This document shows positions 1 through 64,000 of a DNA stretch of 64,000 bases, one piece after another. Source of the DNA: Patescibacteria group bacterium. GTDB lineage: Bacteria > Patescibacteriota > Patescibacteriia > 2-01-FULL-39-33. Within the stretch, counting starts at the first letter, position 1; every line of letters begins with the position of its first letter. The translations under genes and the position numbers were made by a program. Under the pieces are notes generated by a model. It was not told the DNA's origin. It worked only from the letters and a program-made list of their open reading frames with translations, and did not search any database. The stretch is from the NCBI GenBank assembly GCA_041650895.1, contig JBAZKF010000001.1:428132-492131 (forward strand), in the 5' to 3' direction.

Positions 1-567
1 CGTATCTTGCAAGGAGGAAACAGTAAAAATAACATCATCGGCCTTGAACGACTCGCCGTCATGCCATTTGACGTTCTGACGCAAATAAAAAGTATAAATT
101 AAACCGTCTTCAGAAACCTCATAACGCTCGGCCAAATCCGGAGTCAACTGATGGTTCTTGTCGTAAGTCAGCAAAGAAGAAAATATCAGCCGGCTTAAAT
201 CGCCGTCCACGCTATTAGTCTGAGATAGAATCGGATTAATAAAACGCGGAGAACCTATCAGGCCTTCGGAATATTCTCCGCCGACTTGGGGCAAGGGCAC
301 GGAGAAAATAACAAAAACCTTAAATAGCAAAAAGAAAAAACAAACAACGGCGACTGCGCCGAAAAAACGCAACTGCCTATTTTCTGACGCTGACAGGAAT
401 TTGGGCAGATACTTGAAATGCTTCAATCGCAAACGCTTGTTTTTATTTAGGCCGAATAGAATTTTTCGGTCGTAATGATGCTGGCGCTTGAAACGTCGCA
501 ATTCCGAGTTTTGCCGATCAAAAAACCTCTCGACTTTCCTTCTAAGATTTTTAAATAAAAAATCCAC
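1..567 (-). CDS. ABC transporter substrate-binding protein (family 5, peptide/nickel type), N-terminal part. The gene runs off the window start and its own start codon is uncertain (no ATG; possibly GTG/TTG near 567).
   Basis: Manual minus-strand translation of 1-360 gives ...VPLPQVGGEYSEGLIGSPRFINPILSQTNSVDGDLSRLIFSSLLTYDKNHQLTPDLAERYEVSEDGLIYTFYLRQNVKWHDGESFKADDVIFTV..., which resembles the SBP_bac_5 family. A hydrophobic anchor precedes it. Confidence 0.5.
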   Translation of the reverse strand, partial: MDFLFKNLRRKVERFFDRQNSELRRFKRQHHYDRKILFGLNKNKRLRLKHFKYLPKFLSASENRQLRFFGAVAVVCFFFLLFKVFVIFSVPLPQVGGEYSEGLIGSPRFINPILSQTNSVDGDLSRLIFSSLLTYDKNHQLTPDLAERYEVSEDGLIYTFYLRQNVKWHDGESFKADDVIFTVSSLQDT

Positions 568-630
568 GGTTAAAATTACGAATTATATCTAGTTATGCGT
601 CTGTGGCTGTCAGCCGTAGACAAAGTGCTA

Positions 631-840
631 CTAGTAAAGCACATTAAGCAGGGAAATTCCCAAAAAGATTATCGCGATAACGATAGTGGCATTGAACAAC
701 ACTTGCTCCAAGCCGCGCTTGGTTCTGTAAACGTTGCCTTCACCGCCGAAAGCCGCACCCAATCCGGTGCCGCGATTCTGCAGTAAAATCACTGCCACCA
801 AGGTGACGGCTGAAATAAGCTGAATAACATCTAAAATCAT
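631..840 (-). CDS. secG: Preprotein translocase subunit SecG
   Basis: 69-aa protein with two TM segments and a Gly-rich loop (LLQNRGTGLGAAFGGEG) typical of SecG. Confidence 0.7.
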   Translation of the reverse strand: MILDVIQLISAVTLVAVILLQNRGTGLGAAFGGEGNVYRTKRGLEQVLFNATIVIAIIFLGISLLNVLY

Positions 841-1037
841 ATTGGATATGCTTAAAATATATGGTTTTGACCTAATCTCATACTATCATAAGTGAGAGGT
901 AAAGTCAAACCCAAAAAACAAACTCAGCGAGTTTTTTTTCTTTCATTAGCTGGATTTATTCTTGATTATTATGGTATAATAAAAACAAAGAAAAAAAACT
1001 TCCTAATCTCTATTTGCCTTATAAATCAAATTTCTAT

Positions 1038-2625
1038 GCCCCAAACCACAGGCGAAGCCGAATGGCTTTTACAAGCGCTAAAAAAGAATTACAACCGCTC
1101 CGCGTCCAAGGATTCATCTAAAATAAAACTTAACCAATTAATATCCAAGTTAGGATTCTTTTACGAAAAAGTCAGAAATGCCATTGACTATAATGACGAA
1201 CATCTGATTCGCCGTAATTCCTTGCGCCGTCTGATCACCAGGCAGATGAAATTCCTGGCTGAGCGCGATCCGGTTAAAATCGCAGAGACCGTAGTCTTTG
1301 AGTTCATCCGCGCCAAATATCTGCCCAACGACGCCCTGCCGGAAAGCGACATTGAACAAACCGCGGCCATCATCGCCAAATACCTGACTCTGTTCAATTA
1401 CTTGCAAGGCCACCCGGTGGCGGAAGCCAAAAAAGTTAATGACTGGCTGTTGGATCTTTTGACCTGCGAGATTGACGAATACCTCTTCCCCAACGGCCGA
1501 GATATGGCCATAGTTAATTTCATGTACGGCGAAATGGTCAAAAGCATTTCGTTCGTCAAGAGCTCCATTGACGAAAAAGAACGCAATCTGCAAATTTACA
1601 TCGCCGTCTTAAAAAACCTGATCAAAGCCGATTTGCCGCTCATCCGCTATTGGCTCATCAAACTGTATAACCCGCAATGGAATTCCTTCACTCCGGACGA
1701 TATCAAAAAATTCGCTCCCAATCTGACCGATACCAAAAACCGCATTGAATTGCACCTTAGCCACTATTCCGGCTATCAGGTAACGCAAATGATCAAGAAG
1801 CAAGCGGTTTTCTTTCAAATTCTTAGAGAAATTATTGAGCAGAGCGACGACAATATCCGAGAGACGATTAACGACGAAAAAAAGCTGGAAGAAAAAATCA
1901 GCGAGGTTTGCAATAAGAATTACAAGCGCATCCGTGGCAAGCTGGTCGGTTCAATCGTCCGCGTTATCATTTATATTCTGTTTACCAAAACCATCTTAGC
2001 CTTCATCTTGGAATTGCCTTACGATCAATTCATTGTCGGCCAGGTCAATTGGCAGGCGCTTTTGATCAATATCATCTTTCATCCGCTTTTGATGTTTGTC
2101 ATTGCTATGTCCATCAAGGTTCCGGGGCAAAAAAACACCAAGATCATTATTGAAGAAGTCAAAAAGATCCTTTATGGCGGTGAGCGCAAGCTGATTTATA
2201 AACCGCGCAAACTCTTGCGCCGCGGTTCTTTTACCTTCATTTTTTTCAACACCATCTACTTGATTATGTTCGGCATCTCCTTCGGCGCCGTAGTCGCAGT
2301 CTTGCATCGTTTGAACTTTAATTTGTTTTCCGGCGCTCTATTTATTTTCTTCTTGACCCTGGTTTCTTTTTTTGGCTTCCGTCTGCGCAATTTTGCCAAT
2401 CAATTCCTGGTCGTGCCCCGCAAAGAGAACCTGTGGAATTTCCTTTTAGATTTTTTCTCCCTGCCGATTATCCGCGCCGGCAAATTCTTCTCCTCCAACT
2501 TCTCCAAAATCAATGTTTTCTTATATATCTTAGACTTTATTATTGAAACGCCTTTTAAAATGTTAGTGGAACTGCTGGAAAAAGCGCTGTCATTCATCGG
2601 TGAGAAACGAGAAGAAATATCTTAA
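1038..2625 (+). CDS. Hypothetical protein: large soluble N-terminal domain with a C-terminal multi-TM region. The ORF opens at 892; ATG 1038 is preferred because a TGgTATAAT-like -10 lies at about 968-976.
   Basis: Long ORF with hydrophobic C-terminal segments. No motif recognised. Confidence 0.45.
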
Positions 2626-2637
2626 AATATTAAACAT

Positions 2638-3288
2638 ATGAAACTAAATTTTAAATCAGAAGTTATTCCTTGGCTGTTAATCTTAGCCAGCGTCATTGCC
2701 GCCGTTTACTTTTACTTTAATTTCCCGGCCGTCGTGGCCACGCATTGGAATTTTACCGGCCAAGCCGACGGGTTTTCCGGCCGCGGCTTCGGCGCTTTCT
2801 TTTTGCCGATCTTGGTTATCATTTTCTATCTCTTCATGACGTTATTGCCTTACTTGGATCCCAAGAAAGAACGCTACCAGGAATTCTTCGGCGCTTACCT
2901 GGGATTCCGAACGGTTCTTATTTTACTTTTCATACTTTTGCAGTTCATCACCGGTTTTTACAACCTCGGCTATGAATTAAATATCGGAATTGCCGTGGCC
3001 TGGCTGATCGGTCTTTTAATGCTATACATCGGCTGGTTGATGCCAAAAATAAAAAGCAACTGGTTTATCGGCATTCGCACCCCCTGGACATTAAGTTCAG
3101 AAAATGTCTGGAATAAAACCCATGCCTTAAGCCGCTGGCTGTTTGTAATTTTCGGCCTGGATCTCATTCTGGTGCCCTATCTGCCGGAAACCTGGGCGGT
3201 TACGGCCTTCATCTTGGGACTTATCATTTTGCTGGCGGGCAGTTTCGGCTACTCCTATTGGCTCTATTACCAAGAAAAAAAAGCTTAG
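2638..3288 (+). CDS. SdpI/YhfL-family (DUF1648-like) integral membrane protein
   Basis: N-terminal motif ...VATHWNFTGQADGF... and the 4-6 TM topology are typical of SdpI-like immunity/membrane proteins. Confidence 0.5.
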   Translation: MKLNFKSEVIPWLLILASVIAAVYFYFNFPAVVATHWNFTGQADGFSGRGFGAFFLPILVIIFYLFMTLLPYLDPKKERYQEFFGAYLGFRTVLILLFILLQFITGFYNLGYELNIGIAVAWLIGLLMLYIGWLMPKIKSNWFIGIRTPWTLSSENVWNKTHALSRWLFVIFGLDLILVPYLPETWAVTAFILGLIILLAGSFGYSYWLYYQEKKA

Positions 3289-3291
3289 TTT

Positions 3292-4359
3292 ATGTACCGC
3301 TATCTTGCTGTCAGCTTAATAACAATCACCTGCTTGCTTGTCATTGGAATCGGCGTCGCTTGGGCGCCGATTTTTCCTCTGGCCAAACAACTGACTGCTA
3401 CGCCGCCGACTGATTCACTGCCAAAAACACCGGCCATAACCACCACCACGCTCATCTTCGGCGGCGACGTCATGCTCTCGCGCAATGTCGGACAGAAAAT
3501 GACCAAATACCAAGATTGGTCCTGGCCGTTTACAAACATCGCCGGATTGCTGGCCGACGCCGACTTAGCCATTATCAACTTAGAATCGCCATTTACCATC
3601 GGCGGTTCGCATTTGGTCAAAACCGGATCATTTTCTTTTAATGCCGACCCGCAAGCGCTGGCCGGGTTGATTCAAGCCGGCATTGACGTAGTTGCTCTGG
3701 CCAATAATCATGTTTTAAACCAAGGCAAAAAAGGCATAATTGATACGCGAAAACTTTTAGCGGACAACAATATTTCTTATACAGGTGCCGGTCTGAATGA
3801 GGCCGAAGCCGGACGTCCGGCAATCAAAGAAATAAACGGGACTAAATTCGGTTTTTTGTCTTACGCCTATCCGAACGATTATTCCGTAGCCGGAACTTCC
3901 ACTCTCGGACTGGCCGGCATGGATATAAACAAAATGACAACGGCTGTTACGGAACTGAAAACAGAAGTTGATCTGGTGGCAATACTGATACATGCCGGGG
4001 CCGAATACACCAACAAGCCCAACAAACAGCAAATCGCCTTTGCCCATGCGGCCATTGACGCCGGAGCCGACTTAGTGATCGGCCATCACCCGCACTGGGT
4101 ACAGATTACGGAAATTTATAATGGCCGGCCGATTCTGTATTCTTTGGGAAATCTAATCTTTGATCAGATGTGGTCGCTGGAAACCCAACAAGGCGCCTTA
4201 GCCGAAATAACAGTGACTGATAAACAGCTAGATTCAATCAGAATCATTCCGATTAAGATTATTGATTACGGCCAAGCGACCCTGGCTACCGGCACGGAAA
4301 AAGAATTGATTTTAAACAGGCTGGGATTGGATAATGAGATTATTAACATTAATAATTAA
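3292..4359 (+). CDS. CapA-family (poly-gamma-glutamate synthesis / metallophosphatase-like) protein
   Basis: N-terminal TM segment, then LIFGGDVMLSRNVG ... LANNHVLNQG ... GHHPHW motifs of the CapA/PGA_cap family. Confidence 0.65.
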   Translation: MYRYLAVSLITITCLLVIGIGVAWAPIFPLAKQLTATPPTDSLPKTPAITTTTLIFGGDVMLSRNVGQKMTKYQDWSWPFTNIAGLLADADLAIINLESPFTIGGSHLVKTGSFSFNADPQALAGLIQAGIDVVALANNHVLNQGKKGIIDTRKLLADNNISYTGAGLNEAEAGRPAIKEINGTKFGFLSYAYPNDYSVAGTSTLGLAGMDINKMTTAVTELKTEVDLVAILIHAGAEYTNKPNKQQIAFAHAAIDAGADLVIGHHPHWVQITEIYNGRPILYSLGNLIFDQMWSLETQQGALAEITVTDKQLDSIRIIPIKIIDYGQATLATGTEKELILNRLGLDNEIININN

Positions 4360-4484
4360 ATCAATCAAGAACCAACTTAGTTAATTTTCTATATTAAGTT
4401 TTCATATTAAGCAATTTTAAAAGCGGAGCATGTCATCACGACATTCTCCGCTTAATTTGTGCTATTTAGGCAGTTGATTGCGCC

Positions 4485-5558
4485 TTAGCTGCGCTGCCGT
4501 TGAGACAACCGCGCCGCTGCCCGCGCCGCTTCCAACATGGAATCGTCGCCGAGGCTGGTTCCGAAATTGCGCGACTGCTCACGGCGAGGTGCCGTGGCTC
4601 CAGCCTCCTTCGCCGCTTCAAAGGAAGCGCTGAGGATCTGACCGAGGCGACCGATCAAACCCGGACGTCTACGTAGGAGTTCCTTTTTCTTCGGATCGCC
4701 GTCCGCCAGTTTATCCGGGTTTTGACCCAGCAAATACACGGCCGCCTGCTCCTTGATGCCCTGGCCGGAGAAGATTACCGCCTCCCCGTCCGGGAATTCA
4801 AGATAGTTGGGCCCGATAAAAACTTGGCGGCCAGTCGGATTACCGTCGGAGTCCACTTCTTCTTCGCGCCGATAACCGACACGGTGCTTCCACCGTTCCA
4901 GATTGATCGCGACGCTTCGCAGATCTTTCATTTCGTGGATGACGGTCACCTTTACAAACTCCGGCAAAAACCCGTCACGCAGAAGGGTTGTGTAAGAAAA
5001 TTCGCCGCGTTGCTCGTCTACTCCCTTCTTGTGAATAGCCGGCGTCAGAGGTTTGAAACGCTTGCCCAACGCGGCCTTGCTCATGTTGCGGATACCCCGA
5101 ACGCCGATCAGGATGGACTCGCCCATTTCCGGCATATCGGCCGGCGCCACGATCATTGTGGTGTAATTACCCGTATGGATCACCACCTCGCCCTTGCCGC
5201 CCGCGGCCGCCTTGATGCCGTCCAGAGCTTTGCTCAACAAGTCATTGCTGACTTCCACCGCCACTTGGACGATGGTCGTCTCATTGCTGTTGACGGTGCC
5301 GTCTTCATTGAAGGTGTTGCACACGACCGGAATACCTCCGGAGTGGAACATCTCCATTCCCACCTGTTCTTCGCCGTTTCCGGCTTCAAGCACCTTGAAC
5401 GCCGCCGGATCTTCCGGCGCTGTTTCGTCGAGAACGGCCACGGCCTGCTCCTGCATCCGTTGTTCCCGCTCCTGCATGGCTGCCAACTCGGCCGCCACCT
5501 GGGCTTCTTCACTACCATTACCACTGCGATGATTCTGTTTAGTCTTCTTGCTTCCCAT
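4485..5558 (-). CDS. Hypothetical protein, compositionally GC-rich, with Ala/Arg/Glu-rich termini
   Basis: 357-aa ORF on the minus strand with a protein-like sequence. The antisense ORF 4722-5564 is judged a GC-induced artefact. No family recognised. Confidence 0.45.
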   Translation of the reverse strand: MGSKKTKQNHRSGNGSEEAQVAAELAAMQEREQRMQEQAVAVLDETAPEDPAAFKVLEAGNGEEQVGMEMFHSGGIPVVCNTFNEDGTVNSNETTIVQVAVEVSNDLLSKALDGIKAAAGGKGEVVIHTGNYTTMIVAPADMPEMGESILIGVRGIRNMSKAALGKRFKPLTPAIHKKGVDEQRGEFSYTTLLRDGFLPEFVKVTVIHEMKDLRSVAINLERWKHRVGYRREEEVDSDGNPTGRQVFIGPNYLEFPDGEAVIFSGQGIKEQAAVYLLGQNPDKLADGDPKKKELLRRRPGLIGRLGQILSASFEAAKEAGATAPRREQSRNFGTSLGDDSMLEAARAAARLSQRQRS

Positions 5559-6034
5559 GGTTGACTCCTGCCGCTAGTTGCGGCTTTTAAGGAATTGTCT
5601 AGGTACTTGCCACGCCCACCAGGACGTAACAATTAATTATAGCACACTGTTATTTTTTTGTCAATAGATTTATCCACAGGAACAACAAAAAACATACTAA
5701 ATATATTAAAAAATATCTAAATTTAAACAAAAAAATAAATAGCTAAATACTATTTATTGACTGATTATTCAAGGTAAATTATCGCCGTATAGCCATTATC
5801 TGATAGAAACAGAAAACAGCCCGGTTAAATATGATAAAATTGGGGTCAAGATAATAATACCCAAACTCCATAAGGGTTTAATAAAATTTTCCCAAACGCC
5901 AATAACAGCCAGAGTATACAGAACCACCATTACCCAGAAAATTGTCTTTAAATATGTATCATCCACAAAGTTAGCTTACAGCTTATAATTTAGTAATTTA
6001 CAATTATAAACCAAGGGACAATAATTGTCAATAT

Positions 6035-7084
6035 TTAATTGCTGAACCGGAAGTGGCAGACATCGCCATCGGCCATCACATAATCCTTGCCCTCCAACCG
6101 AAGCAACCCCTTTTCCCGCGCTCGCGCTTCACCGCCCGCCGCCACCAAATCCTGCCACTTGATTACTTCGGCGCGAATAAATCCTTTTTCAAAATCCGTA
6201 TGGATAACTCCGGCCGCTTGCGGCGCCTTAGTGCCGCGCTTAATAGTCCAGGCCTTGGTTTCCATTTCGCCGGAAGTAAAATAAGTGATTAAGTCCAAAG
6301 CGTTGTAGGCTTTAACAATCAACCGATCAAGCCCGGACGCTTCCAGTTGTAATTCTTTCAAATACGCCTTGGCATCTTCTGCCGGCAACTCGGCTAACTC
6401 CGCTTCAATCTTAGCAGAGATAGTCAGATAATCTGTTTCCTGATAAACCTTATCCTCATCCACATTCAAAACATAAATCATCGGTTTCATAGTCAGTAGG
6501 CACAAATCCTTAACCAATATTTTTTCTTCCTCGTCACCGATAATCTCGCTGGCTAACTCGCCCGCCTCCAATCCCGTTTTTAATCTTTCCAGTATCGGCT
6601 GGAGTTCCACGGCTTCCTTTTTTCCGGCGCGCACTTCTTTGCTATTAGTATCATATCTTTTTTCTATTGTCTGTATGTCAGCCAGGACAAGCTCCAGATT
6701 AATCACCTCACGATCTGACTGCGGATTGACTTTGCCGGACACATGAATGACATTCTCATCAGAAAACTGGCGCACCACCTGCACAATAGCGTCCACCTCG
6801 CGGATATTGGCTAAAAATTTATTGCCCAAACCCTCACCCTTGCTGGCACCCTTAACAATGCCGGCGATATCAATAAACTCAATTGTAGTCGGCACGATTT
6901 TGGCGGAATTAGAAACGCGCGCCAGTTGCTCCAGACGCTCATCCGGCACAGGCACCACGCCGACATTGGGATCAATGGTGCAGAAAGGATAATTAGCGGC
7001 GTCAACTTGCTTTTTGGTCAGGGCTTTAAACAGCGTGGATTTCCCCACATTAGGCAAACCGACAATACCAATAGAGAAAGACAT
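6035..7084 (-). CDS. ychF: Ribosome-binding ATPase YchF (Obg-family GTPase)
   Basis: IGIVGLPNVGKSTLF, the DPNVGVVPVPD motif and a C-terminal TGS domain. Confidence 0.9.
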   Translation of the reverse strand: MSFSIGIVGLPNVGKSTLFKALTKKQVDAANYPFCTIDPNVGVVPVPDERLEQLARVSNSAKIVPTTIEFIDIAGIVKGASKGEGLGNKFLANIREVDAIVQVVRQFSDENVIHVSGKVNPQSDREVINLELVLADIQTIEKRYDTNSKEVRAGKKEAVELQPILERLKTGLEAGELASEIIGDEEEKILVKDLCLLTMKPMIYVLNVDEDKVYQETDYLTISAKIEAELAELPAEDAKAYLKELQLEASGLDRLIVKAYNALDLITYFTSGEMETKAWTIKRGTKAPQAAGVIHTDFEKGFIRAEVIKWQDLVAAGGEARAREKGLLRLEGKDYVMADGDVCHFRFSN

Positions 7085-7346
7085 GTTAAAACAATTACGA
7101 ATTAAGAATTACGAATTACAAAAAACTCGTCACAAGGTCATAAAGTTACAAGATTCACCCTATTAAATAATTTGCTCGAGCGAATTACGGTGAAGCCATA
7201 TTTAACAAAGTGAACTATAACAGAATACAGAGTAAAAATCAATACCCATAAAATTGAAAACGGTGTAGCAATAAAATTAATCAACTAAAAAGAGGCAGTA
7301 ATCGCTTACTGCCCCGCAAATAAAGTGCTTTTTCGATTCAGCTTTT

Positions 7347-8081
7347 TCAGCTGACCTTGGGAGCCGCCGCCTGGAACTCGGCCAACAAGCCGGCGTCAAT
7401 GTCCCCGGCGTCCATCTGGGCCAACGCCGCATCCACATTGAAACCGGAGGAGGCGTCAAGATCGCGATCAATGTCGCCATCCGAACGAAGCTCCGCCTGA
7501 ACACCAGTCAACTCGCCCTGCAGTTCGTCCAAAAACGAGGTGTCAACCTTATTACCGCCCTGAGCCCTTGCCCGGTCGCGCATTGCCACGGCCTGCCTAT
7601 GGGCTTCAATCGCCTTGAGCATGGCTGGACCGTTCTGGCGAATCGTATTCAAACCAGTCAACGCTTCGTTGTAGTTGGTCCGAGCGAGCTCGTAACTCTC
7701 CTTGAGAGTGTCGTAAGTCGCCTGTTGGCTGGTGATTTGGTCATCCAGCGCCTTAATCTCCTGGGATATCTGTCCCAATTGAGACGCTTTGTCCGGCTGG
7801 CCGACCAGGCTACCACCCAAAGCAACGAGTTTGGCTCGACGGCTTCGCAGAGCCTCCAACGGTTCCAACTCTTTGGTTTCCGGGTCGGCGATTGTACGCA
7901 TCTGAGCGCCGATTTGTCGCGCCAACACCCGCTTTCCCTGGACCTGATTCTCCAATTCCGCGATGATCTGCTCCAACTTCTCTTCCGGCGACAGAGTCGA
8001 AGCCAAAAGGCCCTGCAATCGACCGCCCATCGCCTTGAAAAACATACTGATATTAACTTTCTTGTCCATCGCTTGCGACAT
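7347..8081 (-). CDS. pspA: PspA/IM30 (phage-shock protein A / Vipp1-like) coiled-coil protein
   Basis: MFFKAMGGRLQGLLAS...EEKLEQIIAELENQVQGKRVLARQIGAQ matches the PspA N-terminus. The whole protein is coiled-coil. The true start may be the internal Met at about 8045. Confidence 0.75.
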   Translation of the reverse strand: MSQAMDKKVNISMFFKAMGGRLQGLLASTLSPEEKLEQIIAELENQVQGKRVLARQIGAQMRTIADPETKELEPLEALRSRRAKLVALGGSLVGQPDKASQLGQISQEIKALDDQITSQQATYDTLKESYELARTNYNEALTGLNTIRQNGPAMLKAIEAHRQAVAMRDRARAQGGNKVDTSFLDELQGELTGVQAELRSDGDIDRDLDASSGFNVDAALAQMDAGDIDAGLLAEFQAAAPKVS

Positions 8082-8162
8082 TGCTTTGTCTCCTTCTTTT
8101 GTTGTTGCTTTTAACTTAACATTTAAAATTCAATACGAACAACGATTTACAATTAAACAGAA

Positions 8163-8918
8163 TTAGAGCAGATCACTCACATCAACCGACGGTTCAAACC
8201 TTTCTCCCAAAAACAAACCGCCCGAACCTCTGGCTTCCTTCTTTCTGGCATCCAAAAATATCAACCATCTTTCACCGTCTTGTTCGCGCGAAGTGACAAA
8301 ATACAGCAGATCGCCGGCCATAGCGTTATCGCATTCACCATCGATTTCTACGTTAAACGCACCGATATCAACAACTTTCCAAGTGACACCGGGAGTCAAA
8401 CTGTTTGGCAATTCATAAGGCACGGGCTCGGACTGACCATTGTTCTTGAAAATTCGCGCCGGCCCCGGTTTACCGTCTCCGCCCTTATAAAAATTCATCA
8501 AAGACATTGAATCCAACTCGGTTGCCTTGAGCCAAATCGGCTTACCGCCTTCTTGGCTAGGCACCTTAAAAATCCAAACATTACCAGCCAAGGCCAAAGC
8601 CTTAAAAACTGTTCCCGTTTTAAGCCAAGACGAATCACCGAGTGTATTTTCGCTGGATGTCTTTTGACACATTTCCCATAAACTAACAGAGGCTTTAACT
8701 GCCCGTTCCGGTTCCCCCAATAAAGTAACCGTTTGCTGAGAAGATGCCCGCTCCAATTGCTTGGGCACGCTAACAGGCGCGCCGAACGTAACAAGATTGT
8801 GGGGTTGTTTAGCCACTTTGTTTCCAACAACCGACGCTTTTTTGTTTTTAACCAGATAACCGATACCTACGCCGGAAGCCAAGATGATAAGAAACCCTAA
8901 CAGTGACAGAAAGTCCAT
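8163..8918 (-). CDS. Hypothetical protein anchored by an N-terminal TM segment
   Basis: Single N-terminal hydrophobic helix. No motif recognised. Confidence 0.45.
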   Translation of the reverse strand: MDFLSLLGFLIILASGVGIGYLVKNKKASVVGNKVAKQPHNLVTFGAPVSVPKQLERASSQQTVTLLGEPERAVKASVSLWEMCQKTSSENTLGDSSWLKTGTVFKALALAGNVWIFKVPSQEGGKPIWLKATELDSMSLMNFYKGGDGKPGPARIFKNNGQSEPVPYELPNSLTPGVTWKVVDIGAFNVEIDGECDNAMAGDLLYFVTSREQDGERWLIFLDARKKEARGSGGLFLGERFEPSVDVSDLL

Positions 8919-9038
8919 ATCTTTTCTCCTTCTCAGTTTTTAAAACCACTATCTTATAATCTACTAATCACCGCTATCATCGCCAAACCAACTGCCAGAG
9001 TAATGAGTAGGCCTACTAGTAGAAACCTCTGTCTTAAT

Positions 9039-10853
9039 TTAATAACCGCCACCATCACTGTAGCTGGAACTGGAACCGCTGTAACCGCCACCATCACTGT
9101 AGCTGGAACTGGAACCGCTGTAACCGCCACCATCACTGTAGCTGGAACTGGAACTGGAGCTGCTGGAACTGCTACCGCCCCAGTCGCTCCAACCGCTGCT
9201 GGAACCACTACTGGAACTACCGGAGTCAAAAGAAAACGATGACGTACTCTGGCTGTCCTGATAATCGTCGTAGGCCTTTTTGGCCGTCCGACCGGTGTCA
9301 TCAGCCAACTGATATGCTTGATCGGCATTAAAAATAGCCGATTCATAGCACCTGTTAGAGGCGTCACGACGAGCTTGGGCCAAACGGCTTTTAGCGGAAT
9401 CAAAATCCGACTGAGCCGACGAAGAATGACTGCCATAGTTTTCAATATCATCTTCGTTGTCATCAATCATTCGTTCAGCTCGACGTTCTTGATCCGGCCA
9501 AGCCAAGCGATAGGACTCCAAATCATCGACTAACCTCGTAAACTCCCGCAATAAACGATTGGCTTGAGACAAGCCATTGTCGCCACTGGTTATTTCCGAA
9601 TCAGCCAACCTGTAATCTTGATCCTCAGTCGCGATTCTTTGAGCTTCAGCCAAGTGTTCTTTGGCCCGCAAAAGATTATCGCCGGCCAATGTCAGATTGT
9701 CAGCCACTTGCGACCAAACGGTCTTCGCATGAAGATTAAGTTTGGCGCGAAGCTGTCGTGCCTGATTAAGGCCGTTTTGAGAAGCCATAATATTAGAAGC
9801 CAAAATCGCGCCACTATTCCTAACCTTCTCCGCCAGTATTAGTTGCCGATCAGCGCCTTTAATCGCTTCATTAGCCAAATCATACGCCTTAAGCGCACTA
9901 CTGAAGACCAAAAGGAGATCGTACTTGCCTTCTTCAACGATCACTAGTGAAGCCTCGGTGGCGACTGCAAACAACTGCTCCGCCTGACGCAAGTCGGCGT
10001 ATGACTGCTTAAGCGCCTTATCCGCTGTCAGCGGACCTTTGGCAACTAAGTTATCAAGATAGTTGTTAGCCGACGAAATACTGTTTTGAGCCGACGCCAA
10101 CTGTTCTCCCGCGCCAGTCTGCGCCTTCTTGTAGGAATCAAGATTATTCATCACCTTAAAGATGGAAGCATCAACAGAGCCGACAACCAAAAAACTGGCG
10201 CTCAATAGTTCACGCGCCTGCCTAGGGTCGCCTAACCCGGAGCCTTCAACCGGCAATAGACCGGAAATTATTTCCAGGTTGCCGGAGACCTTGTCAAGAC
10301 TGATTTTTGCCGCCGATAACTCTTCATTATTCAAAGCGACATACTTGGACAAATAGTCGCCGCCCTCGCTGGACAGCCTTTCCATGGCCAAAATATAATC
10401 GCGATTTTTTTCTGCCAAATCATTTTGTAGCTGGCTTAATTCCTGGCGAGCATCCTCGGCCAATTTTTCAATCGCCGACAGCTGCTCGTTGGCATTCTCT
10501 ATCGCCCGTTGCGATGCCTCAATAAGTTTTTCGGCTTCAACCGCCTGCGCCTTCTTTTGCTTGGCCTTGCCGGTCGCGTCAGCCTGCTTGATATCTTCCT
10601 CGGCCTGGCTGAGATTGATTCGCCCCGATTCAATTAAGTCGGAAATCGGGACTGAATATTCCGGTTTATACCAACTGGAAACAGCACCGAATTCAGACTG
10701 GAATCGCTCAATAGCCAAAGACTGTCCTATCGCCTCCGCCTTGACGTTGGCCAAACACTTGTCGGCCAAACGCTTAGGCGCGGACATGACCAGCCATAGG
10801 CCGGACGTCATCGCAATAACCAGCAGAATAATCAACACTTTTGACTTGTTCAT
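9039..10853 (-). CDS. Membrane-anchored long coiled-coil protein with a Ser/Gly/Tyr-rich repetitive C-terminus
   Basis: N-terminal TM segment, about 450 aa of heptad-like sequence, and a C-terminus SSSYSDGGGYSGSSSSYSDGGGY encoded by tandem 39-bp repeats. Confidence 0.55.
   Translation of the reverse strand: MNKSKVLIILLVIAMTSGLWLVMSAPKRLADKCLANVKAEAIGQSLAIERFQSEFGAVSSWYKPEYSVPISDLIESGRINLSQAEEDIKQADATGKAKQKKAQAVEAEKLIEASQRAIENANEQLSAIEKLAEDARQELSQLQNDLAEKNRDYILAMERLSSEGGDYLSKYVALNNEELSAAKISLDKVSGNLEIISGLLPVEGSGLGDPRQARELLSASFLVVGSVDASIFKVMNNLDSYKKAQTGAGEQLASAQNSISSANNYLDNLVAKGPLTADKALKQSYADLRQAEQLFAVATEASLVIVEEGKYDLLLVFSSALKAYDLANEAIKGADRQLILAEKVRNSGAILASNIMASQNGLNQARQLRAKLNLHAKTVWSQVADNLTLAGDNLLRAKEHLAEAQRIATEDQDYRLADSEITSGDNGLSQANRLLREFTRLVDDLESYRLAWPDQERRAERMIDDNEDDIENYGSHSSSAQSDFDSAKSRLAQARRDASNRCYESAIFNADQAYQLADDTGRTAKKAYDDYQDSQSTSSFSFDSGSSSSGSSSGWSDWGGSSSSSSSSSSSYSDGGGYSGSSSSYSDGGGYSGSSSSYSDGGGY
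9044..9160. repeat. Three tandem copies of a 39-bp unit (accgccaccatcactgtagctggaactggaaccgctgta) inside the 3' end of the 604-aa gene
   Basis: Perfect direct repeats read directly from the sequence. They encode SSSSYSDGGGYSG units on the minus strand. Confidence 0.9.
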
Positions 10854-11151
10854 GGCACTCGGTTCTCCTTTTGTTGTCAGTTAATTGGTCACCTAAATTA
10901 AAAACACATTAAAGACTATTAAATTTTAATGTTCGCAACCTAAAGAAACCAAAATCATAGCTACTTTAGAATTTTGCATTCTATCATATCTGAGCTAACT
11001 TGTCAAATAAAGCCATAATAACCCAGAAACCCAGGTAGAAACAAGCCCGGGCATACTTAATTATACTGACCAGTATGGTTTTCTCATCGCTTTTTCAATT
11101 GAAAAAATGCCAGCTTCTTGGTAGAATAAAAGAGTTAATCTAATATCGCTT

Positions 11152-12183
11152 ATGCGCATAATTTACGGCTTAGCCGGACAGGGCTTCGGCCACAGCGCCC
11201 GTTCGCGGGAAATCCTCAAACACTTGGCGGCGGCCGGCCACGATATTAAAGTCTTCACTTACGGCCAAGGGGCGTTTTTTTTGCACCATGATTTTGACGT
11301 CTTTGAAATTCCCGGACTAACCCTGAGCTATAAAAATAATAAAGTCAGATATTTCAAAACGTTGCTGGATAATACCAAGAAAGTCTACGGCCAAACACGG
11401 CAATGGAACAAAATTAAAAAAGTTTTTAAGGACTTCGCTCCGGAACTGGTCATTACTGATTTTGAACCGCTAACAGCCTTGCTGGCCAAAAAATTCCGCT
11501 TGCCTCTTATTTCCATTGACAACCAACATCAATTAACCAACACTGAGATCCAAATCAACAAAAAGCATCTCAAGGATCTGATGGCTGACAAAGCTATCAT
11601 TAAGCTAGTCATCTGGAGCGCCAAATATTACCTGGTAACTTCCTTTTTCAAAACCAAGATAAAGAAAAAAAATACTTATTTATTCGCGCCGATCATTCGG
11701 CAGGAAGTGTTGGACATGCAACCGGCCAAAGACGACTACTTTTTGGTTTATGAGGGCGCTGATATGGGCCGACTGACTGAGCTGTTCAAAAGGCTGCCGT
11801 ATAAATTTGTCGTTTTTGGACCGCAACGGCAGGGTCATGAGGGCAATATTGTTTTCAAGCATTTTGACACGCACGAATGGCTGATGTACCTTAACCGCTG
11901 CCGCGCCGTTATCGGCACTGCCGGACTAAGCCTGCTGAGCGAAGCGATCTACCTTAAAAAACCCTACCTGGCTCTGCCGATCAAACACCAGGTTGAGCAG
12001 TTAATCAACGCGCAGTATCTGCAACGACTGGGCTACGGCCAATTCAGTTATGATTTAACAAGTGAGGAGTTTGAGGATTTTGTCGCCCACTTACCCCAAT
12101 ATGAGGAAAGACTGGCCTTCGCCGAGGCTTGTGGCAATAAGGAATTATTTGAAAAACTGGACGAAATCATCGCTAATTCGTAA
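11152..12183 (+). CDS. Glycosyltransferase (MurG/GT28-like, TIGR00661/MJ1255-type)
   Basis: N-terminal IIYGLAGQGFGHSARS, as in GT-B-fold UDP-glycosyltransferases. Confidence 0.55.
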   Translation: MRIIYGLAGQGFGHSARSREILKHLAAAGHDIKVFTYGQGAFFLHHDFDVFEIPGLTLSYKNNKVRYFKTLLDNTKKVYGQTRQWNKIKKVFKDFAPELVITDFEPLTALLAKKFRLPLISIDNQHQLTNTEIQINKKHLKDLMADKAIIKLVIWSAKYYLVTSFFKTKIKKKNTYLFAPIIRQEVLDMQPAKDDYFLVYEGADMGRLTELFKRLPYKFVVFGPQRQGHEGNIVFKHFDTHEWLMYLNRCRAVIGTAGLSLLSEAIYLKKPYLALPIKHQVEQLINAQYLQRLGYGQFSYDLTSEEFEDFVAHLPQYEERLAFAEACGNKELFEKLDEIIANS

Positions 12184-12232
12184 ATTGATCTTGATTTTTT
12201 TAGATAACAGTGATAAAATATTGAAAGATTTC

Positions 12233-12305
12233 GGGTCGTTAGCTCAGCTGGTAGAGCAGTTGCCTCTTAAGCAAACGGTCGCAGGTTCGAATCCTGCACG
12301 ACCCA
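12233..12305 (+). tRNA. tRNA-Lys (anticodon CTT)
   Basis: Manual cloverleaf: acceptor GGGTCGT/ACGACCC, anticodon stem GTTGC/GCAAC, loop CTCTTAA. Confidence 0.8.
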
Positions 12306-12375
12306 CTTGGAAGAATATTAAGAGGCGCACCAGGAGTGCGTCTCTAATTGTGTAAATTATGTAAGCAATGCATCA

Positions 12376-12427
12376 GCACCCATGGTGAAATGGATATCAC
12401 GACTGGCTTCGGACCAGTTATTGGGGG
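12376..12427 (+). pseudogene. Orphan 5' fragment (52 nt) of tRNA-Arg(TCG), identical to 12609-12660
   Basis: Exact direct duplication of the acceptor 5' strand through the 5' strand of the T-stem. No 3' half follows. Confidence 0.8.
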
Positions 12428-12608
12428 TCGCGAAGCGACAGGATAGCAATGAACCGCGAGTTATGTCGGAAGACATAACGAGCGAGTGAATGCCGCCGAG
12501 GCGCCGGTGGCGCGTCGGCGCTATCCCTGGACAACGAATTGTTTCGTTTTCCGACGAAACAATGAGGCGGAAAGAACCGCCAATGACAGTATATAAATCA
12601 AAACTTAA
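12428..12608 (+). ncRNA. GC-rich structured insert between the tRNA-Arg fragment and the intact tRNA-Arg. Function unknown.
   Basis: Multiple hairpins with GNRA-type loops (ttatgtcGGAAgacataa; ggcggAAAGAAccgcc; ttgtttcgTTTTCcgacgaaacaa). No ORF. Shares the CCCTGGACAA core with the insert at 51411-51532. Confidence 0.4.
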
Positions 12609-12680
12609 GCACCCATGGTGAAATGGATATCACGACTGGCTTCGGACCAGTTATTGGGGGTTCGAATCCCTCTGGGTGCA
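12609..12680 (+). tRNA. tRNA-Arg (anticodon TCG)
   Basis: Acceptor GCACCCA/TGGGTGC, anticodon stem ACTGG/CCAGT, loop CTTCGGA, T-loop TTCGAAT. Confidence 0.8.
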
Positions 12681-12693
12681 TAATAAACAAAAA

Positions 12694-12726
12694 AACAGAA
12701 ATCATAACGATTTCTGTTTTTTTTTG
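12694..12726 (+). terminator. Rho-independent terminator (aacagaaatc-ataac-gatttctgtt + T-run)
   Basis: Perfect 10-bp stem followed by 8 T. A near-identical copy lies at 13457-13484. Confidence 0.7.
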
Positions 12727-12765
12727 TTATAGTTTAATCTATTTTAGATGCTATATAATCGGAGG

Positions 12766-12794
12766 TTGACAATTTGACTAGGCTTTGCTATAAT
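12766..12794 (+). promoter_or_regulatory. Consensus sigma70-type promoter TTGACA-N17-TATAAT
   Basis: Exact TTGACA (12766-12771), a 17-nt spacer, and TATAAT (12789-12794). Confidence 0.6.
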
Positions 12795-12883
12795 ACAGTA
12801 TTCCCAATGCGAGGGATGTTCTTTGTAAGTTAAGCATGACATAGGCAGTCACAAAACTCCAAAAAAGAAAGGAGGATAGAATA

Positions 12884-13078
12884 ATGACCATCTTTTGTGT
12901 TCACTTAGTTTCTTTTCTTGTCGTCTGGGTTCTCTTCATTATTGTCTCGGGACACGGTTTCCGCATGACAATGGAAACGACATGGCAGCAACGTGTCTTG
13001 CCTGCTCTATTTTTTACGGGAGTGCTCTATGTTGCGGCACTTCTTGGGACTGGGGTCATTTCTTGGCCACCCTACTAA
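12884..13078 (+). CDS. Small hydrophobic protein (64 aa, two predicted TM helices)
   Basis: RBS aaaggagga 8 nt upstream of the ATG. Sits downstream of the consensus promoter. Confidence 0.45.
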   Translation: MTIFCVHLVSFLVVWVLFIIVSGHGFRMTMETTWQQRVLPALFFTGVLYVAALLGTGVISWPPY

Positions 13079-13179
13079 TCGTAACAAAATAGAAAGGAGA
13101 AAAGCGATGTTAAGGATCATATTAAGGATCGTTCGCAAGGTCATTGGTGTAATTTCTATGTCTGAGTGCAACGGCCGTC

Positions 13180-13299
13180 ATGGTTTTTTCGTTACTCTTG
13201 GATTATGGTAAACTACCTGGTGGATTATTCGCACTTTTTGGAATAATCGTAGCTGTTATTGTGCTTGGTTTATTTGGTTGGTATCTGTTTGATGACTAA
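13180..13299 (+). CDS. Small hydrophobic peptide (MVFSLLLDYGKLPGGLFALFGIIVAVIVLGLFGWYLFDD)
   Basis: Manual translation. Overlaps, in another frame, a 34-aa ORF at 13107-13211 (MLRIILRIVRKVIGVISMSECNGRHGFFVTLGLW) that has its own RBS aaaggagaaaagcg. Confidence 0.3.
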   Translation: MVFSLLLDYGKLPGGLFALFGIIVAVIVLGLFGWYLFDD

Positions 13300-13456
13300 T
13301 CAAATTCTGTACCTTCAGTCGCTCGACATCCGCCAGGGCGACTTTTTAATTTCATTCAATTTTCAAAGAGCTAAAATAATTTGTCGAAAAAAAGTCGAAA
13401 AAAATATCGGGTCGAACCGCATTTTGGTAAAAGAAAATTTTTATGTTTATTCAACT

Positions 13457-13484
13457 GCAGAAATCATAATGATTTCTGTTTTTT
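13457..13484 (+). terminator. Rho-independent terminator, second copy of the 12694 hairpin (gcagaaatc-ataat-gatttctg + T-run)
   Basis: The stem sequence is nearly identical to 12694-12718. Confidence 0.65.
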
Positions 13485-13590
13485 GTTGTAGTTGACTTTT
13501 TTCAAAGACAAGAGTATGATTAACTATCAAGTTTAAGCAGCCTTAATTCGAAACGCACATTTCAAACCAAACAAAAAGGAGACGATAAAG

Positions 13591-14097
13591 ATGTGGCACA
13601 TCGGTGTTCATAGGTATGTCTGCATAATCGGGCCCGTTGTTATAAAAATACCAAGAGTAAAACTTATTCAGTTCTTCGCCCTCATTCTTAAAGATATTAG
13701 AGACTTAAGGTGGTGGGTGTTTAAAATTATAGTTCTCGGTGGAATTATAGAAAACATCAATGAAGCAACTTGTTATTTTCACACAAGGCACAAATTGCTC
13801 GCCCGCCTTTATCTCCCTCTTGTTTTTATTAATGTCTATCGTCGGGAAAGCGGGGTAGGCAATTTCACTTTTGGTGGCGATGAATTAACCAACAAGGTTT
13901 ACAAAACGGGTGATCGTGAGTATCTAAAAGCACTGTTACCGTGTTCACACACTTTTGACCGTACGGAGAATTTTTCTTACGACGGTGTTTGTTTAAAAAT
14001 TCTCGACTATGGTGAGAAAGGATTCGAGCATCTTCTTCTCAATTATGGGGAGCAAATTAAGAAACTGCTCTTATCGGTTGCCAACCAGCCAACATAA
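13591..14097 (+). CDS. Hypothetical protein, paralog of 59359-59970
   Basis: RBS aaaaggag. Shares an N-terminal hydrophobic segment, an R/K-x-K-H-x-LL segment and a C-terminal L(K/R)ILDYG(E/D) motif with the 59359 protein. Confidence 0.5.
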   Translation: MWHIGVHRYVCIIGPVVIKIPRVKLIQFFALILKDIRDLRWWVFKIIVLGGIIENINEATCYFHTRHKLLARLYLPLVFINVYRRESGVGNFTFGGDELTNKVYKTGDREYLKALLPCSHTFDRTENFSYDGVCLKILDYGEKGFEHLLLNYGEQIKKLLLSVANQPT

Positions 14098-14241
14098 CAA
14101 TATGGCCATTTATCCGTATAACGGGTGGATGGCCTAATTTTTTATAATTTACTGCCAAACCGACTAACTTTTAAAAACCCTGCCCTTGAAAAATTCACTT
14201 CAATAGGTTACTATTAACTCATTAAAAATTAAAACAAAATT

Positions 14242-15141
14242 ATGGCTACTTTTTGGATTATTCTTGTCATTTTTGTCTTGATCGTCCTGGCTCTGGCTTC
14301 AGTATTCACTGTCCAACAGCAGAGCGTGGCCGTCATCCAAAGATTCGGCAAGTTCAAAAAAATGTCCTCTTCCGGACTTAACTTCCGCATCCCCCTGATT
14401 GACCACATCGCCGGACACATCGGCCTGCGTATCAATCAGCTGGACGTTAAAATCGAGACCAAAACTGAAGACAATGTTTTTGTCCACGTCACTGTTTCCG
14501 TCCAATATCAGGTCTTGCTGGAAAAACTGTATGACGCTTTTTATAAATTAATAAACCCCAAAGAACAAATATCTTCTTACGTCTTTGATATTGTTCGCGC
14601 TCAGGTTCCAAAACTGAAATTAGACAATGTTTTTGAAAATAAAGACGAGATCGCCAATGCCGTTAACACCGAGTTATCGCAAGCCATGTCCGACTTCGGT
14701 TACCAAATCATTAAATCTTTGGTTACCGATATTGAGCCGGACGCCCAGGTCAAAGCGGCCATGAACGAAATTAACGCCGCTCAGCGCCTGCGCGTTGCCG
14801 CCCAAGAAAAAGGCGAAGCAGAAAAAATTTTAATGGTAAAAAAAGCGGAAGCCGAATCGGAAAGCAAAAAACTGCAAGGTGAAGGCATCGCCAATCAGCG
14901 TCGTGCTATCATTAACGGCCTTAAAGAATCAGTTGACGACTTTCAAAAATCAATCAAGGGTTCAACCGCTCATGACGTTATGAACTTGGTTATGGTTACC
15001 CAATATTTTGACACTCTCAAAGACATCGGCGCTTCTTCCAAAGCCAGCGCCGTGTTTATACCCCATTCTCCGGGAGCGGTCGCCGACTTGACAGCTCAAA
15101 TCCGCGATGCCCTGTTGCAAGCTGATGGAGCCAAGCAATAA
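14242..15141 (+). CDS. SPFH/band-7 (stomatin/prohibitin-like) membrane protein
   Basis: N-terminal TM segment, then QQSVAVIQRFGKF...GLNFRIPLID, typical of band-7 proteins, with a coiled-coil C-terminus. Confidence 0.8.
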   Translation: MATFWIILVIFVLIVLALASVFTVQQQSVAVIQRFGKFKKMSSSGLNFRIPLIDHIAGHIGLRINQLDVKIETKTEDNVFVHVTVSVQYQVLLEKLYDAFYKLINPKEQISSYVFDIVRAQVPKLKLDNVFENKDEIANAVNTELSQAMSDFGYQIIKSLVTDIEPDAQVKAAMNEINAAQRLRVAAQEKGEAEKILMVKKAEAESESKKLQGEGIANQRRAIINGLKESVDDFQKSIKGSTAHDVMNLVMVTQYFDTLKDIGASSKASAVFIPHSPGAVADLTAQIRDALLQADGAKQ

Positions 15142-15285
15142 ACTTAATAGTGTTCCAACCAATAAAACAGCCCGCCATTAAAGCGGGCTGTTTTATTGAC
15201 AAAAAAATCATTTATGATAAGCTGACTGAGGCTTAAAACTTATTGATTTAATGAACTGCAAAAACTCAACCAGAGAGGATTAGCC

Positions 15286-15987
15286 ATGATAAATATCGCT
15301 CATTACATTGACCACACCTTACTTAAGCCCAATGCCACCATCAAACAGATCAAGCAACTTTGCCAGGAAGCCATAAACCATGGATTTTATTCTGTTTGCG
15401 TCAATCCTTGCCATGTCTATCAATGCTTGCTAGCCCTGCACAACACTAACGTTAAAGTTTGCTCGGTAGTCGGATTTCCCTTGGGCGCCAACGATTCTGA
15501 AATTAAATCAGCTGAGGCCAAAGTCGCCATTGCTAAGGGAGCTAATGAATTAGATATGGTAATGAACGTTGGATTTTTATTAAGTGAAGAATTTGATCTT
15601 ATTATTGAAGAAATAGAGGTTATCGCCGCCACTGCTCATTCCAATGACGTTTTACTTAAAGTTATAATTGAAGCCGGCTTGCTGACTGACGAACAAAAAG
15701 TGAAAGCTTGCAAGTTGGCGGCTTACGCTGGAGCTGACTTTGTCAAAACCTGCACCGGCTTTAGCGGCGGCCAAGCTACGGTGGAAGATGTCAGATTAAT
15801 GAAGGCTGCAGTCGGCCAGAGAGTGGAAGTAAAGGCCTCTGGCGGAATCAAGGATTATGCTACGGCGCTCGCCATGATTGAGGCTGGCGCCAGTCGTATC
15901 GGCACCTCCAGCGGAGTCAAAATTGCAATGGAGGAATTGGAAACGCTGGCTAGCCGATTCAATGGCCGGCTAGAAGCTAAAGAATAG
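15286..15987 (+). CDS. deoC: Deoxyribose-phosphate aldolase
   Basis: IDHTLLKP...SVCVNP...GFPLG...DFVKTSTGF-like motifs including the catalytic Lys context. Confidence 0.85.
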   Translation: MINIAHYIDHTLLKPNATIKQIKQLCQEAINHGFYSVCVNPCHVYQCLLALHNTNVKVCSVVGFPLGANDSEIKSAEAKVAIAKGANELDMVMNVGFLLSEEFDLIIEEIEVIAATAHSNDVLLKVIIEAGLLTDEQKVKACKLAAYAGADFVKTCTGFSGGQATVEDVRLMKAAVGQRVEVKASGGIKDYATALAMIEAGASRIGTSSGVKIAMEELETLASRFNGRLEAKE

Positions 15988-15994
15988 AACTTTA

Positions 15995-16024
15995 AAAACG
16001 ACTTGCGTCTGCAAGTCGTTTTTT
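15995..16024 (+). terminator. Rho-independent terminator after deoC
   Basis: aaaacgacttgc-gtct-gcaagtcgtttt followed by a T-run. Confidence 0.65.
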
Positions 16025-16106
16025 ATTTTTTTTAAAATTGTTTAAAATTTTTGTTCCCGTATTTATGTAATTTTAAAAGAGGCATTTATGCCTCTTTTAA
16101 AACTTG

Positions 16107-16189
16107 TGCCCAAGGTGAGACTCGAACTCACACGGCCTTGCGACCAACAGATTTTAAGTCTGTCGTGTATACCATTTCACCACTTGGGC
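16107..16189 (-). tRNA. tRNA-Leu (anticodon TAA), long variable arm
   Basis: Reverse complement folds with acceptor GCCCAAG/CTTGGGC, anticodon loop CTTAAAA and a 14-nt variable arm. Confidence 0.8.
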
Positions 16190-16274
16190 TGACAAAAAAA
16201 GAAATTAAGAAAAAAGAAATAAACAGTATCGGTCCTTAATTTCTAATTTCTCAATTTCTAATTTCTTTCATCTA

Positions 16275-16348
16275 AGCGGCGAAAGGGATTCGAACCCTCG
16301 ACCTCTTCCTTGGCAAGGAAGCGTTCTAGCCAACTGAACTACCGCCGC
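16275..16348 (-). tRNA. tRNA-Gly (anticodon GCC)
   Basis: Reverse complement GCGGCGG...anticodon stem CTTCC/GGAAG, loop TTGCCAA...TTCGAATCC. Confidence 0.8.
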
Positions 16349-16430
16349 ACAAATACCAACCGAATACGACTAAAACGAACATCAGTATTTTAGCAAAAAA
16401 TACCGCCTAAGTCAAGAACTCTTTTACAGC

Positions 16431-17453
16431 CTATAAATACAGGTTGCTTTCCATCACTTCTTTAGTGATTACCCCCTGCTTATAAAGGCTGTTAAGCGAG
16501 TTGTCCATGGTTACCATGCCTTCCTTGGCGCTAGTCTGGATAACCGTCTTTAATTGGGAAATTTTATTCTCACGAATCAAATTGCTGACTGCCGGCGTAT
16601 TAATCAGGATCTCTCTCGCCGCTACGCGCCCGCCGCCGGACGCCGGGATCAACCGCTGGGAAATAATGCCTTTCAAAGTAATGGAGATCTGCATGCGGAC
16701 CTGATTCTGCTGATGGGGCGGAAAAATATCAATAATGCGATCAATGGTCTGAGCGGCGTTATAGGTGTGCAAAGTGGCAAAAACCAAATGGCCGGTTTCC
16801 GCCAAGGTAATGGTGGTGGCGATGGTTTCCAAATTGCGCATTTCTCCCACCATGACCACATTGGGGTCCTGGCGTAAAACATGCACTAAGCCGTCCTGAA
16901 ATGACAACATATCAGTGCCCAACTGTCGCTGGCGAATAATGCTCTTATCGTGCTGGAAAATAAATTCCATCGGATCTTCCAAAGTGATAATATTCTCGTT
17001 ACGATTTTTGTTGATATATTCAACCATTGAAGCAAGCGAGGTGGACTTGCCGCAACCGGTCGGACCGGTAACCAAAATCAATCCCCTGTCCAAATTGCAC
17101 AAATCATAAACCACCTTAGGCATACTGATATCTTCCATACTGGGAATAACATTCGGAATGGTTCTGGCAGATAAGGAAATAGTATCCTTCTCAAACTGCA
17201 GATTGACTCTAAAACGGAAACCGTCGCCGTCGTCATAAGCAAAATCAAGATTTTTTTCAATCAAAAACTTTTTGAAACGGCTTTCTTCCACCATGTTACT
17301 GACCATGGTTTCGATTTCTTTAGCGCTAAGCGGTTTGCCATCCAGAGGCTTTAGCTCGCCGTCTATGCGCAAATAAGGCGGTAATCCTGCGACCAAATGC
17401 AAATCTGAAGCATTAGCCTCAACAACTTGCTTAAACACGCTCTCTAAAGTCAT
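16431..17453 (-). CDS. pilT: Type IV pilus retraction ATPase PilT (twitching motility protein)
   Basis: Walker A GPTGCGKST, Asp/His boxes, and strong overall similarity to the PilT/PilU family. Confidence 0.85.
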   Translation of the reverse strand: MTLESVFKQVVEANASDLHLVAGLPPYLRIDGELKPLDGKPLSAKEIETMVSNMVEESRFKKFLIEKNLDFAYDDGDGFRFRVNLQFEKDTISLSARTIPNVIPSMEDISMPKVVYDLCNLDRGLILVTGPTGCGKSTSLASMVEYINKNRNENIITLEDPMEFIFQHDKSIIRQRQLGTDMLSFQDGLVHVLRQDPNVVMVGEMRNLETIATTITLAETGHLVFATLHTYNAAQTIDRIIDIFPPHQQNQVRMQISITLKGIISQRLIPASGGGRVAAREILINTPAVSNLIRENKISQLKTVIQTSAKEGMVTMDNSLNSLYKQGVITKEVMESNLYL

Positions 17454-17470
17454 AAAGATATGTTATATAT

Positions 17471-18166
17471 TTACTTTTCCCATTTTTTGATAACCAAGGC
17501 CGCTTTGGCCGCGGCAATCTGCGCTTCCTGTTTACTGGATCCCTCGCCGGAAGCGACCAAATCTTTCTCCAAGTAAACGCCGACCCTAAAAATCTTGGCG
17601 TGATCAGGACCGAAGGAAGAAATAACCTTATAAGACGGGGTAACGCCCAGCTTTTCTTGTGCTTTCTCCTGAAAGTGGCTTTTAGGATCAATATAAAGTT
17701 TCTTCTCCAAAATATCTTTCAATTTGGAAACAATATTCTTAACGACAAATTTGCTAGCCACCTTAAAGCCATGTTCTAAATAAATTGCGCCGATGACCGC
17801 CTCCATAGCATTGGCCAAAATATACTGGCGCGCCTTGGAATTCTTATCCCTGCTCTCGCCCTTTGACATCAGTAAATATTCCTCCAAACCCAACTCCGCC
17901 GCCACTTCGGCCAATGAATCGCCATTGACCAGTGAGGCGCGCCAATTAGTCAGCTCGCCCTCGGGATTAGAAAAATTTTCATACAGATACTCGGTCACCG
18001 CCAACTCTAAAACCGCATCGCCTAAAAACTCCAAACGCTCATTATGATCAAGCTTGAAGTCGGGATGCTCATTAATATAAGAGCGGTGAACCAAGGCGGA
18101 AATCAACAAATCATGGTCTTTGAATTTCACACCCAGAATTTTTTCCAGTTTAGTTATTTCGGACAT
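17471..18166 (-). CDS. rnc: Ribonuclease III
   Basis: RNase III signature ERLEFLGDAVLEL and a C-terminal dsRBD. Confidence 0.9.
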   Translation of the reverse strand: MSEITKLEKILGVKFKDHDLLISALVHRSYINEHPDFKLDHNERLEFLGDAVLELAVTEYLYENFSNPEGELTNWRASLVNGDSLAEVAAELGLEEYLLMSKGESRDKNSKARQYILANAMEAVIGAIYLEHGFKVASKFVVKNIVSKLKDILEKKLYIDPKSHFQEKAQEKLGVTPSYKVISSFGPDHAKIFRVGVYLEKDLVASGEGSSKQEAQIAAAKAALVIKKWEK

Positions 18167-18269
18167 GTCACCTTCTAAAGACAGATACCAAATATTGAAT
18201 AGTGAATATTACTGCGATTATTGAAACAAGAATATTCAATATCTAATAGCCGATATTTGCTATTAATAA

Positions 18270-18758
18270 TTATTGTTGCGGCGCAATGCTGGCAGCCTGT
18301 TCCTTTTCTTTAGCTCTCTTTTCTGCCGAGCGCTTATCAATTTCTTTTTCGCCCATATCTTTGTAAACAGCGCCCAGGACGCCATTAACAAACTTTCCGG
18401 AGGACTCGCCACCGAACGCTTTAGCCAATTCTATAGACTCATTAATCGCCACTTTGGCCGGAACATTTTCATCATAACGCAATTCATAAGTGCCTAAACG
18501 CAAAACATTACGATCCACGATAGTAATCTGATCTAATGGCCACTCCGGAGCGAACTTAGTGATTAAAACATCAATCTCTCCAACATGATCCATTACGCCC
18601 TGTACTAATTGTTTCATAAATCCCCCATCAGAAAAATCCGGGGCAAAAGCCTCTTTGTTTTGTTCTAAAATTTCTAGCGGATTATCCTGGCGATCGTTGA
18701 AATCCCACTGATAAAGAGTTTGGACCGCGATGGTGCGCGATAAATGGCGATTAGACAT
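18270..18758 (-). CDS. nusB: Transcription antitermination factor NusB
   Basis: RTIAVQTLYQWDF... NusB fold signature. About 160 aa. Confidence 0.75.
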   Translation of the reverse strand: MSNRHLSRTIAVQTLYQWDFNDRQDNPLEILEQNKEAFAPDFSDGGFMKQLVQGVMDHVGEIDVLITKFAPEWPLDQITIVDRNVLRLGTYELRYDENVPAKVAINESIELAKAFGGESSGKFVNGVLGAVYKDMGEKEIDKRSAEKRAKEKEQAASIAPQQ

Positions 18759-18793
18759 ACGATTAAAGTGCTTAAAAGTGCTTTAAAATAAAA

Positions 18794-19006
18794 TTACTTT
18801 TTCTTTTTGGCTTTGGTGGCGGATGATTTGACCTTAATCTTAATTGCTGTCCGTCCCTTATAATTACCGCAAGAGCCACAGGCATGATGAGGCATCACCG
18901 GTTTGCCACACTGGCTGCATTTGGTTAAGGCTTTGGGCTTGAGCGCAAAATGCGATGCCCGCTCCTTCTTGGATGTTTTTGTCCTTCGTTTGCTAGGTAA
19001 ACCCAT
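18794..19006 (-). CDS. rpmF: 50S ribosomal protein L32
   Basis: Small basic protein with a CxxC...CxxC zinc ribbon (CSQCGKPVMPHHACGSCGNYKGR). Confidence 0.75.
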   Translation of the reverse strand: MGLPSKRRTKTSKKERASHFALKPKALTKCSQCGKPVMPHHACGSCGNYKGRTAIKIKVKSSATKAKKKK

Positions 19007-19166
19007 AAATTTGATTTAGGTGTTATTCCAAACCCACTTATCATCATAGACAGACTGGGTCGGGAATCCAAAAGTTATTTGTTAGTTTTCTTACTTTTAC
19101 AATAACATTGTAACAGAAAAAAAGCAAATATAAAAACCACCTACGCCAATAGGTGGTTAAAAGTGC

Positions 19167-19997
19167 TTAAGAAAAAACACCATGTTCCAGCCGCAACTCT
19201 TCCAGATTCTTGACTTTAAACGGCTCCTGGTCGAAATTGAATTCCAACTGATTAAAAACAAAGCGGGTACCGAAATTGCCGGTAAGCCGGGATAATTCAT
19301 TTACGCCTTCAATAATAAAAGCATTGGCCAATCCTGAGACAATCAAAGTTTTAATATCGCTGGCCGCTATTACCCGGGCTATTTGCATCTTAGTCAGCAT
19401 ACCGTTGGAGCCGTGGCCGGTAAAACTGCCTCCTTGGGCCGTCTCAGCCAGTTGCAAAAAATTGCCTTCGTTTATAACTGGCATGCGACATGATTCATCG
19501 TCCAGAACGCCATCCTGATCAAAACCGATAATTGCCATTTGCGGTTTAAGCGCCAGGCACAAATTCATAAATAAAATATCATTATCGGCGCAAATCTCCA
19601 GCTGTTTCAATTCTGTCCAGTCCACCGTATCATTGGCATTGATTATCGGCACAACCATATTTTCCATGGCTTTCTCCAATAAGCCGATCAAACTGCCGCG
19701 ACAACGCTGATGCAAGTCGTTGTCGGTAAAAAGCATTTGCGCGGCCTCAATGCCAAAGACATCAAAATACTCAATATAGCGACCAATCAGCCGACCCATA
19801 CCGATTGCCGCCCGCAAATTTTTGGGGCGACTTTTTTGGGGGTCACTGATAACTGCACCGGAAGTCACCAGAAACACCTGATGTCTATTTCTAATTAATG
19901 CCGCTATCTGCTGACAAATATTCAAAATTCTTTCCGAACTCAAGCCGTCATTATAATCCGCCAAAAGCGACGAACCAATCTTGATGCCAATACGCAT
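19167..19997 (-). CDS. proB: Glutamate 5-kinase-like amino-acid kinase (no PUA domain)
   Basis: MRIGIKIGSSLL...VFLVTSGAV...VVPIINANDTV parallels the glutamate 5-kinase motifs. The ORF opens at 20027 and the preferred start is MRIGIK. Confidence 0.6.
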   Translation of the reverse strand: MRIGIKIGSSLLADYNDGLSSERILNICQQIAALIRNRHQVFLVTSGAVISDPQKSRPKNLRAAIGMGRLIGRYIEYFDVFGIEAAQMLFTDNDLHQRCRGSLIGLLEKAMENMVVPIINANDTVDWTELKQLEICADNDILFMNLCLALKPQMAIIGFDQDGVLDDESCRMPVINEGNFLQLAETAQGGSFTGHGSNGMLTKMQIARVIAASDIKTLIVSGLANAFIIEGVNELSRLTGNFGTRFVFNQLEFNFDQEPFKVKNLEELRLEHGVFS

Positions 19998-20267
19998 AGC
20001 AAACCCTCCACATTGTTTTTGTTTCAATTTAAAAGTTCAATATGATTCATACCATTATAGTAAAATGAATCCTGTTTGTCAATAACCGAAATCTTGCGCC
20101 TCAAGCGGTGTAAAATTTAACTTCTTTGAGTGGTATAAAATCTAATAACCCCATTATAAATATTTAGGCTATTAAAGCCGACCACACGGCTACGATAAAA
20201 GTATAGCCAAAAAACTTCGATTTGTGTTAAAATTCCTTTAGTTGCTAACATTTAACCAAGACCGGAC

Positions 20268-21317
20268 ATGCTGGGCCATAAACCAATCAAATTACCCCAA
20301 GACGAACTGCCTCACGATAATATTATTGAGTGGTGGTATTTCAACGGTCAATTGCAAGACAAGGCCGGCCGACGCTATCCCTTCATGGATTGCCTGTTTA
20401 AGGCTAATCCTCGCCGAGTTAAAATTCCTTTTCTGCCACGCCTGCCTTTCGACGATCTGTACTTTTCCCATCACCTGTTGACCGACTTGGCGAAAAAAAA
20501 ATTTTATAGTGCCATTGAACCGTTGGTCTTCTTGGCCCCTGACAGCTTCAAGAAAAAAAACTTCTACGCTCGTTACAGCCCGCCCAATATTACCAAGCAA
20601 AGACAAAACTTAATGGAAAAAACCTCGGCTAACAGTTGGCATTTAAAAACCGACTTGTTTGACCTGACTTTAACCAGTCGTAAACCGCCGCTGTTGGTCG
20701 GTGGCAAAGGTTATCTCACCTTAGCCAATACTGCCACTTATTATTATTCTTTGACTGATTTAGAAACTCGAGGTAAGATTTTCCTTGACGGTAAAAGCAT
20801 TGAAGTCAGAGGACGATCCTGGATGGACCACCAATGGGCTGACGCCACTTACACTAAACCCCGCTGGGATTGGTTTTCCTTGCAATTGGACAATCGCCAC
20901 GAACTGCTATGCTTTAATTTCAACTATCGTCGACAAACCATTGGTCTGGCTTCGATTATCCTACCCGATGGCAGCCAAAAGCACTGCCGAGGCGTAGAAA
21001 TTACATCGCTCTCCGGCGACTGGCGCAGTCCGGACACGGGAGCGGCCTATCCTCTGGCTTGGCAGATAAAAATCCCGTCAGAAAAAATCAATCTGCGGAC
21101 AGCGCCATTAATGGAACAATCAGAGATGATTTTCGGTTCCATTAACTATTGGGAAGGCGGGCTTTCGGTTAAAGGCGATTGGCAAGGCAAAAAAGTCTCG
21201 GGTCAGGGTTTTATGGAGTTAGTCGGCTATCCCGGACGACTTAGCCGCATTAATTATTATCAAAATAAAATTAAACGGCAACTACAGGGAGAAATAAAGA
21301 AAATTTTCAAACACTAA
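20268..21317 (+). CDS. CrtC/AttH-like lipocalin-fold protein (hydroxyneurosporene synthase family)
   Basis: N-terminal H-x5-EWWYFNG and a later SWMDHQW, reminiscent of the CrtC/AttH family (EWWY...G, WxDHEW). Confidence 0.45.
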   Translation: MLGHKPIKLPQDELPHDNIIEWWYFNGQLQDKAGRRYPFMDCLFKANPRRVKIPFLPRLPFDDLYFSHHLLTDLAKKKFYSAIEPLVFLAPDSFKKKNFYARYSPPNITKQRQNLMEKTSANSWHLKTDLFDLTLTSRKPPLLVGGKGYLTLANTATYYYSLTDLETRGKIFLDGKSIEVRGRSWMDHQWADATYTKPRWDWFSLQLDNRHELLCFNFNYRRQTIGLASIILPDGSQKHCRGVEITSLSGDWRSPDTGAAYPLAWQIKIPSEKINLRTAPLMEQSEMIFGSINYWEGGLSVKGDWQGKKVSGQGFMELVGYPGRLSRINYYQNKIKRQLQGEIKKIFKH

Positions 21318-21327
21318 CTATAAATCT

Positions 21328-22446
21328 ATGTCTGAAAACACCAAAACCTGGGCCAATCGCTTGCTTGAGCCCACCGGTATTGTTTTAGACGGTCCCAACC
21401 CCTGGGATCCACAAATTAAAAACCCCAAACTCTATGATCGCGTTAAAGCGCAAGGATCGCTGGGCTTGGGAGAATCCTACATGGATGGCTGGTGGGAATG
21501 CGATAAGTTAGACGAGTTTTTTTATCGCCTGCTCTCCAGTGACATTTACAGCCGCCTCAATTTGTCTTTGCCTGTCATTTTGAGCTTCCTTAAGGCCAAG
21601 TTAATTAACCTTCAAGCAGTCAGTCGCGCTTTCCAAATCGGCGAAAAACATTACGACACAGGCAATGATCTGTTTGTGGCTATGCTTGGGACAAGCATGA
21701 CTTACAGCTGCGGCTATTTCAAAGATACGGATAGCTTAGACCAGGCCGAGGAAGCCAAACTTGACCTAATCTGCCGGAAAATCAATCTCCAACCCGGGCA
21801 ACGCGTTTTAGACATTGGTTGCGGCTGGGGCAGTTTTGCCCGCCATGCCGCCAAAAACTACGGCGCTAAAGTCGTAGGCATTACCGTTTCCAAAGAACAA
21901 AAAAAATTAGCTGAGGAATTATGTGTCGGATTGGATGTGGAATTTCGATTGCAAGATTATCGGAAGGTGAACGAAAAGTTCGATCATTTGATTTCTATCG
22001 GCATGATTGAACATGTTGGAGCCAAAAACTACCGCACCTATATGGAGGTGGCCAAACGCTGTCTAAAAAATGACGGCTTATTCCTGTTGCACACCATCGG
22101 CAGCCTGAAATCCAGCAGCAATACCGACCCTTGGATTGAAAAATATATATTCCCCAACGGTTCCCTGCCATCACTTAAACAGTTGACCACCGCCGTTGAG
22201 GGGCTATTCGTAATAGAGGATGTCCATAACTTCGGCGCTTATTACGACAAAACCCTGATGGCCTGGCACGCCAACTTTGAAAACGCTTGGTCGGAATTAA
22301 AGAACAATTACGATGAAAGATTCTACCGTATGTGGCGCTATTACCTCTTATGTTGCGCCGGAGTCTTCCGCGCCCGAGCGATTCAATTATGGCAAATCGC
22401 CTTGTCCCCGAAAGGCGTCAAAAACGGTTACCAATCAATCAGATAA
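21328..22446 (+). CDS. cfa: Cyclopropane-fatty-acyl-phospholipid synthase family methyltransferase
   Basis: YMDGWWECDKLDEFFYRLL, SAM motif VLDIGCGWG and a CFA synthase C-terminus. Confidence 0.8.
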   Translation: MSENTKTWANRLLEPTGIVLDGPNPWDPQIKNPKLYDRVKAQGSLGLGESYMDGWWECDKLDEFFYRLLSSDIYSRLNLSLPVILSFLKAKLINLQAVSRAFQIGEKHYDTGNDLFVAMLGTSMTYSCGYFKDTDSLDQAEEAKLDLICRKINLQPGQRVLDIGCGWGSFARHAAKNYGAKVVGITVSKEQKKLAEELCVGLDVEFRLQDYRKVNEKFDHLISIGMIEHVGAKNYRTYMEVAKRCLKNDGLFLLHTIGSLKSSSNTDPWIEKYIFPNGSLPSLKQLTTAVEGLFVIEDVHNFGAYYDKTLMAWHANFENAWSELKNNYDERFYRMWRYYLLCCAGVFRARAIQLWQIALSPKGVKNGYQSIR

Positions 22447-22493
22447 ATTATCATCAAAAAAACATCCCGATTAAAATCGGGATGTTTTTTATT

Positions 22494-23735
22494 TTAGCTA
22501 ATGAATGTCAAAGCCTTGCCCATTTGATCGGCACGTCCGGTACGGCCGATGCGATGGACATAATCCTCATAAGTCGCCGGAATATCATAATTAATGACGT
22601 GGCTGACATTGGGGATATCCAGGCCTCGAGCCGCCACATCAGTGGCCACCAGGATCTGAGTTCTATTCTCCTTGAATAATTTCAAAGCTAATTGGCGCTT
22701 GTTCTGATTCTTGTTACCGTGAATGGCATCGGCCTTAAAACCGCTGTGGGTCAAAGCAATGGATAATTTCTCGACGCCGAATTTGGTACGGCCGAAAATC
22801 AATACCTTGGAAAACTCCGGCTTGGCTAATATTTCTTGCAGCACCGACAGTTTTTCTCCATCATGCCTGACCCTGATAACATCTTGCTCAATATTTTTGG
22901 AAGTATTGCCGGTCTTGACTGAAATAGTCACGGGATTGGTCAAAAACTCGCCGATTAACTTATCAATCTCCCTATTAACCGTAGCGGAGAAAAACAAAGT
23001 CTGTCTTTCCTGAGGCATAAGGCCCATAATGAATCTCATGTCATTAACGAAGCCCATATCCAACATGCGATCCGCTTCATCCAAAACAATCGTAGCGAAT
23101 CTGGCCGGCTTGATCAAGCCGCGTTCAATCAAATCCTTTAACCTGCCTGGCGTACCGATAATAAAATTATGCTGGCGATGCAAATCGGAAATCTGGCGAC
23201 CGATAGAGGTTCCGCCGACACAGCAAACGGAAAAAATTCTTAGCCGGGCACGAAAATCAATCAACTCCTGGTTAATCTGGCCAGCCAATTCGCGAGTTGG
23301 CACGATAATCAAAATATTTTCTTTGGGATTTACAATAACTTTGTGAAGCAAGGGCAAAAGAAAAGCAGCGGTTTTTCCGGTACCGGTATTAGCAACGCCA
23401 ACCACGTCTAAACCTTCCAAAACAGCAGGAATCGCTTCATCCTGAATAGGTGTCGGTGTAATATACCCCTTCGCCTTAATATTATTTTTTAAATTTTCAT
23501 CAATAGCGAAATCGGCAAAAGCATTTTTTGATTGATACGGCTTAGCCTTAACGATCGGTTCAGCCCTTGAGACGAACAGAGCGGGATTGATATTCTGGTC
23601 ACGGAAACGACTGTTACTGCGACCGGAAACGGATCTGCCACCGGCAGATCGGGAACTTGAGCCACTAGGCGCTCGGCGCTTGTGACTTGAGGGTTTGCCA
23701 AAGCGGGAGCTTCGGCCGAAACTTCTTGTAGACAT
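22494..23735 (-). CDS. DEAD-box ATP-dependent RNA helicase with an Arg/Ser/Gly-rich C-terminal tail
   Basis: Q-motif, AxTGTGKT, DEAD, SAT and HRIGRTGR motifs. Confidence 0.9.
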   Translation of the reverse strand: MSTRSFGRSSRFGKPSSHKRRAPSGSSSRSAGGRSVSGRSNSRFRDQNINPALFVSRAEPIVKAKPYQSKNAFADFAIDENLKNNIKAKGYITPTPIQDEAIPAVLEGLDVVGVANTGTGKTAAFLLPLLHKVIVNPKENILIIVPTRELAGQINQELIDFRARLRIFSVCCVGGTSIGRQISDLHRQHNFIIGTPGRLKDLIERGLIKPARFATIVLDEADRMLDMGFVNDMRFIMGLMPQERQTLFFSATVNREIDKLIGEFLTNPVTISVKTGNTSKNIEQDVIRVRHDGEKLSVLQEILAKPEFSKVLIFGRTKFGVEKLSIALTHSGFKADAIHGNKNQNKRQLALKLFKENRTQILVATDVAARGLDIPNVSHVINYDIPATYEDYVHRIGRTGRADQMGKALTFIS

Positions 23736-24471
23736 AACTTAGGTTTAATTTTTAGCTTTAAAGCAGATAAACTCGCCCCTAGGCAAGCCCTCCCGCCGAT
23801 AGGCAGGTATTCATAAATTTCCATCAAAGCTAATAATTAAGCCCTAGAGTTAGAAAATGCCAGATTGGCATCTTCTAAAATGGAATTAGATGAGGCAAGA
23901 CGTTAGCCGTCTCGATATACTTTAAGTCATAAGTATATCACAAAAAAAATATATTGTCAACTAAACAAACATAAAAGTAGTAAATTTGGACAAAATATCT
24001 CTAAATCTTGACTTTGCAACTACCTATAATAACGCTTATTTTTGTTTAAATTTAAACAATTTAGCGGTACAGTACTAAAATAATATTAAAAATGTTTGAC
24101 AAATTACTATTATTTTGATAATGTTTTCTATTCCCCAGTTCAACTGAAATTACGACAATTCACCTAATTACCGCTTGCTAAATTAGCAAGTATCCGACTT
24201 TTTTTCTCAGTAATAAAAAGTAATCAACCACTTTGGCTGACTATGGCAAGAGTTAATTTTTATTACCGAGGCAAAAAGTCTCAACTTTCCGAAAATATTG
24301 CAAATTCAGAGAGGAAAGTTCATGAACCTTACAATTTGGTTTTGGAAGTATATAAAATATATAACTGAGAAGCTGACAACTCAAAGGAAGAATAGTTTAC
24401 CGCTGACAACTCAAGGAACAATTATCTCAGAAACCGTAACTGCTACTAACAACATAAGGAGAAAAAATGAA

Positions 24472-25281
24472 ATGAGCGAGGCCAGAACCTTTAAAATATT
24501 CCAAGGCTCCGTTATTGGTCGGGAGCATACCCGTCTCTGGAGAAACAATCAAGACGGGTTGCGGACCGGATCAACGAAAATTGCCGGCAAGCTTTATCAT
24601 TTCGGTATCGTTTGCGATGGTTGCAGCGGAGGAGAAAACAACGAAGTCGGAGCAAAATTAGTTTCGGCCTATCTCTGCAGCGAGATTCCAATGATGCTAA
24701 TGGCAGGTTCGTCCATCGGCGATATCCCTGATGCATTATTCAATCGTTGCGTCGGCTATCTGCGTTCCATCGCTTCATTGACAATTATTGGTGATCCTCG
24801 ACAATCAATCCAGTTTATTAAGGACCATCTGCTTTGTACGATTCTGGGATTCATTATGGATGATGAAATAGTGGTCATTTTCTCAGCCGGTGACGGCACC
24901 ATCATTGTTGATGATGCAATCACCCGCATCGATCAAGACAATCGTCCCTCCTATCCAGCCTACTCTTTGATTGATCGCCAATTCATAAACCTGCAAGGCG
25001 GCGAATTGCCGACATCATTTGAAACTACGTTTATTTATTTGGACGACATAAAAAAATTCGCTATTTGTTCGGATGGCGTCACCGATGCCGCCGTTCCGTA
25101 TCTGTGGGGGCACAACAACCCCTTGGGTTTGCAACGTAAATTGAAGAACATAGCACGCGGCAGTGAATCCTTTGGCGATGACTGTACGGTTATCGCCGTC
25201 GAACTTATCCCGAATGAACCGGTAACCGGCGTCATCGCCGAAACAATAGAGGCTGCTGAAGGAGTAGGAGAAATATCATGA
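24472..25281 (+). CDS. PP2C-family Ser/Thr protein phosphatase
   Basis: GIVCDGCSGGENNEVGAKLVS (motif 1/2 metal-binding Asp-Gly) and CSDGVTDA (PP2C SDG motif). RBS aagga 11 nt upstream of ATG 24472. The ORF opens at 24298. Confidence 0.7.
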   Translation: MSEARTFKIFQGSVIGREHTRLWRNNQDGLRTGSTKIAGKLYHFGIVCDGCSGGENNEVGAKLVSAYLCSEIPMMLMAGSSIGDIPDALFNRCVGYLRSIASLTIIGDPRQSIQFIKDHLLCTILGFIMDDEIVVIFSAGDGTIIVDDAITRIDQDNRPSYPAYSLIDRQFINLQGGELPTSFETTFIYLDDIKKFAICSDGVTDAAVPYLWGHNNPLGLQRKLKNIARGSESFGDDCTVIAVELIPNEPVTGVIAETIEAAEGVGEIS

Positions 25282-27218
25282 GATATTTATTAGGAAAAAA
25301 TAAAACACCAATTGATTTAGAGCAGGATGATGTCATAGGTTCCGGCGGAGAAGCGATTGTTTTCGCTCATCCGACGCAACCGGACAAGGCCTTCAAAGTC
25401 TATCATGATCCGACGCTTAGCCGTTCACATAAACTGGAATCTTTTTTTCAGCAAAATTTGCAACTTCCCGCTAATATAATCGTTCCGGAAGAACCGCTTT
25501 TTGCCGCTAACGGCCGAACAGTTGTCGGTTTCATGATGCGACGATTGCCGGGAAATTTCATTCCTTTGGCTCTACTGATGCGCGCCGATTTTTGCAATCA
25601 GAATGCTATCAGCACGAAAATCAAAATAAATATCTGCATCAGCCTGCTTAAGGGCTTGCTGGCCATACATCGGTATCCCGGAATCTGCGTCGGCGACCTT
25701 AACGACCAGAATGAAATCATTATTGATCCGAGAACCGGCGAGGTCTATTGGATTGATGTCGACTCCTGGCATTTGAGCGACAAGTTCCCTTGCGTTGTCG
25801 GAACGGAAGATTATCTTAGTCCCGACCTTTACGGAAAAGACTTATCACGCCAAGCTTATTTTAAACCGAAGCATGACTATTATTCTTTCTCGACCTTGCT
25901 ATTCAGAATCCTAATGATGACTCACCCCTTCGGTGGCGGTGTCCATAAACAATTCCTTTCCTTGTTTGATCGAGCTACGCACGGCCTGACCGTTTTGGAC
26001 CCGGCCGTTCGTTACCCCAAAAAAGCCAAACCCCGGGAAGTCCTGACTGACGAATTGTCCGAGATTATCCAAAGATATTTAAAACGGCAATGCGACGATC
26101 CCTTTCCACTGGCGGAATTGGAAAAATACGCCGGCCTATTGATTGAATGCTCTCATTGCCACCTTGACTACCCGGCTACCCGAGACAATTGTCCCGGTTG
26201 CGCGGCTAAGACGGTGGCTAAGGCAAAACTGACAGCCAAAATCTCCGGCTGTATCTGCGATATCATCCTGGAAACTCCGGGGCGGATTATCTGGCATCAG
26301 CTGTCGGGAAAAGACTTATGTGTTTTAACCGATGAAGACGACTTGACGGTTTTTTATCGCAAGTCGCCTAACGGTCAATTGGAACGCAAAGAGCTATTCA
26401 AAACTCTGACCGGCGCCCGTTACGCATTTTTTGATAATGTACTAACGGTCTGTGTTGATCCGTCTGCCGAAAATCCGGAACTGCTGCTGATTGACATCAG
26501 CGGCAATCGACCGCAAGGCATCAGCAAGTCATCCACTAATTGTTATAGCGGCGGTACGGCCGTTTTTGCCAGTTCCGGACGGCGCTTATACCGCTTGTCC
26601 GGCAACAGCTTAATGTCCGGAGAACTCTTCGGGAAAAGTCTATCCGACCGTCAAGTAATGGAAACCATTGGCAGACAAACAAAAATCTTTGTGGCTGATA
26701 ACCACGAACTGACTGACAATCATGAGGTTGTTCTGGTTGTCCAACGAATCTTGGGCGACTTGCATTGGTTTATGGCTGTTGGCGACACTGAAGGTAAAAA
26801 CTTTAAACGTTTACAGCTTTCTATCGCCGAGCTTGATGATCAAGAATCAATTATTGACGCTTCAGTCCGCTTTGGCGGCAAGACAATACTAATTCTACGC
26901 CATACCCGCGAACACGGCGTCAATTTCGTTAGACTTGACCAAATAAATATTTTTGACGGCAAGGTTTCGCAATCCAAAAAGATCAAAGTTTCGGAAGCAA
27001 AACAATTTGAGGAGATCCATGGCAAAGGGTTCACTGATGAAGCTATACTGCATGCGACTGATGACGGCGTTAAACTGCAAAATTTAGCCGATAACAATTT
27101 GCTCACCCTACCGGGAACTGATAATTACATCTCCGGCGGAGAACGGTTGTTACGTTACGGCAACGGCATTATCGCCATTTCTGGCGACAAAATAATTTCC
27201 TTGAGACCGGAAAAGTGA
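25278..27218 (+). CDS. Hanks-type Ser/Thr protein kinase with a central Cys4 zinc ribbon and a roughly 300-aa C-terminal domain of unknown function
   Basis: Gly-rich loop IGSGGEAIVF, the Lys in AFKVY, a catalytic-loop-like GDLNDQN, WIDVDSW (DFG equivalent), GTEDYLSPD (APE-like) and CSHCH...CPGC. The start overlaps the PP2C stop (ATGA). Confidence 0.7.
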   Translation: MRYLLGKNKTPIDLEQDDVIGSGGEAIVFAHPTQPDKAFKVYHDPTLSRSHKLESFFQQNLQLPANIIVPEEPLFAANGRTVVGFMMRRLPGNFIPLALLMRADFCNQNAISTKIKINICISLLKGLLAIHRYPGICVGDLNDQNEIIIDPRTGEVYWIDVDSWHLSDKFPCVVGTEDYLSPDLYGKDLSRQAYFKPKHDYYSFSTLLFRILMMTHPFGGGVHKQFLSLFDRATHGLTVLDPAVRYPKKAKPREVLTDELSEIIQRYLKRQCDDPFPLAELEKYAGLLIECSHCHLDYPATRDNCPGCAAKTVAKAKLTAKISGCICDIILETPGRIIWHQLSGKDLCVLTDEDDLTVFYRKSPNGQLERKELFKTLTGARYAFFDNVLTVCVDPSAENPELLLIDISGNRPQGISKSSTNCYSGGTAVFASSGRRLYRLSGNSLMSGELFGKSLSDRQVMETIGRQTKIFVADNHELTDNHEVVLVVQRILGDLHWFMAVGDTEGKNFKRLQLSIAELDDQESIIDASVRFGGKTILILRHTREHGVNFVRLDQINIFDGKVSQSKKIKVSEAKQFEEIHGKGFTDEAILHATDDGVKLQNLADNNLLTLPGTDNYISGGERLLRYGNGIIAISGDKIISLRPEK

Positions 27219-27289
27219 TGGGATTTGGTAGTCCCAGCACCAGTAAAAAGTAAAACCGCAAACCGAACAGAACAAGGAGACAGAAAATC

Positions 27290-28975
27290 ATGAATCAGGT
27301 AGAACAGTATGCGGAAGCTTTTCGACGGGGTTATTTGGGCGACGTTGAAGCCAATGGCGTACTGGGCCGTATTATTCGCGGCAAAAGCCCCAAGGACTTT
27401 GAAACGCTCACCGACGATCCGACCCGAAAGTTGATTCTATTGACCGACCCGCTGGCCCTCAAAGCCATGGTCGGCGTGCCGGCCTTCGACCTTTTGCTGC
27501 GTGTCGGTTGGGACTTCCCTTACGCCGTAGGAAAAATCAAAGACGGTTTCCATGTCAAGCTGGTCGTTTTCCACGAAGGTGGCAATGCCCTGCTCTGCAC
27601 CTGGGACAATATGATCACCTTGGTCGGCAAGGCCTATCCGGAAATCGCTCAAAAAATCCGGCGCTGGCTGCCCGAACTCAAGAAACTCGATTTCCGCAAA
27701 TTCAATGAGATTGAACAGGCCTATGGCTGCGACATGTCGCAAGTCGATCATGATGGATCAACCAACCAGCAATATATGACCGTTGAACGCTACAAAACGG
27801 CGGACGATACGCTGGTCAATGCCCGAGCATTCCTGTACTTCACCGTTCACCTGCGCGAATTATTCGCCGGCGACGGCAGTACGCGCGATTCGCTCGGCAA
27901 TATCGGCGTCAAAGAATACATGGCGCTAAACTGTCCGATCAGCGAATTACAAGACGCGGTCCTGATTGACCTGAAACCGGAACTGCCGCCCGCGGCGCGC
28001 CTCGTTTTTAAGAAACGTTCGCCCGGTCCGCGTACCGGCTTCCCCAGTTACTATAATCCCGATGACGTCGGCAAGCGCTACGAGCCGCGCCTGGATTGGG
28101 TGACGGAAGACGCCAAAATGGCCAACCTGAAACCGGCCGCCCAAGCCACGGTCAAACGGCTCTTAGTCGGCATTGATTTACAAGATGATTTTATTATGCC
28201 GGAAATCAAAAATCCGGACGGTACAGCCATTCAAAAGGCGGGATCACTGCTGGTTAGCGGCGCCGTGGATGACACTCGGCGTTTAGTTGAATTAATCTAC
28301 AACGAACCGGAATATTTCACCGGCATGCTGTTCTCCCAGGATCAACATATTCCTTTCCAAATCTTTTTCCCGACTTGGTGGCGCAAACGCGACCGATCCA
28401 TGGTTGATCCCTTTACCTTCCTCACTCAGGAGGCGGTACAAAAAGGCGACTTCTATCCGGCTGTTGAGAAACAATGGTCGCTGGATTACATTAAGCAACT
28501 TAAAGAGATGATGATCTGGCCGTTCCATTGCATGATCGGCACTCCCGGATCTTCTTTGATGCCGGCGCTTGCCGAAGCCGTTCATTGGCTGTCAATCGCC
28601 AGAGGTATTCAACCCGAATACCTCTTCAAGGGTACCGTACCGAAAACCGAACATTATGGACCGTTTTGTCCGTGCGTGGAAGTGCCAACTCACCCGCAAG
28701 GCACACTCCACACCGTTCTGCTTGATCGAGTTGCCGCTCATGACGGCGGGACTGTTTTCTGCGGCGAAGCGGAAGATTACTGCGTCAAGACTGGTATGCA
28801 ACAAGTCGTGGAATATTTCGGAAAAAAACACCAATCGGCGCTTAGCCAGATCAGATTCCTGCGTGATTGCACCAGTATGGTTTTCCCGCAAAATCGACTG
28901 GAAGCGGACAACTTCCTACAAAATATGGAAGACAGGGGAGTGATCATAACCACCTGCGACAAGTTGACTGCTTAA
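27290..28975 (+). CDS. Fusion protein: uncharacterised N-terminal domain (about 280 aa) plus a C-terminal isochorismatase/nicotinamidase-like cysteine hydrolase
   Basis: The C-terminal half has LLVGIDLQDDF (Asp of the triad) and CGEAEDYCV (catalytic Cys motif of isochorismatase-like hydrolases). RBS aaggaga. Confidence 0.55.
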   Translation: MNQVEQYAEAFRRGYLGDVEANGVLGRIIRGKSPKDFETLTDDPTRKLILLTDPLALKAMVGVPAFDLLLRVGWDFPYAVGKIKDGFHVKLVVFHEGGNALLCTWDNMITLVGKAYPEIAQKIRRWLPELKKLDFRKFNEIEQAYGCDMSQVDHDGSTNQQYMTVERYKTADDTLVNARAFLYFTVHLRELFAGDGSTRDSLGNIGVKEYMALNCPISELQDAVLIDLKPELPPAARLVFKKRSPGPRTGFPSYYNPDDVGKRYEPRLDWVTEDAKMANLKPAAQATVKRLLVGIDLQDDFIMPEIKNPDGTAIQKAGSLLVSGAVDDTRRLVELIYNEPEYFTGMLFSQDQHIPFQIFFPTWWRKRDRSMVDPFTFLTQEAVQKGDFYPAVEKQWSLDYIKQLKEMMIWPFHCMIGTPGSSLMPALAEAVHWLSIARGIQPEYLFKGTVPKTEHYGPFCPCVEVPTHPQGTLHTVLLDRVAAHDGGTVFCGEAEDYCVKTGMQQVVEYFGKKHQSALSQIRFLRDCTSMVFPQNRLEADNFLQNMEDRGVIITTCDKLTA

Positions 28976-29068
28976 TCAATATTTTTAACCGACCGGGGGT
29001 GGCCGAAAAATTCGGCCACCCCCATAATCAATAAACATAATCGCAACCGACAAAAAGGAGATCACCAA

Positions 29069-29905
29069 ATGAGTACAGCTTCAAAAGCCAGTATTACTGG
29101 TTTGTTCCAGTGCGACGACGCGAAAGTCCTCGGCATTACAAGTGATGCTTCGGACGTCATAATCGCCAACTTGAATGCCAACAACCTACCCATGTGCGTT
29201 GGTGCGCCCATTGACCAGCTTGCCTCCGATGACGTAATAGTCATTGAATTTATTCTTGACGCCTCCCCCTCAATGGAAGAAGTTGCCGACCTGCTGATTG
29301 AAACCTTCAACGAGGTAATGATCGAGGGATTGCGCGGTTCTTCCAAAAAAACCGCCAATGCCATCGTCATCGGCGGCATTGCCTTCAGTCGGGACATCAG
29401 GAGTTTGTTCGGCGGCGGCTTCGTACGTTTGGAGGAATTGCCCAAGCTGACCAAACGCGAATACAACCCCAGCAACGGTTCTTCCACCAATCTGTACCAA
29501 GCCCTGTTGGACGGCATCACTGCGGCTAGCGCCTACGGTCTTCAAGTCTTACAAGAAAACAGCACACCGCCCAAAATTATCGTCATCTGTTTGACGGACG
29601 GGGGGGACAACTGCCACCAAGCAGACCCGGCCGATGTGAAAACCTTGACTGAAACTATGAGCCGCGAACTCTGCAAATTCCCTCTGGCCGTTTTTGAAAC
29701 TTACGAACGGGTTGATTGCCAGCAGATTGCTGGAGCCACCGGTTTTGAAGCTCATAACTTCAAAAAACAGCCGGGCGAAACCAAAGAAGATCTTCAGCGG
29801 CGTTTCCGCCACATGATGGGCACGATGTCCAGCTCAATTATTTCGGCCAGCCAAGCAAAAATCGGCACGGATTCGAAATCGGCTTTCTGGACGCCGGGAC
29901 AATAA
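29069..29905 (+). CDS. von Willebrand factor A (vWA) domain protein, TerY-like
   Basis: MIDAS motif IEFILDASPSM (DxSxS) with a downstream LTDGGDN. RBS aaaaggaga. Confidence 0.7.
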   Translation: MSTASKASITGLFQCDDAKVLGITSDASDVIIANLNANNLPMCVGAPIDQLASDDVIVIEFILDASPSMEEVADLLIETFNEVMIEGLRGSSKKTANAIVIGGIAFSRDIRSLFGGGFVRLEELPKLTKREYNPSNGSSTNLYQALLDGITAASAYGLQVLQENSTPPKIIVICLTDGGDNCHQADPADVKTLTETMSRELCKFPLAVFETYERVDCQQIAGATGFEAHNFKKQPGETKEDLQRRFRHMMGTMSSSIISASQAKIGTDSKSAFWTPGQ

Positions 29906-30061
29906 CATCCGGCCGTTAGCACTTTAAGTAGTTTTATCCAAAGCCAAATCGGGGGGAGGCTGCCAAAACGGCAGCCCCCTCCGAAATTTTTAAAGACTTG
30001 CCATTAAAATATTTTTGATGATAATTCTTTAATCTCAAGAATTAGCTTGAGATTATGAACC

Positions 30062-31066
30062 TTGACCAACAACCAAGAAGGGAAACAAAACAGCATGTAC
30101 GCGTTGGACAGAGAAAGTTGCGGTGCGGTAGTCAATAGGGCCGCCAAGTGGGGTCTTTCCTATTGCCAAAGAAACGGCATTCATTACCTGATTACTCCGA
30201 GTTCCGGCGGCCGTGACAGCGCCATCACCCTGGGTATCAACCAGCGGGTCTGCCAATTGGCGACTCGAGAAAAATACCCATTGACTTCAGTCGGCGTGAC
30301 ACTGCCCTGCCATACTCCGGAAAAAATTACCCGGCTGGGGCAATTGGCCATCAGAACCTTCGGAGCCGAGGAGTTAGGACCGCTTGATTTAAGTGTGGAC
30401 TTTGACGAGCTGATGGAATTGCTATTTGGAGAAAACTTTTATGGCGATAAATTAGACCAGGAAATCAAGGCGATTATGTGCAAGAAAAATGACCAAGCCG
30501 GGCTGGCTCATTGGAAAGGCAACCTCCAAGTCGCCCGGGGCAATATCAAAGCCCGCCTGCGTATGATCGCCGCTTACCACATTGCCAAAATGTTCGGCAG
30601 CGGAGTAGTGGTCGGCACCGACAACCTATCGGAATTCTGGATGGGCTTCTGGACGCTTCACGGCGACGTCGGCGACATCGGTTATATCCAGAATCTGCTT
30701 AAGGGACTGGAACTGGAATCAATCGCCAGATACCTCGGCGTACCCAAAAAAATCATGGCCGAAGAACCGTCGGACGGCTTGGGTGTTAAAAAGGGCGGTG
30801 ATGCCGCCCAACTCGGAGCGGACTACCCGACTTTGGACGTCATGATGCTTGATTTGATTCAACAGGGCTTTAACTTGGACGGACACAAAAAACAATTGGA
30901 TAACTTGCCTCAACCTCGGATTCAGTCAGCCGACCCCGAACTGATTCTCTCCTTAGCAGCTAGGGCAGTGGGAAATTCGTTCAAGCGACGCGGACCAACC
31001 TACCCCTCGCGCAAACAACTGGGCCTGCTACCCCTTGAGGTCATCAAGATCTGCCCCTTCCCTTGA
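30062..31066 (+). CDS. nadE: NAD+ synthetase-like PP-loop ATP pyrophosphatase (NadE family)
   Basis: PP-loop SSGGRDS plus NIKARLRMIAAYHIA...GTDNLSEFWMGFWTLHGDVGDIGYIQNL, closely parallel to NadE signature regions. Confidence 0.7.
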   Translation: MTNNQEGKQNSMYALDRESCGAVVNRAAKWGLSYCQRNGIHYLITPSSGGRDSAITLGINQRVCQLATREKYPLTSVGVTLPCHTPEKITRLGQLAIRTFGAEELGPLDLSVDFDELMELLFGENFYGDKLDQEIKAIMCKKNDQAGLAHWKGNLQVARGNIKARLRMIAAYHIAKMFGSGVVVGTDNLSEFWMGFWTLHGDVGDIGYIQNLLKGLELESIARYLGVPKKIMAEEPSDGLGVKKGGDAAQLGADYPTLDVMMLDLIQQGFNLDGHKKQLDNLPQPRIQSADPELILSLAARAVGNSFKRRGPTYPSRKQLGLLPLEVIKICPFP

Positions 31067-31339
31067 GATCATCAAGCTCGGTATAGCACTTTAATCAATA
31101 CAGCACCTTAACCAAACCAACCCGCAATTTTTGCGGGTTTTATAATTATGAAAAATAAACAATGGCAGTATCTCATCTCGCTGGTTATTACTTATTTATC
31201 CAATTTTAAACAAAAAAACTTTAATCAAGAGGTGATTAAATATTGCCAGTTGACTTTTTTTCATATCTATGATACAATTTAATGTTCAACATGAACAACA
31301 AGGAAAAATACCTAACTGAACCTTACAAGGAGACGCGCA

Positions 31340-31930
31340 ATGGGTTATAGCTTTTATGCTTATTCTAAAGCAAGATTCCTGGAAACTGACGGCCCGGGAA
31401 AACACCACCCCAATGAAGTATTGCATATTCTGCTTGAATATGAAGAAGATAGATTCCTGCTTGACGGCCAACTCGAGGGCGTCTATCAAGTCACGGGGGA
31501 AGAGAAAGATTTTAACATGTGTTTCGGCAATTACAATACCTGGCGAACCATCATGTTCAAAATCTTGGATAAAATATCATTGGCCAATTCCCAAACCGCC
31601 TGGGATGATGCCGGAGAGGACGGGATATTCCATGCCATGATTCACCTTTGCACCTACGGAGTAATTATTGGTCCAGTCACTTCTAAAAAATTGGCTGGGG
31701 ATTTCAAAAACTACCGATCAACCATCGAAGAATTGGTTAATAATGATCAGGAAGTCCGAGAGGTTATTGAGGGTGAGATCGCTGAAGAACGCGAGGAGTA
31801 CCCTCAACAGCCAGAGATGGCAATGGACCAAGCTGTCGAAGAAAAAAGACAGTATTTTATGGAATATTATGACTATTTCTGCGAACTATTCACGCTATCC
31901 AGCAATGATGGATTTATGCGCATGTCATGA
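31340..31930 (+). CDS. Hypothetical acidic protein (196 aa), last gene of the island. Followed by a hairpin terminator at 31938-31966.
   Basis: RBS caaggaga. No motif recognised. Confidence 0.4.
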   Translation: MGYSFYAYSKARFLETDGPGKHHPNEVLHILLEYEEDRFLLDGQLEGVYQVTGEEKDFNMCFGNYNTWRTIMFKILDKISLANSQTAWDDAGEDGIFHAMIHLCTYGVIIGPVTSKKLAGDFKNYRSTIEELVNNDQEVREVIEGEIAEEREEYPQQPEMAMDQAVEEKRQYFMEYYDYFCELFTLSSNDGFMRMS

Positions 31931-32109
31931 CTCTTCTCTGAGCACAATGCCGTCACCCGCGAGGTGACGGCTTTTAAATTACAAAAAATACCCCTTAACC
32001 GGGGTATTTCATAATCGCAACCGTGATTTGTTATACAAATTCTATTAGATTATAAAAAGGCTACTGACCAGAAGGGTTGAAAGAATCAAGCCAAATTTTA
32101 GTTGAAAAC

Positions 32110-33069
32110 TCAACGTATCGCCCCGGCATCCGCCTGTGTTTCTCTTTTCATTTCTTCTATCTGCCTCTTAATATCCTCACTGGTTGGCGGTTGGTTTCCT
32201 ATTGACTGATTTAGCTCACCATCAACAGGCCCATTAGCACCTTCAGAACGCCCGGAAGCAGAAGCGTCATCTAAGGTAGCACTCGAATCAGAAGAATTGA
32301 ATGATTCTTTATCGGGGTTTTGTAACGCCATTTCGGCTTTATTAATTTCTAACAAATCCATAGCGTTTTTATAATCAATCATACTGCAACTGAAAGAAAA
32401 ATCACCGTCATAGATAGCTCCCATCGCGGTTTCATTACATTTCCTATCAATAATTATATGATCTCCGTCCGCTAACAAATCATGGCCCGGGGAATTGTCC
32501 AATTGATAGACTCCGGAACAGCCATGATGAGGCAAACCCGGACTCGCCTCTTCATCAATAATAACGCTGACCCACTGCTTATTTTCCGTATCAGGGTCAG
32601 TGACAATATACTTTCCGTTATAATCAATTCTTAGCGGTAATTCATTGCGGCTATAAACCTCCGTTAAGGATCCGTATTCTTTAACCGGAACGTCAATTTT
32701 TATGCCGCCCAATGATTGGCCCAAAATGCCATCATATTTATATTTCAATTGCCGAGACATGATAAATAACTTGTTTGACTCTTTATTATAAAGTATTAAT
32801 TCCTTGGAAGAATAATCAACTATGCCGTTAGCGGCAAAAGCCTTATCCGAATGAACGCTGTTTATCTTCATCTCTCCCAAGCAAAAAGAATACTTGGATG
32901 TATCTTTTAATTCGTCATACCACAGTTGCTCGATTTTCCGTTGATCTTCTTGGGCGCTATCGGCCGATTCGTTTAACCCGAAGGGATTTGATTTGGCAAC
33001 GTAGATTCCGCCAATAATAATCGCGGCCGAAGCAGTAGCTAATCCTCCGATGAGTAATTCTTTTTTCAT
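32110..33069 (-). CDS. Hypothetical secreted or membrane-anchored protein
   Basis: N-terminal hydrophobic segment MKKELLIGGLATASAAIIIGGIYVA. The ORF opens at 33099. Confidence 0.45.
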   Translation of the reverse strand: MKKELLIGGLATASAAIIIGGIYVAKSNPFGLNESADSAQEDQRKIEQLWYDELKDTSKYSFCLGEMKINSVHSDKAFAANGIVDYSSKELILYNKESNKLFIMSRQLKYKYDGILGQSLGGIKIDVPVKEYGSLTEVYSRNELPLRIDYNGKYIVTDPDTENKQWVSVIIDEEASPGLPHHGCSGVYQLDNSPGHDLLADGDHIIIDRKCNETAMGAIYDGDFSFSCSMIDYKNAMDLLEINKAEMALQNPDKESFNSSDSSATLDDASASGRSEGANGPVDGELNQSIGNQPPTSEDIKRQIEEMKRETQADAGAIR

Positions 33070-33079
33070 AGAATTGAAG

Positions 33080-33583
33080 TTATAAACCGCAGACCTCACT
33101 CATAGACGGACAATCATTGGTGGCAATCATGCAGTCTATTTTTTTCTTATCCCATTTAGCGCATTCGCCCAAGCAGTAATTATAGCCGTCATTGAATACT
33201 GTTTCGCTGACATTAGGTACCAAAGTCAAACAATTCATAACATATTTATTGCACGCCGCTTCACAATCATTTTTAGCTACCGGCAAATTAGGTTCATTGA
33301 TCTCCGGGATCAATTCAGTCATCCTATCTTTGGGTTTGGCTAGCATCCCCGAACAATCGGAGGCGGTCTTAATTTTGTCTTTAGTCGCCTGATCCCAATT
33401 GACGCATTGGCTCCGGCATTCCTCCCCTGATGCAAACTCAGCGCATTTGCTGTTGGCTTGAGCGCAGAGACTGGCACAATCATTGCTGACCTCCGAGCCA
33501 GTTATTTTGTTTGAATTATCAGTACAACCAGAAACTACAAAAACGGCTGATAATAGAACACAAAGATACAGATATTTAGTCAT
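33080..33583 (-). CDS. Cys-rich putative lipoprotein
   Basis: Signal peptide plus a lipobox-like VVSGC. The mature part has 18 Cys. Confidence 0.5.
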   Translation of the reverse strand: MTKYLYLCVLLSAVFVVSGCTDNSNKITGSEVSNDCASLCAQANSKCAEFASGEECRSQCVNWDQATKDKIKTASDCSGMLAKPKDRMTELIPEINEPNLPVAKNDCEAACNKYVMNCLTLVPNVSETVFNDGYNYCLGECAKWDKKKIDCMIATNDCPSMSEVCGL

Positions 33584-33653
33584 GGTTTTGCTTATTATTT
33601 ATAATATAATCCTACCATTATTACAAAATATATTCAATATTTTTATAAAAAAA

Positions 33654-33826
33654 TACTCCGGCTTATGGGAGTATTTTTAATTTCTGGGTCACGACCGTGA
33701 TTTGATCATAGAAATACTGAGCGATCCAGAGGAAATAAGGTTAATTAAAAAGAAGTTGGAGAGAATTAATGAATTGGTTCCTTTTTTATAATATGGCATA
33801 GCTCAACTTGATGACTATACCATATT
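33654..33826 (+). repeat. Fic-associated module copy R1: hairpin plus T-run (33654-33678), peptide-coding-like repeat (33681-33791), and the palindrome AATATGGCATAG-N13-CTATACCATATT (33790-33826)
   Basis: Shared with 34964-35084 and 39184-39373. See findings. Confidence 0.6.
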
Positions 33827-34892
33827 AGATAATTTTGTATCTTACACTCCGCCCAGCGCCTAATCGTTCCACTTTTTTCATCTCCAGTAGTTTATTTAGA
33901 GCTTGAACGACTGTCGGTGCTGGTATTTTTAACTTCTCTCGCAACTCTTTCGGCGTTACCATTTTATGATCTTTTAAATAACTCCAGATTTCCGACTGCC
34001 TAACCGATAATTGATTCTCAATATTTTCCTTGTCTAATAATCCTAAAGCTAATTTAGTTTGCTTTAAAATAATTTCTAGAAAATATACCAGCCAAGGCGT
34101 GATATCCTCTATTGATTTGCCACGTTTTCTTTGTGACTTATTTAGTGCCAAATAATAATTCTCTTTATTATCCTCGATTAGTTTTTCATGCGATACATAG
34201 GGCAGATACTCGTAGCCAGCCTTTAAAAGCAGTAGATTAGTCAAAACCCGCGAAGTCCTGCCATTACCGTCCTGAAAAGGGTGAATTGAGAGGAATTCAA
34301 AAACAAAATTAGCGATAATTAATAACGAGTTGATTTGTTTGTTTTCTAATTCCTCTTTAGTCCAATCGACTAATTCTCCCATTTCTTTAACAACTAAATG
34401 CGGCTTAGTTGTTTCAAACAATACTCCAACTAATTTACCGCTAGCATTATGTGCTTCGACGCGATTATCGCCGAATTTATATTGACCCTTATGCCGAACA
34501 TCTTTTTCTGAATATTTTAAAAGTTCGGCATAAAAATGCTTAATTAAATTTTCTGATAAGTGAAGATTTTTATAAGATTCAAAAATATTAGCTAATAATT
34601 CAGCATAACCGGCGACTTCTTGTTCATCTCTGGTTACCAGTTTAGTGATTTTTAAGCCTTTCAGTAATTTTTCTACCTGCTCATCTGTTAATTTAGCTCC
34701 CTCAATACGCGTGGAAGCTCCAGAGGAGGTTACAATAACTGATTTCTTTAATCGACTTAAAGATTGGGGCGATAAGTTAGCGCCCATTTTCCATTGACCC
34801 TTCAATTCGTCAATCTGGCTGATTAAACCGTAAATCTTATTGACCATTGTCGGCTCCAATTCTAATCTCTTACTTAGTTTATTTTTATTCAT
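33825..34892 (-). CDS. Fic-family (filamentation induced by cAMP / AMPylase-type) protein, class II, with an N-terminal inhibitory helix
   Basis: Active-site loop HPFQDGNGRTSR and the N-terminal inhibitory motif SGASTRIEGA ((S/T)xxxE(G/N)). Confidence 0.8.
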   Translation of the reverse strand: MNKNKLSKRLELEPTMVNKIYGLISQIDELKGQWKMGANLSPQSLSRLKKSVIVTSSGASTRIEGAKLTDEQVEKLLKGLKITKLVTRDEQEVAGYAELLANIFESYKNLHLSENLIKHFYAELLKYSEKDVRHKGQYKFGDNRVEAHNASGKLVGVLFETTKPHLVVKEMGELVDWTKEELENKQINSLLIIANFVFEFLSIHPFQDGNGRTSRVLTNLLLLKAGYEYLPYVSHEKLIEDNKENYYLALNKSQRKRGKSIEDITPWLVYFLEIILKQTKLALGLLDKENIENQLSVRQSEIWSYLKDHKMVTPKELREKLKIPAPTVVQALNKLLEMKKVERLGAGRSVRYKII

Positions 34893-34963
34893 ATATTTTG
34901 ACTATATTGCTTATATATTCAATTATATACGATTATATTTGATTTATCAATAGATAACAAAAA

Positions 34964-35084
34964 AGATGCAATAAATGCATCTTTTTTAAATCTGGGTCAC
35001 GACCGTGATTTGCTCATAGAAATCCTATCGAATCCGGAGGAGATTGGCTTAATTAAGCGGAAGTTGGAGAGAATTAAAGAATAA
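34964..35084 (+). repeat. Fic-associated module copy R2: hairpin plus T-run and the peptide-coding-like repeat. No palindrome.
   Basis: About 85% nt identity to R1 over about 90 bp. Confidence 0.6.
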
Positions 35085-35144
35085 GTACCGATTTAAAGTC
35101 TCAACAAAACGGGTAAAGCATGAAATTTATTCTCGAGATATTTA

Positions 35145-36257
35145 TTATTTTAATAATTTACTAGCTAAACAGGTTGCGATCGGCATAGACAGCATTAATC
35201 CAATACTGCCGACTAATGTCCTAACGATTTCCGTAGCTATCGCATCGTTATTGATGACTTGAAAAAAATCAACAGGATCGGTAGGACTAAGATAAAATAA
35301 CATTAAAAGAGGCAGGGAAACGCCGACATAAGTCAAAAACAACGTATTAACAATAGCCCCCAAGTGAGTTTGCCCGACCTTGAGACCCATCTTAAAAACT
35401 TGATTTGATGGCAAGGATGAGTTTGCCAATTTAATCTGCGCCACTGCTTCAATCTGTCCCAAAATAATATCATCCAATACGCCAACAGTTCCTATCAAAA
35501 TTCCAGCTAATAATAATCCTTGAAAATTTATACTTCCAATACTGGTTCCAATTAAAAGTGTTGCTTCTTCTGTAGAGAAGCCAGATAATCTAGTCAACCA
35601 AGTAAATAAATATGCTAATAATAATGTTAAAATTAATGAAATAAAAACTGTTAATACCGCTAAATGTGCTTTTCTATTAAAGCCATCCGTCAAATAAATA
35701 ATTATAACCATAATTAATAAAGATCCTAGAACAGCGACAATTAGAGGATTAGCGTCAGCAAGTAATTGAGGAATAATCAGAAATATAATGACTACGAAAC
35801 TTAAAATTAAGCTCAACAATGATTTTATTCCCTTGCGCCCGCTAACTAGAATGGTTAATAAAACAAATATAACTGCTAACAGATAAAGCCAGCCAGTACG
35901 GATATAGTCAGTGACAAAATACTGCTCATCGCCATTTTCTCTGCTTATAACATCAACATAAACTTTATCCCCAGCGTTATAAGCGCCGACCGAAACAACA
36001 TCAAAATCTCCAATTCCAAAAGAAGTCACTTCCTTATTCTTTAGAGGTCCGCTTAACGCTTTTAATAATAAATTTTGTTGGATTGCTACTGATCCATCTT
36101 CACGATTAAACTTTTTTTCTTCCAACACCTTAATGACTTTTGCCTTAAAAGTGTTATTTTGGTTTTTGGTTTGAGCATTAACAAAAAATGGAGTGAACAC
36201 TAAAAAAGCTAAAATAAATACTATTGATAAATTTACATAGCTATTGTTCATAAACAA
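35145..36257 (-). CDS. Polytopic membrane protein (possibly YibE/F-like)
   Basis: Signal/TM segment, a periplasmic-like domain, then 6-7 TM helices. Confidence 0.4.
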   Translation of the reverse strand: MFMNNSYVNLSIVFILAFLVFTPFFVNAQTKNQNNTFKAKVIKVLEEKKFNREDGSVAIQQNLLLKALSGPLKNKEVTSFGIGDFDVVSVGAYNAGDKVYVDVISRENGDEQYFVTDYIRTGWLYLLAVIFVLLTILVSGRKGIKSLLSLILSFVVIIFLIIPQLLADANPLIVAVLGSLLIMVIIIYLTDGFNRKAHLAVLTVFISLILTLLLAYLFTWLTRLSGFSTEEATLLIGTSIGSINFQGLLLAGILIGTVGVLDDIILGQIEAVAQIKLANSSLPSNQVFKMGLKVGQTHLGAIVNTLFLTYVGVSLPLLMLFYLSPTDPVDFFQVINNDAIATEIVRTLVGSIGLMLSMPIATCLASKLLK

Positions 36258-36260
36258 CTA

Positions 36261-37085
36261 TTAAATTAGATTCATTAAATAAATTACCAAGAACATAAAA
36301 CCTAAACCCAAAATAGTCCCCAAAATACTTAAATGCCCATGTCCCAATCTTTTGGCGGCAGGAATTAATTCATCAATGGCAACATAGAACATAATACCAG
36401 CAACAGCGGCTAATAAAGAACCCATCAATAAGGGATTCGGGAAATTAATAAATAGAAGAAGGGCTAATATTGCGCCGATTGGCTCTGCAATGCCAGCAAT
36501 AAATGAATAAAAAATACCGCGCCAACGACTCCCAGTCGAACAATAAATAGGTAATGCAACACAAAATCCCTCCGGTATATTATGTATAGCAATTGCTAAA
36601 GCCATTATTAACCCTAAATATGGATTATACACAGCTGAAGTAAAGGTTATAACACCCTCTGGCAAATTATGCAATCCAATTGCAATTGCAACAAATACAC
36701 CAGTAGCCATCAATTTTTTATTTCCGATTTTATCACATTTTATTGAATTATTTGATTTTTTTTCGATCAAACAAATATTATCATCATGTTTGCTACCACG
36801 ATCTAAAAAATAATGTGTCAGCATATCAAGAAAATAAGCAATCAGCGCGCCCAAAGCAAAATAAAAAATTACAATCTGTTTATCATGTAAAATATTTAAT
36901 GATTCTGGTAATAATTCAAAAAAAGATAAGTAAACCATAATACCAGCCGAAAAACCCAACCCCAAGGCGACGCGTTTTAATGGTAAACCCTTAAAGGCAA
37001 AAACAAAAAAGGCACCCAATAAGGACGCCATTCCCGCAAAAAAGGAAACGGTTAGAGCAAATTGAATATTAGACAAATTTAACAT
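36261..37085 (-). CDS. ZIP-family divalent metal (zinc) transporter
   Basis: Paired HNLPEGV / HNIPEGF signature motifs of ZupT-like ZIP transporters. Confidence 0.75.
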   Translation of the reverse strand: MLNLSNIQFALTVSFFAGMASLLGAFFVFAFKGLPLKRVALGLGFSAGIMVYLSFFELLPESLNILHDKQIVIFYFALGALIAYFLDMLTHYFLDRGSKHDDNICLIEKKSNNSIKCDKIGNKKLMATGVFVAIAIGLHNLPEGVITFTSAVYNPYLGLIMALAIAIHNIPEGFCVALPIYCSTGSRWRGIFYSFIAGIAEPIGAILALLLFINFPNPLLMGSLLAAVAGIMFYVAIDELIPAAKRLGHGHLSILGTILGLGFMFLVIYLMNLI

Positions 37086-37146
37086 AAATAATTTTGTTTA
37101 TTACGTTTTTTTTCCACTGCACCGACATTAATACTAATTAATCAAT

Positions 37147-37419
37147 CTATATTTCACTTTTAAACAAATTTTTAATACTACAAACAATCCACTGCCAATG
37201 TAAAATTAAGTGGATAACAACTAAAACAATTAAAATAATTCCCGTCCAATCATGAATTGATGAATATACTGACTTAGTTATCCCGAAAAATTCTTGATAA
37301 CGGCCCTGTCTAACGCCCTCCGGTAAAAAGAAAAATATGATTAATCCCGTTTTAGCAACCACTAAAAAGCTAATAAAAGCTAATAAATCGACTAAAAAAT
37401 TAAGTTTGTTTTTTTTCAT
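37147..37419 (-). CDS. Small membrane protein (90 aa)
   Basis: Two or three hydrophobic helices. No motif recognised. Confidence 0.4.
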   Translation of the reverse strand: MKKNKLNFLVDLLAFISFLVVAKTGLIIFFFLPEGVRQGRYQEFFGITKSVYSSIHDWTGIILIVLVVIHLILHWQWIVCSIKNLFKSEI

Positions 37420-37640
37420 ATAATTTATTCTAGATTAATAATTATTTATTGATATTTATACATAAATTATAGCATAAATACTAAATATAATTCTAATTTA
37501 ATATGTAATATAACTTTATTGCCCCTCTATCAATTAACTAATAAAACTTGACAAATTTTAGTTTTGGGTATATACTCATAATAGGTAACCTTAAGAAAGG
37601 TCGGATTATCGAGTATAATTAACTTAAATTACACAAAAAT

Positions 37641-37838
37641 ATGCCAAATATGAATGGAACTGGCCCACGTGGAGAAGGCCCTAAAACTGGCCGAGGATTA
37701 GGTAAATGCTCTGGCACTAATGGTGCCCAATCTACAGCCAACGACAACGAAAACCGCGGCTTAGGACGTGGCAGAAATAACTGCCCCAGCAGAGGCTTAG
37801 GCTTAGGACGTGGCTGCCGCAATAGAGTTTCTAATTAA
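37641..37838 (+). CDS. Small Gly/Arg-rich protein with scattered Cys (65 aa). Low confidence.
   Basis: The ORF lies immediately upstream of the DUF134 gene. The composition is repetitive (RGLG repeats). Confidence 0.25.
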   Translation: MPNMNGTGPRGEGPKTGRGLGKCSGTNGAQSTANDNENRGLGRGRNNCPSRGLGLGRGCRNRVSN

Positions 37839-37922
37839 TCCATCAATTCTATATGGAAGCGGATTTGAAGGAGCTAAAACTCTTGGCTCCTTAAACCCGT
37901 TTAACAAATCACCAATAAACTT

Positions 37923-38210
37923 ATGTGCCCCAGACCACACAACTGTCGAAAAGTATCCTTCAACCCCAACATTACTTACTTTAAACCTCAAGGAATGCCC
38001 ATGAGGCGACTTGAAGTTGTAGAACTTACAACCGAAGAACTTGAAGCCTATCGCTTAAGACACATCAAAGATCTTGATCAGCAAGAAGCGGCGGAGAAAA
38101 TGAACACTTCTGCCAGCACCTACCAAAGAATTTATTACTCCGCTGCAGCCAAAATCGCTGATGCTTTAATTAACGGCAAGGCGATTAAAATTATTAATAA
38201 TTGCCAATAA
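37923..38210 (+). CDS. DUF134/UPF0251-family predicted DNA-binding protein
   Basis: MCPRPHNCRKVSFNPNITYFKPQGMPMRRLEVVELTTEELEAYRLRHIKDLDQQEAAEKMNTSASTYQRI parallels the UPF0251 consensus (MPRPRKCRRV...YFKP). Confidence 0.65.
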   Translation: MCPRPHNCRKVSFNPNITYFKPQGMPMRRLEVVELTTEELEAYRLRHIKDLDQQEAAEKMNTSASTYQRIYYSAAAKIADALINGKAIKIINNCQ

Positions 38211-38211
38211 T

Positions 38212-39165
38212 ATGAAAAAAAATAAAAGAATCATCTTTTCAATTCTAGCAATTATCGTGATCTTTATAGTCGCTATATTTACCACGATTAATCTTAACCA
38301 AAGATTACAAAAAGACAATAAAAAACCCATTAATGCCATGCTAATGCTGATTGAATTTGAAAAAATTAATGGCATTCTTCGGTGGGAAAAAGAGTTGGAT
38401 AATCGCAAATTGACGGCTCTTGTTAAAGTTCAAGATAATGTTCTTAAAGAATATCCGGAAGTATTCAAGCGCCTAGCTAATAAAGGATATGAAATCGCTG
38501 GCGGTTACGATGAGGCTTCTTTTTGGGACATGCCATACGATCAACAATATGAACACATCAAGGAATCAAAAGAGTTGGTAGAGAAAATTACCGGTAAAAC
38601 TATGCGAGTTTTCGGCAGTCGTTATTTCGCTTATGATGAGAATACCTTAAAGGCTGCTAACGCCTTAGGTATTGAATATATTTTAGGACGAGGAGTGAAT
38701 GATGTTGAAGCGGTTATCTATCAGCCGATTGAGTATAAAACTAAAATAATTTCAGTCACCAACGTTGATGTCGGAGAAATGGGACGCGGATCATTGTGTG
38801 ATTATAGTTTATGGGCAAGGGGCTCTAATGCTAAAGACTTTGGTACCATATTAACTGAAAGCATCGCTAAAAATCCAATGAATATGATTCTTGTTTCTCA
38901 TGCTTATCTTGGCGGCACTAGGCTGGAATGGTGGCAGGAATATGAGAAAGCGCTTAAATCTGACCGAATTAAATGGGCCAGCTTTAATAATTGGCTAGAA
39001 AATCAAAAAGTAGTCACAATGGCCAACGCTAAAATTCCTTTAAATAAAGAGGTAAAATACGTATCGCCGAAACCAGCTAAAGAAATACAAGATTATGAAC
39101 CGATTCCTGGGGTTGAAACTATTCGCAATACAACTACTTCTGAAGATTTAATGATTTGCCAATAA
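38212..39165 (+). CDS. Hypothetical membrane-anchored protein
   Basis: N-terminal TM segment. No motif recognised. Confidence 0.4.
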   Translation: MKKNKRIIFSILAIIVIFIVAIFTTINLNQRLQKDNKKPINAMLMLIEFEKINGILRWEKELDNRKLTALVKVQDNVLKEYPEVFKRLANKGYEIAGGYDEASFWDMPYDQQYEHIKESKELVEKITGKTMRVFGSRYFAYDENTLKAANALGIEYILGRGVNDVEAVIYQPIEYKTKIISVTNVDVGEMGRGSLCDYSLWARGSNAKDFGTILTESIAKNPMNMILVSHAYLGGTRLEWWQEYEKALKSDRIKWASFNNWLENQKVVTMANAKIPLNKEVKYVSPKPAKEIQDYEPIPGVETIRNTTTSEDLMICQ

Positions 39166-39183
39166 GATATAAATTTATAAAAA

Positions 39184-39373
39184 CATCCTAAGTAACTAGG
39201 ATGTTTTTAATTCTAACAAATTCCCATCTTGGGTCACGACTATGATTTGCTCATACAAATACTTAACGATCCGAAAGAGACAGGGCTGATTAAGCAAAAA
39301 CTCAGGAATATTAAGGATTTGCACAAAATTCCTTAATATGGTATAGTGTCATTAGTTAAACCATACCATATTA
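39184..39373 (+). repeat. Fic-associated module copy R3: hairpin plus T-run, the peptide-coding-like repeat (39217-39336), and the palindrome AATATGGTATAG-N15-CATACCATATT just upstream of the fic2 ATG
   Basis: Shared architecture with R1. Confidence 0.6.
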
Positions 39374-39379
39374 AGCTAT

Positions 39380-40321
39380 ATGACCTATTTAAACCAACAA
39401 TTAGAAAAACGGATTAATGAGAAGTTTGAGCAACTGCAAAGGTTGCGCCCCCTGCCACCTACGGCTGTCGCTAAATTGCGAGAGCAGTTTTCGATTGAAA
39501 TGACCTATAATTCCAATGCTATTGAGGGTAATCGCCTGTCACTCAAAGAAACTTATTTGGTAATTGCCGAGGGCATTACTATTAAGGGCAAGTCATTCAA
39601 AGATCATTTGGAAGCCAAAGACCATTATGAGGCATTAAACTACCTTTACGATCTAATAGAACACGGTAAAAGGCATACCGTCTCAGAGTCACTAATCAGA
39701 AACCTTCAGCAATTAATCGTTAAGGATACTGACCCACAAGACGCTGGCGTTTATCGCACTGGTAATGTTGCCATAACCGGCTCTAGTCATAAACCGCCAG
39801 AATCTTTTGAGGTGCCTGAATTAATGCGTCAATTAGTTGATTGGGTGAGAAATAACAAGAATAAACTGCATCCGATTGAATTGGCGGCGATCGCCCACCA
39901 CAAATTAGTTAATATCCACCCATTCAACGATGGTAATGGTCGTACGGCTAGATTATTCATGAATTTACTTCTAATGCAAGACGGCTACCCATTAGTCATG
40001 ATTCTAAAAAATGATCGTAAAAAGTATTACCTAACATTAGAAAAAGCCGATAAAGGTAACTTAGCGCCATTTGTGGCTTTTATCGCTCAGGCGATTGAGC
40101 GCTCACTTAATATTTACTTAAAAACTCTAGCGCCGACTAAATCAAAATCAGAAAAGTATATGCCACTGTCAGAAATTAGCCAACAAACAACCTTTTCAGA
40201 CAAATATCTAAATCTCTTGGCAAGACAGGGAAAAATTGAGGCTCATAAAGAAGGCAGGATTTGGGTGACAAACATGGACGCTATTAATAATTATCTTAAA
40301 AATCGACAAAGACAAAAATAG
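39380..40321 (+). CDS. Fic-family protein, class II (second copy)
   Basis: HPFNDGNGRTAR active-site loop and the N-terminal inhibitory motif SNAIEGN. Confidence 0.8.
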   Translation: MTYLNQQLEKRINEKFEQLQRLRPLPPTAVAKLREQFSIEMTYNSNAIEGNRLSLKETYLVIAEGITIKGKSFKDHLEAKDHYEALNYLYDLIEHGKRHTVSESLIRNLQQLIVKDTDPQDAGVYRTGNVAITGSSHKPPESFEVPELMRQLVDWVRNNKNKLHPIELAAIAHHKLVNIHPFNDGNGRTARLFMNLLLMQDGYPLVMILKNDRKKYYLTLEKADKGNLAPFVAFIAQAIERSLNIYLKTLAPTKSKSEKYMPLSEISQQTTFSDKYLNLLARQGKIEAHKEGRIWVTNMDAINNYLKNRQRQK

Positions 40322-40344
40322 TTAATCGGCTTAATATTTTCTAT

Positions 40345-41019
40345 ATGTCGAAAATTAAAACTATAACTTCTATATGGGAGAAGATTTATGACAAAGAAGG
40401 CGAGTCGTATAAATACTATGATATTTTAGAGACGCCTCACCCAGATTTGGAGCAGGTTATAAAAGAATTTAAAAAGAGTAAGGCTAAAAAAGTATTGGAC
40501 CTTGGCTGTGGTGCCGGTCGTAATGCATTATATTTGGCACAGAATGGATTTACTGTTTATGGTATAGATAATGCTCCCACTGGTTTAAAAATATTAAGAA
40601 AAAAATTAAAAGAACGTGGACTGGTCGCTGATTTAAAATTAGAAGATGTTTATAAACCATTACCATATAAGGATGATTTTTTTGATGCTCTAATTAGTAT
40701 CCAAGTTATCCAGCATGCTAAAGAAGCTACAATTTTGAAAGCGATTAAAGAAATCACTCGCATTGTTAAGCCGGGCGGAATAATTTTTATTACTGTATGT
40801 GGGCGCTATTCTAAGGGCAAAGTAAGATTATTTTTAGTTAAAACTGCCAAAAAAATTGCTCAAAATACTTATTTACCTACGCAAGGTAATGAGACTGGAT
40901 TGATACATTTTATTTATAATAAGGATTTGATTAAAAAACATTTTAGTAATTTTAAAATATTAAAACTTTGGCGAGACAATAAAGACTATTTTGCCTTTAT
41001 TGCTAGCAATAATAAATAG
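40345..41019 (+). CDS. Class I SAM-dependent methyltransferase
   Basis: Motif I VLDLGCGAGRN and motif II/post-I context. Confidence 0.75.
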   Translation: MSKIKTITSIWEKIYDKEGESYKYYDILETPHPDLEQVIKEFKKSKAKKVLDLGCGAGRNALYLAQNGFTVYGIDNAPTGLKILRKKLKERGLVADLKLEDVYKPLPYKDDFFDALISIQVIQHAKEATILKAIKEITRIVKPGGIIFITVCGRYSKGKVRLFLVKTAKKIAQNTYLPTQGNETGLIHFIYNKDLIKKHFSNFKILKLWRDNKDYFAFIASNNK

Positions 41020-41132
41020 TTAGTTGTTCAATTCCCTTTCTCCTTAACAAAAAAATACTCAATTTATGAGTATTTTTTTGTAGTTGTATTCATCTTTACT
41101 ATCAAATTTGATAGTTATGAATAGTACCGAAA

Positions 41133-41209
41133 TGGGTGGATGACCGGATTTGAACCGGCAGCCGCTCGGACCACAACCGAGTGCTCTAACCAATTGAGCT
41201 ACACCCACC
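41133..41209 (-). tRNA. tRNA-His (anticodon GTG) with the extra G(-1)
   Basis: Reverse complement G-GTGGGTG...anticodon stem CTCGG/CCGAG, loop TTGTGGT...CATCCACC. Confidence 0.75.
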
Positions 41210-41240
41210 ATTAATTTTAAGCAAGAACATCCTCTTCCAA

Positions 41241-41312
41241 TGCCCTCGACAGGATTCGAACCTGTATTAAAGGATCCGGAATCCTTCGTTCTATCCATTG
41301 AACTACGAGGAC
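41241..41312 (-). tRNA. tRNA-Arg (anticodon CCG)
   Basis: Reverse complement GTCCTCG...anticodon stem AAGGA/TCCTT, loop TTCCGGA...CGAGGGC. Confidence 0.75.
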
Positions 41313-41336
41313 CAAAAAAATAATTCAACTTTGCAG

Positions 41337-41409
41337 TGTCCGCGGCAAGAATCGAACTTGCGACCAATAGCTTAGAAGGCTACTGCTCTATCCACTGAGC
41401 TACGCGGAC
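41337..41409 (-). tRNA. tRNA-Arg (anticodon TCT)
   Basis: Reverse complement GTCCGCG...anticodon stem GTAGC/GCTAT, loop CTTCTAA...CGCGGAC. Confidence 0.75.
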
Positions 41410-41484
41410 ATACTTAAAAAAAACCGATTTCAGTAAGTCAAAGTATAGCACAAAAAATGACAGAAGTCAAGATTGATGCTACAT

Positions 41485-42534
41485 TTATTTTTTATTTTTA
41501 AACTTATATTCTTCAATCACCCGCTTATAAACCTTCTGATAACCGGAGACCATCTTTTTAACGCTGAAAAAATTCTCAGCTCTTTTACGAACTTCTTCCC
41601 GGCTGATCTTATTGATATTTTTTATCGCCTTAGTCATTCCACTCACATCATCAACTACATAACCGGTTTTCTTATCAGAAACTATCTCTGGAATCGCTCC
41701 GCGCCTAAAACCAATTACCGGCGTACCGCAGGCCATGGCCTCAATCATGACCATACCAAAAGGTTCTTCCCACTGCACCGGCATCAACAATGCTTTGGCA
41801 TTTCTAAGGTACTCAATCTTAGCATCAAAATCAGCCTCTCCAACATAACGGACTTTTTTTCCATCAACATGCTTTTCAATCTCATCATGCCAATAACCTT
41901 CATTAGGATAACTTTTACCGGCGATAATAATTTGAATGCCCGCCTTCTTGGCCGCCTCAATCGCCAAATGCACCCCTTTATCCTTGGTAATCCTTCCCAA
42001 AAATAACACATAATCTTTGGGCTTATCATTAAAAGTAAAAACATTAGTATCCACTCCATGATAAATATTCCCCACCCAATTGAGCTCTGGAAGAAACTTT
42101 CTTTGAGCTAACGAAAAAGAAATAAAATTGGCATTCTTAAATTGAAGTATTATAGGCTTAAGTTCGTCCTTAATTGGGCTATGAATAGAATTAACCACTG
42201 GGGTTGAAGTAACTAAATTGGAATAAAACAAACTTAAAATATTAAAATGGCTATGGACAATATCGTATTTAGAAGCATTGGCAAAACACTTAGAAATCAA
42301 CAAATGCAAGTAATACTTTTTTTCATCTTCAGAGAAAACTCCGTTAGACATGTGTTGGGGATGAACGGAGACCAAATCACAATTAACTTCCGAATTACCG
42401 GCCGCATAAAGTTCCACGCTATTGCCGGAGGAACGAGATAATTCATTACTCAGCATAGCCACATGAGAATAAATAGCATTATAAGCTCTAAGCTTAACAG
42501 GATAAATATTAGAAACTAATTGTGCAATATTCAT
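41485..42534 (-). CDS. Glycosyltransferase family 4 (GT-B)
   Basis: EPFGMVMIEAMACGTPVIG, the characteristic GT4 E-x7-E region. Confidence 0.75.
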   Translation of the reverse strand: MNIAQLVSNIYPVKLRAYNAIYSHVAMLSNELSRSSGNSVELYAAGNSEVNCDLVSVHPQHMSNGVFSEDEKKYYLHLLISKCFANASKYDIVHSHFNILSLFYSNLVTSTPVVNSIHSPIKDELKPIILQFKNANFISFSLAQRKFLPELNWVGNIYHGVDTNVFTFNDKPKDYVLFLGRITKDKGVHLAIEAAKKAGIQIIIAGKSYPNEGYWHDEIEKHVDGKKVRYVGEADFDAKIEYLRNAKALLMPVQWEEPFGMVMIEAMACGTPVIGFRRGAIPEIVSDKKTGYVVDDVSGMTKAIKNINKISREEVRKRAENFFSVKKMVSGYQKVYKRVIEEYKFKNKK

Positions 42535-42535
42535 A

Positions 42536-43735
42536 TTATTTTTTGATTATATTTTTAAAAAGTTTTATATAGTTCTTAAAAACTTTATCGCTTTGATGAT
42601 TAGAAAAAAGAAAGTTTTTAAGTTTGTCAGGCATCGGCTTATTAGCAATAGCTATTATTTCTTTAATGGCGGAGCTGGGATTATTAAAATCAATCACCCA
42701 ATCTTGAGCACCATACTTTTTAAAAGCATCTACAAAACCAACATTTTCTGAAATGGCAATCGGAGTTCCTGAAGCAACTGATTCCAATACTACAAACCCA
42801 GCAGTCTCAAATTGTGATGGTAAAATAATTAAATCCATTTTTTTGCAAAAATTTCTAATTCCAACCTGATTAGTTTGTGGAATTATTTTTATATTTTTAC
42901 GATATAGCTTTTTGATTTCTTTATTTTTAGATGTTCTAGGAATTTTTGTGATTGAATAAAATTTCCATGGCAAACCGTTTTTTCTAGCTTGTTCGGCTAA
43001 ATGAGCTATTAATTCATGATTTTTTATTCTATCCCATCTAGAAATAATTCCAATATTAAAAGTATCTTTTGATATTTTTTTGTTTTTTTTATCTGCCTTT
43101 TGATAAAAAGCAAAGTCTATGGGCAGGGGGATGATGTAAGTTTTATTTTTAGCAGTCTTAGCGACATGAGCATTAAAGTATCTTCGACTCCAATCATTTA
43201 AAAATATATCTGCGGCTGCGATTTTCGGTATCTCTTTTTCCATTCCTTCCATTATCTTGCGGCCAGCCAAACTAAAAAAATCTTTATAAACTCGTAATTC
43301 CTTAGTCCATATGCCAGCATGCTGAATTGCTACTGGGATCTTTTCTTTTTGTGCTGCTTTTAAAATCAGCCAATTAGAAATCGCGTAGCCGTTTAAAAAA
43401 ATAATATCCGGCTGAGTTTCTTTTATTAATCCGGCAATCAAATCAATGGCCGGCCCAAAAAGCTTTTCGGCATTTATTTTATTCGGCGTACGCCCAATTT
43501 TTTTTGCTAGCGATCCAGGAACTTTTAATCTATAATATTGTAAGCTTTTAGTTTTGTTAATGAATTTCAGCTCTGGAGACTCAATCGAATTAAATTCAAC
43601 GATTAAACCAAGCCAAACATGTCCTTCAATTTTTAAAAAACTTTTAAACCGTTTGGCAAAGTTAGCCGGCCCGCCCTTGGCGTGATGTTTGGAATTAGGT
43701 AAGTTATTGGAATAATCGTTAGATAAAATTAACAT
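42536..43735 (-). CDS. Glycosyltransferase family 4-like. The ORF opens at 43804 and the preferred start is MLILSNDY at 43735.
   Basis: QFETAGFVVLESVASGTPIA GT4 motif. Confidence 0.65.
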   Translation of the reverse strand: MLILSNDYSNNLPNSKHHAKGGPANFAKRFKSFLKIEGHVWLGLIVEFNSIESPELKFINKTKSLQYYRLKVPGSLAKKIGRTPNKINAEKLFGPAIDLIAGLIKETQPDIIFLNGYAISNWLILKAAQKEKIPVAIQHAGIWTKELRVYKDFFSLAGRKIMEGMEKEIPKIAAADIFLNDWSRRYFNAHVAKTAKNKTYIIPLPIDFAFYQKADKKNKKISKDTFNIGIISRWDRIKNHELIAHLAEQARKNGLPWKFYSITKIPRTSKNKEIKKLYRKNIKIIPQTNQVGIRNFCKKMDLIILPSQFETAGFVVLESVASGTPIAISENVGFVDAFKKYGAQDWVIDFNNPSSAIKEIIAIANKPMPDKLKNFLFSNHQSDKVFKNYIKLFKNIIKK

Positions 43736-43736
43736 G

Positions 43737-44259
43737 CTACTTTTGAAATTTATTAATTGATTCTTTAATAGCGTTAATCGCCTCATCCTTATCGCCGAAC
43801 TCATAAACCTTGCTCCATCTTTCCCTCTCCGATTCCTTGTAATGCTTAAAAAATAAACTGACCTTTTCTTTCAGTGACAAATCCAAGTCTGCCAAATCCT
43901 TAATTCTGGTGTAGCTTTCATTCATTTCATTTATTGGCACAACTAAAATCTTACTGTCCTGCCCCTGTTCATCTTCCATCTTCAGTATCGCCACCGGCCG
44001 GCAAACAATCACTCGGCCCTTCTGCAATACTTGATCGGAAAGAATCATCGCATCCAAAGTATCGCCGTCATCAGCCAGTGTTTCCGGAATAAGACCATAA
44101 CTGAAAGGAAACGGCAAAGTCGTCGCCAACACCCGATCCACTTCCAACGAACCTGTCTGTGGATTGAGCTCAAATTTTTTTATTTCGCCTAAAGGCACTT
44201 CTACTAAGATATTGACTTCCTCCGGCGCCTTGTCGCCGATTTTTAGTTTGTTAATGCCC
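43737..44259 (-). CDS. ppa: Inorganic pyrophosphatase
   Basis: EVPLGEIKKFELN...DGDTLDAMIL... family I PPase motifs. Start taken at MGINKLKIGD. Confidence 0.8.
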
Positions 44260-44367
44260 ATAATGATAATCGACGTTAATATAAAAATATTAACATTTAC
44301 CGCGATTTTAAGCAAGAAAAAAGCCGCTTACAAAAGCGGCGCTGACAAACGTACTGCTTATCGCAGA

Positions 44368-44640
44368 TCAGAACAGATCAAACTCTCTGCGGACTCGTTC
44401 CAACCTGACCTGTAAAACCTTAGCCTTAATCGCCTCCACTTCTTCCTTGCTGATTTCTTTACCAAGGATAACACACTGACAATAAGAGTGATAAATCCTA
44501 CAATCTTCAGCACACACCAATAGATCGCACGAAGCATGAGGACTATGACTATCACTTATTTCCTTAACCTTGTAAATATAAAAACGGCCGAAAAGCTTGC
44601 TCTGATAATATTTACCAACTTCAATCGCCGGAGTGCTCAT
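44368..44640 (-). CDS. Small Cys-rich hypothetical protein
   Basis: 90 aa with 8 Cys/His. Confidence 0.35.
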   Translation of the reverse strand: MSTPAIEVGKYYQSKLFGRFYIYKVKEISDSHSPHASCDLLVCAEDCRIYHSYCQCVILGKEISKEEVEAIKAKVLQVRLERVRREFDLF

Positions 44641-44646
44641 AAGTTT

Positions 44647-45093
44647 TTACCCCTCCCCCTGTTTGTCGGAAGGTTGTACGAATCCCGCTACCATTCCGAT
44701 TGCTTCCAACCGGCTCTGCGCCTGGTTAACGTCAGTGATGACTTTGCATATTAACGTTGTGGCCACGCGCAAGGCATCGTCTAAATCGCCTCTCAAAAGG
44801 AGAAAATCACGACTGGTCGGATCTTTCGCAAACTGATGAAGTTGGAGGCTGGTGAAGCGACTGCCCCATTCCCGATATAACCGATCAATAACCGCTCCGC
44901 AACATTCCATCACTACGTTCATTCTCAAAAACTTAAAATGATGACAGTCCTCTCCTTCCTTCCAATAAGTGCCGCATAAATCGCAAGTTTCATCGCCTTC
45001 ACTGCCGTACATCACGCCGACTTCTTGCCAGGGCAATTTTGACGGACCTTGGGGTACGTCAAACCAATAATTCCCGCTCTTTTTTTCCGACAT
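44647..45093 (-). CDS. Hypothetical protein with Cys clusters (possible zinc-binding)
   Basis: ETCDLCGTYW...CHHFKF...ECCGAV. Confidence 0.4.
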   Translation of the reverse strand: MSEKKSGNYWFDVPQGPSKLPWQEVGVMYGSEGDETCDLCGTYWKEGEDCHHFKFLRMNVVMECCGAVIDRLYREWGSRFTSLQLHQFAKDPTSRDFLLLRGDLDDALRVATTLICKVITDVNQAQSRLEAIGMVAGFVQPSDKQGEG

Positions 45094-45184
45094 GGTTGTT
45101 ATCCTTTCAGTTGTTTAAGGTGCCCATTAAACTTATTATCAGCATTCTCTGCCTTGTTTCCTTTGAAATTTTATTTTTTTCAAA

Positions 45185-45517
45185 TTATTCTATCTTCAGG
45201 CTATCTAATAATTGATCTATCTCACTAGCGTGCTGACCACTATCGTCATGACGGAACTCCAAACGCGGAATACTGCGTAACACGATTTTCTTATTCAACT
45301 CACCTTGCAGACGCCGAGCCAGTAAATTTAACTTATAAACGGCGCGCTCCGCTTCAGCATCAGGCATAACACTGATATAAACAGTGGAATACTTCAAGTC
45401 GGCCGAAGTAGTCACGCGGGTAATCGTCACAAAGATATTAGGCAACTCCACCTCGCGGTTGATGATCTCGCCCAGTTGCTGAAGAATCAGTTCATTGATT
45501 TTTACCATCCGGTCTGA
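45185..45517 (-). CDS. rbfA: Ribosome-binding factor A
   Basis: MSDRMVKINELILQQLGEIINRE..., a KH-like RbfA fold. Immediately downstream of infB. Confidence 0.75.
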   Translation of the reverse strand, partial: SDRMVKINELILQQLGEIINREVELPNIFVTITRVTTSADLKYSTVYISVMPDAEAERAVYKLNLLARRLQGELNKKIVLRSIPRLEFRHDDSGQHASEIDQLLDSLKIE

Positions 45518-45530
45518 CATAGGAATAATA

Positions 45531-47501
45531 CTAATCGTAAAATTCAATCACATCCTTATCCTGAATCAAAGGCTTGCCCTCAAAAGTCACACCGCACTCT
45601 TGACCCTCATTAACATGCTCTACGACTTTGCGAAAACATTCCAGGCGAGTAACCTTGCCTACGGTAATGGCTTCGCCGGCGCGCACTACGATCGCCGTGT
45701 CAGTCGCCTTGATTTCTCCTTCAAGCACCCGGCCGCCGATAATCATATTGCCCGCCTCTTTGCGGAACACCCTGATTACTTCCAGTCTGCCCAAAAGCTT
45801 CTGTCGCTTTTCTTGCGATTGCAATATCTTAATCTGCTCTTCAATATATTCAATCAAATGATAAATGACTTCATAAAGCTTCACGTCAACTTTTTTGTCG
45901 CGCGCCAAGTTGGCCACAGTCTGAGCTGGTTTGACCTTAAAACCGATAATCTCCGCGTCTGACGCTTCGGCCTTAAGGACATCGGCCTCGGTAATGATGC
46001 CCAAACCCTTGCCGATAATTTTGACTTTGACTTCAGGCGTCTCCTTTTTGGCCAATGACTCAATAATCGCCTCTAACGATCCCAGTACATCAGCTTTGAT
46101 AATCAAATTAATGGTCTTAACCTTATCATTCTCTTCTTCGGTTTGGGGCAGGCCCATGACCGAAAAATCTTTTTGTTGGCCAATGCGGATCTTTCTCAAA
46201 TCGCGGTTAAAATTCTTGGCATCGCCGCAATCCTCCATAATAGAGCCGACTTCCGGCGCAAATTTCAAACCGATGATCTTGACCGGGGTGCCCGGCGTCG
46301 CTTCTTTGGCCTCGTCGCCCTTATAATCCTTAAGCGACCTGACCTTGCCGCATAAATCATGGCCGATGCATAGATTTTCACCGACACGCAAAGTGCCGGC
46401 CTGAACCAAAATGGTCGCGACAGCGCCTTCGCCTTTGCTCATATGAGATTCAATGATCGTGCCGATAGCCGGACGGTTAGGATCAGACATGATGGACTCG
46501 CTGTTTAAGTCGGCCAGAAGAATCAAAGTTTCCAATAAGTCATCAATGCCCGTTCCTTCCTTAGCTGAAACCGGACGGCAAATCACATTACCGCCCCAAT
46601 CCTCAGGCAGAAGACCGATGGTGGACAAATCTTTTTTGACTCGCTCAATATCCGCTTCGGGCCTATCTATTTTATTAATCGCCACCACAAACGGCAGTTT
46701 GGCGTCTTGGATGATTTTAATCGCCTCCTTGGTCTGCGGCTGAATACTATCATCAGCGGCAATAACCAGAATAGCAATATCGGCTACGCGCGCCCCGCGG
46801 CTGCGCATGGCGGTAAAGGCCTCATGGCCGGGAGTATCAATAAAGGTCAGGGCTCGATCATTGCGGCGAACCTGGTAGGCCCCGATATGCTGAGTAATGC
46901 CGCCGCTCTCAGTGGATACCACGTCGGTTTTCCTGATGGCGTCCAAAATCTTAGTCTTGCCGTGATCCACATGACCCATGACTACAATAACCGGCGGTCG
47001 GCTGATCTTATTGATATCATCTCCGGTCAGAATTTCCTTAAGTTTATCCTGCGCATCGGTCGTGGCCGCATCCTCAGCCGTACCTTCTTCCGGCAAAACC
47101 TTAAAACCCAACTCTTCGCCGATAATGGAGGCGGTATCAAAATCAATGCGCTCATTCATGGATGCCAAAACGCCGTTGCGCATCAGGGCAGTCAAAACCT
47201 TAGTGATGGGCAAGTTCATTAAAGCGGAAAACTCGCGTACGGTAATAACCGGCGGAACTTTAATTTCTCCGCCCAATAATTCGCCGGCGGCGGCGCTGAC
47301 CCCTTGCTGGCGAATTTCCGACAACCAGGCCTGTTCGCGTTCTCGGCGCTCCTTAGCCTTCCACGCTTCCACGATCTTCAAGGCCAAACGATCATCAACT
47401 TTAATGGCGCGCCGGCCGATATCAAAACCCATGCTGGGCAGTTTATCAAAAAGCTCATTAGAAGTTGTTCTTAGTCGTCTGGCTAATTCTGATACGTTCA
47501 T
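45531..47501 (-). CDS. infB: Translation initiation factor IF-2
   Basis: G-domain VVVMGHVDHGKTKILD, DTPGHEAF, NKID. 656 aa. Confidence 0.9.
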   Translation of the reverse strand: MNVSELARRLRTTSNELFDKLPSMGFDIGRRAIKVDDRLALKIVEAWKAKERREREQAWLSEIRQQGVSAAAGELLGGEIKVPPVITVREFSALMNLPITKVLTALMRNGVLASMNERIDFDTASIIGEELGFKVLPEEGTAEDAATTDAQDKLKEILTGDDINKISRPPVIVVMGHVDHGKTKILDAIRKTDVVSTESGGITQHIGAYQVRRNDRALTFIDTPGHEAFTAMRSRGARVADIAILVIAADDSIQPQTKEAIKIIQDAKLPFVVAINKIDRPEADIERVKKDLSTIGLLPEDWGGNVICRPVSAKEGTGIDDLLETLILLADLNSESIMSDPNRPAIGTIIESHMSKGEGAVATILVQAGTLRVGENLCIGHDLCGKVRSLKDYKGDEAKEATPGTPVKIIGLKFAPEVGSIMEDCGDAKNFNRDLRKIRIGQQKDFSVMGLPQTEEENDKVKTINLIIKADVLGSLEAIIESLAKKETPEVKVKIIGKGLGIITEADVLKAEASDAEIIGFKVKPAQTVANLARDKKVDVKLYEVIYHLIEYIEEQIKILQSQEKRQKLLGRLEVIRVFRKEAGNMIIGGRVLEGEIKATDTAIVVRAGEAITVGKVTRLECFRKVVEHVNEGQECGVTFEGKPLIQDKDVIEFYD

Positions 47502-47865
47502 TATGTTAAGTTAAAAATTTATAAAATCTGTAGTAATTAAAAGGTAATTGCAAATTGATAGCGTAAAACTGCCTTAACTATAACAAAATAAGCTAAAAAA
47601 ATCAAGCCTACAGGCAAATTGACAAAATTGAAATTTATTGTCAAATAGTCTATAGTAAAATAAAGACCCAGCCGACAAAGCCGACTGGGCATAAAATGTT
47701 CAAAAACAACGCCAAAAATTAAGGCAATGGGACAGCTCCTATTGCTTTTACTGCCGAGATAGCTCAAATAAAAAACACCCTTACCTTTTGAATTATCGCG
47801 TATAAAGCGACTAAACGCGTCCATAGTATTATCGGCAAGATCTTCTGTGATGATTTTGATATTTG

Positions 47866-48225
47866 TCAGAGATAGCTGAAGACCAAAGTATTCCAACCGT
47901 CTTCAGGAATCTCCCCGGCCCAAAGGAAAAATATGGCTCTTCCTCCGCCAGTCGCGCTACAAGCATAGTTAAAAAATCCATCCGCAAAATCACTGACGGC
48001 CTTATCGCTCGCTCCAACCTCCAAGGAAAATCCTACGTCAAAACCCCAACGTTTCTTAATGGCGTTGCCACCAATCATCAACGCGCGCGTATCTTTGGTA
48101 TACCCAAGAGAAATCTCGTCGCCGTGACGCATAACCGCGGCTAACCCTTCAAACTCATCCTGTTCTTCGGGATTGCTGGCAATCAGCGTTAATTGTTTCT
48201 CTTCCGGATCATAAGTCGCTTTCAT
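47866..48225 (-). CDS. Hypothetical protein (120 aa)
   Basis: Strong RBS gaggagg before MKATYDPEEK. The ORF opens further upstream at 48306. Confidence 0.45.
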   Translation of the reverse strand: MKATYDPEEKQLTLIASNPEEQDEFEGLAAVMRHGDEISLGYTKDTRALMIGGNAIKKRWGFDVGFSLEVGASDKAVSDFADGFFNYACSATGGGRAIFFLWAGEIPEDGWNTLVFSYL

Positions 48226-48266
48226 AACATTTCCTCCTCGATTCTTGGTTGCGGACAAATTAAAAA

Positions 48267-48488
48267 TCAATAAAAAGAATGAAGCGAAACTTCTTCTTCC
48301 CAACAATCAACAAAATTAAATTCTTCCTCTGCCAGCTTGTCGTCATCATCAAAAAAATGAAGGCGCACTTTTCTTCTTACCCGGTCAATACGGAAGATCC
48401 TTGCCCGATGGCCATTACGTTCATGATAAGGATTATCATTAGAAAAAAACCAAATTTCGCATCCGGACATCAAACGCGGAAGCTTCAT
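48267..48488 (-). CDS. Small hypothetical protein (73 aa)
   Basis: RBS aaaggaataatcATG. Confidence 0.35.
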   Translation of the reverse strand: MKLPRLMSGCEIWFFSNDNPYHERNGHRARIFRIDRVRRKVRLHFFDDDDKLAEEEFNFVDCWEEEVSLHSFY

Positions 48489-48584
48489 AATGATTATTCC
48501 TTTCGGCTTTTGCTTCAGCTTGCTTTATTTAATTGAAACGAACGATAAATCATTATATCTTAAATAATTAACTTTGTCAACAGT

Positions 48585-49412
48585 GTGTCTACATCACAAT
48601 CAGCCGTCATTCTGGACGGCAAAAAAATCGCCGATGAAATCCTTTTGGATATCAGTAAACAAATCATTGAGAGCGGATTGCAACCGGGTCTCGCCGCTAT
48701 TTTAGTCGGCAATGATCCGGCTTCGGAAATGTATGTCCGCTTAAAAGAAAAAGCTTGTTTTAATGTGGGTATTAATTTTCACAAATACCTGGGCGGCAAC
48801 GAGATCCTGCAAGATTTTGACGAGTCGGAACTAACTGAACTTATCGGATTTCTTAATCGCGATAAACAAGTTGATGGTATACTTTTACAATTGCCCTTGC
48901 CCGAAGAATTCAATCAAGACAAGATGGTTAAACTGATTGCGCCGGAAAAAGACGCGGATGGCTTTAATGGCGGACCTATAGTGCCACCGACTATTGCCGC
49001 GATTATTGAACTGCTAAAAGCGACGGGAGAAAATTTAACTGCTAAAAAAGCTTTGGTTATCGGCAAAAGCGATGTTTTTACCGGGGGAATAGAAAAATAC
49101 CTCAAACAAGAATTAGGAATTAAGAAGACCGTCGCCTCGCATTCTATACCAAGTGATTCAACTGATTTTGATATTATCATCATTGCCTTGGGCCAGGCAT
49201 ACGCTTTAAAGAGCTCCCAAATCAAAACCGGCGCCATCGTCATTGATGTGGGTATAAATAAAAAAGACGGGCAAATCGTCGGTGACGTTGACCCGTCTGT
49301 AAGAAGAGTGGCTGGCTGGCTTTCGCCCGTACCCGGCGGCGTCGGTCCGCTGACCGTCGCCTGTTTGCTAAGGAATGTTCTTGAACTGGCGAAAAAAAAT
49401 AAAGAAAAATAA
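48585..49412 (+). CDS. folD: Bifunctional methylenetetrahydrofolate dehydrogenase/cyclohydrolase
   Basis: AVILDGKKIA...AAILVGNDPASEMYV...GVGPLTVACLL. Confidence 0.85.
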   Translation: MSTSQSAVILDGKKIADEILLDISKQIIESGLQPGLAAILVGNDPASEMYVRLKEKACFNVGINFHKYLGGNEILQDFDESELTELIGFLNRDKQVDGILLQLPLPEEFNQDKMVKLIAPEKDADGFNGGPIVPPTIAAIIELLKATGENLTAKKALVIGKSDVFTGGIEKYLKQELGIKKTVASHSIPSDSTDFDIIIIALGQAYALKSSQIKTGAIVIDVGINKKDGQIVGDVDPSVRRVAGWLSPVPGGVGPLTVACLLRNVLELAKKNKEK

Positions 49413-49570
49413 TTTTCTTTTTGTTTTGCCGTCTCCGCATAAGGCCGTGCGGAATCTTATTGGGCCGATATTTATCAAACACATCAAACACGATAAATAA
49501 ATAAAAAAATAAAAATAAATCGCCGCCCCAACTTGTTACAGTTAGGGCGGCTTTTGTGTGCTACTCCGCG

Positions 49571-50059
49571 CTACTTTTTGCCGAAGCCGAGGCGATGTGC
49601 CAAGCGCTTGTACCAGGGGAGCTTCTCGGCCGCGAGCTCGGCGTTGACCGCGTCTTGCTTCGCCTCGAATTCCCGGCGTTCGGCCGAAACGGCATCGTCC
49701 AGGACACGCTCCATCGCTTCCGGGCCGGCCAACGTCAACGCCGTAAGAAGGAGGGCGGTGTTGTCGGGTGCCGACTTCTTCGACGCCAACGCGCGGTGGG
49801 GATCGGGCCGAGGCCGCCATCCCGCCGGTTTGGTGGGGACAGAATCTTTGATCGACGACGCCATAGGCTTCGCCTCCATCGCCTTACGGAGTGACCGAAG
49901 CGACATGGGACTCGCCGGCGCCCCGTTGACCGAGGCCATAATGAAAGGCGAACACCACTCCGGCACCGACAGGCCGTTCCGTTGAAAAAAACGCCGAGCT
50001 GTCCGCCGTTGCTGAGCATTTCCTCCTCGATTCTTGGGAGACTGGTCTTTCTTCAACAT
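49571..50059 (-). CDS. Hypothetical Ala/Arg/Pro-rich protein within a short GC-rich island. Low confidence. Alternative frames are open on both strands.
   Basis: The only frame with a coherent helical C-terminal domain (MERVLDDAVSAERREFEAKQDAVNAELAAEKLPWYKRLAHRLGF). Confidence 0.3.
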   Translation of the reverse strand: MLKKDQSPKNRGGNAQQRRTARRFFQRNGLSVPEWCSPFIMASVNGAPASPMSLRSLRKAMEAKPMASSIKDSVPTKPAGWRPRPDPHRALASKKSAPDNTALLLTALTLAGPEAMERVLDDAVSAERREFEAKQDAVNAELAAEKLPWYKRLAHRLGFGKK

Positions 50060-50522
50060 GGTTCTTCTCCTACCGATCGGCTTAGCCGTCGGCTTTCTAC
50101 TCCTTGTTCAGGAGTTCCTATTCCCCTTAATCAGGGGGATGCGAATCGGCGGGAATTACAGATTCCAGCCGAATTGTGAATGATCTTATGTTTCCATTAC
50201 CTCTTATCGCTAATATACCATTATAGCATACCAATAAAATTTTGTCAAGGGGTTTGTCCACAAGGATAACTCTATTATATCTTATATTAGCTAAATTTAA
50301 ACAAGATAAAATGCATCATATCTAAAATAAGCCAAAATTCAAAAATAACACCTATAAATCGCTTGACTGATTTTTTAATCAAAAAAAATTCAAAATCAAG
50401 AAGTTAAAATAAAAAAAGAAAAATCATAATTCATGTTTCAAAAACCTGAATTTCCTGATTTTATCCCCAATTAATTTACTGTAAATTTAAACAAAAAACA
50501 GCTATTTTGAACACATCAGCTA

Positions 50523-50551
50523 TTGACAAAATAATCTTGATGTGATACAAT
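50523..50551 (+). promoter_or_regulatory. Sigma70-type promoter TTGACA-N17-TGaTACAAT (extended -10)
   Basis: Exact -35 and an extended -10, about 70 nt upstream of the 50619 CDS. Confidence 0.5.
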
Positions 50552-50618
50552 GGTTAATCCTGAACACGAGGTCACCCAATATGATAGGGTGATTTTTTGT
50601 TGGGGCTAACCATTATTT

Positions 50619-51167
50619 ATGAACAAAAAAACAATCCAAAAAAATACGCTTGTCTTGGGAGGATTAGTCTTTTTATTGCAGATCTCCCTAGTGCCCATGG
50701 CGCAGGCCGCCGGCCTGTTTGATCAGGGAGAAATCGCCTATGCGACTGCCGCCACTTCGGCCGAACCAGTCATTTATAACCATGACCGAGAAGATAATGT
50801 AATCATCAGAGTAACCAAAACCGTTGAGGACACTATCGCCTTGAACAAGGTTATTGACGAACCCGAACCGACTATGGAACAGGTCAAAGAGTATGTTTTA
50901 AACGAGGCCAAAAAAGCCGGTTTAAACACCCGCGAAGTCGCGGCGATCGTTAACTGCGAATCCCGCTGGGATTATAAGGTGGTTTCTAAGCCCAATTATA
51001 ACGGTACCAAAGATATGGGTTTGTGGCAGATTAATTCTATCCATAAGAATATTTCTGACACTGACAAGTTGGATTTCAAAGCCGCCACCAAATGGGCTAT
51101 CGCCAAACGTTTGGACGATGGCAGTTGGTCGGCTTGGTCTTGTGCCAGAATCCTGGCTATCAGATAA
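50619..51167 (+). CDS. Secreted transglycosylase-like (Rpf/lytic transglycosylase-like) protein
   Basis: Signal peptide. The C-terminal NCESRWDY...GLWQIN...WSAWSC resembles the transglycosylase-like domain. Confidence 0.55.
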   Translation: MNKKTIQKNTLVLGGLVFLLQISLVPMAQAAGLFDQGEIAYATAATSAEPVIYNHDREDNVIIRVTKTVEDTIALNKVIDEPEPTMEQVKEYVLNEAKKAGLNTREVAAIVNCESRWDYKVVSKPNYNGTKDMGLWQINSIHKNISDTDKLDFKAATKWAIAKRLDDGSWSAWSCARILAIR

Positions 51168-51325
51168 CCTAACTCCGCCAATCGGCGAATAGAGATAAAA
51201 CACCTCCAAGCGGGGGTGTTTTATCGTAGCGACACGAGTTGAAATCCAGTCGATAATTTGTTATGCTACTTATACAATAATTTATTCAAACTAATGGATT
51301 CCTGCCTAAGCAGGAACAACCAGAT

Positions 51326-51397
51326 GGTCTGGTAGCCAAGTGGTAAGGCGACGGTCTGCAAAACCGTTATTCGGGGGTTCGATCCCCCCCCAGACCT
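51326..51397 (+). tRNA. tRNA-Cys (anticodon GCA)
   Basis: Acceptor GGTCTGG/CCAGACC, anticodon stem ACGGT/ACCGT, loop CTGCAAA, T-arm GGGGGTTCGATCCCCC. Confidence 0.8.
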
Positions 51398-51410
51398 TTT
51401 TTAAATTTTT

Positions 51411-51532
51411 GGGGGATCGAACTGGTTGGCAGTAAGGCCAGCGCGAGAGCGCGTAGCCGAAGGCCGATAGGCGCGACCATGGGAGCGCCTAGCGCCAACC
51501 CTGGACAAGCATCGCGAGAGCGATGCGCGAAA
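51411..51532 (+). ncRNA. GC-rich structured insert flanked by a 29-nt direct repeat of the tRNA-Cys 3' end (51382-51410 = 51533-51561)
   Basis: Hairpins cgcgAGAGcgcg, ggcgcGACCATGGGAgcgcc, gcatcgcGAGAgcgatgc. Contains CCCTGGACAA, as does the 12428-12608 insert. Confidence 0.4.
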
Positions 51533-51710
51533 ATCCCCCCCCAGACCTTTTTTAAATTTTTAGACTTTTTAGACCGCCCGTTTGCCAGACGGTCTTTTAT
51601 TGACAAAATTTAACGGTTATGATAGAATGACTTGTTAAGTTCTTTAACAATCAAATCACTGATAATCATTGGCGACAATAAACAACTGGGCTTAGCCCAA
51701 GGAGAAAACA

Positions 51711-52901
51711 ATGTTACTGCACCAATTAAAAAGCGAGGGAGACGGCAAATCCGCTACGATGGGCATCAGATGGTGCCTGTCGCCGGAACAGATTGAACGC
51801 TTGAAAGCGGAGGAGGGGGAAGTAAAAATCCTCCTTTCCGTCCTTCATATCAGGCAATTCAGTCAATGTGGGATTAAAAATTATGGCTATGAAGAAGAAA
51901 GCCGAAAGGTTTTACCTATAACCGAGGGAAGCACCTTCATCAGTTTCCGCAATCCCGGCCGGCATATTATTTGCGCCGGCATCATTGATGCCTCGAGTTG
52001 GTCATCGGAAAATTACTTGCAAATACAACAACGCTGTGCCGGCTTTAATTATTATAATTGTTTAATAATTAACGCTGCCAAAGCTTTTAGGGACAATGGA
52101 ACGACTGAAGGCATTGGCATGTACGATCGTCAACTTCTAACATCGAAGGACTTCGCCTTGCTTGAAGTTGATGTGGACGAAAAGTCCTTTGCTCCGGAAC
52201 CCCGAGATTACCGGCTGGTGAATTATTGGTTTGACACCAAGCCGATTGATCAATGCCACCACCGGAAACGCCGCTTCCTGGCATATTTTCTTACTATTGC
52301 CATATTGCCGATAATGCAGATTCTAAAAGTGTGGGCTTTCGCGATTGGTAACGTCTTTGTCGGCGTAACGCTGATAAACTGGCGCAGTATTTTTAAACCG
52401 TTAACCTATGGCGCTTTTTGTGACATATATTACTCCAAAATATTAAACTACATTGGTAAAAACGGAGAAATAAAAACAAAGAAATGGTGGAAGGTCTTGT
52501 TGAACTGGCGCTTCATTATCGGTTACGCCTGTCTCCTTCCTTTTATTGCCACCCTTATTGCCACCAATTGGTTGCTGCTGTTTGCAATCCTTTGCTGTTT
52601 GGGATTTGTCGGCGGTTCAGCGGCGGTTATTGGCCGCCTGATCGACAAATACCAATCGGAATCAAAGTTTGACCGGCAACAAAGAATGATTAAAAAACGC
52701 ATAGAAAAAGAAAGACTACTGGAACAAAAACAAATCAAGGAAGAAGAGTTACGGAAACAAAAACAAGCAAGGGAATTGGAGAGAATGGCTTGTTCCCTGT
52801 TGCCTGAAGAAATCAGCTATGCCACCTTGCCCAAGAAACCCATTCATTTGCGTCTTCAACATCTGAAATCCATGGTCTGCCGTCCCTTCGCCGGCAACTG
52901 A
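51711..52901 (+). CDS. Hypothetical polytopic membrane protein with a basic coiled-coil tail
   Basis: RBS aaggagaaaacaATG, followed by several TM helices. Confidence 0.45.
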   Translation: MLLHQLKSEGDGKSATMGIRWCLSPEQIERLKAEEGEVKILLSVLHIRQFSQCGIKNYGYEEESRKVLPITEGSTFISFRNPGRHIICAGIIDASSWSSENYLQIQQRCAGFNYYNCLIINAAKAFRDNGTTEGIGMYDRQLLTSKDFALLEVDVDEKSFAPEPRDYRLVNYWFDTKPIDQCHHRKRRFLAYFLTIAILPIMQILKVWAFAIGNVFVGVTLINWRSIFKPLTYGAFCDIYYSKILNYIGKNGEIKTKKWWKVLLNWRFIIGYACLLPFIATLIATNWLLLFAILCCLGFVGGSAAVIGRLIDKYQSESKFDRQQRMIKKRIEKERLLEQKQIKEEELRKQKQARELERMACSLLPEEISYATLPKKPIHLRLQHLKSMVCRPFAGN

Positions 52902-52984
52902 TCAATATCATTTTCGCACCTTTACCCCCGCATCTTGCAATGCGGGGTTTTTTGTTTATCCGGGTTATGCTATATTAATGGCAT

Positions 52985-53893
52985 ATGTCGCTAACCGCCC
53001 TGGAACAAGCCATTTTAGAAACTTTGATTTATTTCTCAGTCATTGATTATCCTTTGACGCTTTTGGAAATCAGGAAATTCTTGCCCCTGCCGGCCGAATT
53101 GTCGAAGGTGCTTTCGGCCTTAAACGGCACCGGACTGCGGTCGCTTGTCAATCATAATCGCGGTTTATATCATTTGTCTACCGATCAGCGCCTGCCGGCC
53201 TTGCGGCTCAAACGCTACCGCTTGGCTATCGCTAAAATGAAACGAGCTAAATTCTGGACGCGCCTGATCGCTCGGTTGCCTTATGTCAAAGCCGTAGCCG
53301 TCTACAGCTCGCTGGCCCTAAAAAATTCCAGCTCCGAAAGCGATATTGATCTGTTTATCATTACCGCCAGCGGACGTTTGTGGACCGCCAGATTCTTCGT
53401 CAATTCCTTCTTAAAATTTTTCCGTTTACGGGCGCAAGAAAAGAACACCAAAGACAAATTCTGCGCCAGCTACTTTGTCAGCGAAGAAAACCTGTCTTTA
53501 GCCAAGGTCAACCAGCCGGGGTGCTTCTTGCCCTACTACGAAGGCGCGACATTTCTGTTCGTTGCCGATGACAAAATCATCATAGAACAGTTTTTTTGCG
53601 CCAATAATTGGCTCAAAATCAAATTGCCCAATTGGCAACCGTCGCAAGTCCTAATCCGGCAAAGAACCGGCCGATTGTTCAAGGGCTTGAGAGAATTTAC
53701 GGCGGGACTAATTTCTGAAAGACACTACAAAAACTGGCAATGGCGGATTCTGCCCCAAAAATATTTTGACGCTTGCGACGGTCGCAACGTCATATTGGAT
53801 CCGGCCATAATTAAACTGCATCTGCGGGACAAACGACAAAACCATTGCCAATCGTTTCAAGAAAAATTAAATTCGCTCATCAGCCATGCTTAA
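52985..53893 (+). CDS. Putative nucleotidyltransferase-fold protein
   Basis: AVYSSLALKNSSSESDIDLFII fits the minimal nucleotidyltransferase motif [GS]-x9-13-DxD. Confidence 0.4.
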   Translation: MSLTALEQAILETLIYFSVIDYPLTLLEIRKFLPLPAELSKVLSALNGTGLRSLVNHNRGLYHLSTDQRLPALRLKRYRLAIAKMKRAKFWTRLIARLPYVKAVAVYSSLALKNSSSESDIDLFIITASGRLWTARFFVNSFLKFFRLRAQEKNTKDKFCASYFVSEENLSLAKVNQPGCFLPYYEGATFLFVADDKIIIEQFFCANNWLKIKLPNWQPSQVLIRQRTGRLFKGLREFTAGLISERHYKNWQWRILPQKYFDACDGRNVILDPAIIKLHLRDKRQNHCQSFQEKLNSLISHA

Positions 53894-55214
53894 AAAAATA
53901 TTAAACTTCTTAATCGTCTCATATCTTTTCCTGTTGCCCTGGCAGGCCGTTTATATTTTTGCTGAAAATTTCATCAACGGGGCTAAGTGGCAATACGGCA
54001 CCGGACAGGTTTATCTGACTGAACCTCTTTTGTGGCTGATAGTGTTGGTCTTCGTGATTGACCAGATCAATAGCAAGGGCTTTAAATCGCTCCTGCCTGA
54101 CTTTAAACCCTCAAAGACGATTGATAAAAAAAGAATAGCGGTAACCGGGGCTATTTGGCTGTTTGTCCTGTGGTCAGGACTATCCATTATTTGGTCGCCG
54201 GATCAATCGGCAACTTATTACCTGTGGTTGCATCTGCTGGAGGGCGCGACTCTGATGCTTATAATCCTCAACTCTCATCTGCGTCTAAAAAACATCCTTT
54301 GGCCTTTGGTTGCCTCGTCTTGGCCGGTCGCTCTTCTGGCCATCTGGCAGTTTCTGACTCAAAGCAATTTTTCCAGCGTCATCCTGGGGCTCTCGCCGCA
54401 TTCGGCCGCGGTTTTGGGCGACACAGTTATTGAAACAGGCACAGGTCGCTGGCTCAGGGCTTACGGACCATTTTCCCACCCCAATATCTTGGGCGGTTAT
54501 CTGGCCTTACTGTTTGGCGCGAGTTTAATCTTATGGCAACAAATTACTTGGCCGACTTTCCCCTCATTTAAACGGGAAAGCCAACGAATTTTCCTGCTGG
54601 TCAGCGTCTGCCTGATTTTTGCCGGTTTATTCTTCTCCTTTTCTCGTTCCGCCTGGCTGGCGGCTTTAGTTACTTTGATCCTCTGCCTCGGCTATTGGCT
54701 GAAAACCAAAAACCCTTGGCCGCAATATATCACCGTGATGCTGGCTCCATTTTTAATCTTCGCCGCTTGTTTTGTTATTTTTAATCCGCTGATTATCGCC
54801 CGGGCTGATTTGTCCAACCGTTTAGAAAGCAATTCTTTGATGCAACGTGAATCGCAGATTTCCCAAGCGCTTGATTTGATCGCGAGTCGGCCACTGATTG
54901 GCGCGGGATTAAACAATTACACTTACTTGTTGCATCAGCAATCGCCATTGTTACCGGCTTACCTTTTACAACCGGTCCATAATCTTTATCTTCTTGTCTT
55001 GGCTGAATTAGGGATTATCGGACTGATTATTATTCTCGGCTTGTTTTATGTAATTATCAAAAACGGCGAAAAATCCCCGGCTTTGTTGCCGCTAATTGCC
55101 TTATTAGTTATCAGCTTGTTCGATCATTACTTTCTCACCCAATACATCGGCCTAATAATCTTTTGGCTGGCCTTGACATTGCCGATAATTGATGATAAAG
55201 TGAAAAATCAATAG
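53886..55214 (+). CDS. O-antigen ligase/polymerase-like (Wzy_C) membrane protein
   Basis: About 10 TM helices with a loop GAGLNNYTY...PVHNLYLLVLAELG characteristic of the O-antigen ligase family. Confidence 0.55.
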   Translation: MLKKILNFLIVSYLFLLPWQAVYIFAENFINGAKWQYGTGQVYLTEPLLWLIVLVFVIDQINSKGFKSLLPDFKPSKTIDKKRIAVTGAIWLFVLWSGLSIIWSPDQSATYYLWLHLLEGATLMLIILNSHLRLKNILWPLVASSWPVALLAIWQFLTQSNFSSVILGLSPHSAAVLGDTVIETGTGRWLRAYGPFSHPNILGGYLALLFGASLILWQQITWPTFPSFKRESQRIFLLVSVCLIFAGLFFSFSRSAWLAALVTLILCLGYWLKTKNPWPQYITVMLAPFLIFAACFVIFNPLIIARADLSNRLESNSLMQRESQISQALDLIASRPLIGAGLNNYTYLLHQQSPLLPAYLLQPVHNLYLLVLAELGIIGLIIILGLFYVIIKNGEKSPALLPLIALLVISLFDHYFLTQYIGLIIFWLALTLPIIDDKVKNQ

Positions 55215-55250
55215 AACATTACCAACTGAAATCTACAGGAAGGAGGGGTT

Positions 55251-55865
55251 ATGATTGGATTCTCTTTGCCATCGCCAGTATTGGAAAGCCTATTAAAAAA
55301 ACGAATACTGGAAATCTCCGGAGACATAGACGCGGAAATGGGCGATTATATCCGAACCGCTTTCTCTTGGTTAATCACTGAAGGCGCGCCTGATATTATG
55401 ATTCTTTTTACTTCCACCGGCGGCAGCGTGGAACGCGGCCTAGAAATTTATGACATGCTTAAAGCCTATCCCGGAAAGAAAACCGGCGTGGTAATTGCTT
55501 TTGCCCAGTCCATGGCTGCAATAATTCTGCAAGCCTGCGATCGTCGATTAGTTTTGCCTCATTCAACCATTTTGGTCCATAATCCTAATCCCGCCCCCGA
55601 TACCAGAATAAAGTTCCACATGTTCGAAGACGGCACCTTAATGGAAAAAATTTATCCCCATCTGAAAGGATCCAGGCAAAAATTCATTGATATTATCGCC
55701 GGCCGAATCCGGGGCAAATCCACGGAAGAAATAGAAGCCTTGCTGGATGCGGGGAATGATCTGACAGCCGATGAAGCTATCGTTCTCGGATTGGCCGACG
55801 GCATACTGGAAAACTTAAATGAGTTGTCCGATCAACGGCCGGTCCGACCGAATCTTCCCGATTGA
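55251..55865 (+). CDS. ClpP-like serine peptidase (S14 family)
   Basis: TSTGGSVERGLEIYD, the Ser in AQSMAA and the His in LVHNP parallel the ClpP catalytic context. Confidence 0.6.
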   Translation: MIGFSLPSPVLESLLKKRILEISGDIDAEMGDYIRTAFSWLITEGAPDIMILFTSTGGSVERGLEIYDMLKAYPGKKTGVVIAFAQSMAAIILQACDRRLVLPHSTILVHNPNPAPDTRIKFHMFEDGTLMEKIYPHLKGSRQKFIDIIAGRIRGKSTEEIEALLDAGNDLTADEAIVLGLADGILENLNELSDQRPVRPNLPD

Positions 55866-55994
55866 ACCTTGGATTAAACCTTAAACGACCCGGATTGCCT
55901 TTGCAGTAATCCGGTTTTTGTTTGACTTAATCGCGCCGGTCTGATAGAATCGGCACATCAGCAAGAACCTTAAAATTAACAGAGGAGACAATAA

Positions 55995-56924
55995 ATGCTT
56001 AGAAAACCGCAATTGGCCAGATTTTATATTGACTGGAACGACTTTAACGAGCACAATCTGATGCATCGCATTCTAATCGGCTTGGAAAACATCACTACCA
56101 TTGAAAAATACAAATTGCAGTTCATTGATATTCTACCGACAACGGTCAATGGCTTTTGGCATAACAATCACCATGGTATCAAGCACTCTCTTCTTGTCTA
56201 TAATCGCGCCTTGGAGTTACTAAAGCAATTCCCCTTGTTAAAACGGCATTGTCTGCACATGACTTTTGATGAAACTCCGGAGGGGGGCGAAGAAAAAATT
56301 AAAGCGCTATTAACCTGGGCGGCGGCATTGCATGATTTTGGCAGATGTTTGGGATTTTCTTTTGAAGAACATCAGGAATTCGGCGCTAACTTGGCGAGAT
56401 GCTGTTTCATGGACGATGAAGATGAAGAAGTGGCGATGATGTCTCAGCGATTGTACAACCTGATTGCCAATCACGATTATCTTAAGCCGAAAATAGACGG
56501 CGTGAAATTTCCGGAAATATTCTTCATTGAACCGCTGGCTGAAATATTTCGCTTAGCCGACACAACCTCAATCGCTCCGGCCGAGGAAATGCATCGTTAC
56601 TATCAATCCGGCCGACAATACAAAACTGTTTTTTACGATCCCGACATAACTGATGATGTCCGATTTGATTTTTCCCGCCACAACGGCAAGCGCGATATGG
56701 TTTGTTACGCCTTTAATTTATTCCTGCTCCAACCGCAAGATTTCTTTTATCGGGAAACGGCTGAGGCTTACGCTCAATGGGCCAAAGGAAAGTTTGACGC
56801 TTTCCAGGAATTGATCCGACAAGCACGCGATGAGGAAAACTTAAGCGCCGGACAAATCTTGGAAATCCATGGAATCATCAAACGCGGCCACGAGCATCTG
56901 GGCATTCCTTTCTATTTTGACTGA
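55995..56924 (+). CDS. HD-domain phosphohydrolase-like protein
   Basis: The H...HD pattern (HSLLVYN ... AALHDFGR). Confidence 0.45.
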   Translation: MLRKPQLARFYIDWNDFNEHNLMHRILIGLENITTIEKYKLQFIDILPTTVNGFWHNNHHGIKHSLLVYNRALELLKQFPLLKRHCLHMTFDETPEGGEEKIKALLTWAAALHDFGRCLGFSFEEHQEFGANLARCCFMDDEDEEVAMMSQRLYNLIANHDYLKPKIDGVKFPEIFFIEPLAEIFRLADTTSIAPAEEMHRYYQSGRQYKTVFYDPDITDDVRFDFSRHNGKRDMVCYAFNLFLLQPQDFFYRETAEAYAQWAKGKFDAFQELIRQARDEENLSAGQILEIHGIIKRGHEHLGIPFYFD

Positions 56925-57065
56925 CCGATCCTTAGCACTTTAAAAACTCCGACCTTTGTCGGAGTTTTTTATTTCTAAACGTAACTTTCTCTAGTGGGAT
57001 GTCAAAAAGGGATTGCTTTAATCCCTGAAAAACATTAAAATTAACTTAGCAATCAAGCCAATTCT

Positions 57066-57911
57066 ATGCCTGCATATCCGCAAATCGGCGCGCATATCTC
57101 CGCCGCCATCGACATCGCCCATACTCCCTTGCGCGCCCAAAAAGCCGGCTGCGAATGTTTTCAATTCTTTTCCCGTTCGCCCCAAGGCGGTCCGACCAAA
57201 GATCTGACGAAACAAACGATTACCGATTTTAAAGCTAACTGCCGGAAATACAGGTTGGAAAGTTATATCCATAGCCCTTATTACATTAATCTGGCTTCGG
57301 CCAAAAACAATGTTTATTACGGTTCTGTCAGCGCCCTGCGCGAAGAATTGGAACGCGGTTCGCTTTTGGGCGTCAAATATATGATGGCGCACCTGGGCAG
57401 CGCCAAGGAGTTGGGGGGGGGAGCGGGAATGAAAAAAGTAATTGAAGGATTGGAAAAAATCTTAACCGGCTATAAGGGCCCGACACGACTCTTGATTGAA
57501 ATGTCAGCCGGAGCAGGAGCGGTTATCGGCGACACTTTTGAGGAGATCGCCAAGATTATTGATTCGCCACGGCTCAAAAAATACGACATCGGCGTCTGTT
57601 TTGACACTTGCCACGCCTTCTCTTCCGGCTATGATTTGCGGACGGAAAAGGCGGTTAAAGAAACTTTCAAGAAACTTGATAAAATCCTGGGACTAAAACG
57701 GCTCAAACTCATTCATGCCAATGATTCCAAAACCGAATTAGGCAGTCACAAAGACCGGCACGAACATATCGGCCGAGGCCTCATCGGACTGGAAGGATTT
57801 AGAGCCATCGTCCAATTCGCCAAACAGCAAAAAATTAATTTGATTCTGGAGACGCCTCACGATGAACAACTAGCTGAGGACCTAAAAATTTTAAAAAAAA
57901 TGAGAAAATAA
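57066..57911 (+). CDS. nfo: Endonuclease IV (AP endonuclease, TIM-barrel)
   Basis: IGAHISAA...FQFFSRSPQGG...IHSPYYINLAS...HLGS, all family signatures. Confidence 0.85.
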   Translation: MPAYPQIGAHISAAIDIAHTPLRAQKAGCECFQFFSRSPQGGPTKDLTKQTITDFKANCRKYRLESYIHSPYYINLASAKNNVYYGSVSALREELERGSLLGVKYMMAHLGSAKELGGGAGMKKVIEGLEKILTGYKGPTRLLIEMSAGAGAVIGDTFEEIAKIIDSPRLKKYDIGVCFDTCHAFSSGYDLRTEKAVKETFKKLDKILGLKRLKLIHANDSKTELGSHKDRHEHIGRGLIGLEGFRAIVQFAKQQKINLILETPHDEQLAEDLKILKKMRK

Positions 57912-57934
57912 AAATCCCGCCAACATCAAAAATT

Positions 57935-58435
57935 ATGAAAATCGCCATTATCTCCGACACCCATGACAACGTCGTCAACACGGAAAAATTCCTGTCTTGG
58001 GCGAAAGAAAACAAAATAGAAAAAATCATCCATTGCGGGGACATCGCCGCGCCATCCCTGATTGCGGAATTATTCGGCCCGGCGGGAATTGATTTCCATT
58101 GCGTCTTCGGCAATGTGGCCGACCGCGAGCTGTTGCCGCAAGTCTGCGGAAAATTTGCTAACACCAAATGCTACGGCGACCAGGGAGAAATCAGTATTGA
58201 TAACATCAATATGGCTTTCTGTCATCGGCCGGACGAGGCTAAAGCCTTGGCGACTACCGAGAAATATCAAATGGTTTTTTACGGTCACAATCATAAACCC
58301 TGGATGGAGACGCTGGAAAACGGCTGTCAGCTGGCCAACCCCGGAACTTTGGGCGGATTATTCCAGAAAGCCACTTTCGCGGTACTTGATACGTCGACAA
58401 AAAACATTGAATTAAAAGTCCTGGAACTGCTTTGA
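57935..58435 (+). CDS. YfcE/MJ0936-family metallophosphoesterase
   Basis: MKIAIISDTHDN...HCGDI...GNVD...YGHNHKP motifs. Confidence 0.8.
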   Translation: MKIAIISDTHDNVVNTEKFLSWAKENKIEKIIHCGDIAAPSLIAELFGPAGIDFHCVFGNVADRELLPQVCGKFANTKCYGDQGEISIDNINMAFCHRPDEAKALATTEKYQMVFYGHNHKPWMETLENGCQLANPGTLGGLFQKATFAVLDTSTKNIELKVLELL

Positions 58436-58436
58436 T

Positions 58437-58655
58437 ATGCAAATACTCGTTGAAGTCAAACCTAATAGCAAATGCGAGTCGGTAGAAAAAATAACCGACT
58501 CGATTTATAAAATACGCGTCCGCGCTCCGGCGCAGGAAGGCCAAGCCAACAAAGCGGTAATAAAGGTTTTGGCCGAATATTTCAAGGTGGCCAAAAGTCT
58601 AATCCAAATAAAAACCGGCAAGACCGCTCGAACCAAGGTTATAACTGTCGGCTAG
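58437..58655 (+). CDS. DUF167 (YggU-like, UPF0235) protein
   Basis: VRAPAQEGQANKAVIKVLAEYFKVAKSLIQIKTGKTARTKVI matches the DUF167 consensus. Confidence 0.65.
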   Translation: MQILVEVKPNSKCESVEKITDSIYKIRVRAPAQEGQANKAVIKVLAEYFKVAKSLIQIKTGKTARTKVITVG

Positions 58656-58798
58656 GCCTCACTATAGCCCCTATTTGCCCTCAGGAGTGGTTTGGGGGTA
58701 TAATATTAATAAGCACCACAAAATTCAGTGGCATTAAACAAAGATTAGCTAATTTTAGCTATTTTTTGTTTTAATAAAAAACTTTTTGAACCGAGCTA

Positions 58799-58827
58799 TT
58801 GACTTTGGGCAAAAAATTTGATACAAT
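58799..58827 (+). promoter_or_regulatory. Sigma70-type promoter TTGACT-N17-TGaTACAAT
   Basis: Read directly. Same architecture as the promoters at 50523 and 60788. Confidence 0.5.
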
Positions 58828-58834
58828 AGTCTAT

Positions 58835-59290
58835 TGCGCATGTTGAATTTAATGCTGGAATTTCTGCAGGCACGACAAGCATAGGAATTATGCAGAGGAT
58901 CTTCTCGGCTTTTGGCTCGGAATTTACCTTTGGATATTTTCTTTGTCTGCAGTAACTCCGGCAGTAAATGCGGTTCTGCGGGCCAGCCAAGCTTCGCTTG
59001 GTGTAAGAACATCTTCAAAATTTGTCACCTTCCATTAAACAAAACTTTGAGAAAGTTTTTATTTCGCCGCAACTCTTCTGGAGTCGCGGTTTGCCAGGCG
59101 GGCTGTTCCGGCTAGGCACGACAAGCATGGGAATTCCTTATCAGTTTCGTTTGGGTTTCGACTCGAACAATGCTAATAAGAATTTTCTTGCCTAGCCCAA
59201 TCAGCCCGAGTGGCGCAACTTTTTGGCCCGCGGAACCATGTTTATTGCCAGTCAAGTCCCTCACTTAAGGGGCTTGCTTTTTTTTGTGGT
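58835..59290 (+). ncRNA. ORF-free transcribed region (candidate ncRNA or long structured leader) ending in a hairpin and T-run at about 59255-59290
   Basis: Promoter upstream, terminator downstream, no plausible ORF, and a 21-nt direct repeat ggcacgacaagcat(a/g)ggaatt at 58868 and 59115. No known RNA family recognised. Confidence 0.3.
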
Positions 59291-59358
59291 TATGTTAAAC
59301 TTATCCATCAAGAACATTAAGTACCTTAAAACCAACGTCAAACACGGAGGCAAAAAAA

Positions 59359-59970
59359 ATGAAACTTAAACAGAGACGCTTCTTAAAACAAGGGTACACC
59401 AGATTCGTTGTTCTGATTCCTTGCTTGGGTATCGCCATAAAAATCGCCAAGATTAATCTTTTTAAAGGATTAGATCGCCTCTTCATTGAACCTTGGGAGA
59501 TTAAGGGATATGTCTGGTATTGGTTTAAGTATCAGCTAACCATAGACTCCCAACACGGGGATTCCTTTCGCCATCATTTATTTAGAGGGATTAATGCCAA
59601 CTGGCAAGAATTCCGGTTTTACTTAAAGACTAAGCACCCTCTGCTGCAGCCGACTTATTTTTCTTTTTTTGGTTTATTCAATATCCAAAAAATAGCTTCA
59701 GCGCCGCTAACTACTAAAAGCGTTCCTTACTTTCAGTTTAAGGCACTATCACCAAGAGCAAAGGGGGAACATAATTTTGATAGTCCGGAAAACTTCTGTT
59801 TGGAAAATAACCGCCTGAGAATCCTTGACTATGGCGATATTGACGTGCGAGAAGCTGTTCTGGCGGATGGAGACAGGCTCTCTGACTTTGATCCTGATTG
59901 GGACTATGAGGAATACAAAAAAAGACGGCAGAAACAGCCGCCGGCAGATCAACAAGCACAAGACGCGTAA
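59359..59970 (+). CDS. Hypothetical protein, paralog of 13591-14097
   Basis: RBS ggaggc, the C-terminal LRILDYGD motif and a shared N-terminal hydrophobic segment. Confidence 0.5.
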   Translation: MKLKQRRFLKQGYTRFVVLIPCLGIAIKIAKINLFKGLDRLFIEPWEIKGYVWYWFKYQLTIDSQHGDSFRHHLFRGINANWQEFRFYLKTKHPLLQPTYFSFFGLFNIQKIASAPLTTKSVPYFQFKALSPRAKGEHNFDSPENFCLENNRLRILDYGDIDVREAVLADGDRLSDFDPDWDYEEYKKRRQKQPPADQQAQDA

Positions 59971-59972
59971 AC

Positions 59973-60758
59973 TTACGCGTCTTTTTTCTTTCTCCAAAAT
60001 ATGGCTAAGCCGATTATGATCAGGGCGAGACTGAACACCTGCGGCCAACGAAAACCAAAAATCATGGCCGTGGCATCAAACCGCAAAAACTCCATCACAA
60101 ACCTAATCAAGCCGTAGCCGGCTAGATACAATGCCAAATACTGGCCAGGTTGGAACAGCTTTTTTTTGAAAGAAAAAAACAATAACGAAAATAAACCCAA
60201 ACTCAACAGCGATTCGTACAAAAATAAAGGCTGAAAATACTGGCTAGACAGATACTGCTCCGGCCGTAAGCTCTCCGGTATGGGAATACCCCAAGGCAAA
60301 TTTGTAGGCCGGCCGAATAATTCCTGATTAAACCAATTGCCGAAGCGACCCAACGCCTGACCCAATGGCAGGACTACGGCGCTCAAGTCCAACCACGGCC
60401 AAACCGCCTGCTTTTTTCGCCAGCACCAGAGCGCCAAAACCAGGACCCCACCGATGATAGCGCCATGAATTGCCATTCCTCCCTGCCAGACAGCGATAAT
60501 CTCCTGCGGCTGCCGAGAAAAATAAACCCAATCAACAACCAGCACATCATATAAACGCGCCCCGATAACCGCCCCGATAACCGTCCAAAAAGTCAACTCA
60601 TAAATATCTTCGGATTTATCACCCCGCTGACGCAATAGATAAATCGCTGTAGCCAGGCAAAGCAAGATGGCTAAAGCGATAATCAGGCCGTACCAATAGA
60701 TATTAATAGGGCCAAGAGAGAAAATAATCCTGCTGGGTGTAAAATAGTGGATAAACAT
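59973..60758 (-). CDS. lgt: Prolipoprotein diacylglyceryl transferase
   Basis: YWYGLIIALAIL... and the Lgt signature GRFGNWFNQELFG. Confidence 0.85.
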   Translation of the reverse strand: MFIHYFTPSRIIFSLGPINIYWYGLIIALAILLCLATAIYLLRQRGDKSEDIYELTFWTVIGAVIGARLYDVLVVDWVYFSRQPQEIIAVWQGGMAIHGAIIGGVLVLALWCWRKKQAVWPWLDLSAVVLPLGQALGRFGNWFNQELFGRPTNLPWGIPIPESLRPEQYLSSQYFQPLFLYESLLSLGLFSLLFFSFKKKLFQPGQYLALYLAGYGLIRFVMEFLRFDATAMIFGFRWPQVFSLALIIIGLAIFWRKKKDA

Positions 60759-60787
60759 ATCTTCATTATACTATCCACACCCCCCTA

Positions 60788-60816
60788 TTGACAAAAAAAT
60801 TAAAGTGTGCTATGAT
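60788..60816 (+). promoter_or_regulatory. Sigma70-type promoter TTGACA-N17-TGcTATGAT
   Basis: Read directly, about 90 nt upstream of the small zinc-ribbon ORF. Confidence 0.5.
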
Positions 60817-60906
60817 GATATATTGATGATTCTAGGAGAAGTTCCTTAAATCACTATAATTAATGATGCCACGGATACTGACTCAACAAACCAAGGAGAA
60901 TACCCA

Positions 60907-61050
60907 ATGCCAAAAGAAACGTGCCGGGTTTGCCACGACAATGCCGATAACATTAACGGTGATTTCTGCCCGGAATGCGGGCAACCGTCTACGGTATATA
61001 AAAAATTTATTGAGGGAGAGATGGAACTAAACGGCGAACTTGATCCGTAC
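60907..61050 (+). CDS. Small zinc-ribbon protein (47 aa; CRVCH...CPECG)
   Basis: Manual translation MPKETCRVCHDNADNINGDFCPECGQPSTVYKKFIEGEMELNGELDPY. RBS aaggaga 8 nt upstream. Too short for the ORF track. Confidence 0.5.
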
Positions 61051-61076
61051 TGACAACTGAACGGGAACTGAAGAAA

Positions 61077-61388
61077 ATGCCAAGAAAAAAGCAGTTGCGT
61101 CTTACCAGGCGGCCCGGAAAATCAGCCTTTTGGATTTACTGGAAAGACTGGGAAGCCAGGCAAGGCCGGAGGATTCACCACAAGGGCGAACCACTGGTCA
61201 TCCAAGCTTACAGTGAGAAACAGGCGGTCAGTTTTTATGTGCGGACTTTTCTGCATCAGCACGGGAAGAAAGCCGTGGCTACCGCCGAGAATTACTTCGC
61301 CCGTCTCGTGAGGGGCGGAGCCATTGGGTCGCAAACCGAGTTACAACACAAGACACAAGCAAACAGTCGTAAAACAACAACAGAATAG
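61077..61388 (+). CDS. Hypothetical basic protein (103 aa)
   Basis: ORF only. Confidence 0.35.
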   Translation: MPRKKQLRLTRRPGKSAFWIYWKDWEARQGRRIHHKGEPLVIQAYSEKQAVSFYVRTFLHQHGKKAVATAENYFARLVRGGAIGSQTELQHKTQANSRKTTTE

Positions 61389-61400
61389 GAGGATGGGGTA

Positions 61401-61667
61401 ATGGCAAAAAGATGCTCATCTTGCAACCAACCAGCTGCAGGCTCGCCTAACTTTTGTAGTAATTGTGGCGGAAAAATGATTCCACTGCCAAGATGCGTCT
61501 GCGGGAGAGAATTGTGGCGGAGTGACAATAATTGTGACAGATGTGGCCGTCCCAAAGAGATAGGCCTGCAATTGCGTAAAGATTTGCAGAACGCCCGCGC
61601 CAATAAATTCATCTGGCAATGGATCATCTACCCCCTGATCGGCTGGCCCAGCAATCTGACGATCTGA
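61401..61667 (+). CDS. Zinc-ribbon protein with a C-terminal hydrophobic helix (88 aa)
   Basis: RBS aggagga. CSSCN...CSNCGG...CVCG...CDRCG is a double zinc ribbon, followed by FIWQWIIYPLIGW. Confidence 0.5.
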   Translation: MAKRCSSCNQPAAGSPNFCSNCGGKMIPLPRCVCGRELWRSDNNCDRCGRPKEIGLQLRKDLQNARANKFIWQWIIYPLIGWPSNLTI

Positions 61668-62003
61668 AAATGAACAAGTTCTTTCTTAATCCTCCGCGAA
61701 CGCGTTTCGCGGGGGATTTTACTTTTCTTCATATTTCATTATATTGGATTCAATTAAATGCGAGCATAACAAAATCTTGTGCGACTTTATGCGAGAACGA
61801 CTAGAAAATTTCTGCAAGCAGGGCGTCAGGAAATTTTCAGAAGTGAAGCATAAAGTTTAGCCATGATTTATGCTTCGCTCGCGACTCTTTGGAAATACCT
61901 TTCTCATAGAGAAAGGTATAGTGAAAGGAATTTGAAACTATTTGTTTTATTCAGAATGACGAGATAGCCTGAATTCCTGCCTCCGCGGTGATGGCAGTGG
62001 ATA

Positions 62004-62032
62004 TTGACATTTCTCTTTAAATCATATATAAT
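62004..62032 (+). promoter_or_regulatory. Consensus sigma70-type promoter TTGACA-N17-TATAAT driving rpsO-pnp
   Basis: Exact hexamers and a 17-nt spacer. A GC-rich structured leader (62050-62100: ggtgccggagggccggcaaccccgg) follows. Confidence 0.6.
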
Positions 62033-62144
62033 GAAAACACTAATTATTAAGGCGAATTTCCGGTGCCGGAGGGCCGGCAACCCCGGTTTCTGCCATTTAG
62101 CAGAGCACACAAGTACTGGGAATTACGCGACATAAGTCATCACT

Positions 62145-62507
62145 ATGATCGACAAAAAAAAGAAACAGCAGATTATAAAAAAATTCGCTGTTCATGAGAA
62201 CGACACCGGCTCCTCGGAAGTGCAAATTGCGCTCTTGACCGAAGAGATTAAAAGCTTGACTGAACATTTGAAAGCCCACAAAAAGGACTTTTCCTCCCGC
62301 CGCGGCTTATTGCGCAAGGTGGCCGAGAGACGCAGACTATTGCGTTACCTGGAGAGGGAGAATCCCGCTGGCTTTGATGAATTGGTCAAACGGCTGAAAC
62401 TGAAGATCGCCAAACGCAAAGAGCTGACTTCCAAACTTCTGGAAGATGAGGTCAAAGAAGAGTTGGGCGAGGAGACTAAGACCGAAACGGAAACTGTTGA
62501 AGAATAA
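62145..62507 (+). CDS. rpsO: 30S ribosomal protein S15 with an acidic C-terminal extension
   Basis: HENDTGSSEVQIALLTEEIKSLTEHLKAHKKDFSSRRGLLRKVAERRRLLRYL matches S15. Confidence 0.85.
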   Translation: MIDKKKKQQIIKKFAVHENDTGSSEVQIALLTEEIKSLTEHLKAHKKDFSSRRGLLRKVAERRRLLRYLERENPAGFDELVKRLKLKIAKRKELTSKLLEDEVKEELGEETKTETETVEE

Positions 62508-62689
62508 TTATGATGCGCGGGACGCCGGTTTTTCGGCGCCCCGCGTTTTGTACCAAGTTTGTTTTTTAAAAATTAACTTAACGAGCCGAGACAAGGAGAT
62601 TATTTATTTGAAAGAAAAACTGACTCAGTTAGCCGGCTTTTCCTTCAAATAAATCTCTCTCGGTTCCTAACAAGAAAGGACCGAAACTT

Positions 62690-64000
62690 ATGCTTCCCAA
62701 CAAAAAATTCCAGACCGAATTCGGCGGCAGGACTCTGACTGTAGAACTCGGCAAATTGGCTCACCAATGTAATGGCGCGGCCTTGGTTTCCTATGGTGAA
62801 ACCGTTATCCTGGCCACCGCCGTCATGGGCAAAGAGCCGAGAATGGGCATTGACTTCTTTCCGTTACAAGTTGAAATGGTGGAAAAAATGTATGCGGCTG
62901 GCAAGATCAAGGGCTCCAAGTTCGTCAAACGCGACGGGCGCCCGACCGACAACGCCATTTTGGACGGTCGCATGATTGATCGCGGCATTCGCCCGTTATT
63001 CAATCAGGAAATGCGCCATGAAGTGCAGGTCGCCACTACCGTCTTGTCTTATGATGAAGAAAATTCCGTTGATGTCCTAGCGATTACTGCCGGTTCCCTG
63101 GCGCTGCATATTTCCGACATCCCCTGGCACGGCCCCCTGGTCGGCGTCTGCGTCGGAAGCATTAATAACGAATTAATTCTTAATCCAACTGAAGCCCAGT
63201 TGAAAGAGTCTGATTTCAAACTGGTTTTCTCCGCCGGCTATGACAAAGTATTAATGATTGATGCTGAAGGCAAAGAAATCACCGAGAGCGACATGGCCAA
63301 AGCCATTGATTTCGGACTTAAAGGAATCAAACCGTTATTGGATTTCATCGAAAGTATCAGAAAAGAAATCGGGCTGGAGAAGAAGGACGAGGCCAAGCTG
63401 GTGGAAGCCGCTTGGGCTAATATGGAAGTGACTTTGGCTGAAAAAAAATCCGCCTTTGAAGAAGCCAAAAAATTCTTCGCTCCGCAACTTGACAAATACC
63501 TCTTCAATCAACCCAAGGGCACCAAACGCGAGCGCAAAGCCGTGGCCGAAAAGCTGTTGGATTTGTTTATTGAACAATTGAAGGCTAAGGAGACGCACGA
63601 AGAAGTCATCGCTTATGTTAAAGACAACTTTGATTTATACTTGGAAGATGAAGTGACTAAAGCCATCTTGGACAAGGGCCTAAGAATCGATGGCCGCGGT
63701 ATTACTGATATCAGACCCTTATCCTCTAGTGTCGGCATCTTACCTCGCACTCATGGCACTGGTTTATTCCAACGCGGTGAAACCCAGATCTTGTCTGTCG
63801 TTACTTTGGGCGCGCCCGGCGATGCCCAAATCTTGGATGAAATGACCCAGGATGACACTAAAAAAACCTACATCCACCATTATAGCTCCGCCCCGTTCGC
63901 TTACGGTGAACCGGGTCGCTTCGGTTCGCCCGGACGCCGTGAAATCGGCCATGGCGCTTTGGCCGAAAAAGCCTTGATCCCGGTCTTACCGGACAAGGAA
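62690..64000 (+). CDS. pnp: Polynucleotide phosphorylase, N-terminal part (continues past the window end)
   Basis: MLPNKKFQTEFGGRTLTVELGKLAHQCNGAALVSYGETVILATAV... RNase PH domain 1. The classic rpsO-pnp arrangement. Confidence 0.85.
   Translation, partial: MLPNKKFQTEFGGRTLTVELGKLAHQCNGAALVSYGETVILATAVMGKEPRMGIDFFPLQVEMVEKMYAAGKIKGSKFVKRDGRPTDNAILDGRMIDRGIRPLFNQEMRHEVQVATTVLSYDEENSVDVLAITAGSLALHISDIPWHGPLVGVCVGSINNELILNPTEAQLKESDFKLVFSAGYDKVLMIDAEGKEITESDMAKAIDFGLKGIKPLLDFIESIRKEIGLEKKDEAKLVEAAWANMEVTLAEKKSAFEEAKKFFAPQLDKYLFNQPKGTKRERKAVAEKLLDLFIEQLKAKETHEEVIAYVKDNFDLYLEDEVTKAILDKGLRIDGRGITDIRPLSSSVGILPRTHGTGLFQRGETQILSVVTLGAPGDAQILDEMTQDDTKKTYIHHYSSAPFAYGEPGRFGSPGRREIGHGALAEKALIPVLPDKE

What the first reader, a model, noticed from the sequence alone, without database searches (positions are those of the whole stretch)
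51382..51561. tRNA-Cys(GCA) 3' end duplicated 122 nt downstream around a second GC-rich structured insert sharing the CCCTGGACAA motif with the tRNA-Arg insert
29 nt (atcccccccc agacc tttttt aaattttt) covering the last 15 nt of tRNA-Cys plus 14 nt of trailer recur at 51533-51561, which is the classic att-like signature of integration into a tRNA 3' end. The 122-nt cargo is again GC-rich, hairpin-dense and ORF-free. It contains gcgccaaCCCTGGACAAgc-hairpin, and the tRNA-Arg insert contains gcgctatCCCTGGACAAcg-hairpin. Two unrelated tRNA genes 39 kb apart carrying related miniature inserts suggest a family of small tRNA-associated elements or RNAs rather than chance.
Basis: seen in the sequence. 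Interest (0 to 1): 0.7.

Follow-up and report, generated by a model that had tools for sequence, protein, structure and literature searches.

The report
Structured RNA module nested in tRNA-gene fragments
The GC-rich insert after tRNA-Cys is one copy of an undescribed family of ~100-nt folded RNA modules in candidate-phyla-radiation bacteria; the copies usually sit next to tRNA genes, wrapped in pieces of the neighbouring tRNA, and differ in presence between close relatives.

Summary
A perfect 29-nt repeat (51382-51410 / 51533-51561) brackets a 122-nt, 66% GC, ORF-free insert after tRNA-Cys. The tRNA-Arg(TCG) insert at 12429-12608 is its homologue.

The two share much more than a 10-mer. Both have the same three-way-junction fold: P1 closes P2 and P3, followed by CUGGACAA and a hairpin. 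A pattern scan, a covariance model and loci from relatives gave about 20 copies from roughly ten Patescibacteria (Ca. Buchananbacteria-like) genomes. In the 18-copy alignment, 90% of cells pair (29-39% when the partners are slid) and 18 of 19 pairs show compensatory changes. Rfam 15 has no match.

Nearly every copy is flanked by a partial copy of the adjacent tRNA. The partial copy is either a 5' part broken in the D, variable or T loop, or, as at Cys, the A58-to-3'-end part. In the Cys-type copies the 10-13 nt before P1 are exactly antisense to the T arm of the upstream tRNA.

The module is 97% conserved where neutral sites are 62-70% conserved. Yet copies are gained, lost or truncated between close relatives. 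No integrase gene was found in the window.

Best reading: a small non-autonomous, recombination-propagated, tRNA-operon-borne structured RNA element whose molecular role is unknown. It is not prophage debris.

The parts
51239..51278 (+). Promoter-like sites upstream of tRNA-Cys (TTGAAA-17-TATGCT and TCGATA-17-TACAAT)
   Evidence: Consensus scan. No promoter-like site lies between the tRNA and the module.
51326..51397 (+). Intact tRNA-Cys(GCA). Its T arm is GGGGG-TTCGATC-CCCCC.
   Evidence: ARAGORN. Rfam tRNA, 69.3 bits.
51382..51410 (+). Direct repeat copy 1: tRNA-Cys from A58 to its 3' end, plus 13 nt of trailer
   Evidence: the repeat finder D1, 29 nt, 100% identity.
51411..51422 (+). GGGGGATCGAAC, perfect antisense of T-arm bases 51377-51388. 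Its first 7 nt also pair with 51533-51539, forming closing stem P0.
   Evidence: Inverted repeat I1, 12/12. 0 of 500 shuffles reach this match. P0 forms in the minimum-free-energy fold.
51424..51430 (+). P1 5' strand, GGTTGGC
   Evidence: Covarying helix 1; coordinates.
51431..51467 (+). P2 arm: AGUAA/GAA purine-rich internal loop, then the GCGC-GAGA-GCGC hairpin with a GNRA loop
   Evidence: Alignments A3 and A4, helix 2.
51468..51491 (+). P3 hairpin UAGGCGC-GACCAUGGGA-GCGCCUA. The loop motif GACCAnnnGGA is shared with the L137 Gly, L137 Lys, L142 Val and L148 Val copies.
   Evidence: Helix 3; 7 of 7 pairs show changes on both sides.
51494..51500 (+). P1 3' strand, GCCAACC
51501..51508 (+). 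Conserved single-stranded motif CUGGACAA. The family consensus is C-N-GG-R-Y-A-(G)-A-A-C.
51509..51526 (+). P4 hairpin GCAUCGC-GAGA-GCGAUGC
   Evidence: Folds. The equivalent hairpin in other copies has different stems.
51527..51532 (+). Linker GCGAAA. Other copies have GAGGCGGAA at this position.
   Evidence: Sequence comparison.
51533..51561 (+). Direct repeat copy 2: a tRNA-Cys 3' fragment (A58 to discriminator, 51533-51548) plus a trailer copy. It supplies the P0 3' strand.
   Evidence: D1. The trailer TTTTTTAAATTTTT(T)AGA is also conserved at this position in relative L122.
51578..51600 (+). Terminator-like hairpin plus T run that closes the tRNA-Cys/module unit. The next promoter lies at 51600-51628.
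12376..12428 (+). Partial 5' copy of tRNA-Arg(TCG): bases 1-54, ending in the T loop
   Evidence: D3; weak Rfam tRNA hit over 12376-12429, 26.6 bits; coordinates.
12429..12608 (+). Sister copy of the module. Pa hairpin 12427-12439; P1 12441-12447 with 12520-12526; P2 12460-12479; P3 12492-12519; CUGGACAA 12527-12534; P4 12538-12563; GGCGG hairpin 12566-12581; AT-rich spacer.
   Evidence: Fold z-score -6.5. cmsearch 81.9 bits. 97% identity to the L137 orthologue.
12609..12680 (+). Intact tRNA-Arg(TCG). It shares the promoter at 12191-12219 and the terminator at 12689-12723 with tRNA-Lys and the module.

Best explanation
The insert is one copy of a family of about 100-nt structured RNA modules. 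Each module is a three-way junction (P1 closing P2 and P3), followed by a C-N-GGACAA motif and a hairpin P4. The modules lie in tRNA operons of Ca. Buchananbacteria-like Patescibacteria, embedded in a partial second copy of the neighbouring tRNA.

At tRNA-Cys the layout is as follows:
- The 29-nt 'repeat' is the A58-to-3'-end piece, plus trailer, of that second copy.
- The 12 nt in front of the module are antisense to the T arm.
- Together these two pieces form a closing stem (P0) around the module.

Shown:
- The family exists and its fold covaries.
- It lies on the tRNA strand, inside the same predicted promoter-terminator unit.
- It is under purifying selection.
- Copies sit at different tRNAs, and at different tRNA loops, in close relatives, and precise empty sites exist.
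- No recombinase was found in the window.

Inferred:
- The unit is a non-autonomous insertional element of tRNA genes.
- The tRNA-derived flanks serve as homology arms. A small circle of module plus one tRNA segment would insert, and be lost, by single-crossover (Campbell-type) recombination. This would create and remove the direct repeats. Conserved tRNA boxes would allow rare hops to new tRNA genes.
- The RNA is made as part of the tRNA precursor and released when the flanking tRNA is processed.
- Its conserved fold and its T-arm-complementary 5' segment carry out a still unknown RNA-level activity, either for its own spread or for the host.
For: Family and fold:
- Three metagenome copies have complementary P1 stems, among 7 chance hits.
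- On 11 sequences, 87% of cells pair against 33-40% when the partners are slid, and 16 of 19 pairs are compensatory.
- On 18 sequences, 90.4% of cells pair, 18 of 19 pairs are compensatory, and the covariation score is 0.711 against 0.264 (0 of 500 shuffles reach it).
- True copies score 42-93 bits in cmsearch; the pattern-selected chance hits score 13-20 bits.

Strand:
- GNRA loops lie on the tRNA strand, and there are 10 G-U cells against 4 A-C cells.

Transcription unit:
- Promoter and terminator scans place the module in the same unit as the tRNA.

Selection (window versus L137):
- Module 97% identical; P4 94%.
- Spacers 62-70% identical; third codon positions of the adjacent gene 64%.

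Turnover between close relatives:
- L137 has extra copies at tRNA-Lys and tRNA-Gly, where the window has exact empty sites.
- L139 lacks the Arg copy but has a different, D-loop type copy at tRNA-Gly.
- L122 has only the first 38 nt of the Cys copy.
- L148 has copies after 3 of 5 neighbouring tRNAs.

tRNA-derived flanks:
- Partial tRNA copies flank the modules.
- In 6 of 6 T-loop, 3'-type copies, 10-13 nt are antisense to the upstream tRNA's T arm.

No recombinase:
- No integrase, reverse transcriptase or transposase domain was found in the window.
Against: - No excised circle, transcript or recombination intermediate was observed. Mobility is inferred only from presence/absence between genomes. 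Repeat-mediated loss alone could explain the empty sites.
- Strong purifying selection, and free-standing copies with their own terminator and no intact tRNA upstream (L130, L132, L151), fit a host-useful small RNA at least as well as a selfish element.
- How the module reaches a new tRNA, and why its 5' segment is exactly antisense to the local T arm, are not explained by simple homologous recombination.
- One copy lies next to a large serine recombinase gene (L132), so mobilisation in trans by a recombinase is not excluded.
- Only about 0.4 Mb of related sequence was searched with the model.
Confidence: 0.45

Rival explanations
1. The module is a host-selected small RNA, or a cis-acting regulator of tRNA maturation. 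The segment antisense to the T arm can pair either with the upstream tRNA, which would block its folding and processing, or with the downstream tRNA fragment (P0, a decoy). The module would decide which pairing forms. The tRNA fragments would then be functional parts of a switch, not recombination scars.
For: - The module is 97% identical to its L137 orthologue, against 62-70% for the spacers and 64% for third codon positions.
- 10-13 nt are perfectly antisense to the T arm of the tRNA immediately upstream in 6 of 6 T-loop 3'-type copies.
- An alternative P0 pairing with the fragment exists.
- The module lies in the same transcription unit as the tRNA.
- Free-standing copies are conserved with compensatory stem changes and their own terminator (L130, L132, L151).
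- tRNA-Gly(GCC) carries a copy in 6 of 9 related genomes.
Against: - The tRNA served, the loop used and the side (5' or 3') all differ between close relatives. The Cys copy is truncated in L122 and the Arg copy is absent in L139. That is unusual for a dedicated regulator.
- A tRNA folds before the antisense segment is transcribed, so invasion in cis is kinetically doubtful (inference).
- The 5'-type copies have only a short local hairpin in place of the long antisense segment.
Confidence: 0.3
2. The module is an intron-like or ribozyme-type mobile RNA. It inserts at the RNA level into exposed tRNA loops (D 19/20, variable 46/47, T 54-58), using the antisense segment as a guide helix, as group I introns use an internal guide sequence. 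It is then fixed in DNA through a cDNA that recombines beside the tRNA gene.
For: - All insertion points lie in the loops at the tRNA elbow or core surface.
- The guide-like segment directly 5' of P1 is complementary to sequence on both sides of the T-loop junction.
- The tRNA-Lys pseudo-copy in L137 is a nearly full pre-tRNA, running from about -10 into the trailer, with a clean internal insertion.
- 4 of 10 3' fragments are followed by CCA where the adjacent intact gene lacks it.
- Patescibacteria are rich in tRNA introns (PMC13011429).
Against: - No reverse transcriptase was found in the window.
- About 100 nt is far below the size of known self-splicing introns, and no Rfam ribozyme or intron model matches even at E up to 10.
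- The D-loop and variable-loop copies lack a convincing guide match.
- 7 of 52 intact tRNA genes in these genomes encode CCA, so the CCA signal is only suggestive.
- The 5' copies include leader DNA, which points to DNA or to unprocessed precursors.
Confidence: 0.12
3. The inserts are decayed remnants (attL/attR scars) of two unrelated large prophages or genomic islands that once integrated into tRNA-Cys and tRNA-Arg.
For: - Direct repeats made of a tRNA segment are the textbook result of island integration (PMC9897764).
- The Cys repeat starts in the T loop.
- One related copy abuts a large serine recombinase gene (L132).
Against: - The 'remnants' are homologous to each other and to about 18 other copies, with conserved structure and compensatory changes.
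- They are far better conserved than neutral DNA.
- No island genes or integrase lie nearby.
- 5'-part duplications broken in D and variable loops are not what integrases leave.
Confidence: 0.05
4. The similarity between the two inserts is chance, or both are generic GC-rich repetitive extragenic palindromes.
For: With up to 1 mismatch, the 10-mer alone is no more frequent than in shuffles.
Against: - The extended descriptor is expected 0.00 times in shuffles and is found twice.
- The covariance model separates true copies (42-93 bits) from pattern-selected chance hits (13-20 bits).
- Every true copy except L130 lies next to a tRNA or a tRNA fragment.
Confidence: 0.01

Closest known systems
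Partial tRNA-gene duplications (attL/attR) left by integrative elements at the T-loop sublocation
   Same: - A direct repeat consisting of a tRNA segment brackets foreign DNA next to an intact tRNA.
- At tRNA-Cys the repeat runs from the T loop to the 3' end and into the trailer (general pattern in PMC9897764).
   Different: - The cargo is 100-190 nt rather than 9-23 kb or more, and encodes no integrase.
- The cargo is a conserved, covarying RNA fold.
- Many copies duplicate the 5' part of the tRNA, broken in the D, variable or T loop.
- An antisense T-arm segment precedes the module.
tRNA-linked repeats and rtT RNA of the E. coli tyrT operon (Rfam RF00391; recalled from memory)
   Same: Short non-coding units that include the 3' end of a tRNA are repeated downstream of the tRNA gene. 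They are co-transcribed and released by tRNA processing.
   Different: - Rfam gave no hit at E up to 10.
- The fold, host lineage and size all differ.
- The E. coli repeats are not known as a multi-tRNA family with covarying structure.
Archaeal tRNA introns at non-canonical positions, and their transposition among tRNA genes (Thermoproteales; recalled from memory)
   Same: Insertions in the D, variable and T loops of tRNA genes, with related inserts found in different tRNA genes of one genome.
   Different: - Here the interrupted copy is a truncated pseudo-copy beside an intact gene, not a spliced functional gene.
- The host is bacterial.
- No bulge-helix-bulge motif was identified.
- The inserts carry a conserved three-way junction.
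Group I introns in Patescibacteria tRNA genes (PMC13011429)
   Same: Same phylum; a structured RNA interrupting tRNA sequence; a 5' segment complementary to the flanking tRNA, reminiscent of an internal guide sequence.
   Different: - Those introns sit in the anticodon loop (35/36 and neighbouring positions) and match the Rfam group I model.
- Here there is no group I match, the core is about 100 nt, the sites are in the T, D and variable loops, and an intact tRNA copy lies alongside.
tmRNA tRNA-like domain (recalled from memory)
   Same: The motif order UUCGA(A)C - long helix - (CU)GGAC - hairpin - acceptor 3' strand resembles the tmRNA order GGAUUCGAC - P2 ... P2' - GGAC - T arm - acceptor.
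   Different: - No acceptor 5' strand, no tag reading frame and no true T arm.
- Several copies per genome.
- ARAGORN finds no tmRNA, and the Rfam permuted-tmRNA model gives only a 13-bit, E = 1.6 hit that is mostly the tRNA T arm.

Membership tests
Integrase-borne genomic island or prophage att remnant | Direct repeats made of the tRNA 3' segment, starting in the anticodon or T loop | tested here: met
   The 29-nt repeat starts at T-loop A58. The same holds for L144 Gly, L142 Val, L148 Val and L150 Ser.
Integrase-borne genomic island or prophage att remnant | An integrase gene, or its remnant, and island cargo between the repeats or nearby | tested here: not met
   - Only 122 nt lie between the repeats, with no ORF of 100 aa or more.
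- No recombinase domain was found in the scanned window ORFs.
- One unrelated locus (L132) has an adjacent serine recombinase gene.
Integrase-borne genomic island or prophage att remnant | The remnant evolves neutrally and is unrelated to remnants at other tRNAs | tested here: not met
   97% identity against 62-70% for neutral sites. The copy is homologous to the other family copies, with covariation.
Any Rfam 15 family (including group I intron, tmRNA, rtT, hammerhead and other small ribozymes, T-box) | A covariance-model match at the gathering score, or even at E up to 10 | tested here: not met
   Only tRNA models match. Nothing overlaps the modules apart from scattered sub-threshold hits, none recurring at the same family across copies.
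Group I intron in a tRNA gene | Insertion in the anticodon loop of the only functional gene copy; a catalytic core of about 200 nt or more | tested here: not met
   The sites are in the T, variable and D loops of truncated copies beside an intact gene, and the core is about 76-90 nt.
Archaeal-type (bulge-helix-bulge) tRNA intron | A bulge-helix-bulge motif at both junctions, and a splicing endonuclease in the host | tested here: inconclusive
   Inspection of the junctions by eye showed no clear motif. The endonuclease was not searched for. The interrupted copies are incomplete tRNAs.
MITE, REP or BIME-type repeat | Conserved terminal inverted repeats or palindromic units, short fixed target duplications, and scattered intergenic locations | tested here: not met
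   - The flanking repeats are 17-56 nt of tRNA sequence and differ with each tRNA.
- Every copy except L130 lies at a tRNA gene or a tRNA fragment.
Structured non-coding RNA family (generic criterion) | A conserved secondary structure supported by compensatory changes across many non-identical copies | tested here: met
   18 copies, 90.4% of cells paired, 18 of 19 pairs with changes on both sides, and slid controls at 29-39%.
Structured non-coding RNA family (generic criterion) | Evidence that the region is transcribed | not testable with these tools
   Only predicted promoter and terminator positions and strand-specific loop and G-U signals are available.

The most novel reading that the evidence does not exclude
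The family may be a new kind of RNA-structured mobile element, or a natural 'tRNA-scaffolded' RNA. Under this reading the roughly 100-nt three-way-junction module uses a guide segment complementary to the T arm to target, or act on, tRNAs. It installs itself in exposed tRNA loops and spreads among tRNA genes with no protein of its own, possibly through an RNA intermediate. If so, it would be either a bacterial counterpart of mobile archaeal tRNA introns with its own catalytic or guide RNA, or a new class of cis/trans regulator of tRNA maturation in genome-reduced CPR bacteria.
Probability: 0.3. Interest if true: 0.9.

Novelty: new variant of a known kind. Interest (0 to 1): 0.72.

Why it matters
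Patescibacteria have genomes of about 1 Mb with very little spare DNA. Even so, these genomes carry several copies of a GC-rich, structurally conserved RNA module wrapped in pieces of tRNA genes, and the copies turn over quickly between close relatives.

If the module is mobile, it shows a protein-free way of colonising tRNA genes. It would also explain the partial tRNA genes that can confuse annotation. If it is a host RNA, it is an abundant, unannotated small RNA class linked to tRNA biogenesis in a lineage whose RNA biology is largely unknown.

Either way it gives a concrete, testable RNA family. A covariance model and about 20 seed sequences are already available for Rfam-style curation, transcriptome mapping and biochemical tests.

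Tried and rejected
1. A 14-base pattern (GCGCNNNCCCTGGACAA) on viral contigs gave only chance hits: 120 loci and no complementary P1 apart from one in GC-rich coding DNA. The longer descriptor on viral contigs gave 3 chance hits. There is no sign of phage carriage.

2. Rfam at the gathering score, and at E up to 10, was run on four regions. Nothing overlapped the modules apart from scattered sub-threshold hits to unrelated families, none recurring across copies.

3. A hammerhead-like reading of the GA-rich P2 arm was rejected because the invariant C3 and U4 are missing. A tmRNA-like reading was rejected for membership because there is no acceptor 5' strand, no tag reading frame and no T arm. 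An SRP-like reading of the GGAA hairpin was rejected because the sequence does not fit and the module is multi-copy.

4. An integrase, reverse transcriptase or transposase in the window was looked for and not found. Five Pfam scans covered 50 window ORFs, most of those of 150 aa or more.

5. CCA after the 3' fragments was considered as proof of an RNA intermediate. It occurs in 4 of 10 fragments, but 7 of 52 intact genes in these genomes encode CCA, so the signal is only suggestive.

6. L131, a pattern hit with a G-U-containing P1, scored only 13 bits with the model and was rejected as a member.

7. Reading the GGGGGATCGAAC segment as a sense T-arm half fits worse than the antisense reading at every discriminating position in the Cys, Gly, Val and Ser copies.

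The family could therefore not be scanned across reference genomes.
Full report
**1. Checking the observation**

ARAGORN and Rfam place tRNA-Cys(GCA) at 51326-51397. The 29-mer ATCCCCCCCCAGACCTTTTTTAAATTTTT occurs at 51382-51410 and, identically, at 51533-51561. It runs from T-loop A58 through the discriminator base and 13 nt of trailer.

The 122 nt between the repeats are 65.6% GC in a 43.4% GC window. No ORF of 100 aa or more was listed within them. An independent Logan assembly carries the same sequence base for base.

CCCTGGACAA occurs only at 12525-12534 and 51499-51508. The 10-mer alone is not statistically striking. The extended descriptor that covers both strands of the enclosing helix is: 2 hits against 0.00 expected.

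At tRNA-Arg(TCG) it is the first 53 nt of the tRNA that are duplicated. They lie at 12376-12428, upstream of a 180-nt insert and the intact gene at 12609-12680.

51411-51422 is the perfect reverse complement of T-arm bases 51377-51388 (I1).

**2. The two inserts share a fold**

Both inserts have the same parts in the same order:
- a 7-bp helix P1 (GGUUGGC/GCCAACC versus GGAUAGC/GCUAUCC, which are compensatory changes);
- P1 encloses two arms;
- CUGGACAA follows P1;
- a hairpin follows the motif.

The Arg insert folds far better than shuffled sequence (z = -6.5). The Cys insert with its flanks gives z = -3.9, and the outer stem forms.

**3. Finding more copies**

The organism is a Patescibacteria MAG, and the source contig is 957,791 bp. 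Its nearest reference relative is a Ca. Buchananbacteria MAG.

A structure-aware pattern scan of JGI metagenomes returned 10 loci. Three of them (L125, L130, L132) have a complementary P1 and the same internal layout. The other seven are chance hits.

I then fetched orthologous loci through the neighbouring glycosyltransferase and other proteins. Scanning these loci by eye, with a relaxed descriptor, for partial tRNA duplicates and with a covariance model gave further copies:
- L137, at tRNA-Arg, tRNA-Lys and tRNA-Gly;
- L139, at tRNA-Gly;
- L142, at tRNA-Gly and tRNA-Val;
- L144, at tRNA-Gly;
- L146/L147, between tRNA-Lys and tRNA-Arg;
- L148, at tRNA-Gly, tRNA-Leu and tRNA-Val;
- L149, at tRNA-Gly;
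- L150, at tRNA-Ser;
- L151;
- L153.

True copies score 42-93 bits. The chance hits that the pattern had pre-selected score 13-20 bits.

**4. Covariation**

| Alignment | Sequences | Cells paired | Slid controls | Pairs with changes on both sides | Covariation score (shuffled) |
|---|---|---|---|---|---|
| MAFFT (A3) | 11 | 87% | 33-40% | 16 of 19 | 0.698 (0.27; 0 of 500 shuffles reach it) |
| Model-based (A4) | 18 | 90.4% | 29-39% | 18 of 19 | 0.711 (0.264) |

Other structural points:
- The P2 arm carries conserved tandem purine-purine motifs (AGUGAGC opposite GCGAAC).
- P2 usually ends in a GNRA loop.
- The P3 loops fall into a few conserved classes, for example GACCAnnnGGA in the window Cys, L137 Gly and Lys, and L142 and L148 Val copies.
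- GNRA loops and 10 G-U cells against 4 A-C cells favour the tRNA strand as the RNA strand.

Rfam 15 has no matching family at the gathering score or at E up to 10. Three literature searches turned up no description. The nearest paper concerns group I introns in the anticodon loops of Patescibacteria tRNAs.

**5. Anatomy of the surroundings**

Copies come in two arrangements.

*5' type.* A partial 5' copy of the tRNA, then the module, then an AT-rich spacer, then the intact tRNA. The partial copy breaks at different points:
- in the T loop (window and L137 Arg);
- in the variable loop at 46/47 (L137 Gly and Lys);
- in the D loop after G19 (L139 and L142 Gly).

In L137 Lys, L139 Gly and L142 Gly the tRNA sequence resumes after the module. 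The module therefore sits inside a second, decaying tRNA copy.

*3' type.* This is the type of the finding. The order is:
- the intact tRNA;
- a spacer of 13-62 nt;
- a 10-13-nt segment exactly antisense to G52/53-C63/64 of that tRNA;
- the module;
- the GGACA(A/G)A motif;
- the P4 hairpin;
- a linker;
- a copy of the tRNA from A58 to its 3' end.

Examples are window Cys, L144 Gly, L142 Val, L148 Val, L148 Leu and L150 Ser. The antisense match is significant in 6 of 6 copies (0-2 of 500 shuffles reach it). Its first 6-7 nt also pair with the downstream fragment and close the element (P0).

L148 and L149 Gly are 3'-type copies whose fragment starts in the variable loop.

L130, L132 and L151 are free-standing:
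- no intact tRNA lies next to any of them;
- L132 and L151 keep tRNA-Ser-like 3' fragments;
- L151 has a terminator straight after its fragment.

**6. Dynamics and selection**

Several comparisons show turnover between close relatives:
- The window lacks the Lys and Gly copies present in L137, whose neighbouring protein is 90% identical. The window sites are exact empty sites.
- L139 (85% identical) lacks the Arg copy. It carries a different tRNA-Arg(TCG) sequence and has a D-loop type copy at tRNA-Gly.
- The same genome's Cys locus (L122) keeps only the first 38 nt of the module and has lost the 3' fragment.

Where the Arg copy is shared between the window and L137, identity varies sharply by segment:

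| Segment | Identity |
|---|---|
| Module | 97% |
| P4 region | 94% |
| Partial 5' tRNA copy | 89% |
| Flanking spacers | 62-70% |
| Third codon positions of the adjacent gene | 64% |

The fold is therefore under purifying selection. It is not decaying debris.

**7. Context**

Consensus scans put tRNA-Cys, the module and the fragment between one promoter-like region (51239-51278) and one terminator-like hairpin (51578-51600). They put tRNA-Lys, the partial Arg copy, the module and tRNA-Arg between 12191-12219 and 12689-12723.

No integrase, transposase or reverse transcriptase domain was found in the ORFs scanned across the 64-kb window. One related copy (L132) abuts the 3' end of a large serine recombinase gene that runs off the contig. 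This is a single case.

**8. Interpretation**

The data exclude chance. They also effectively exclude 'two unrelated prophage scars'.

They fit a small, non-autonomous element of tRNA operons. Its only cargo is a selected RNA fold. Its tRNA-derived flanks are the repeats created by single-crossover insertion of a module-plus-tRNA-segment unit, and those repeats also allow precise loss.

This is my best explanation (confidence about 0.45). The insertion chemistry is inferred, not shown.

A host-beneficial small RNA or cis switch for tRNA maturation is a serious rival (about 0.3). The antisense segment can pair either with the T arm or with the decoy fragment, and this reading is supported by the strong constraint and by the free-standing copies.

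An RNA-level, intron-like mechanism has lower probability (about 0.12). It is suggested by three things:
- the loop-only insertion sites;
- the guide-like segment;
- CCA after 4 of 10 fragments, against 7 of 52 intact genes that encode it.

It lacks any reverse transcriptase or ribozyme signature.

**9. Novelty**

Partial tRNA duplications next to inserts are well known for kb-sized integrative elements (PMC9897764). Several features here were not matched in Rfam 15 or in the three literature searches I ran:
- a roughly 100-nt covarying RNA module as the sole cargo;
- copies at many tRNAs and at three different loops;
- duplications of both the 5' and the 3' part of the tRNA;
- a T-arm antisense segment.

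I therefore class it as a new variant of a known kind. There is a substantial chance (about 0.3) that it represents something categorically new.

Noticed in passing
L139:11080-11370: Upstream of tRNA-Lys in the Buchananbacteria relative there is an array of short repeats (CTTTTGTCATTCCCGTCCC-like units) and GTCATTCCCGCGAAGGCGGGAATCCAGG hairpins. This is a different repeat family, and it is absent from the window at the orthologous place.
   Followed up: no
window:32000-44000: A low-GC block (33-39% against about 45% elsewhere) lies next to the tRNA-His/Arg/Arg cluster at 41134-41409. It encodes two Fic/DOC proteins, YibE/F, a ZIP transporter and GT4 glycosyltransferases. A 113-nt repeat family occurs at 33674-33786, 34982-35094 and 39219-39331. 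The relative L122 is about 3 kb shorter between tRNA-His and tRNA-Cys. This may be a genomic island.
   Followed up: partly
window:49571-50059 (- strand): A 162-aa ORF of 63-67% GC with a good ribosome-binding site sits in a 43% GC genome. It is followed by a 21-29% GC stretch (50200-50500). It has no Pfam match and looks like a foreign gene.
   Followed up: partly
window:12609-12680 vs L139:11500-11576: tRNA-Arg(TCG) of the window and of L137 is a 72-nt gene with an unusual D arm and no encoded CCA. The 85%-related genome has a conventional 77-nt gene with encoded CCA at the same position. The gene seems to have been replaced in one of the two lineages.
   Followed up: no
window:9043-9210: Three to four tandem 39-nt repeats lie inside the 604-aa ORF at 9039-10853 (- strand). 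This is a repetitive protein with no Pfam match.
   Followed up: no
L132:1-1344 and L130 vs L132 downstream of GGCGGAAAT: A large serine recombinase gene converges on the module and reads antisense through its tRNA-Ser-like fragment. L130 and L132 are identical up to T-loop position 60/61 of that fragment and then diverge completely, as if a site-specific crossover had occurred there.
   Followed up: partly
L142:13111-13184 and 14710-14785: Two tRNA-Ala(TGC) genes lie 1.5 kb apart, one without and one with encoded CCA. They flank an aspartate-semialdehyde dehydrogenase gene.
   Followed up: no
L121 (start), L125, L130, L153 (contig ends): Several independent short-read contigs end within or next to a module or its tRNA. 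This suggests that the elements, or population variants with and without them, break assemblies.
   Followed up: no
L146:8204-8569 / L147:4378-4743: A bAvd / 23S-rRNA-IVS-protein family gene (a typical accessory gene of diversity-generating retroelements) lies about 4 kb from a module-bearing tRNA cluster. No reverse transcriptase was seen in the fetched stretch.
   Followed up: no
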